Positions 1 through 32,000 of a stretch of 32,000 nt of DNA are shown here, one piece after another. The translations under genes were made by a program, and so were the position numbers. Source of the DNA: Promethearchaeota archaeon (lineage in GTDB: Archaea; Asgardarchaeota; Hermodarchaeia; Hermodarchaeales; Hermodarchaeaceae). Positions within the stretch are counted from its first letter, which is position 1. Every line of letters begins with the position of its first letter. The notes below the pieces were generated by a model. It had not been told where the DNA came from. It was given only the letters and a program-made list of their open reading frames with translations, and made no database searches. Location of the stretch: the NCBI GenBank assembly GCA_048938295.1, contig JBHLMI010000013.1, forward strand, positions 1 through 32,000, given 5' to 3'.

Positions 1-131
1 CACTAGAAGAGCTTGTAACAATACGCCATGAGGGATTCTATCAGGAGCCAAACTGGATAAAGAAAATCCCAGCTCAAGAGCCATTGAAGAGATGGCTAGC
101 CGATCGTATATCCAAGTACTTATTCGTGTAG
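1..131 (+). CDS. 3' end of a CDS entering from the left edge (hypothetical)
   Basis: Frame 3 is open from the edge: LEELVTIRHEGFYQEPNWIKKIPAQEPLKRWLADRISKYLFV, TAG at 129-131. It converges on the next gene with a 5-bp gap. Confidence 0.45.
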   Translation, partial: LEELVTIRHEGFYQEPNWIKKIPAQEPLKRWLADRISKYLFV

Positions 132-136
132 CCAGC

Positions 137-679
137 TTATTTTGATGAGTCTAATTGTGCTAGGATGAGATTGACATCATCAACGAGTTCAGGTGGTTCA
201 CTAATTACTTGAAACGCTGCAATCACAGAATAAAGAGCCTTCATTTGGGGCCGAATGAGACCTTGTCCTTGGAGGGTTTGTGCCTGCTGAATGAGCGAGT
301 GAATCGCAGGATAAACTTGAGTTGTCAGGTAATCAGGAAAGACTTCACGTTTGTTGATATCCACATAATGAAGTTCAACTCCATACTTGTAACAGGCACC
401 TAAAATTCGTTCACGAATTTCCTCTGTTGCAACCCCAATAGGAATCACAACAACTGGTGTTCCTTCCGGCATAGCAACTTTATTTTGAACCGCCCGACCC
501 ACTGCTTGATAGACATCACCAGGGCTTCGAATCCATTTGGCTTCAGCAAGAAGAAGTCGGTGATCAGACTTCGCTAAAAGATCCACAACCCCACCAGGGA
601 TGGTAGCTTTCTGTTCGACATCGAACCCATTGGATTCTAAATACCGGCGATAAACAGCTAATAACAGATATTCAGACAT
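137..679 (-). CDS. PD-(D/E)xK superfamily (restriction-endonuclease-like) protein
   Basis: E..V...L...GF.V then VDLLAK...LLLAEAK give the D...ExK catalytic signature. QAVGRA helix follows. Confidence 0.7.
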   Translation of the reverse strand: MSEYLLLAVYRRYLESNGFDVEQKATIPGGVVDLLAKSDHRLLLAEAKWIRSPGDVYQAVGRAVQNKVAMPEGTPVVVIPIGVATEEIRERILGACYKYGVELHYVDINKREVFPDYLTTQVYPAIHSLIQQAQTLQGQGLIRPQMKALYSVIAAFQVISEPPELVDDVNLILAQLDSSK

Positions 680-782
680 GAAACTCAGCTCTTATCTCAG
701 ATATTCCCACGGATGATCTTTTCGTACTTTCAGCATATACACTGGTTCTCTTAAATGAACAACTTTCCATAACAAACAATGC

Positions 783-809
783 AAAGAGAAAGGAAAGACG
801 AAAAGTCTT
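783..809 (-). terminator. Possible terminator of the opine-dehydrogenase/B12 operon
   Basis: Minus-strand hairpin AAGAC-TTTTC-GTCTT followed by a pyrimidine/T-rich tract (TCCTTTCTCTTT), about 160 nt downstream of the last small ORF. Confidence 0.3.
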
Positions 810-965
810 CATCTCTCCTCCCCCGCCAACCAATCAGATTGTGTCTTATCGCAATCAACATTATAAGGCATTTTTCCAGGGGTGACGGAAGTGTGTAACC
901 ACCGTCGATAGGAGAACAGCCCGACTAGCACAAAACACAGAATTATCGATATCAAACCGACTAGC

Positions 966-1106
966 CTAATATCGATACATAGTCATTTTTGCGCGTTCTT
1001 GGGCCTTTCGTCGTTCTCTTTCAAGTTTTCGTTGCAACTCGAGCTTCTTTAATTCCTGTCTAGATTTCTCATCTTCCTTAGCATCGGCTTCGTTCTTTTT
1101 ACTCAT
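966..1106 (-). CDS. 46-aa highly charged (coiled-coil-like) micro-protein, absent from the ORF track
   Basis: MSKKNEADAKEDEKSRQELKKLELQRKLERERRKAQERAKMTMYRY*. GGTGA ribosome-binding site 4 nt upstream of the ATG. Confidence 0.6.
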   Translation of the reverse strand: MSKKNEADAKEDEKSRQELKKLELQRKLERERRKAQERAKMTMYRY

Positions 1107-1179
1107 TTTTTCACCTTCGTAGAATGTCAGTTCAAAGGTTCAAACGATAACAAACAAGTTGAACAGATCTTGAAGAGTC

Positions 1180-1320
1180 CTAATTTGATTTATTAAGCAG
1201 AGTTTCAATCATGGAGTGGTTGTAACGTCCAATGATCATTCGAAATTGAGGCGGAAGGCAGGCGATACACCTTCGTTCTTCATTCAATGGAAAACCACAC
1301 TGACATCGATGTTCTGTCAT
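1180..1320 (-). CDS. 46-aa Cys-rich (CxC...CxxC) putative Zn-finger micro-protein
   Basis: MTEHRCQCGFPLNEERRCIACLPPQ...; GAGGTGA RBS 4 nt upstream; ATG overlaps the upstream TGA (ATGA, 1317-1320). The track start at 1365 is probably too far upstream. Confidence 0.6.
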   Translation of the reverse strand: MTEHRCQCGFPLNEERRCIACLPPQFRMIIGRYNHSMIETLLNKSN

Positions 1321-3071
1321 AGTTTCACCTCTGATGGAATGAATAAAGGGAATTTGCGAGTGCATTTCTTCTTTGATCGAATCAGTTTCATAATTTCAGG
1401 AATGCATACCTGTAGTCGGGTTTCTTCTGTTAACGGGTTAGCCTGTGCGTCTATTGCGTAGTATGCACCATTAATCACCCGTGTTTTGAGCCTTCCTTGA
1501 GCATGTGGGTTACCAAGTAAATCTGGTGCATCTAGCACACCAAATTCGAGACCAAGGAAATATGTTTCAGGATTCAATAACGGGTGGATAGCAGAATCTT
1601 CAGGTAATTCCATAAGAACGTCAAGAAGCAGTATAGCTTCACGCACTAATTGATCCCGACGCTTCATAATCAATGGATCCAGCAAAGGATTTGGTAGGCC
1701 GAGTAGGCACTCTTTGACTACTTGCCGAACAATGTGGCAACTCTCGGTCACATCCTGAGCAGTTGCAGAGTGGTCGGCCTCGCAGAATCCAACGACATGC
1801 ACAATCTCAGGTTTGAGCATCATTGCCGTATACATTGATGATGCCAGCTGCCCTTTGGCGGCATCCAAGTCTACTGGCAAACTGAGTAGCCCTGTCCGGA
1901 CTTGCCGATGTGTCTTGAATGTATCATTCTCTAACGATTCAACGAGTGCTAACGTTGCCCACATTTTAGCTAAGTCCATTGAAGGAGCCGTTCCGAGGGG
2001 GGTATTCATCATCATCTGAATGATATAATCCCGGACACCCATTGATTTAGCAATGAAGGCAGACCAATAGGCAGATGCCACAGCAATTGTATCGTGGGCT
2101 TGACGTAGACTCCAATGGTGGGGCTCATTAACCTCGACGGGAATCCCATTAGCACCATGCCAGGCGATGTTCTCCATATTTTCTTGGATGGCCTGTTTCA
2201 GGGGTCGAGTGCTACGCCCATCAAGAACACTGTACCAATGGATTGGGGTCGCACACCAAGCATTCTTAATTGTTTCTTGGAGGAGTTTAGCCCATTTGAG
2301 TAAATCTTGGGTACCACTGTAGCAGCGCATAAGCGGATAATTCCCACACCGTGAAGCATCATACAGATTCTGGAGATCCTCTTTAGTTCGAAGGGGAACT
2401 CCACCCGCACCTTCCAAGGTAGATTTCATCTCGTCTGGTCGGAAAAAGAATTGTTGGGCGTTTTGATCAGGACCGATAGAAATAATATCAAGGCATTTGG
2501 CTTCGGCAATATCTCTTACACCGTCGATGGTCTCTTCCAAATCGGGTAGACCAAAGTGATGACGAATCAATGGCCATGGTCTACGCTGTGCTAATCGATC
2601 AATTAGATTTGAAGCATAGAGTTGGGCAGATTTCTGTTTTTGTTGATTTAAGTATGTGATTGGATCACAATTTGTTGCGAGGAATGTTAGTATATCTTCA
2701 TCAGTACTTGTGCTGTCAAAATAGATATCAAAGAACCCACTTTTTCGAACTTCATTGACGACTGGTGTCGTTCCACCAAAAAGCCATGTCTTCTTTTCAA
2801 AGCCTCGCTCTTTGACCTTTTGACTTAATTCAGTAACTAATTGAGCTCCCACTTTGGGAGTAAGGCGATAACTGAGCCCGATTATATTAGCTTGTGTTTC
2901 TTCGACCCGATTAAGAATTGTATCGATAGGTGTTGCAGGTCCAAGAAACTCAGTATGATAACCACGTGTTTCAGCCAGTGAGAGGAAGTTGAGTACACCA
3001 GCGACATGAACACAGTTACCAAGTGACGCACCAAGGATTAATCTAGGTTCAGAATTTGCTTTCCGCTTCAT
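1317..3071 (-). CDS. Cobalamin-dependent enzyme: N-terminal B12-binding domain fused to a glutamate-mutase-E-like TIM barrel
   Basis: N-terminal Rossmann B12 domain: GNCVHVAG (DxHxxG-like), GLSYRL, LFGG. The C-terminal part aligns by eye with glutamate mutase E segments (HHFGLPDLEETI, DIISIGPD, PLMRCYSGT, GIPVEVNEP, LPVDLDAAKG, EADHSATAQD). Confidence 0.75.
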   Translation of the reverse strand: MKRKANSEPRLILGASLGNCVHVAGVLNFLSLAETRGYHTEFLGPATPIDTILNRVEETQANIIGLSYRLTPKVGAQLVTELSQKVKERGFEKKTWLFGGTTPVVNEVRKSGFFDIYFDSTSTDEDILTFLATNCDPITYLNQQKQKSAQLYASNLIDRLAQRRPWPLIRHHFGLPDLEETIDGVRDIAEAKCLDIISIGPDQNAQQFFFRPDEMKSTLEGAGGVPLRTKEDLQNLYDASRCGNYPLMRCYSGTQDLLKWAKLLQETIKNAWCATPIHWYSVLDGRSTRPLKQAIQENMENIAWHGANGIPVEVNEPHHWSLRQAHDTIAVASAYWSAFIAKSMGVRDYIIQMMMNTPLGTAPSMDLAKMWATLALVESLENDTFKTHRQVRTGLLSLPVDLDAAKGQLASSMYTAMMLKPEIVHVVGFCEADHSATAQDVTESCHIVRQVVKECLLGLPNPLLDPLIMKRRDQLVREAILLLDVLMELPEDSAIHPLLNPETYFLGLEFGVLDAPDLLGNPHAQGRLKTRVINGAYYAIDAQANPLTEETRLQVCIPEIMKLIRSKKKCTRKFPLFIPSEVKL

Positions 3072-4219
3072 TCAGACTCCACCCCATCCCAATCGTTAAG
3101 ATAGCCTTCAAGTAAGACTTGGCTATAAAGAACATCTAGAGAACCTTCCTGTACGTAGAAGAGTAGTTCCATGTTGGAAAGTCCGCTGATCCCAAGCGCG
3201 TCAGTATTTCGGCCGTTTCGCCAATAATCTACTCCGGTCAGATGTGAAGCCAAATCAACAGTTGTGTTAATTATTGGTGTTGGAATACCTAGTTGTTGGC
3301 CAATAGCAGAGATTGGAACCAACCCAGTGGGAACATCTTCAAACACATAACGATGATCAAGTGAGGAAGGTGCGCCTAAATCTTGATAACAATAAGTGGT
3401 TTGTAGACGTTCGAAGAGGTTGTTACCTCTTGATTCGTAGACGCATCGAAGCCATTCAAAGGCAGAGAGGAGCTCTTTTCCAAGGGCACGAGCAACTGCA
3501 AGTCGTTCTGCATCGATTCGTTCAATATATCGTGCGATAGTGGGTGTTATACCTTCAAGATAATGATTATAGCAACCCTTTATGGACTCTGTACGCCCAA
3601 GATTCAACAGAAGAGGAGCAGGATGAAAAACACATCCGATGTTCGCTAAGCCAGTCTCGAAGATATCCTCAGCAGGAGCAACCGAAGGAAGTAGAGTACC
3701 TAGAAGGGAAGCATGCTCTGCCGTATATTTGGCGGGAAAAGTTGCAATCGGTAACTCGTTCTTTATCGCTGTGACTTGAGCATGCCCAGAAGACCCGACC
3801 CGGCTAACTAGCGGAAAAGTCTGGGCTTCGGTGATCGGTGGATGCCAACCAAGGATGCTCTCAATGGTGTTCGCGACTTCAAGGCTTCCTCCAGTTCGTC
3901 CAGGAATAAGAACTAGAATATGGTTGGGCTTAAGGTATTTGGCACAGTGTTGTGCGAGATCCCGATGGGCGGAGGCAGGAACAACGAAAAAGACATATTC
4001 AGCTAGCAGCATAGTACGCCGTAGATTTGAAGAGCAGGATGCTAACGGTGCAAAACCTGTAATTTCACCATCAACTGCGATTCCACCCTGGCGAATGATA
4101 GGTTTTAGGCGAGATCTGGACCGATTATAGAGGTGGATATCATGACCTTTTAGTGAAAGATAGGCTGCTAGTCCTTGGCCCCCATGTCCAGCGCCTAAGA
4201 TTGCTATATGCGCTCCCAT
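3068..4219 (-). CDS. NAD/NADP octopine/nopaline (opine) dehydrogenase family protein
   Basis: GAGHGG Rossmann motif; NIGCVFHP, YLEGITP, DAERLAVARALG and HRYVFEDVPTGLVP are typical of the opine dehydrogenase C-terminal domain. ATGA overlap with the B12 gene. Confidence 0.9.
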   Translation of the reverse strand: MGAHIAILGAGHGGQGLAAYLSLKGHDIHLYNRSRSRLKPIIRQGGIAVDGEITGFAPLASCSSNLRRTMLLAEYVFFVVPASAHRDLAQHCAKYLKPNHILVLIPGRTGGSLEVANTIESILGWHPPITEAQTFPLVSRVGSSGHAQVTAIKNELPIATFPAKYTAEHASLLGTLLPSVAPAEDIFETGLANIGCVFHPAPLLLNLGRTESIKGCYNHYLEGITPTIARYIERIDAERLAVARALGKELLSAFEWLRCVYESRGNNLFERLQTTYCYQDLGAPSSLDHRYVFEDVPTGLVPISAIGQQLGIPTPIINTTVDLASHLTGVDYWRNGRNTDALGISGLSNMELLFYVQEGSLDVLYSQVLLEGYLNDWDGVESE

Positions 4220-4225
4220 AATTTG

Positions 4226-4297
4226 ACCCCCAAAGGATTTCGTAAGAAATTTGACGAAAGTTCTTCCACTTGAAAGAAGCTTTCAGAGCTTCGGGGT
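4226..4297 (-). promoter_or_regulatory. Structured 5' leader with alternative hairpins covering the RBS
   Basis: Complementary segments 4289-4296/4228-4235, 4276-4281/4287-4292, 4261-4267/4272-4278 and 4238-4243/4254-4259. Confidence 0.4.
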
Positions 4298-4383
4298 AAA
4301 TTATTTATACGGTAAATTTTTTTACCGGTAAAGTGTTAGAACTAGTATAAGCTATAAATCTTATGGGTTGCTTTTTATAGCTT
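4295..4383. promoter_or_regulatory. Divergent promoter with tandem 16-bp operator boxes and inverted TATA-containing repeat
   Basis: GGTAAA at 4295, 4311 and 4327 (16-bp period). 4311-4326 is GGTAAA-N4-TTTACC. AAGCTATAAA (4349-4358) and TTTATAGCTT (4374-4383) form a perfect inverted repeat. Confidence 0.55.
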
Positions 4384-4411
4384 AAAAAAGCCCATCTGAG
4401 GAAGCGAGTTT

Positions 4412-4993
4412 TTGTCAAAAAATAGCGAAAAACAAGCCCGATCAGTGAAAAGCCAAAAATCAGCTGCCATGCTAGTCAATCCCATCAACGCGAGTATTCT
4501 TCATCGTCTTTCGGTAAAGGAACACTCCCTGACAGAACTTTCCAAGATTTTAGGCCTAAGTAAACCACGCATCAGCTACCACCTGAAAGCACTTGAACGA
4601 GAGCACCTCATCGTACGGACAAGAGAAGAATACCACCGAGGAGGAGTCCGACGATACTACAAGGCAACTATCCCTCTTCAATGGCCAAAACTCACATCAC
4701 TCAATCGGGTGGAACGTGAAGCCCAACTTCTACCAATAAAGACCTTCCTATGGGGATACCTTTTAGGAAAAATTGGAAGCAATAAACTCGACTTTCACCA
4801 CCTCATTAGTAATGATATCAATGAAGCAGCTGAGGAAATTGCCGAGACATTTGAACAAAGAATCGATAAGGGAGACGACTTTGATGAGCGAGATGCAGAC
4901 TTACTCTATCTTAAACTACTGCATCGGCTGACGAAACTGCATTTAGAACAAAAGAAGATAAAGGTAACACTGTTGGAGCAATCCATGGATTAG
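4412..4993 (+). CDS. ArsR-like winged-helix transcriptional regulator with C-terminal helical domain
   Basis: NPINASILHRL...SLTELSKILGLSKPRISYHLKALEREHLI...RRYY wHTH. Start is TTG 4412 or ATG 4469. Confidence 0.85.
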   Translation: MSKNSEKQARSVKSQKSAAMLVNPINASILHRLSVKEHSLTELSKILGLSKPRISYHLKALEREHLIVRTREEYHRGGVRRYYKATIPLQWPKLTSLNRVEREAQLLPIKTFLWGYLLGKIGSNKLDFHHLISNDINEAAEEIAETFEQRIDKGDDFDERDADLLYLKLLHRLTKLHLEQKKIKVTLLEQSMD

Positions 4994-5083
4994 CTTCGTA
5001 TTCTTTCTTGGTTCTCTATCTGTGATTAGTTAAGCGCTTATTTTGTACGAGCACCCAATTCCTTTGCATTTTTTAAAGGGAAG

Positions 5084-5521
5084 CTATGACTCTTCAGCTG
5101 GTTCTTTGAAAGACAAAGATGCTTGAATAACAAGCGTACGATTCTGTTTTAAGAAATTGATAATCTGATCAACCCTTGAGGGCGCAGACTTCTCAAGTTT
5201 TTCTGCCTCTTCGGTGTGTAATCCAAAATCATCGCGTCGAGTTTCAGCGCCGACCTTCTCCTTCGCTATGGGACCAGCTACATCTAAATCTTGCGGAGAG
5301 ATGTTCTTCGATTCCAGTTTATTGACAAGCGCATTGTATTCCTTGTTAATCCGTTGAATACATGAAAGTTTAATATTCAGATCAGTGACTAGATTATAGG
5401 CACTCAAGCATACCGCACAGTGGACTAAGTTATCGACTACATGGTCTTTTGCTTCTTCAGGCATATCATCACAATTATAGTTAGTAGAGGGTGATTCATA
5501 AAAATTTGCTACCATCTTCAT
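5084..5521 (-). CDS. Hypothetical protein
   Basis: 145-aa ORF filling the gap between genes, with natural composition. No motif recognised. Confidence 0.55.
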   Translation of the reverse strand: MKMVANFYESPSTNYNCDDMPEEAKDHVVDNLVHCAVCLSAYNLVTDLNIKLSCIQRINKEYNALVNKLESKNISPQDLDVAGPIAKEKVGAETRRDDFGLHTEEAEKLEKSAPSRVDQIINFLKQNRTLVIQASLSFKEPAEES

Positions 5522-5652
5522 ATTTCGTGTAATCAGTCCTCGAAGAATGCGATCAGGTGTTCATTACGTGAATAGCCATTCATTATAAAATGAGTCATCT
5601 TTATACAGCTAAGTGTACAATACGTTACATCCTTAGAAGGGAGGTTCACCAA

Positions 5653-6048
5653 ATGGCAAAGATAGGAGAACTCATCCAAGAAGCTGATTGGAAGAAAGAG
5701 AAACACGTTCCAGTTATCGAGTGTCCCGACACAGTAGACGCTGATAAGATGTTTGAAATCAACGTTAGTTTGGGCAAAGAAATCGCCCATCCAAATACTA
5801 CCGAGCACCACATTCGTTGGATATCACTCTATTTCCATCCTGAAAAAGAGAAATTTCCATACCATATTGGGCACTATGAGTTCAATGCCCATGGCGCTTC
5901 AGCTGAAGGGCCAAACACCAGTTCAATCTACACGCACCACGCCGTAACGACATGGTTCAAGACCAGTAAACCTGGCACTATTCTTGCACTAGCTTTATGC
6001 AACATCCATGGATTATGGCAAGCGTCAAGGCAAATTAAGCTTCGTTAG
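5653..6048 (+). CDS. sor: Superoxide reductase (neelaredoxin / class II SORL domain)
   Basis: EKHVP, HPNTTEHHIRWI and CNIHG iron ligands. GGAGGT RBS before ATG 5653; the track start at 5590 is too far upstream. Confidence 0.93.
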   Translation: MAKIGELIQEADWKKEKHVPVIECPDTVDADKMFEINVSLGKEIAHPNTTEHHIRWISLYFHPEKEKFPYHIGHYEFNAHGASAEGPNTSSIYTHHAVTTWFKTSKPGTILALALCNIHGLWQASRQIKLR

Positions 6049-6086
6049 ATATCCTATAATTATATCTCAACACACAAGAGGGAAAC

Positions 6087-6126
6087 CTGAGATCAAGTTG
6101 GCTACATCAACTTGACACGATCTCAG
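6087..6126. terminator. Strong hairpin between convergent sor and rnhA
   Basis: CTGAGAT-CAAGTTG-GCTACAT-CAACTTG-ACACG-ATCTCAG gives about 14 bp with one bulge. Confidence 0.4.
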
Positions 6127-6250
6127 AAAGACGACCAAATTGGAGTAGTTCTAGAAACCAGAGGAGTTCAATATTAGGTACAGAGATTCGTAGATGAATT
6201 CAAGTGTTACAAGTAATCTCAAAATTCAAGCGAGGGTTCTATCCCATATT

Positions 6251-6694
6251 TCATTGCCCAAGGGAAAACCTAATCGACTCGCGGGCTAACTTATCGACCA
6301 TTTCATTGTGAATAAGCCCTTGATGACCCTGTACATGAATGAAGCTTAGTTCCTCATTAGGATCTAATTGCCAAATCTTCTGCAATAAAGCATATTGCTC
6401 GGATGTTTTGTCTTTCGTACAATCGTATTCTCTGAGAATACATTTGATCGCCCATTCACTATCACTATAAACGGTGATATCTTTGGGAGTTGCACCCTTT
6501 TGTCTAGCCTTTTTGAGGGCATTTAATATCGCTCGTAATTCCATGCGATTATTTGTCGTCAGAGGATAAGGACGCGTGCTCTGTACATCAATTATTTCTT
6601 GACTTACACCACGTTTGAGAATAAGGCGGAAAGCCCACCCACCAGGACCTGGATTACCTAAACAAGCCCCATCAGTCCAAATTTCAACTTGCAT
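6251..6694 (-). CDS. rnhA: Ribonuclease HI
   Basis: WTDGACLGNPGPGGW, TNNRMEL, YSDSEW and HVQGHQG...NEMVDKLA give the D-E-D-D catalytic set plus the His loop. Confidence 0.93.
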   Translation of the reverse strand: MQVEIWTDGACLGNPGPGGWAFRLILKRGVSQEIIDVQSTRPYPLTTNNRMELRAILNALKKARQKGATPKDITVYSDSEWAIKCILREYDCTKDKTSEQYALLQKIWQLDPNEELSFIHVQGHQGLIHNEMVDKLARESIRFSLGQ

Positions 6695-6853
6695 CTTTCT
6701 ACCACTCTTATTAAGTAGTAATGGCGCAAAAAACTTCCTTACAATTAAATTCTTTCTGAACCCGTTTTCTGAGGAAATTCATATTACTTTTACAGAAACG
6801 CAATAACTGGTCTTGGTCTAACGACCCGAATTATAACACATACTTTGAAATCG

Positions 6854-8584
6854 CTAGTGGATATGTTTTAACAAGCGTCGAAAATCGCTGAACTTCCTAG
6901 TATTTATTATATCATCAGCTTGTAACCAAGCACGTCGAGCAATAGCAACCCCATATCTCATGAAGTCTAATTGGATCGATCGATGCGCATCAGTGTTAAT
7001 CACCATTTTCAGTCCATGTTCTTTGACCCGGCGAGCTGCAACCGCCGTTAAATCATGTCGATCAGAACCATTAATTTCAAGATACACATGATATTTCTTC
7101 GATGCCTCAATAAGTCGATCTAGATCAACATTGTATCCCAGCCGTTGATTGACTATTCGACCAGTTGGATGGACGAGGATATCCACATATTTATTTTTCA
7201 TAGCTGAGATGAGACGATCTGTGATCTCTTCGCTTGGTTTCTTGGTTCCATAATGCAATCCGATTGAAACAACATCAAGTTGTGATAATATGTTATCGGA
7301 AAAATCTAGTGAGCCGTCTGCAAGAATTTCGACCTCAGCACTGGCAAGGATGTGGATATCTTTGATTTTATCATCCAGTTTTCGGATTTCGGCGATTTGT
7401 TTCGACAGTTCTTTTTCTTTTAAGCCTCCGGCGATAGTCACAGCTTGCGAATGATCACTGATAGCTATATATTCATAATTTCGGTGTTGGGCGGCTTTTA
7501 CCATGACCTCGATGCTTGCTGCACCATCACTCCATGTGGTGTGAATCTGTAAATCACCCCGGATATCTTCCAGTGTTATTAATTGTGGAATTTTACCCTT
7601 TTGAGCAGCTTCAATTTCCCCAGAGTCTTCCCGTAACTCAGGAGGAATCCATTCCATTCCTAGAGCCTTGTAAATTTCTTCCTCAGTTTTACGAGCGATT
7701 ACCTCACCTGTTCTATTATCGAACAGACCATATTCGTTGAGTTTCCAGCCACGTTTTTGTGCAACCCGTCTCAAGGTAATATTATGACCCTTCGATCCTG
7801 TAAAATACAGAAATGCTGCTCCAAAGGCCGCAGGTGGAACTACGCGTATGTCAACTTGGATACCTTCCTTTAGAATAATACTAGATTTGGTATCTCCCTT
7901 TGCTAAAACGCGTTCAACCCCGGATAAGTTCACAAAGCGATTCATTACAGGTAGCGGGTTACTTGAAGCCACAAGGATATCGATATCTCCAACAGTCTCG
8001 CGCCAGCGACGAAAGCTGCCCGCCACTTCAACTCGTTTGACTTCCGATATTCCCTTTAAGTGATGAAGTAGGTTTTGTACGAGCGGATAAGCCTTACCAA
8101 TAAAGGTTCGCTTTGTGTGTTCTTCAAAGAAGGAAATGGCCTCCCGCAAGTTTTCTTCGGATTTTTCACCAAATCCTTCTAATTCCCGAATCTTATGGTC
8201 CTCAATGGCTTTCTGAAGATCCACAATGGAATTAATATCTAATTCCTTGGAAAGCCGTTGTACTGTTTTAGGTCCGATTTCTGGAACCTGCAGGAGTTCC
8301 ACCCAACCTTGAGGGATTTCTTTTCTTAATTTATGTAGATACGTGAGGTCCCCAGTTTCGAGTAGTTCTCGGATTTTCTCTGCGATGCGTGTACCTACCC
8401 CTGGAAGCGCTTCTAGTTCCTCGTGCGTCGCAAGCTCAGTTAGTTCATCGGTGAGATTTTCAATTGTACGTGCGGCCTTACGGTAAGCACGTGGCTTGAA
8501 TTGAACTCCTTGTAGTTCCAAAATATCGGCAATTTCGTTTAGAATCTGTGCGATTTCGCTATTTCGCATTAGGTCTCGTTCCAT
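6854..8584 (-). CDS. polX: DNA polymerase X with C-terminal PHP (3'-5' exonuclease) domain
   Basis: N-terminal HhH/8-kDa domain, AGSFRR, GDIDIL, QVDIRVV, YFTGSK, LNEYGL. PHP motifs DLQIHTTWSDG, ISDHS, HPTGR, INTDAH. Confidence 0.95.
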   Translation of the reverse strand: MERDLMRNSEIAQILNEIADILELQGVQFKPRAYRKAARTIENLTDELTELATHEELEALPGVGTRIAEKIRELLETGDLTYLHKLRKEIPQGWVELLQVPEIGPKTVQRLSKELDINSIVDLQKAIEDHKIRELEGFGEKSEENLREAISFFEEHTKRTFIGKAYPLVQNLLHHLKGISEVKRVEVAGSFRRWRETVGDIDILVASSNPLPVMNRFVNLSGVERVLAKGDTKSSIILKEGIQVDIRVVPPAAFGAAFLYFTGSKGHNITLRRVAQKRGWKLNEYGLFDNRTGEVIARKTEEEIYKALGMEWIPPELREDSGEIEAAQKGKIPQLITLEDIRGDLQIHTTWSDGAASIEVMVKAAQHRNYEYIAISDHSQAVTIAGGLKEKELSKQIAEIRKLDDKIKDIHILASAEVEILADGSLDFSDNILSQLDVVSIGLHYGTKKPSEEITDRLISAMKNKYVDILVHPTGRIVNQRLGYNVDLDRLIEASKKYHVYLEINGSDRHDLTAVAARRVKEHGLKMVINTDAHRSIQLDFMRYGVAIARRAWLQADDIINTRKFSDFRRLLKHIH

Positions 8585-8753
8585 TGTTCGGTGAGTGGAG
8601 GAATCTACTTAGTTCTTGCTAGCACTATAATGTTTTTACAATTCTGATTCACCGTTAGCAAGCAGAATCATGTGAACTATGAAGCAAAATAGAAAGGGAA
8701 TATATACTTCACTTGCAAGGGAACGTAATGAATGAAGGCGGAGATAAAGTAGA

Positions 8754-10496
8754 ATGCAATTTTCGCACCTTGTTCAGTTCTTCGAGCGCCTAGAAAATAC
8801 GGCTTCAGGAAATGAAATGATTGAAACTATTTCAGAGCTTTTTCAAGAAGCTGCAAAGGAAGAGATTGATACAATTTCGTATTTTATTTTAGGGCAAATC
8901 ACTGCTGACTACCAATCTATCCAGATGGGCTTAGGTATTGAATTAGTAAAAAGTGCCATTCACAAGGGAACAAAAGTTCCTCTAGACACGATTGAAAAAA
9001 TGATGAAAGAACATGGCGATTTAGGAACTGTACTACAAGAAATAATAGGAGATCAAAAGAAGGATAACGCTGAGAGGAGAAAACCCCTTGAAGTTGTCGA
9101 AGTACATAAGACACTATTACAAATCGCTAAAACAAGTGGTTCTGGTTCTGTACAAATAAAAATTGATTTACTCAGTGATTTAATAGAAAGGGCGCATTCC
9201 AAGGAGGGAAAATACCTAATCCGGTTAGTGACAGGCACCATGCGCCTTGGGGCAGGAACCATGACAGTTCTTGATGGCTTAGCAAAGGCCTTCTTAGGCT
9301 CCAAGAGCAAACGACCAGAGTTGGAACATGCATATAATCTATGCTCCGATATCGGATATGTAGCGAAAACTGTTGCCAAGAATGGCATAAAGGGCATTCA
9401 CCGTATCGAGATTGCCATCAATCGACCTATTCGTCCGATGTTGGCCCAGCGTGTGGATAAAATGTCAGAAATCAAAGAAAAGATGCCCTCAGAAATTATT
9501 GCAGCAGAGGAAAAGTATGATGGAGAGCGGATTCAAGCCCACATTGATGGAGATCAAGTCAGATTATTTTCGAGACGTTTATCTGATGTTACTGATCAAT
9601 TTCCTGATGTCGTTGAACATGTTCTTGAGGCTTTTAAAGGCGAATCAGCTGTTCTCGACGGTGAAGTTGTTGCATATGATTATAAAAAAAATGTATATCG
9701 TCCATTTCAGCAATTAATGAAGCGTCGACGGAAATATCAGATTTCAGAATTTATAGAGAAAATACCAGTGAAATACCAGATTTTTGACCTTCTCTATATG
9801 AATGGGCATTCTTTCCTAGGAAAAAACTATCCTGAACGTCGAAGCAAATTAGAGAAGACCGTTAATGAAACAAAATTCATCGGGTTAGCAGTTCGGATAA
9901 CCAGCACAGACTTGGATGAAATTGATGAATTCTTTCAAGACTGTGTTGATCGCGGATTGGAAGGTATCATCTGTAAATCCTGTACTTCAGACTCTTATTA
10001 TCGGGCAGGTGCGCGAGCGTGGAGTTGGATTAAATGGAAGCCAGAATACGGCTCAGACCTTTCGGATACTATTGATTTGGTTGTGGTAGGTGCGTATTCA
10101 GGAAGAGGTAAACGAGGCGGTACCTATGGAGCTATTTTGTGTGCTGCTTATAATCATGAGGAAGATATTTTCCAAACATTATGCAAGTTAGGAAGCGGTT
10201 TTACCGATAAAGAGCTTGCAGATCTTCCGAAGAAATTAGTAGACGCTCGGAGCAAGAACAAACCAACCAGAGTTCAGGTTTCGGATCAGATAAAACCCGA
10301 TTATTGGTTTATTCCAAAATATGTATTAGAGGTTAAGGGTTCGGAAATTTCTGAAAGTCCAATTCATACCGCGAACTGGAATGCTGAGAAAAAACGTGGA
10401 CTTTCTCTCCGGTTTCCTCGGTTCCAACGATGGCGACCTGAAAAGAGTCAGGATCAGGTTACTACAGTAGAAGAAATTATTCAAATGTCAAAGTGA
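8754..10496 (+). CDS. lig: ATP-dependent DNA ligase (archaeal type)
   Basis: EEKYDGERIQAH (KxDG adenylation site), LDGEVV, IFDLL, EGIICK, WIKWK, DLVVVGAY, SLRFPRF. Confidence 0.97.
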   Translation: MQFSHLVQFFERLENTASGNEMIETISELFQEAAKEEIDTISYFILGQITADYQSIQMGLGIELVKSAIHKGTKVPLDTIEKMMKEHGDLGTVLQEIIGDQKKDNAERRKPLEVVEVHKTLLQIAKTSGSGSVQIKIDLLSDLIERAHSKEGKYLIRLVTGTMRLGAGTMTVLDGLAKAFLGSKSKRPELEHAYNLCSDIGYVAKTVAKNGIKGIHRIEIAINRPIRPMLAQRVDKMSEIKEKMPSEIIAAEEKYDGERIQAHIDGDQVRLFSRRLSDVTDQFPDVVEHVLEAFKGESAVLDGEVVAYDYKKNVYRPFQQLMKRRRKYQISEFIEKIPVKYQIFDLLYMNGHSFLGKNYPERRSKLEKTVNETKFIGLAVRITSTDLDEIDEFFQDCVDRGLEGIICKSCTSDSYYRAGARAWSWIKWKPEYGSDLSDTIDLVVVGAYSGRGKRGGTYGAILCAAYNHEEDIFQTLCKLGSGFTDKELADLPKKLVDARSKNKPTRVQVSDQIKPDYWFIPKYVLEVKGSEISESPIHTANWNAEKKRGLSLRFPRFQRWRPEKSQDQVTTVEEIIQMSK

Positions 10497-10540
10497 CAAT
10501 CCTTAGTAAATTGGGAGTATAGAAAAACGAAAACGCAGAC

Positions 10541-12658
10541 TTGGTTCCTGGAGCTGAGATATTGACCAAGAAAACCCAGGAGTATACTAACCAGCTCATT
10601 CATGAAAAGAGCCCATATCTTTTACAACATGCTTACAACCCAGTGGAATGGTATCCTTGGGGTGACAAGGCTTTTGATAAGGCGAAGAAAGAGGATAAGC
10701 CTATTTTCCTTTCCATAGGGTATAGCACATGCCATTGGTGTCATGTAATGAAGCGGGAATCCTTTGAGAATCCAAGGATTGCTAAATTGATGAACGCAAC
10801 GTTTGTCAACATCAAGGTAGATCGGGAAGAGCGCCCAGATATCGATTCCCTCTACATGTCCGTAGCACAGATGATGACTGGTAGTGGTGGATGGCCACTA
10901 ACCATAATTATGCGCCCAGATAAGATTCCGTTTTTTGCCGCAACCTATATTCCACCAGAGTCTCGATTCGGAAGAATTGGTATGGATGAACTCATACCAG
11001 AAATTCAACGACTCTGGACCCACGATCGTAAACGCCTTGACACCATCTCAAAGAACATCCAAGAAAGCCTAGAAACCTCCAATTTAGGTTCCGTGGGTGC
11101 AGAACTGGGTGAAGGCGTCTTGGAAATGGCGTATGATAGATTACAAGAACGCTTCGATGAGGAGCACGGTGGCTTTGGGTTTCGCCCAAAATTCCCATCA
11201 CCCCATAATTTACTCTTCCTACTCCGATATTGGAAACGTACGCAGAATGGAGATGCCCTGCGGATGGTCGAAACGACCTTACAAGCCATGCGGCGTGGTG
11301 GCATCTTTGATCACGTGGGACTGGGATTTCATCGTTATTCGACGGACCCTAAGTGGCTGCTTCCCCACTTTGAGAAGATGCTCTATGATCAAGCGATGTT
11401 GACCATGGCATATGCGGAGACCTACCAGGTCACCCGCAAGGACGAGTATTCTCAAACGGTTCGAGAGATTCTCACCTATGTCCTCGGGGATATGACCAGT
11501 CCTCAGGGCGGATTCTATTCGGCTGAAGATGCGGACAGTGAAGGAGAAGAAGGAAAATTTTACGTCTGGTCAGAACAAGAAGTCCGCGACATCTTAACGA
11601 AGAAAGAGGCCGACGTATTCCTTAAAGTGTATAACTTTGAATCGCAAGGGAACTTTGTAGAAGAAGCAACTGGAAATCGAATGGGTACCAACATCCCCCA
11701 TTTACAGGAGCCTTTATCCGAGGTGGCAAAATCGCAGATGTTGACCGAAGCAGTGTTAACAAAGCTGTTGGAGGGTGTCCGACGGAAACTGTTCGCGGTT
11801 CGTGAAGAACGGATTCATCCACATAAGGATGACAAAATACTCACCGACTGGAATGGTCTGATGATTGCGGCGCTGGCGAAGGCTGGACGCATTCTTAATG
11901 AGCCACGGTTTATCGATGCTGCTACTCAAGCCGCTCAGTTCATTTTCACAGAGATGTACAAAGATGGCCGTCTTTTGCATCGTTACCGTGATGGGGAAGC
12001 AGCGATTCCCGGTTTCCTTGACGATTATGCCTTCATGATTTGGGGACTGCTCGAGCTTTATGAAACGACCCTTATCCTTGAATATCTCGAAAAAGCCCGT
12101 GCGTTGAATGAGGTATTACTCTCACACTTTTGGGATGAAAAAGGCGGGGCATTTTTCTTCATGGCCGATGATGCCGAAGATCTCCTTATTCGGAAGAAGG
12201 ATGCATATGATGGAGCCATCCCATCAGGGAATTCAGTGGCAATGTTGAATTTGCTTCGATTGGCTCGGATTTCCGGAGAAACCGAGTTAGAATCCAAAGC
12301 CGCAAGAACGGGACACGCTTTTTCTGGGGATGTCCTTGGAGCTCCTGCTGGCTTCACGTTTATGATTAGTGGCGTTGATTTCGCTGTGGGGCCCAGTTAC
12401 GAAATTGTCGTTGTGGGTATTCCAGCAGCACCTGATACTCAACTAATGGTGCGGACAATTCATGATCAGTTTCTTCCCAACAAGGTTCTCCTTCTCATTC
12501 CCCCTGACAAGAATGCGGAGCGAATCACTGAGATAGCACTCTTTGCAAAGAATTACAAAATGATCGATGATAAAGCCACTGCATATATCTGCGCCAATTA
12601 CAGGTGCCAAAAGCCCACTACTGATGTCAAAACCGTGGTCAATTTATTGGGTTCATAA
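10541..12658 (+). CDS. Thioredoxin-domain protein YyaL/SPATA20 (DUF255) family
   Basis: [69 protein letters not shown]. Confidence 0.93.
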
Positions 12659-13402
12659 GTGTTTTCGGGCACGGATACAGAGAAAGGTGGGATTTCGACA
12701 GACCTTGTCCCAATCCTCAAGATTTACTCGTTTGAAGTCTTCTGTTGGTTGAGTTTCTATGAGTTTGTCAATGTAAAACTCCGCACTACGTAGACTCTCA
12801 AAAAGTGTACCAAGAGGACGACGATAGGATTGGACTGGGACTGGTTTACCGAATCCAGTCCATACGAATTCGACAAGTTCAAGGTTAAAGTAGTTTTTGG
12901 GTTTGATGGTACGTCTTGGGTGTTCTGGATTCGACCATTTGGCAACGGGATGTTCGATCGAGAAGATGAGGTATCCCTCATCCCTGAGGACACGGGCAAA
13001 TTCGAGAAACAGCGGATCCCAATTTCTAATATAATCTAAAACAAGTGATGAGAGTATAACATCCACAGACATGTCGGATAAGAAATCTAAAGGTTCCTCG
13101 AGATTTGCGAGCCGAATTGAAGCCCGTTTCCCTAATCGTTGTTTCGCAAAGCCTAACATTTTGGGACTTATGTCAATAGCTGTCACGGTCGCCCCTTTTT
13201 CGAGAAGAATCTCTGCGTAAAGTCCAGGACCACATCCTGCATCAAGGACATGCTTGCCTTTCACTTCTGGAAGGAGGGATAAGGTGGCTGGTCGTTCAAT
13301 GTAGGCGTTATAAGATTTGTTTTCAATTCGGGCATTGAATTCTTCAGCCATGGTTTCGTAGGCATCTAACGCGATTGGTCGTTCTTTCTCTCGCTTACTC
13401 AT
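12653..13402 (-). CDS. Class I SAM-dependent methyltransferase
   Basis: VLDAGCGPG motif [23 protein letters not shown]. Confidence 0.9.
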
Positions 13403-13604
13403 TGTAGATTCCCGGGGTTTAGGGACACTGGTGAATTCAAGAATATTCCGGTATTAAACCAGAGAGAAAGGCGTTGTTGTAGGTAAATCCGATTCCTGGA
13501 GGCAAGAAAAGTTGTAGCTATAGTCGGTGCGAGACATGTCCTGATGGCCACACATTAAGCTCTTAAAGCACATGAGGATTTTACTAAGGAAAAGGTTGTT
13601 AGAA

Positions 13605-14000
13605 ATGGTTGCAGCGCTGAAGAAAAAGATGGAAATGAGCTTTGATGACGCAGTTAAACACGTTGAGACAATCATCCAAGAGGAAGGATTCTCTGTTCTG
13701 ATGACAACACCAATTCATGCAATCTTCAAGGAAAAACTCGGGCTAGAAGGCTATCCACGGTACACAATGATTTGTGCCTGCCGAGCCAAACTCGCAAAAG
13801 CCGCCCTAGATGTATCAAAGAATGTCGGACTCTTGTTTCCGTGTAGTTTCGTCGTGTATGAAGATGCGGGTGAAATCTACGTTGCACATGTTTCCATTAT
13901 GAAGATCGCCCCCGAAGTAGGACTCGCATCAGCTAGTGAGATGCAATCGGTCATTGAGATGGCCAGCGAAATGGTGCAACGAGCCTGGTCCAGATTCTGA
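13605..14000 (+). CDS. DUF302 family protein
   Basis: SFDDAVKHVE..IQEEGFSVL...FKEKLG..Y.RYTMICAC.A.LA..AL...VGLLFPCSFVVYE pattern. Start is ATG 13605 or 13572. Confidence 0.85.
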   Translation: MVAALKKKMEMSFDDAVKHVETIIQEEGFSVLMTTPIHAIFKEKLGLEGYPRYTMICACRAKLAKAALDVSKNVGLLFPCSFVVYEDAGEIYVAHVSIMKIAPEVGLASASEMQSVIEMASEMVQRAWSRF

Positions 14001-14043
14001 AAAAAACACCTGTGGAAGCATCCTTGTAAGATTAGTGGGAATG

Positions 14044-14472
14044 CTAGTGAATAGGTACTTGCGTTTCCATTAAGCTTGTGACTTTTAACTGGTGAATGCC
14101 CCGTAAGCCCTGTAATTTGGATGCCAGCTGCTTAATTTTCACGGCCTGCCCCTTCACTACGATAACAAGAAGACAGTGATGGCTATCCAAGTGAATATGC
14201 GTTGTTGAAGTAATCAGGTCGGTATGCTGATGCTGAACCGCAGTGAGTTCGCTCTCTAGCCCAGACACGGCATGATCATAGATTATCGTTACCGTGCCCA
14301 CAGCTAAGGCGCTGGGATCTGCATCCCACTGATATTCGGAAATGAAATCGCGCATGGCCTGTTGAATGGCCTTGGATCGATCATAACCGATATCTATGAT
14401 CACTGCATCAAAATCCTCAAGGAGCGTGGGAGGCAACGAGATGCTGATTCGGGAAACGCCTGGTTTTGGCAT
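14044..14472 (-). CDS. nikR: Nickel-responsive transcriptional regulator NikR (RHH + ACT)
   Basis: RISISLP..LL..FD RHH strand, RSKAI, YDH, QH, HIHLDSHHC Ni ligands. TATAAATA upstream at about 14513-14522. Confidence 0.9.
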   Translation of the reverse strand: MPKPGVSRISISLPPTLLEDFDAVIIDIGYDRSKAIQQAMRDFISEYQWDADPSALAVGTVTIIYDHAVSGLESELTAVQHQHTDLITSTTHIHLDSHHCLLVIVVKGQAVKIKQLASKLQGLRGIHQLKVTSLMETQVPIH

Positions 14473-14522
14473 GGTGTATCACTTCACTCGGGGCTGTATG
14501 CTAGAATGGCATCATATTTATA

Positions 14523-14681
14523 TCATAGCTGGATTGGCAGAAAATTAAGCAGCTGTGAAAAGCTATCTTGGATCGCAGAATCATCATGAGGAAGACCCAA
14601 AAGGCCTGTTAATGCATTATAGCGTGCCAATGGATTGGTGTCATCCAAGAGCCATTCCGTGACCTTGTCGAAAGCACTCAT
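14523..14681 (-). pseudogene. 52-aa truncated ORF resembling the N-terminus of a prenyltransferase/squalene-cyclase-repeat-like protein
   Basis: MSAFDKVTEWLLDDTNPLARYNALTGLLGLPHDD resembles a recalled WLL..dnP..RY.aL..LL N-terminal motif of about 300-aa proteins. It stops right at the nikR promoter. Confidence 0.4.
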
Positions 14682-14793
14682 AGTCGACTGTTCCGCGTCA
14701 CCTTTGATTTCTAGTTTTCGAAACTAAAAATAGGTCCCTAGGATCGCCACAGCTAGCCTAGGCGAGTCACCAATTTCGAATACTTTGTCAGGT

Positions 14794-14949
14794 CTAACAG
14801 TCGCTAGGTATGTCTACCTGGTTGACGACGAGATAGTGAAATCCGTGTTCTTCAGGTTCTTTGATGAGTTTGGTGACTGGAGCGCCACATTCCGGGCAGC
14901 ATTCAACATGCTCAGGCAATTTCTTGTTGCACATGGGGCAGTGGATCAT
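14794..14949 (-). CDS. 51-aa zinc-ribbon micro-protein, absent from the ORF track
   Basis: MIHCPMCNKKLPEHVECCPECGAPV...; CPxC and CPxCG motifs; GGGTGA RBS 5 nt upstream. Confidence 0.7.
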   Translation of the reverse strand: MIHCPMCNKKLPEHVECCPECGAPVTKLIKEPEEHGFHYLVVNQVDIPSDC

Positions 14950-15078
14950 GTCAGTCACCCTACGAAAGCCGGTAGGTTCATCCCTAAAAACTTCGGTAAA
15001 CCTCCCAGTACTGTTAAAGTCGTTTAGATGGGTATATCCACGAGAAATTAGAGGACCAAGGTGCAGATTGACACCAGT

Positions 15079-15873
15079 TTATAATCCGAGGTAGTCGCCT
15101 TGGATGAATTGGTTGTAAAACCAGGTTACAATGGCGTTCATGGTTTGCTCATATGCTGCGGGATTTGTGAGATTATGATCTGCTCCGGGCACAACAACCA
15201 TTTCTTTGGGTTCGGTGGCCGCATCAAAAAGGCGAGTAACTCCAGCAAGGTCGACTCCCTGATCAGCGTTGCCAGTGATGATGAATAAAGGGCACTCAAG
15301 TTTGTGAATTTCTTTCATTGCATTAAACCGTATGCCATCTCGAATCATATTCCTAAGAACTTCTTGACGTACTTGGGGGTCAGTCAGACCATGGACTTCC
15401 TGTGGGCTAGTCTGCCGAAGTTGTTCAATAGCTGTGGAAACAAGTGGGGATTTGGCAAAGGCCAGGGGATCATAGACGGGAGCGCGAAGCGCCACAGCGG
15501 TTATGAGAGGATTGATACTTGCTTCCATAATCGCGACGGTGGCACCATAACTCGCTGCATAAATGCCAATCCATTCGGGAGAGATGTGTCCCGAGGCCAT
15601 AAGATGTTTTACTGCGGCTTGGGCATCTTTGATTTCACCAGCAAGGCTGAAAATGCCTTCACTGGATCGAAACCCTCGAAAGTCAAAGGTTAGGACCGCA
15701 AAACCTGCCTCTGCTAATCGGGTTGCGATGCCGTTAACCTGGTCTGTAGAACCGGGTAATCCATGAAACTTGCAAATGCCTGCAAAGGGTCCTGGTCCTT
15801 CAGGGAGAACGAAGTTTCCTCGTAATCGCTCCCCTTCAGAGGTGAACTCAGTAGGCTCAACATGAACTGTCAT
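15079..15873 (-). CDS. Alpha/beta-fold hydrolase
   Basis: FHG oxyanion segment, FDFRGFRSSEG, nucleophile elbow AASYG, ITGNADQ (Asp), GADHNL (His). Confidence 0.88.
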   Translation of the reverse strand: MTVHVEPTEFTSEGERLRGNFVLPEGPGPFAGICKFHGLPGSTDQVNGIATRLAEAGFAVLTFDFRGFRSSEGIFSLAGEIKDAQAAVKHLMASGHISPEWIGIYAASYGATVAIMEASINPLITAVALRAPVYDPLAFAKSPLVSTAIEQLRQTSPQEVHGLTDPQVRQEVLRNMIRDGIRFNAMKEIHKLECPLFIITGNADQGVDLAGVTRLFDAATEPKEMVVVPGADHNLTNPAAYEQTMNAIVTWFYNQFIQGDYLGL

Positions 15874-15969
15874 GAGATAGCCTCGCGATTATTGTGTAGC
15901 TCATATTAGATAATCCTTTACTGGTTCGAAAAAAGGGGAGGAGTTTTTTCTGAATGACACGTCATCATC

Positions 15970-16809
15970 TTACTTACGTAATCTATAGAAGATGATTATA
16001 GATAGGATTGCGGCAGGTTCAATACAAACTAGTTGGAACACAGCATTGAAAGACGATAGGAAAATGGAAAATAGGTAGTAAGTGGAACTAACGGAGAGGA
16101 AGAGAGGAATCTGGTATAAGATGATTACATGTGCGGCGAGGATAAAAGCAATTCCAGCTAATAGGCTTAGAGTTGAAGTGGGTACGTACTTTCTGGTTCG
16201 AATGAAGAGTATGCCCCAGTTGATGAACGTCACTGCTAATAGCAAATATCCAATTATTGTTGATATAAAGTATAAGGGGAATAATGGACCAGGGTTATAG
16301 GTTAAGCTAAGCACTTCGGGGTGGTAGAGTGCGAGGTCTGCTAGCACAAGCAACCATCCTGAAAGGAGGGATAGGAGGGAGACACTAAGAGCGTAAATGG
16401 AGCGAAAATACTGGAAATATCCGAAGAAGGCAATGCCTGTAATTGTAATACTGAGGGCAATAACTACCAGAGCCATGGTTCGTGGCTCATTCACTGGAAA
16501 AGCAGGGAAGAAACCGGCTCCCATTGGGAAGAGGTAGAGTAGGTAAAAGCCAGCTATCAGTAAGGACATTGCCAGGATGCCAAGCGTGAAGAAGTTGCGT
16601 GTCAGGGGTGAAAGATGGCCGGGAGGCATTTGGGCAGCTTCAGTGCCAGGTGTTCGAGCGGTCTGGGGTGGACGATAACGTCCCGCATCAAGACAGGACA
16701 AGCAGTAAAATACCCCACCGATGCGCTGTTGGCATTGAGGACATACGCCACCACCACAGGAATGGCACACTCCAATGGCATCCTGTTCAAGATGGGTCGC
16801 ACATTTCAT
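15970..16809 (-). CDS. B-box-type Zn finger fused to a multi-pass membrane domain
   Basis: MKCATH-x7-CHSC-x4-CPQC-x9-CLSC, Pro-rich linker, then about 6 hydrophobic helices. GGAGTG RBS before ATG 16809. Confidence 0.8.
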   Translation of the reverse strand: MKCATHLEQDAIGVCHSCGGGVCPQCQQRIGGVFYCLSCLDAGRYRPPQTARTPGTEAAQMPPGHLSPLTRNFFTLGILAMSLLIAGFYLLYLFPMGAGFFPAFPVNEPRTMALVVIALSITITGIAFFGYFQYFRSIYALSVSLLSLLSGWLLVLADLALYHPEVLSLTYNPGPLFPLYFISTIIGYLLLAVTFINWGILFIRTRKYVPTSTLSLLAGIAFILAAHVIILYQIPLFLSVSSTYYLFSIFLSSFNAVFQLVCIEPAAILSIIIFYRLRK

Positions 16810-16971
16810 AGCACTCCACTCCAACCCATATTTGATTGGCTCCGATTTATATGCCTGATGGTACCGACAGGAACCACGAAGCATCCAGGCGGGTTAGGAA
16901 ACCTGTGAGCTTGTAAGAATTTACAAAGAGTTTTGAGCAGAGCCCACACCTTATCGACAGGAGTGAGACAA

Positions 16972-18726
16972 ATGGCGCACTCAAACGAAGTCTCCGTATT
17001 AATTGGCGGCGAAGCTGGTGCAGGCATCTCAGCTGCTGGAGTTTCTCTTGGCAAAGTGTTCATGCGTGGTGGACTCCACGTGTTTGGCACAATTGATTAC
17101 CCCTCGTTGATTCGTGGCGGTCATAACTTTTACATGGTTCGGGCAAGTCAGCACCCAGTGTTTAGCCAATGGGATAGGCACGATCTAATCATCGCATTGG
17201 ACGCCAACTCAATTCACCGGCATTGGGAGACTCTCAAACCTGGTGGAGGGATCATCTACGACGCTGATGAAATTCCCTCGGATAGTCCCGATCTTCCCAA
17301 AGAAGTGGAACACCTATTTCCGGTGCCCCTTGAGACTATTGCGAAAGACGTAGAGGGTCGTACCGTTGTCCGTAACACAGTGGCTCTGGGGGCAACCCTT
17401 GGTTTATTGGGCTACAATATTGAAATCCTTGAAGAAATCTTGAAGGAATTCTTCGCGGATAAAGGCGACAAGGTTGTTGCCATGAACGTGAATGCTGCTC
17501 GTGCAGGATATGATTATGTTCGAGAGCAGTATCCCAAGAAGCAGATCAAGCACTTCGAACCAGAAAAAGGGGTGCAAAAAGATCATATTTTGATAACAGG
17601 TAATGAGGCTGTGGCGATGGGGGCCATCGCAGCGGGATGCAAATTTTATGCAGCCTATCCAATGACACCGGCATCTCCTGTGCTCCACTTTCTCATTGCC
17701 AATGCAGAACGGTTCGGGATGGTGGTTATTCAACCTGAGAGCGAAATAGCCGCCATCAACATGGCCATCGGCGCATCTTATGCGGGCGCCCGTGCCATGA
17801 CCGGCACATCAGGCGGTGGATTTTGCCTAATGAACGAAGCGTTAAGCATGGCTGCGATGACAGAAACACCACTCGTGATAATGCTAGCCCAACGAACAGG
17901 ACCAAGTACCGGTTTACCAACCTATACTGGTCAAAGCGATCTGCGATTTGCGATTCACGCAGCTCATGGTGAATTTCCACGAGTGGTCATCGCTCCTGGA
18001 GATGTGACTGAATGCTTTGAATTCACCATTGATGCGTTCAACCTTGCTGATGAATTCCAAATACCTGTCATTCTCCTAACCGACAAGCACCTCATTGAAA
18101 GCCATGCATCCACTCCTCCATTCGCTATTGCTGATGTGGAGATTAATCGAGGAAAGCTCCTTCCCATGTCACCTTATCCAGACAAGGAGCCATACCTTCG
18201 CCATAAGTATACACCAGATGGTATCTCCCCACGCCTTATTCCAGGAACGCCCGGGGCTCTAACGCATAGCGATTCCGCTGTCCACAAGGAAATCGGGTTT
18301 CAAGGCGACGACTGCGCCATTGCAACGAGAATGGCAGATAAACGCTTTCTGAAAGTACCCAAGCTACTCAAGCGAATCGAAGAAAAACACCCCGTTAGGA
18401 TTCATGGACCAAAGAAAGCAGATGTCACTCTTATTGGATGGGGATCTACTAAGGGAGTTGCACTAGAAGTCCTAGGCCTCCTTGAACAGGATAACATCAG
18501 AGCTAATTTCGTACAAGTCGTCTATCTGACACCATTCCCCGTTGAACAGATCCGATCAGCGGTTACTGGGCAGAACCCAATTCTCATCGAAGAGAACCAA
18601 ACTGCCCAACTCGGAACACTCATCAAAGAACACACTGGCTTCGAAATCACCAAGAAAATTCTTCGATATGATGGCCGGGCATTCAATCCTCTTCAACTCA
18701 CCCGGCGAATCAAGGAGCTCATCTAA
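16972..18726 (+). CDS. korA: 2-oxoacid:ferredoxin oxidoreductase alpha subunit (fused gamma+alpha)
   Basis: GGEAGAG, SLIRGGHN, GNEAVAMG, YPMTPAS, ESEIAA, TSGGGFCLM, QRTGPSTGLPT. AGGAGTGA RBS before ATG 16972. Substrate not determined. Confidence 0.92.
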   Translation: MAHSNEVSVLIGGEAGAGISAAGVSLGKVFMRGGLHVFGTIDYPSLIRGGHNFYMVRASQHPVFSQWDRHDLIIALDANSIHRHWETLKPGGGIIYDADEIPSDSPDLPKEVEHLFPVPLETIAKDVEGRTVVRNTVALGATLGLLGYNIEILEEILKEFFADKGDKVVAMNVNAARAGYDYVREQYPKKQIKHFEPEKGVQKDHILITGNEAVAMGAIAAGCKFYAAYPMTPASPVLHFLIANAERFGMVVIQPESEIAAINMAIGASYAGARAMTGTSGGGFCLMNEALSMAAMTETPLVIMLAQRTGPSTGLPTYTGQSDLRFAIHAAHGEFPRVVIAPGDVTECFEFTIDAFNLADEFQIPVILLTDKHLIESHASTPPFAIADVEINRGKLLPMSPYPDKEPYLRHKYTPDGISPRLIPGTPGALTHSDSAVHKEIGFQGDDCAIATRMADKRFLKVPKLLKRIEEKHPVRIHGPKKADVTLIGWGSTKGVALEVLGLLEQDNIRANFVQVVYLTPFPVEQIRSAVTGQNPILIEENQTAQLGTLIKEHTGFEITKKILRYDGRAFNPLQLTRRIKELI

Positions 18727-18755
18727 TGCATTGGAGTAAATGAAAGGAGAGAAGA

Positions 18756-19622
18756 ATGATGGAAAAACCAACCCGTGAATCAATCAAAACCCAAGAACCC
18801 AACACCTGGTGCCCTGGATGTGGCAATTTCGCTGTTCTCCGCGCCTTACAAAGTGCCCTCATCGATTTAGAGATACCCCGCGAACAGGTCATGCTCGTCA
18901 CAGGGATTGGCTGCCATGGGAAAATTTACAATTACGTTAACGTTAACGGCTTTCATGGTATCCATGGCCGTGTTCTCCCGTTCATGACGGGGATAAAGTT
19001 GGCAAACCATGATCTCACCGTTATTGGTCATGCAGGTGATGGAGACCAATTCGATGAAGGTCTTGGACATTTCCCGCACGCTGCACGTCGCAACATCGAT
19101 GTCAAATTATTCACACATGATAACAAGGTTTATGGTCTTACAACCGGACAAACATCACCGACTAGTACCCAAGGGTATGTTAGCAAAACCACACCTAAAG
19201 GCGCATTTCCGCCACGCATAGAACCCCTCAAAATCGCCTTAGCTAGTAACGCTAGCTTCGTGGCTCGAGGTTCAGTGACGGACCTTGACCACCTCAAGGA
19301 GCTCATGAAAGCCGCCATCCAGCACATGGGATTCGCACTCGTTGATATACTCCAAGTCTGCTACACTTTCAACAAGGTTCAAACCTTCAAGTATTACCGT
19401 GAGCGAGTGTACAAACTGAGTGATGCAGGACATGACACCACCGATTGGTACGCTGCGATGCATCGCGCAGAAGAATGGGGTGACAAGATACCCATAGGCA
19501 TCTTTTACCAAGAAGACCGGCCAGTGTATCGAAGCTCCATGCCACAACTCGAGAAGACACCACTTATCAAACAGCCCTTTAAAACCAAAGACTTCACTGA
19601 ATTGTTCAAAGAACTAGCTTAG
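18756..19622 (+). CDS. korB: 2-oxoacid:ferredoxin oxidoreductase beta subunit
   Basis: WCPGCGNF, GIGCHG, HGRVLP, GDGD TPP motif, DNKVYGLTTGQTSPT, ILQVC. Confidence 0.93.
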   Translation: MMEKPTRESIKTQEPNTWCPGCGNFAVLRALQSALIDLEIPREQVMLVTGIGCHGKIYNYVNVNGFHGIHGRVLPFMTGIKLANHDLTVIGHAGDGDQFDEGLGHFPHAARRNIDVKLFTHDNKVYGLTTGQTSPTSTQGYVSKTTPKGAFPPRIEPLKIALASNASFVARGSVTDLDHLKELMKAAIQHMGFALVDILQVCYTFNKVQTFKYYRERVYKLSDAGHDTTDWYAAMHRAEEWGDKIPIGIFYQEDRPVYRSSMPQLEKTPLIKQPFKTKDFTELFKELA

Positions 19623-19760
19623 TGGTGTAAAATTCAAGAATCTCTGCGATTAAGTAGATTACACTTAGTTTTGTGAAGCTTTGGGTGTTAATGAGAATAA
19701 ATGCCTATAGGAAATAAACACGCCAAGGAATATTGTACCAACGATGCTCAACACTAACCC

Positions 19761-19805
19761 AGTGCAGCAACCTCCAAATTAATAGCTGCACTCGGTAGCT
19801 TTTTT
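19761..19805 (+). terminator. Possible terminator downstream of korB
   Basis: AGTGCAGC/GCTGCACT 8-bp inverted repeat followed by a T6 run. Confidence 0.3.
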
Positions 19806-19890
19806 ACAGCAAAAAGTTGTCTTGTAGAATCAGTAGTCTACGTAACAAAAACCTTAATCCTTTATAATGCGGAAAAGTTGAGGAATTCTG

Positions 19891-20793
19891 ATGGATTTGC
19901 AGCTCTGTCACCGTCTTATCAGAACCTGCTGTCCCCAACTGAAAATTAACCACATTCAAGCGAATGATGAGGGATGGGTGTATTTCGTGGCAGAGATCAA
20001 CGGCGAATACATATTCCGGTTCCCCCGTCACCCTGATGCACAAAAATGGCTTGAAATTGAAATAGAGATTTTACCCATGCTAAGAGGCAATGTTTCATTA
20101 GCTGTTCCCCAATTCGACTATATTTGTAGAAACAATCCAGATTTTCCTTGGACATTCGTCGGATATCCGAAGATAGCGGGAGTACCCATGACCAAATCTC
20201 TCCTAACCCCCTCAACTTGGGAATCATCAGCCAAGCAACTTGGTGAATTTCTATCACAACTGCATAACTATCCCCTAAAATCGGTTAAACAGGTACAGGT
20301 TCCCTATTTCACCGCCTTACAATGGAGAAATCTCTACAAAACCTTCTACCAAGAAATCAAAGCAGAAGCGTTTTCTGTGCTAGATTTGGAACTTCAAACA
20401 CAACTTACGACAAGGTTCGAAACCTTCCTCCAAGATGAGAGAAATTTCCACTTCAAGTCAACCCTGATTCACCGAGACTTATGCGAAGACCACATCCTTT
20501 GGGATCAGCAAAGCGAGCGTATCACTGGAATCATTGACTGGAATGATGTGAGCGTTGGAGACCCAGCCTACGATTTCAGTGGACTTCTTACGCATTATGG
20601 CGAAGCCTTCATCCAACATATAATGGACCATTATCAAGGCCCCACAGATAATTCCACAATAAATCGAATCCGCTTCTATTCACAAACTAGCTGGTGCTAT
20701 TGTATTCTCCACGCACTCAGAGTCAAAGACCATCAACTGCTGCAAGAATCAGTGCAAAGCTTAGAGAAGATGCTATTGCATATGCAGAAATAA
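19891..20793 (+). CDS. Aminoglycoside phosphotransferase (APH/kinase-like) family protein
   Basis: YIFRFPR, EIEIL, LIHRDLCEDHIL (HxDxxxxH), GIIDWND, GDPAYDF. Confidence 0.9.
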   Translation: MDLQLCHRLIRTCCPQLKINHIQANDEGWVYFVAEINGEYIFRFPRHPDAQKWLEIEIEILPMLRGNVSLAVPQFDYICRNNPDFPWTFVGYPKIAGVPMTKSLLTPSTWESSAKQLGEFLSQLHNYPLKSVKQVQVPYFTALQWRNLYKTFYQEIKAEAFSVLDLELQTQLTTRFETFLQDERNFHFKSTLIHRDLCEDHILWDQQSERITGIIDWNDVSVGDPAYDFSGLLTHYGEAFIQHIMDHYQGPTDNSTINRIRFYSQTSWCYCILHALRVKDHQLLQESVQSLEKMLLHMQK

Positions 20794-20819
20794 AAAAGGA
20801 AGAAGCCCACCTGACACAG

Positions 20820-21257
20820 TTAGGCAGGCTTGATGAAGTAGGCCAAATTCCCATTATCTAGTTCCTGGGGAACCACTTTGACTTTCATACCTACCTTGGG
20901 CTTACTCGTCAACCCCTTCAAATGCGCCGCAAGTTTTAATCCATCTTCAAACTCGATGACGCCGAGAGGATACGGGACATTCACCTGTTTCGCGATACCA
21001 TCTGGGGCAAAGTGTACAATCGACCAAGTATACAATGTACCTTCAGGTTTCTCCTCAAACCACTCCAAGTCCTCTCCACCACAGGGGCAGGTAAACCGGG
21101 GTGGCATGAACTTCTTCCCACATGATTTACACTTGGTCGACAAGAGCTTACCTTCTTCAAGGCCAGCAATGAATTTCCTAAATTCTGCTGTCATACGCTG
21201 TTTATTCTTTACATCTGAGGACAGCTCGACGACAAAACCCATTTCATGTTCACTCAT
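20820..21257 (-). CDS. DUF35 (Zn-ribbon/OB-fold) thiolase partner
   Basis: CKSCGKKFMPPRFTCPCG, GTLYTWSIVH, PYPLGVIEFEDG, VGMKVKV. Directly downstream of the thiolase. Confidence 0.92.
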   Translation of the reverse strand: MSEHEMGFVVELSSDVKNKQRMTAEFRKFIAGLEEGKLLSTKCKSCGKKFMPPRFTCPCGGEDLEWFEEKPEGTLYTWSIVHFAPDGIAKQVNVPYPLGVIEFEDGLKLAAHLKGLTSKPKVGMKVKVVPQELDNGNLAYFIKPA

Positions 21258-21268
21258 CGTATGTCACC

Positions 21269-22480
21269 TTACTTCTCCAAAACGAACACATTCACGAACT
21301 GACCATGTTGACCCACATTATGGGTCAAGGCGATTTCGGCATCAGGAACTTGTCGGGGTTTCTCAACCATGTCGAAGACTTGCTTGTAGGCGTCGACGAC
21401 TTGGCCAATGCCAGTGGCTCCGAGTGGATGGCCCTTGGATTTGAGGCCGCCGTCCACGTTGGTGGGGATGCCGGGCCCATCGATGTAAGCGCCGCGTTCT
21501 TCAGACCATTCGCCGCCTTTTCCGCGTTCGCAGAAACCTAGGTCTTCGTAGGCCATGATTTCGGCGATGCTAAAGCAGTCATGGACATAGGCGACATCGA
21601 TGTCCTTGGCGGTTCGGCCACTTTGTTTGTAGGCCATGTCGCCAGCTCGCTTGCTGCCTTCGAGATTAAGCAGGTTGGGTCGGTCAGTGACACGGAAGGT
21701 ATCGGAAGAGGTACCAACGCCGGTGATCCAGAGAGGTTCGCTAGACATCTCCTTCGCTTTTTCTTCGTTAGCCAAGATGACGGTTGCGGAGCCATCGCTG
21801 ATGAGACAGCAGTCATACAACCGTAGAGGCAGAGCGATGGGAAGGGACTCACTCGCGTCTTCGATCGTAATTTGTCGACGCAGTTGAGCGTTCTTGTTAT
21901 AGTATCCATAATAATGGCTTTTCACGGAGACCGATGACAGCTGCTCACGAGAGAGACCATCCACAGCCATCTTCCGGGCTGCATACAATGAGTAAAACGT
22001 CGGAAAGCTGATTCCGTAGATGTACTCCCAGCGATGATCACCTGCTACTGACATGAGTTCAGTAGCATATGCACTGGATAGCCAAGTCATCGTTTCCACG
22101 CCGATGGCTGCCATGACATCGAATTGCCCAGAGGCGATTTGTGCCCAGGCCGTTCGGATGGCGGTGGAGCCGGTGGCGCAGGCGGTTTCTACGCGCATGG
22201 TGGGTTTGCCGATGATGCCGACTTCGTCGGCGACGAGGGCGGCTGCGGCGCCTTGGCCAGCAAAGGCTTCGGCGGCGATACCGACGACACTGGCCTCAAT
22301 ATCTTTGTTGGTGATGCCAGCGTGCTTGAGGGCGGGGAAATAAGATTCGTGGGCGAGTTCCCGGAGGGTGACTGCGGGGTAGGTTGCTTTCTCGCCTTCA
22401 ATGTCTTCTTCGATAACTTTGCCGCGTTTGCCGTATTTGCTGTGGCCGATGCCCACAATGGCGACTTTTGGTATTGTCAC
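21269..22480 (-). CDS. Thiolase (archaeal/SCP2-type acetyl-CoA acetyltransferase)
   Basis: VETACATG catalytic Cys, VHDCF, NVDGGLKSKGHPLGATG, THNVG. Confidence 0.93.
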   Translation of the reverse strand: MTIPKVAIVGIGHSKYGKRGKVIEEDIEGEKATYPAVTLRELAHESYFPALKHAGITNKDIEASVVGIAAEAFAGQGAAAALVADEVGIIGKPTMRVETACATGSTAIRTAWAQIASGQFDVMAAIGVETMTWLSSAYATELMSVAGDHRWEYIYGISFPTFYSLYAARKMAVDGLSREQLSSVSVKSHYYGYYNKNAQLRRQITIEDASESLPIALPLRLYDCCLISDGSATVILANEEKAKEMSSEPLWITGVGTSSDTFRVTDRPNLLNLEGSKRAGDMAYKQSGRTAKDIDVAYVHDCFSIAEIMAYEDLGFCERGKGGEWSEERGAYIDGPGIPTNVDGGLKSKGHPLGATGIGQVVDAYKQVFDMVEKPRQVPDAEIALTHNVGQHGQFVNVFVLEK

Positions 22481-22694
22481 TTATATTCCACCTATTTTGG
22501 GGCTAGACTTATTCTGTCTATAGCAAGTTAACGCTAATAGAATCTTTTGCATTATTGAAGATTACTGGTGTTCGAAGACTGCCTTAGGTAGGCAATTTAC
22601 CTAATTTATGCTCTTAATACTACGATTCTATCGCGAGAACCGCAAATAGAATCTCTTTGTCCGAGTAGTTGGACGCAATGAAGAGGGATCAGGG

Positions 22695-23522
22695 CTATTT
22701 CCCTTTGAATTTAGGTTTGCTTTTCTGGAAGATAGCAGTTACGCCAATTCCAAAGTCTTCGCTTGCTGTGGTTTCGAGAAGAGCTTCTAATTCTTCCTTA
22801 TTGCCCTCCTCGAGGGTCACATCGTAGGACATGTTGATAGTTTTCTTTGCGAGACGGACGGCGATAGGGGCTGCATCTGCGGTTTGTTGAGCCATGAATA
22901 ATGCTTCTGAGTGGAGTTCATCGGAGGGGGCGATTTTGTTGACGAGACCGATTTCTAAGGCTTCATCAGCGGGGATTTGGCGACCGGTGAGGATGATTTC
23001 CTTTGCGCGACCTATGCCCACAAGTCGGGGTAATCGTTGTGTTCCACCCCATCCGGGAATTAGGCCAACGTTGACTACTTCGGTAACCCATAATTTTGCA
23101 TCTTTGGCGGCCACGCGAAGATCGCAGGCCATAGCCATTTCGAGGCCACCACCGATGACGAGGGCGTTGAGTTCAGCGATGACGGGTTTGGGAAAGTTTT
23201 CGATGCGACGATAGAGGGCTTGACCGTCTTCTAAGAATTTTCGTCCGGCTTTAGGATCAGAAGCCAAGGATGCTGCGGCTTTCAGGTCAGCTCCTGAGGA
23301 GAAGACTTTTTCAGAAGCGGATCGGATGATAACGGCTCGGACTTTATCGTCTTTTTCGATTTTATCGAGGAGCTCTGTAAATTCTTCGACCATTTTGGGG
23401 TTGATGCCGTTGAGGGCATCGGGTCGGTTGAGGGTGATGACACCAATGTTTTCTTCATCAGCGAGGAAATGCCCTTCAATTTCGTACTTGAGAGTTTCCA
23501 TGTCGTTTTCCTCCATGTTCAA
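22695..23522 (-). CDS. crt: Enoyl-CoA hydratase (crotonase)
   Basis: ITLNRPDALN, FSSGADLK, GGGLEMAMACD, GLIPGWGGTQRLPRLVG. Confidence 0.92.
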   Translation of the reverse strand: MNMEENDMETLKYEIEGHFLADEENIGVITLNRPDALNGINPKMVEEFTELLDKIEKDDKVRAVIIRSASEKVFSSGADLKAAASLASDPKAGRKFLEDGQALYRRIENFPKPVIAELNALVIGGGLEMAMACDLRVAAKDAKLWVTEVVNVGLIPGWGGTQRLPRLVGIGRAKEIILTGRQIPADEALEIGLVNKIAPSDELHSEALFMAQQTADAAPIAVRLAKKTINMSYDVTLEEGNKEELEALLETTASEDFGIGVTAIFQKSKPKFKGK

Positions 23523-23528
23523 GGATTT

Positions 23529-24383
23529 CTATTCGGTGTATTCGAAGAAACCTTTACCGGTTTTCATTCCGAGTTCGCCTTTTTCCACCTTTTCCAACAA
23601 CAACTTTGGAGTTTGATAGCAATCACCGAGTCCTTGGTGCAAGGTTTTGGCAGTGGCGGCAGCAATGTCTAATCCAACAAAGTCAGCTAAGGTCAGTGGT
23701 CCCACGGGATGATTTGCGCCTAAAGTCATGGCGGTATCAATGTCACGTCCTGTGGCTAATCCTTCTTGAAGGATTTTAATCGCTTCACCCATTAGGGCGC
23801 CTAGAATCCGGTTGACAATGAAGCCTGGTGAATCTTTCACTTTCACCGGGGTTTTATCAAGTCGCTTAGCAAATTCGATTGCAGTTTCGATCGTGTCATC
23901 AGATGATTTTTCACCCAATACAATCTCGACTAGCTTCATAGTGTAGACGGGATTGAAAAAGTGGGTGCCAATGACCTTCTCTGGTCGTTTGGTGGCTGTT
24001 GCGATTTCGGTGACGCTGAGGGAGGAGGTGTTGGTGGCGAGAATGGCGTCAGGTCTTGTGTATTCGTCGAGTTTTGCGAAGAGTTCTTTTTTAACCTCCA
24101 TGTTTTCGAAAATGGCTTCTACGACCATGTCAACGCCTTGGACGGTTTCCTTGAGGTCGAGGTGGGGTTTAATGCCTTCGATAATGGCTTTAGCTTCTTT
24201 GAGATCCAGTTTTTTACGTTCAACGCCGGTTTTGACCATCTCTTTGATTTTGCTAATGCCTTTGTCAATGAATTCCTGTTTGATGTCATTTAGAGTGACT
24301 TCTAAGCCGAATCGAGCAGCTTGATAGGCAATCCCTGTGCCCATCGCGCCGGCACCGATGACGGCGATGCGGTTGATTTCCAA
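23529..24383 (-). CDS. hbd: 3-hydroxyacyl-CoA (3-hydroxybutyryl-CoA) dehydrogenase
   Basis: GAGAMG, EAIFENMEVK, ATNTSSLS, GTHFFNP, PGFIVNR, HPVGPL..DFVGLD. TTG start with an AGGTGA RBS. Confidence 0.93.
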   Translation of the reverse strand: MEINRIAVIGAGAMGTGIAYQAARFGLEVTLNDIKQEFIDKGISKIKEMVKTGVERKKLDLKEAKAIIEGIKPHLDLKETVQGVDMVVEAIFENMEVKKELFAKLDEYTRPDAILATNTSSLSVTEIATATKRPEKVIGTHFFNPVYTMKLVEIVLGEKSSDDTIETAIEFAKRLDKTPVKVKDSPGFIVNRILGALMGEAIKILQEGLATGRDIDTAMTLGANHPVGPLTLADFVGLDIAAATAKTLHQGLGDCYQTPKLLLEKVEKGELGMKTGKGFFEYTE

Positions 24384-24489
24384 TTCTTTTCACCTTAACA
24401 GAATTTGAATTAACGAATGTATAGTAAAGTAGATATGCGGAACTTGAAGGTCCTATTAAAATTCAACTATGAGTCAAAAATAGTGAAGA

Positions 24490-25845
24490 TTAGAGAGTTG
24501 CTTCAGCACGGACTTGGCGGAGTTGCAGTCTGAGTCGAACGAATTTCCGGTCATATTCAGCTTCGCTTATGCTACCGGCGCTGAGTGCTGAGTCAAGTTT
24601 CCTAAGTTCTTCGATGAGGTGGGCTTCATCGCTGCTGACAATCCGTTCAAATGATTCGGTTGGTGCGGGTGGTTGCTGGGAGGCTCCGATGAACTTCAGT
24701 GTTGGTGATGTGAGGAGAGGGCGTTCTACTGGTTCTTCCTGGGGGAAGGTGATTGCGGGTTCAGGCGCAGGTGGTACTTTTCTAACATCATTTTCTCGTT
24801 TGGGTTTGAAGGGTTTACTCGTTTTTGCTGAAGGTCTAGCGAGGAGGAACTCCAATTCGGGGATAAGCGCAGGATTAAGAACATATTTCTTAAGAATTAG
24901 TATACCAGCGTCTTCGGGTTCAGTGATTGTATGACAGGAATGGCATACGAAGATCATTTGGGGATTCTTGAATGATGAGTTGCATTGAGGGCATTGATAG
25001 CCTCGGAAAAACCGAAACTCATGTTCGTCCGCACCGCGTATTCCACACCGATTACAATAGGTCTCCTGATCTTCGCTAAGCTTAACACTGATAGCTCCAC
25101 AACTTAGATGCTCAAAGAGTTCGACGGGTTGGGCGGGTGTTTGACAACTGGGACACAAAATGTGGGGATGAAGATGAAGGGAGTTGCATTTAGGACAGGC
25201 AAGGGAACTGTCGGTGGGTTCGGTGAGGAGGATTCCATAATCGGAGAGGCGATTTAATAATTGCATGGCCTCTTCATCGCCGAGTCCAGTAATAGATGAA
25301 GCGAGAGGATAGGAATAGCCAATTTTGGTCGTAGCTAACTCGGGGATTAGCTCTGCTTCATGCCGCGAAAGTAAAGCTTGAATAAGCGTTTGGGCAGCGG
25401 ACTCACGTAAAATCGCCAGTTCGGATAAGTCTGATGGGGCCTTGCGAGTAGCAAATTTGTCCAGTTCTGAAGTGATAACGCCTAAGAGCCTTCGCTTGAA
25501 TTCGATGGTTACAGCTTTGAAACCGTTGGGTTCCCGATGGTGTTGAGCTAAAATGGGATCAACCTTGTTTTCGATGTTGTCTAATAATTGATCATAACGG
25601 GCTTCGGGGTCTCGAGCTCCGATGGCGATGACTTTGAGGAGGACGCGAGCTCGCCGAATGAGGAGTTTGAAGTTGCCCATGGCAATGGTGTTCAATTTGC
25701 CTCCTGAGGTTTCGGCGGCGAAGTCGTGACTTGCAGCTATGAATCCTGAAAAGAGGTCGGGATTGAAGGAAAATCCCGGAACAGTGATGTGAGAAAGAAG
25801 CAGTCCACTATTTGCATCGATGAGCCAGATGCCGTAGAGTACCAT
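24490..25845 (-). CDS. Longin-like domain + TackOD1 multi-Zn-ribbon + Pro-rich linker + SHOCT-like tail
   Basis: N-terminal GIWLID..SGLLL...DLFSGFIAA..DFA.E (Asgard longin pattern); central GYSYP...CPKC..CPSC..EHLSCG..CNRC..CPQC..CHSC; C-terminal L..G.ISEAEYDRK. Confidence 0.78.
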   Translation of the reverse strand: MVLYGIWLIDANSGLLLSHITVPGFSFNPDLFSGFIAASHDFAAETSGGKLNTIAMGNFKLLIRRARVLLKVIAIGARDPEARYDQLLDNIENKVDPILAQHHREPNGFKAVTIEFKRRLLGVITSELDKFATRKAPSDLSELAILRESAAQTLIQALLSRHEAELIPELATTKIGYSYPLASSITGLGDEEAMQLLNRLSDYGILLTEPTDSSLACPKCNSLHLHPHILCPSCQTPAQPVELFEHLSCGAISVKLSEDQETYCNRCGIRGADEHEFRFFRGYQCPQCNSSFKNPQMIFVCHSCHTITEPEDAGILILKKYVLNPALIPELEFLLARPSAKTSKPFKPKRENDVRKVPPAPEPAITFPQEEPVERPLLTSPTLKFIGASQQPPAPTESFERIVSSDEAHLIEELRKLDSALSAGSISEAEYDRKFVRLRLQLRQVRAEATL

Positions 25846-26035
25846 TTGGACTCACACCTCGTATGTGAAAGGCACCCTGTTCTTCAGAGCATCTTTCAAT
25901 TCCCGCAGATATCCAAAGCCTACATGAAGCCGCATTCAGGACAGGCTTTAGCAAACCAGCCTGTGCCAACTTAGGCATTTAATACTGTTCCCCTGGAAGA
26001 TTTCAAGGCAAAAAAATCGAGTTTCACGTAATCTG

Positions 26036-26848
26036 CTAGATTTGACAATGACGACAAAAATTCGCTACACGCACGCCTGATTTCACGGAGGAGATGGTTG
26101 TCCCGCAAATTGGACAGGATTCGCCTCCCTTACCGTGAATTTGTAAGAAGTCCCGGACCTCAAATTGAAGTGTATCTCCTACACGAGCAGAGATGGTGTT
26201 GATTGCATGGCGCAGTACAGATTGTGTGGCAGAATAGAGCGTCTCGATTTCAGCGTCTGCTAAGCTTGACCGTTTTCGAAAGGGGAGTACCTTAGCTGTG
26301 AAAAGTATTTCGTCAGCGTAAGCGTTGCCAAGTCCAGCGATGAACCGCTGATTCATGAGTACGTGCTTCACTGCGCCATTGAAGGTCTTCAATCGTTGAC
26401 TAAACACTTCCTTCGTTAGGGCAGGATCAATTGCATCGGGCCCTTGCGTGTCGTAGTTGGGAATCAAAGACGTGGGTTCATTTTTTAGAAGGAGATAGAG
26501 TTTCCCCATATTCTTTACATCTAAATAGCGTAAATCCCAACCGGAGTCAAGCCGGAATAGAAATCCCATCTTCTTTTGCTTCAATGTTGTCGGTGGTTGT
26601 AGTTTGAGGCGTCCAGCGAGCATGAAGTCAATGTAGAGCTGGGCTGATGGTTCGAAGTGGAAGATGAGGAATTTACCATACCGGGTGAAGGTTTTGATGG
26701 AGCGACCTTGTAGCGCTTGAGTGAATTGTTCAGCGGTTGGACGACGTAGGAGTATAGGGCTCCCGACTTCTACTTGCTTAATGGTGTGTCCTGTTAGAGT
26801 TCGGTTGAGGACAGCCTCTGCTACTTCAAGGTCGGGCAGCTCTGGCAC
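26036..26848 (-). CDS. mutM: Fpg/Nei family DNA glycosylase/AP lyase
   Basis: N-terminal PELPD, RYGKFL, FMLAG, H2TH AGLGNAYADEIL, C-terminal CPICG...FCRHCQ Zn finger. GTG start. Confidence 0.9.
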   Translation of the reverse strand: MPELPDLEVAEAVLNRTLTGHTIKQVEVGSPILLRRPTAEQFTQALQGRSIKTFTRYGKFLIFHFEPSAQLYIDFMLAGRLKLQPPTTLKQKKMGFLFRLDSGWDLRYLDVKNMGKLYLLLKNEPTSLIPNYDTQGPDAIDPALTKEVFSQRLKTFNGAVKHVLMNQRFIAGLGNAYADEILFTAKVLPFRKRSSLADAEIETLYSATQSVLRHAINTISARVGDTLQFEVRDFLQIHGKGGESCPICGTTISSVKSGVRVANFCRHCQI

Positions 26849-26871
26849 TGTATTCCGCTCGCAGGTTTTCC

Positions 26872-27681
26872 TTAAGTATCAAGCCTTACTTGAGTTTTGT
26901 CTTCTGATGGAGGTTCTAACTCGATTTCAGGAGGACCTCCTTCTCGCTTCAAGAGCCAATAAGCCAGTATTAAGAAGATTATGGCAAAGACAGCGATGAG
27001 AACTTCAGCTAGAATTCCTGCAAGAATTGGATCCAGGAAAGGGTAGAGAACAAACTGTAGAATCATTATGGGAATGAAGTCGAATAGAAAGTGACTAAGA
27101 ATCGCACCGAATGCAAAGAGGAATCGCTTATGCCACACGGCTAAAGCTACAAGAATCGTCGCAGAAACATGTAAGACAATGGCGGTGTTCCGTTCAAATG
27201 CCCCAAGGATGAAACTGAAAATCATCTGGGATTCTGATGGCAACGTGACTATTGTGGCAAGCCACTCGTAGAGAAACCCGTAAGTAAGCACTGTTACAAC
27301 ATATAGTAAGATAGCTTCAGATAATCCCCACCCTAAGCCAAAACACAATGCATGTTTTACTGTTTTAACAAAAGCGGGATATTTCCTCAGGAACCCGTAT
27401 TTGATCCCTTCTTCAAACAACCCGGCCATTAAGGCACCTAAGAAGAATAGGATGACAATTAGTACCACATAGAATGATGAAAGCAAGGGAAGCAGTCCGA
27501 GTTGTAATATGATGAGAATCGGTTCCCGTGCAAGCAGAGCTAAGAACCAAAAGACTCCGCCCAGAAGCGCTGAAATCCACATACTTCCTTTGAATCGAGC
27601 AACATACAGGAAAATGAGAAACGCAGGCAGGATGGCGATTAGGCTACAAACAATTGCTACAAGGATGAAAAGCAAGCTCAT
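26872..27681 (-). CDS. YhfC family intramembrane glutamic/metallo-protease
   Basis: Multi-TM protein with AGLFEEGIKY, FGLGWGLSEA, AFER...LH, H.LFD. Start is ATG 27681 or GTG 27747. Confidence 0.82.
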   Translation of the reverse strand: MSLLFILVAIVCSLIAILPAFLIFLYVARFKGSMWISALLGGVFWFLALLAREPILIILQLGLLPLLSSFYVVLIVILFFLGALMAGLFEEGIKYGFLRKYPAFVKTVKHALCFGLGWGLSEAILLYVVTVLTYGFLYEWLATIVTLPSESQMIFSFILGAFERNTAIVLHVSATILVALAVWHKRFLFAFGAILSHFLFDFIPIMILQFVLYPFLDPILAGILAEVLIAVFAIIFLILAYWLLKREGGPPEIELEPPSEDKTQVRLDT

Positions 27682-27759
27682 TTCAACACCCAACTCATCA
27701 ACTGCATTGTCCTTTGCTAAAAATCTGTAGGATGTAAAGGGAATCACACTTTTACTACT

Positions 27760-27913
27760 TTAAAGAGTGGTGAAATCCACGACATCCTCCCTTTCAAAAC
27801 GAAAAGATTTCGGACTTTTCCTTTCCGTTACGCTCGTCGCCGAGGCGCGTTTTGACCGAAACTTAACCAGGTTCCGACGCTTCTCCGCCCCGCACCTGCC
27901 CCTTGTTCAGGGG
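27760..27913 (-). ncRNA. Candidate structured RNA A (unassigned family)
   Basis: GC-rich intergenic stretch with several stems, a GCGA tetraloop and G-U pairs on the minus strand. Shares a colinear motif with element B. Confidence 0.4.
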
Positions 27914-28183
27914 AATTTCTTGATACGCTGGAAGGGGGCTTCATGTACGTGGATGTAGCCCTGCCGCATAATGACTGGTACGATACAATCCCAGTCGGGC
28001 ATAACTATGTATTCGATATCAAATGCATTAAACACCACAAGTAATTCTCAGCAAGAATGAGAGACTTCGTAAGAATTCCTCTTCGAATGATGTTCATTCT
28101 TCCCACAATTGAAAAGCCAATCACTTCTTTTCGGAAAACCCTTAAAGCAAAGATATAGCCCAAAACTGCCATAGGTGTATACT

Positions 28184-29440
28184 ATGGTAGACCACAAAGT
28201 GCGCGATCTCAGCCTAGCCGACCAAGGCCGAAAGAAAATCGATTGGGCCGAATCGCAAATGCCCGTGTTGATGGGCATCCGAAAACAATTCGCTAAAACC
28301 AAGCCTCTCGAAGGTTTTCGGATTTCTGGCTGTTTACACGTGACCAAAGAAACTGCGGTGCTAGTTGAAACCTTTGTAGCAGCAGGGGCTGAAGTTGCTT
28401 GGTGTGGCTGTAATCCACTCTCGACACAGGACGATGTGGCTGCAGCACTTGTTGCGAATGATGTGTCGGTGTTTGCCTGGCACAACCTGAATACGGAAGA
28501 ATACTACTGGTGTATCGACCAAGCCCTCAAGATTAATCCTCAACTAACCCTCGACGATGGAGCAGATCTCATTTTTACGGTGCACACAAAACAACCAAAT
28601 CTTGCCAAGAAAATCCTTGGCGCTTCAGAAGAAACCACCACCGGCGTCCACCGTCTGCGAGCAATGGCTGCTGATGGAAAACTCCAATACCCCGTTATTG
28701 CGGCGAACGATTCGGTGACGAAACATGATATGGATAATGTCTTCGGCACAGGACAGTCGGCACTTGATGGGGTCCTTCGGGCAACCAACATCTTGTTTGC
28801 TGGAAGCACCGTTGTGATCGGCGGATACGGTCACTGCGGGCGTGGACTTGCTTTGCGTGCACGCGGGATGGGTGCTGATGTCATCGTCACTGAAGTTGAC
28901 TACCTTCAAGCTTTGAAAGCGCGGATGGAAGGTTATCGGGTCATGCCCATGATTGAAGCCGCTCCACTGGGAGACGTCTTTATTACCTCAACGGGAATGC
29001 GCGATGTCATTAGAAAGGAGCATTTCGCGGTCATGAAGGACCGAGCTATCCTAGCTAATGCGGGTCATTTCAACGTCGAAGTGAATGCTGAAGAATTGAC
29101 CAAGATGGCGAAAAAAGAACGGGTGATTCGCGAAAATAACCGTGAATATACATTGAAAGATGGGCGTCGGATCTACCTTCTCGCTGAAGGACGCCTAGTG
29201 AATCTGGCTGCGGCTGAAGGCCATCCTTCGTCGGTAATGGATTTGTCCTTCTCCAACCAGGTTTATGCCATGATTTACCTAAAGGACCATCACAAAGAAC
29301 TCTCCAATGAAGTCTACGTGCTCCCACGAGAAATCGATGAAACCATTGCTCGATTAAAACTGGAATCCATGGGCATCAGCATCGACCAGCTGACTCCCGA
29401 ACAACAACGGTATCATCAGGATTATGCCGAAGGCACTTAA
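28184..29440 (+). CDS. ahcY: S-adenosylhomocysteine hydrolase
   Basis: GCLHVTKET, CNPLSTQDD, DDGAD, EETTTG, FGTGQS, GYGHCGRG, NAGHFNVE, GRLVNLAAAEGHP. AGGTG RBS before ATG 28184. Confidence 0.97.
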   Translation: MVDHKVRDLSLADQGRKKIDWAESQMPVLMGIRKQFAKTKPLEGFRISGCLHVTKETAVLVETFVAAGAEVAWCGCNPLSTQDDVAAALVANDVSVFAWHNLNTEEYYWCIDQALKINPQLTLDDGADLIFTVHTKQPNLAKKILGASEETTTGVHRLRAMAADGKLQYPVIAANDSVTKHDMDNVFGTGQSALDGVLRATNILFAGSTVVIGGYGHCGRGLALRARGMGADVIVTEVDYLQALKARMEGYRVMPMIEAAPLGDVFITSTGMRDVIRKEHFAVMKDRAILANAGHFNVEVNAEELTKMAKKERVIRENNREYTLKDGRRIYLLAEGRLVNLAAAEGHPSSVMDLSFSNQVYAMIYLKDHHKELSNEVYVLPREIDETIARLKLESMGISIDQLTPEQQRYHQDYAEGT

Positions 29441-29569
29441 CCAACGGATATCTGCTCAACACGAGGACTTTTCAACCAGTGCCAGGGTTAATAGCAGCTA
29501 ATCCTTTTTAGCCAGTTCGGACCACTGAAGGTCAAGAACTTTTACTTCGGAGGCTAGTCAAACCGGGTT

Positions 29570-29828
29570 CACTTCACAGGTAGGGTGGGACACCTATAAA
29601 AGCCGCAAACGCGCTAGGTGTGGCTGGTCGCCGCGAGTTGCGTGGAGACCCTAAACGCCTGGTCCGCGAGGCGGGAGGTGACAGCCCCTTTGGGGCAGTG
29701 CCCGTCGATGACGCAGGAACCGAACACCACCTTTGGCGTGTCCGAGGTGGGTAAGTTTCGGACAACGGTACTGTAATCCTTCACAACTAGTTGCTGGTGG
29801 ATTCGGATTGGCAGATGTTAAACCGTTC
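29570..29828 (+). ncRNA. Candidate large structured RNA B / structured leader of the creatininase gene
   Basis: At least 9 nested or consecutive stems with plus-strand G-U pairs. Possible BRE/TATA (AAGAACTTTTA) at about 29534-29544. Ends 1 nt before ATG 29829. Confidence 0.55.
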
Positions 29829-30587
29829 ATGCTCGGGAAGCTGACCTGGGAGGAAGCTAAAGCGCTCTTCGAAGAAACGGAGATTGCTATCATACCTGTT
29901 GGCTCCCAAGAACAACATGGCCCAGCTCTCCCTCTCGATAATGATGCATTTCAAGCCCAGGAATTTGCCATTCGTGTCGCGGAGGCGCTGTGGCCAAAAA
30001 TCAAAACCGCTGTTACTCCCCTGATTTCTTATGGGGTGTCTCCGCATCACATGCCCTTCGCAGGAACTATTACGTTGAGTGGCGACACTTTCATTAATCT
30101 CATCGTGGATGTGGGAAAAAGCCTAGCTAAACATGGTGTGAAAAAAATCATTGTCATGAACAGCCATGGAGGAAATACTGCTGCCCTTTCCCTCGCTTTA
30201 CGGAGACTACACGATGAAGAGGGCTTATGGTGCGTAGGACTCGAGTGGTGGAAAATCACTGGCGATTTGGTTCAAGAAATCTTTGAACCACCGCATTTCC
30301 ATGCTGATGAAATGGAAACATCAGCAGCTTGGGCATTGGGGCAACGCGTATTAGAAGACAAGCGGGTCGACGAGCCGGGACGTGAACCTGTTCCAGGATT
30401 TTCGAAAGCAACCATGTTTCCTCCACAACCGCATATCATGCCTGTCTGGGATACCACAGATCTCACTGATTCAGGAACCATCGGATATGCGACTCGAGCT
30501 AGCCCGGAGAAGGGACAAAAAGTCGTGGATGAAGCAGTGAAACGGATGGTCGCCTTTATAGAGAAAGCAGTGACCTACGTGAAGTAA
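29829..30587 (+). CDS. Creatininase / creatinine amidohydrolase (MftE-like) family protein
   Basis: MLGKLTWEE, PVGSQEQHGPALP..ND, NSHGGN, HADEMETS, G.IG..TRASPEKG. The track's upstream start at 29733 lies inside the structured element. Confidence 0.9.
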   Translation: MLGKLTWEEAKALFEETEIAIIPVGSQEQHGPALPLDNDAFQAQEFAIRVAEALWPKIKTAVTPLISYGVSPHHMPFAGTITLSGDTFINLIVDVGKSLAKHGVKKIIVMNSHGGNTAALSLALRRLHDEEGLWCVGLEWWKITGDLVQEIFEPPHFHADEMETSAAWALGQRVLEDKRVDEPGREPVPGFSKATMFPPQPHIMPVWDTTDLTDSGTIGYATRASPEKGQKVVDEAVKRMVAFIEKAVTYVK

Positions 30588-30594
30588 TTGGGTT

Positions 30595-31101
30595 TTAGAT
30601 GATTTCTTGTGCTGTGGCGGGAGCACCAAGGTCTTTGCTTCGAATTCCCCAAATACCGGCGATAAGTCCAAAAATGGGAGCCAGAAATCCTAGGAATAGT
30701 GTAGCAAAATTTCGTGTAAACACGAAGGCAATAGTAACGCCCACAAAGCTTGTAAGGAGACCGATGATGGAGATAACTAAAATTATAGCGCTACCGATCC
30801 GTCGATTAAGGAAGTACACGATACTGGCCCCGATTAGCAGGATAACCGAAAACACAATGTACCATCCGACTAACCCCGATACCATCTGCAGCATGTAAAT
30901 GTTCATGAAAGAGAAAGGATTGTAAGGGTCATAAGGGACCGAGACCTGTGGCAGTACGGTAAGCAGTTGATAGACTTGGAAGACATTGAACAGGCACGCC
31001 AGCAAAACCATTGCCGGTTCACGAAGCGGGCGATCTGGATTACCCTTTACTAGTTCGCTAATCGGGGTCGTTTTTTCTGAAAACAGACTTTCCACCTCCA
31101 T
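30595..31101 (-). CDS. Hypothetical membrane protein (about 4 TM)
   Basis: 168-aa ORF with four hydrophobic stretches. Start uncertain. Confidence 0.7.
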   Translation of the reverse strand: MEVESLFSEKTTPISELVKGNPDRPLREPAMVLLACLFNVFQVYQLLTVLPQVSVPYDPYNPFSFMNIYMLQMVSGLVGWYIVFSVILLIGASIVYFLNRRIGSAIILVISIIGLLTSFVGVTIAFVFTRNFATLFLGFLAPIFGLIAGIWGIRSKDLGAPATAQEII

Positions 31102-31194
31102 TAGAGCTAAAAAGCTCTACGAGGTTTCTGGGCGTACCAGACCTTAAAGCTTTTATGTGTTTACTTAGAAGAATGCATTGAGTAGGGACTTGGT

Positions 31195-32000
31195 GTGTAT
31201 CGGTACGCAATACGTCGAACAACCCGGAATAAAAAGCTGTTTCTGGCAATATTAATCGGGGTCACAATAGCCACATCCCTTTTTGCAGCTGCCAACATCG
31301 GCGCTAACTCTTTAGTAGGCGCGATGCTTGACGAAATTTTGGGTAGCGTAACCGTGGATATGCATTGGCGGACTTGGAGTTGGGGAACAATTCCGTCAGC
31401 CTCCTCTTTCGCCAATATTCGGCAGCAAGTTGAAAGCATCGAAAATGTGCAATTTACAGAAACCATGATACGGAACACGAATGCCACGTATGTTGCCCCC
31501 GATATGGAATTTATTATGACATGTGGAGTACAAGGTAACTCCAGTATTTATGATGGTGTTACTCTGATTTCTGGAACTTTAGCCCTTGGTGCCAATGAAA
31601 CCCTCATCACCACAAGTTCATCACGCATAAGCGAGTATCCAATCGGAAGCAACTATTCGACGAGTATCCATGTCTGGACTGACTCTCCAGAAGATATTAC
31701 AGTCAACCTTACTCTCAAGGTTGTAGGCCATGTTGAACTCAGCACATCCGCCCGAGACACCCTTATGGTTGATCCACCTTTCTACTATTGGGGGTATGAA
31801 TACGAAAGCTGGCTAGAACAGCATGCTACCTTCTTTATAACCGACGTTGAAGCAACTTTCTTACCACTCTATGACTGGGCTTCAGTCCAACCGGACGCCC
31901 AAGAACTTGAGCTTGATCCATTCACGCTAATCTTTGTCAACCGGGCAGCCCTCATCAATCCCTATAACGTCCAAGTCTCCATGCAAAATCTACAACAAAT
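31195..32000 (+). CDS. FtsX/MacB-like ABC transporter permease, 5' part (runs off the window)
   Basis: GTG start; MYRYAIRRTTRNKKLFLAILIGVTIATSLFAAANIG (basic amphipathic helix + TM1), then an extracellular domain with N-x-S/T sites. The frame stays open to the window end. Confidence 0.8.
   Translation, partial: MYRYAIRRTTRNKKLFLAILIGVTIATSLFAAANIGANSLVGAMLDEILGSVTVDMHWRTWSWGTIPSASSFANIRQQVESIENVQFTETMIRNTNATYVAPDMEFIMTCGVQGNSSIYDGVTLISGTLALGANETLITTSSSRISEYPIGSNYSTSIHVWTDSPEDITVNLTLKVVGHVELSTSARDTLMVDPPFYYWGYEYESWLEQHATFFITDVEATFLPLYDWASVQPDAQELELDPFTLIFVNRAALINPYNVQVSMQNLQQ

What the first reader, a model, noticed from the sequence alone, without database searches (positions are those of the whole stretch)
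29570..29828. About 250-nt densely structured intergenic RNA of no recognisable family
Seen stems: TAGGGT/ACCCTA (29581-86/29648-53) enclosing ACACCTA/TAGGTGT (29590-96/29615-21); CGCCT/AGGCG (29656-60/29669-73); GCCCC/GGGGC (29684-88/29692-96); CGTC/GACG (29703-06/29710-13); CCGAA/TTCGG (29720-24/29757-61) enclosing CCACCT/AGGTGG (29727-32/29745-50); AACGGT/ACCGTT (29764-69/29822-27) enclosing CTGT/GCAG and AATCC/GGATT. G-U pairs and GCAA/GCGA loop sequences favour the plus strand. The last stem ends 1 nt before the creatininase ATG, and no RBS is visible. I could not match the hallmark motifs of RNase P, SRP, 5S, or SAM/SAH/B12/TPP/FMN riboswitches. GGAAC-CGAAC...AGTTT loosely recalls group II intron domain I, and GCAGATGTTAAACC loosely recalls the hatchet ribozyme 3' end, but no domain V or RT gene is present. 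Inference: a novel large ncRNA, ribozyme or riboswitch, or an intron-derived relic.
Basis: partly seen in the sequence, partly recalled or inferred. Interest (0 to 1): 0.72.

Follow-up and report, generated by a model that had tools for sequence, protein, structure and literature searches.

The report
Gene-less transposon carrying TnpB guide RNA
The "mystery structured RNA" before the creatininase gene is a 281-base, protein-less copy of an IS607-type jumping gene that keeps only the transposon ends, a promoter-like box and the guide-RNA (omega RNA) scaffold of the TnpB nuclease; this is a known kind of element, not a new riboswitch or ribozyme.

Summary
A real structured RNA is encoded here on the + strand, but it is shorter than reported (window 29627-29768) and belongs to a known class.

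- **Insertion:** window 29488-29768 is absent from the same ahcY-creatininase spacer in five congeneric genomes.
- **Repeat family:** there are 7 copies in this genome and up to 17 in relatives.
- **Origin of the core:** in about half of 49 sampled copies, the 142-nt core overlaps and follows the 3' end of an intact tnpB gene. This is where the TnpB omega (guide) RNA scaffold lies.
- **Fold:** a six-helix fold has strong covariation support.
- **IS607 marks:**
  - The left flank is RGGG and the scaffold ends in AACGG.
  - One relative has a complete serine-recombinase/tnpB/omega element.
  - The covariance model also hits the 3' ends of bacterial IS607 tnpB genes.
- **This copy:** it has no tnpB. 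It carries a 100-nt module specific to the mini-elements, with a TATA-like box 22-25 nt before the scaffold.

Most likely it is a stand-alone omega RNA used in trans by TnpB to re-cut the emptied site. Transcription and activity were not tested. Stand-alone omega RNAs are already published, and this scan found like elements before in other genomes. Interest is low.

The parts
29484..29487 (+). Left flank AGGG. This is the TAM-like target motif; its last GG (29486-87) is the presumed serine-recombinase crossover dinucleotide.
   Evidence: RGGG precedes the left end in 17 of 17 left junctions found in mini and full-length copies. The empty site in G014 reads ...CTAGGG|TAGTTTATTCC. This matches the IS607 rule (GG core, TGGG TAM) in bioRxiv 10.1101/2023.11.20.567912.
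29488..29524 (+). Transposon left end: an imperfect terminal palindrome (TTAATAGC/GCTAATCC) followed by a T-rich box.
   Evidence: Left ends of mini-elements align from window 29483-29485 onward. In G001, the first 39 nt of a mini-element are 95% identical to the left end of a full-length tnpB element of the same genome. The same motif lies about 1.2-1.4 kb upstream of the scaffold in full-length copies.
29525..29626 (+). Module specific to the mini-elements and absent from full-length elements. It holds a conserved TTCACTTC (29568-75) and a TATA-like box TATAAAAG (29595-29602). This is the inferred archaeal promoter of the stand-alone omega RNA, with a start predicted near 29625-29628.
   Evidence: The module has no match in full-length elements. 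It is conserved among 10 mini-elements of 6 genomes (A3). The box is kept in 8 of 10, followed by a 21-24 nt spacer of unconserved sequence before GTCG. The promoter function is inferred, not shown.
29627..29768 (+). TnpB omega RNA (reRNA) scaffold, which is also the transposon right end. Helices: P1 29627-29649; P2 29658-61/29714-17; P3 29670-75/29701-06; P4 29681-88/29692-99; P5 29720-24/29757-61; P6 29727-32/29745-50. It ends in ...CAACGG.
   Evidence: The same sequence overlaps the 3' end of tnpB ORFs. Model R1 scores 167 bits here. On 49 copies, 94.5% of cells are paired, 19 pairs change on both sides and 0 of 500 shuffles reach this; slid controls give 34-49%. Conservation stops after AACGG. 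Metagenome contigs of other copies diverge at 29768/29770.
29769..29788 (+). Predicted guide segment of the omega RNA (TACTGTAATCCTTCAC...). This is native flanking DNA that was adjacent to AGGG before the insertion.
   Evidence: The sequence after AACGG is unrelated between copies (A1/A2). It is homologous to the empty sites of relatives. Its role as guide follows from published TnpB biology and is inferred here. This genome holds no other site combining this 16-20-mer with a GGG motif.

Best explanation
Window 29488-29768 is a non-autonomous, gene-less derivative of an IS607-family (TnpB-carrying) insertion sequence. It inserted at an AGGG site between ahcY and the creatininase gene.

It consists of three parts:
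1. the transposon left end;
2. a roughly 100-nt module found only in such mini-elements, which carries a TATA-like box;
3. the 142-nt omega RNA scaffold, which doubles as the right end.

Proposed mechanism:
- The box drives transcription from about 29626 through the scaffold into the adjoining 16-20 nt of flank, which becomes the guide.
- A TnpB protein encoded by a full-length family member loads this RNA in trans.
- If a serine transposase excises the element, the restored joint (AGGG + TACTGTAATCC...) is recognised and cut.
- Repair from a copy that still holds the element puts it back (homing/retention).

Shown here: the insertion, the repeat family, homology to tnpB 3' ends, the fold, the IS607-type junctions, and intact D-E-D TnpB genes in the same genome.

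Inferred: transcription, loading in trans, cleavage, and which enzyme moves the element.
For: **Dispersed repeat.** There are 7 copies in this genome. 16 of 18 genomes of the same family, plus one genome of another family, have a match at E <= 1 (13 of the 18 with a strong core match).

**Empty sites.** G001, G012, G003, G014 and G002 lack the element at the same spacer, which brackets the insert at about 29487/29488 and 29768/29769.

**Link to tnpB.**
- In C15, C33 and C57 the core directly follows and overlaps intact tnpB genes of 411-431 aa (OrfB_IS605 + Cas12f1-like TNB + HTH). In C7 the tnpB is broken.
- Of 49 sampled copies, 25 follow a (near-)full-length tnpB (the C7 copy is split by a frameshift), 23 have none and 1 is cut by a contig end.

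**TnpB looks active.** The C15 protein aligns to ISDra2 TnpB (8H1J, E 4.5e-66), and the aligned motifs where I recall its catalytic D/E/D to lie are kept.

**Fold.** Six helices, 94.5% of cells paired, 19 pairs with changes on both sides, 0 of 500 shuffles as good. The fold is also kept in the gene-less copies alone, on an alignment not fitted to it: 92.2% paired against 35-46% when slid.

**IS607 type.**
- The best plasmid hits are IS607 tnpB genes next to IS607 transposases.
- G029 has a Resolvase-domain gene, tnpB and an omega RNA scoring 139.7 bits.
- R1 hits the 3' ends of bacterial IS607 tnpB genes: Microcystis 40.4 bits (E 2e-10), Rhodothermus 24.4, Thermus 16. It does not hit an IS605 one.
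- The left flank is RGGG in 17 of 17 junctions and the scaffold ends in AACGG. This parallels the published TGGG TAM and ...UCGG scaffold end.

**Own promoter-like box.** A TATA-like box sits at a fixed distance from the scaffold, with a variable spacer, in the mini-elements.

**Precedent.** Stand-alone omega RNAs used in trans, and PATE-like elements encoding omega RNAs, are published.
Against: - No transposase that could move the element was found in this assembly (91.6% complete). Y1 transposase, Resolvase and Cas1 searches were all negative.
- In the taxonomic family, Resolvase was found in 0 of 18 genomes and Y1 in 1 of 19. The copy may therefore be immobile now.
- The tnpB-linked scaffolds in this genome are only 76-81% identical to this one. 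Closer tnpB-linked scaffolds (84%) occur in relatives. Compatibility with a resident TnpB is therefore not assured.
- No T-run terminator follows the guide, so the 3' end of the RNA is undefined.
- The exact boundaries are ambiguous by 1-3 nt because of the repeated G's.
Confidence: 0.85

Rival explanations
1. Dead relic. The element is IS607-derived, as above, but is now an inert fossil. It is not transcribed as a guide RNA, and its helices persist only because too little time has passed for decay.
For: No cognate transposase was found in this genome or in 18 family genomes. The MFE of the window copy is not better than shuffles. Two of 10 mini-elements have a degraded TATA-like box.
Against: Mini-elements form their own lineage with a shared module in at least 6 genomes. 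They differ by 16-25% in sequence yet keep 92% of pairs, with some changes on both sides. Presence/absence differs between congeners. Two copies in this genome (C3 and C40) share a nearly identical scaffold start at different loci.
Confidence: 0.1
2. Host-domesticated regulator. The insert now serves the creatininase gene, either as its promoter or leader (read-through from the TATA-like box) or as a guide for TnpB-based repression.
For: The element points towards the creatininase ATG 60 nt downstream, with no T-run between them. Where relatives have AATAA-type boxes upstream of the gene, the window reads CACAACTAG. A second mini-repeat lies in the same arrangement upstream of another gene.
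Against: Five congeners express the same gene pair without the element. Other copies sit next to unrelated genes such as SRP19/TFIIB, an ABC-type binding protein and tRNA genes. The guide has no second GGG-flanked target in the genome. The resident TnpBs keep the nuclease triad, unlike known domesticated repressors.
Confidence: 0.04
3. One reading: a novel riboswitch, ribozyme or large ncRNA, or a group II intron or hatchet relic.
For: The region is G+C-rich, structured, intergenic and on the + strand, and it has no Rfam hit.
Against: It is multicopy, mobile and homologous to tnpB 3' ends. It is not syntenic with any gene class. No group II, hatchet or riboswitch model matches at E<=10. Four of the proposed stems fail the comparative tests, and the closing stem with its two enclosed stems spans the element boundary and cannot be conserved.
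Confidence: 0.01

Closest known systems
Stand-alone omega RNAs of OMEGA systems (Altae-Tran et al. 2021, as summarised in PMC10691335) and PATE-like gene-less IS elements that encode omega RNAs (Meers et al. 2023, bioRxiv 10.1101/2023.03.14.532601)
   Same: A mobilised element without effector or transposase genes. It keeps the transposon ends and an omega RNA scaffold, and it lies in the same genome as effector-containing copies. Use in trans is presumed.
   Different: This one is archaeal and IS607-type rather than IS605-type. It is not a plain internal deletion: it carries a roughly 100-nt module of its own with a TATA-like box. No transposase was found in this assembly or its taxonomic family.
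IS607-family TnpB omega RNA, e.g. the C. botulinum IStron (Zedaveinyte et al., bioRxiv 10.1101/2023.11.20.567912)
   Same: A GG core dinucleotide at both junctions, a target or TAM ending in GGG (TGGG there, RGGG here), and a scaffold ending in CGG that differs from the TAM at position -3. A serine-recombinase partner is present in the G029 homologue.
   Different: There is no group I intron. The sequence family differs. The TAM here is inferred from junctions only.
ISDra2 TnpB with its omega/reRNA (PDB 8H1J, 8EXA, 8BF8)
   Same: The resident TnpB proteins align over about 380 aa (E about 1e-66) with the aligned motifs holding the nuclease triad (as I recall its positions) conserved. The scaffold likewise overlaps the last ~40 codons of tnpB, and the peptide encoded there is similar.
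   Different: ISDra2 is moved by a Y1 transposase and uses a TTGAT TAM. The RNA sequences could not be compared here.
Rfam omega-type families: sotRNAs RF02656/RF02657 and RAGATH-18 RF03064
   Same: Same functional class, namely RNAs at tnpB 3' ends.
   Different: None of them matches this sequence even at E<=10, so this is a separate sequence family without an Rfam model.

Membership tests
TnpB omega RNA (reRNA) scaffold | In autonomous copies it lies at, and overlaps, the 3' end of a tnpB gene in the same sense. | tested here: met
   The core starts 0-7 nt after the TNB-domain match in C15, C33, C57 and C7, and the ORFs run about 100-120 nt into it. 25 of 49 copies follow a (near-)full-length tnpB.
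TnpB omega RNA (reRNA) scaffold | The conserved scaffold ends at the transposon right boundary and is followed by locus-specific sequence (the guide). | tested here: met
   Conservation stops after AACGG in 49 copies. Contigs of other copies diverge at 29768/29770.
TnpB omega RNA (reRNA) scaffold | A conserved secondary structure supported by covariation. | tested here: met
   Six helices, 94.5% paired, 19 pairs with changes on both sides, 0 of 500 shuffles as good; slid controls give 34-49%. Caveat: that alignment was fitted to the model. An unfitted MAFFT alignment of 10 mini-elements gives 92.2%.
TnpB omega RNA (reRNA) scaffold | Is transcribed, binds TnpB and guides DNA cleavage. | not testable with these tools
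   No RNA run could be listed, so no RNA data could be examined.
IS607 family (serine-recombinase transposons) | A GG crossover dinucleotide at both junctions and a target motif ending in GGG. | tested here: met
   RGGG in 17 of 17 left junctions; the scaffold ends in GG in 42 of 49 copies (AG in 7). The G014 empty site reads TAGGG|TAG.
IS607 family (serine-recombinase transposons) | A serine recombinase (TnpA_S) gene upstream of tnpB in autonomous members. | tested here: inconclusive
   Met in G029: a 188-aa Resolvase-domain ORF overlaps the tnpB start. Not found in this genome or in 18 genomes of its family. All of these are incomplete assemblies.
Stand-alone omega RNA / PATE-like non-autonomous element | No protein gene, both transposon ends kept, several copies at unrelated loci, and presence/absence variation. 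| tested here: met
   No tnpB by tblastn. The left end is homologous to that of full-length elements. Copies occur at unrelated loci. Five empty sites were found.
Riboswitch / cis-regulatory leader | Conserved position upstream of one class of regulated genes. | tested here: not met
   The creatininase genes of five congeners lack it. Other copies lie beside unrelated genes.
Group II intron / hatchet ribozyme | A match to the domain models (D1-D4, D5 or hatchet). | tested here: not met
   No such match at E<=10 on either strand.

The most novel reading that the evidence does not exclude
The mini-elements are not decay products. They are a separate, long-lived lineage of promoter-equipped guide-RNA cassettes, built from the left end, a dedicated TATA module and the omega scaffold. 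They persist and vary in copy number across a whole archaeal family in which no IS607 or IS605 transposase is detectable. That would imply either spread and maintenance by TnpB-driven homing alone, or host use of the cassettes (promoter donation to downstream genes, or RNA-guided control).
Probability: 0.1. Interest if true: 0.55.

Novelty: new member of a known kind. Interest (0 to 1): 0.17.

Why it matters
Mostly as a correction. A G+C-rich "orphan structured RNA" in an archaeal intergenic spacer turns out to be a TnpB guide-RNA scaffold that Rfam does not yet model, so similar calls in related genomes can be resolved quickly with model R1.

It also adds a documented archaeal IS607-type omega RNA family, giving its fold, its RGGG target motif and its AACGG scaffold end. 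About half of the sampled copies are gene-less.

It raises one modest open question: what moves or maintains these elements in a clade where no cognate transposase was found?

Tried and rejected
- **Rfam:** gathering-score scan of the whole window and an E<=10 scan of the region gave nothing usable.
- **Single-sequence folding:** not better than shuffles on either strand.
- **tRNA scan of the window:** none found.
- **H-type pseudoknot TGTCC/GGACA (29739-43/29760-64),** proposed in another note: 74.6% paired against 73.9% in shuffles (132 of 500 as good), and it competes with the covarying helix P5. Rejected.
- **Y1-type (IS200/IS605) reading:** I held this at first. I dropped it after finding no conserved T-rich TAM, GG at both junctions, IS607 neighbours and the G029 element.
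- **RNA evidence:** no RNA holder was listed in either run search.
- **Metagenome contigs:** they showed no joint across the element, so no excised form was seen, but contigs drop rare variants.
- **Simple-deletion origin of the mini-element:** rejected, because the middle module has no match in full-length copies.
- **Second genomic target of the predicted guide:** none with a GGG motif.
- **Not attempted:** structure prediction, complex prediction and large protein-database searches, as the question did not need them.

Full report
**Setting**

The finding lies in the 388-nt spacer between an S-adenosylhomocysteine hydrolase gene (28175-29440, +) and a creatininase-family gene (29829-30587, +). 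The spacer has a local G+C peak of 0.66 against about 0.47 around it.

**Checking the observation**

No Rfam 15 family matches. The gathering-score scan of the window was empty. An E<=10 scan of 29380-29900 gave only a noise hit on the minus strand, and nothing for group II intron, hatchet, RNase P, SRP or riboswitch models.

The 259-nt stretch does not fold better than dinucleotide shuffles: z = -0.69 on the + strand and -0.24 on the - strand. On single-sequence evidence alone, the finding would fail its own refutation test.

**A dispersed repeat**

A DNA search of the genome found further copies of the core (window about 29627-29769) on contigs C40, C7, C39, C33, C15 and C57. Up to 17 copies occur per genome in relatives. 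16 of 18 genomes of the same taxonomic family have a match at E <= 1 (13 of them with a strong core match), and one complete genome of another family (G029) has a strong one.

In metagenome contigs, depth rises about tenfold over 29612-29779. Contigs of other copies diverge from the window at 29768/29770.

**It is an insertion**

The same ahcY-creatininase spacer in five congeners (G001, G012, G003, G014, G002) lacks the element. Their sequences run from ...TTTTCAA(C/T)CAGT.. straight into ...TAATCC/TAAACC.... The G014 site reads CTAGGG|TAGTTTATTCC. The window reads CCAGGG[TTAAT...CAACGG]TACTGTAATCC.

The insert is therefore 29488-29768 (281 nt). The boundaries are uncertain by 1-3 nt because G's repeat at both junctions.

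**What the core is**

Aligning the copies showed that in C7, C57, C15 and C33 the sequence just upstream encodes the zinc-ribbon and RuvC-III end of TnpB.
- The ORFs are 411-412 aa (C33, C15) with OrfB_IS605, Cas12f1-like TNB and HTH_OrfB_IS605 domains. C57 has a 431-aa open frame, and C7 is split.
- The repeat core begins 0-7 nt after the TNB-domain match, and the ORF runs about 100-120 nt into it.
- That is the position of the TnpB omega RNA (reRNA), whose scaffold doubles as the transposon right end (published biology).
- The C15 protein aligns to ISDra2 TnpB (8H1J, E 4.5e-66). The aligned motifs GVDVG, IEG/TEH and DRD, which by my recollection hold ISDra2's catalytic D, E and D, are all kept, so the resident nucleases look active.

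**The fold**

An alignment of 29 copies (A1) showed conservation ending exactly after CAACGG. I built a covariance model (R1) and realigned 49 copies (A2). The six helices are:

| Helix | Window coordinates |
|---|---|
| P1 | 29627-29649 |
| P2 | 29658-61 / 29714-17 |
| P3 | 29670-75 / 29701-06 |
| P4 | 29681-88 / 29692-99 |
| P5 | 29720-24 / 29757-61 |
| P6 | 29727-32 / 29745-50 |

Of all cells, 94.5% form pairs, 19 pairs show changes on both sides, and 0 of 500 shuffles reach this. Slid controls give 34-49%. That alignment is fitted to the model. An unfitted MAFFT alignment of 10 gene-less copies still gives 92.2% paired against 35-46% when slid.

- CGCCT/AGGCG and CGTC/GACG show no excess covariation. 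They compete with P2 and P3, which do.
- The two 5' stems (TAGGGT/ACCCTA, ACACCTA/TAGGTGT) are paired in only 46.5% of cells among homologous mini-elements, equal to shuffles.
- The closing stem pairs the element end with native flank and is a coincidence.
- A pseudoknot proposed in another note is not supported.

**IS607 type, not IS605**

I first assumed a Y1 (IS200/IS605) element. The evidence pointed elsewhere.
- No Y1 transposase was found in this genome, and only 1 of 19 family genomes has one.
- No T-rich TAM is conserved at the left junction.
- The best plasmid matches to the TnpB are IS607-family genes next to IS607 transposases.
- In G029, the homologous omega RNA (139.7 bits) follows a 398-aa tnpB, which is preceded by a 188-aa Resolvase-domain gene that overlaps its start.
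- R1 hits the 3' ends of bacterial IS607 tnpB genes in Microcystis (40.4 bits, E 2e-10), Rhodothermus (24.4 bits) and Thermus (16 bits). Each hit ends in AACGG. R1 does not hit an IS605-annotated tnpB.
- All 17 left junctions found have RGGG before the element, and the scaffold ends in AACGG.

This mirrors the published IS607 rule: a GG crossover dinucleotide at both ends, a TGGG target/TAM, and a scaffold ending in UCGG that differs from the TAM at position -3, which spares the element itself.

**The window copy is gene-less**

It has no tnpB. Of the 49 sampled copies, 23 are like this, 25 follow a (near-)full-length tnpB (the C7 copy is split by a frameshift) and one is cut by a contig end.

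The mini-elements share three parts:
- the left end, whose first 39 nt are 95% identical to the left end of a full-length element in G001;
- a roughly 100-nt middle module with no counterpart in full-length elements, conserved among 10 mini-elements of 6 genomes (A3);
- the scaffold.

The module carries TTCACTTC and a TATA-like box (TATAAAAG, 29595-29602). The box is kept in 8 of 10 mini-elements. A spacer of 21-24 unconserved bases follows it before GTCG. That is the geometry of an archaeal promoter that would start the RNA at the first base of P1. This is inference, because no RNA run could be listed.

**Most likely mechanism**

The element is a stand-alone omega RNA gene. Its transcript (scaffold plus the adjoining flank, TACTGTAATCCTTCAC...) would be loaded in trans by a family TnpB. 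It would direct cleavage of the vacated AGGG + flank joint after excision, so that repair restores the element. This is the homing/retention role shown for IS605 and IS607 elements. Stand-alone omega RNAs working in trans are already described. The guide has no other GGG-flanked target in this assembly.

**Caveats**

- No Resolvase, Y1 or Cas1 gene was found in this 91.6%-complete assembly. No Resolvase was found in 18 family genomes.
- The tnpB-linked scaffolds of this genome are only 76-81% identical to this one.
- The element may therefore be stranded or inert; I give that rival about 0.1.
- A host role, such as donating a promoter to the creatininase gene 60 nt downstream, cannot be excluded. 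Nothing requires it, because five congeners do without the element.

**Verdict**

This is a real structured RNA of a known kind: a new archaeal member of the IS607 omega RNA class in stand-alone form. It is not a new RNA class.

Notes from this scan report the same kind of element in other genomes (e1-2791004, e1-3625992, e1-2617648). I reached this reading before seeing them, and I did not test them. The label "Asgard" for this genome comes from other notes and was not tested here.

Noticed in passing
window 27780-27985 (- strand): A second dispersed mini-repeat of about 205-215 nt on the other side of ahcY. It starts TATGCCCGACTGG and ends GGGAGGATGTC. There are 3 copies in this genome (also C53:34709-34884 and C35:25831-26035) and up to 6 in congeners, with no tnpB within 2.5 kb. 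It shares ordered motifs with the omega scaffold (CCCC..GGGGCAGGTGC, GGAACC, TAAGTTTCGG), but R1 does not hit it and Rfam has no match. A consensus fold exists with little covariation. Its identity is unresolved.
   Followed up: partly
G000 contigs C6:23700-24200, C2:82250-82760, C19:1-520, C33:107200-107700: Other tnpB families in the same genome have different 3' regions, each containing ...AGTTCAC about 140-160 nt past the RuvC-III motif, near where a scaffold end would be expected. This recalls the GTTCACTCA motif reported downstream of Asgard Cas1-linked tnpB genes (PMC10691335). No Cas1 was found in this assembly.
   Followed up: no
L052:121-197, L059:1668-1745, L061:1660-1737: Three full-length tnpB elements of this family in relatives lie about 200 nt downstream of tRNA genes (Ile-GAT, and Glu-TTC twice).
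   Followed up: partly
window 29627-29750 and L006:1501-1623: The first ~120 nt of the omega scaffold also encode the last ~40 residues of TnpB (...VAASWSETINA...). This peptide is recognisably conserved in ISDra2 TnpB (...VAAGISDTLNA...), so one stretch is under both protein and RNA-structure constraint.
   Followed up: partly
window 29782-29795 compared with L014, L015, L021: Upstream of the creatininase gene, relatives have A/T-rich boxes (AACAATAAG, AGTAATAAT, CAATAAAGA) where the window reads CACAACTAGT. A native promoter box may have weakened in the lineage that carries the insert. This is speculative.
   Followed up: no
window 29300-29768, run X3 contig record 9: One metagenome contig follows ahcY and the whole element, then continues at 29768 into unrelated sequence (AAGAAGGATTTGATAG...). 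This is either an assembly chimera through the repeat or a strain with a rearranged right flank.
   Followed up: no
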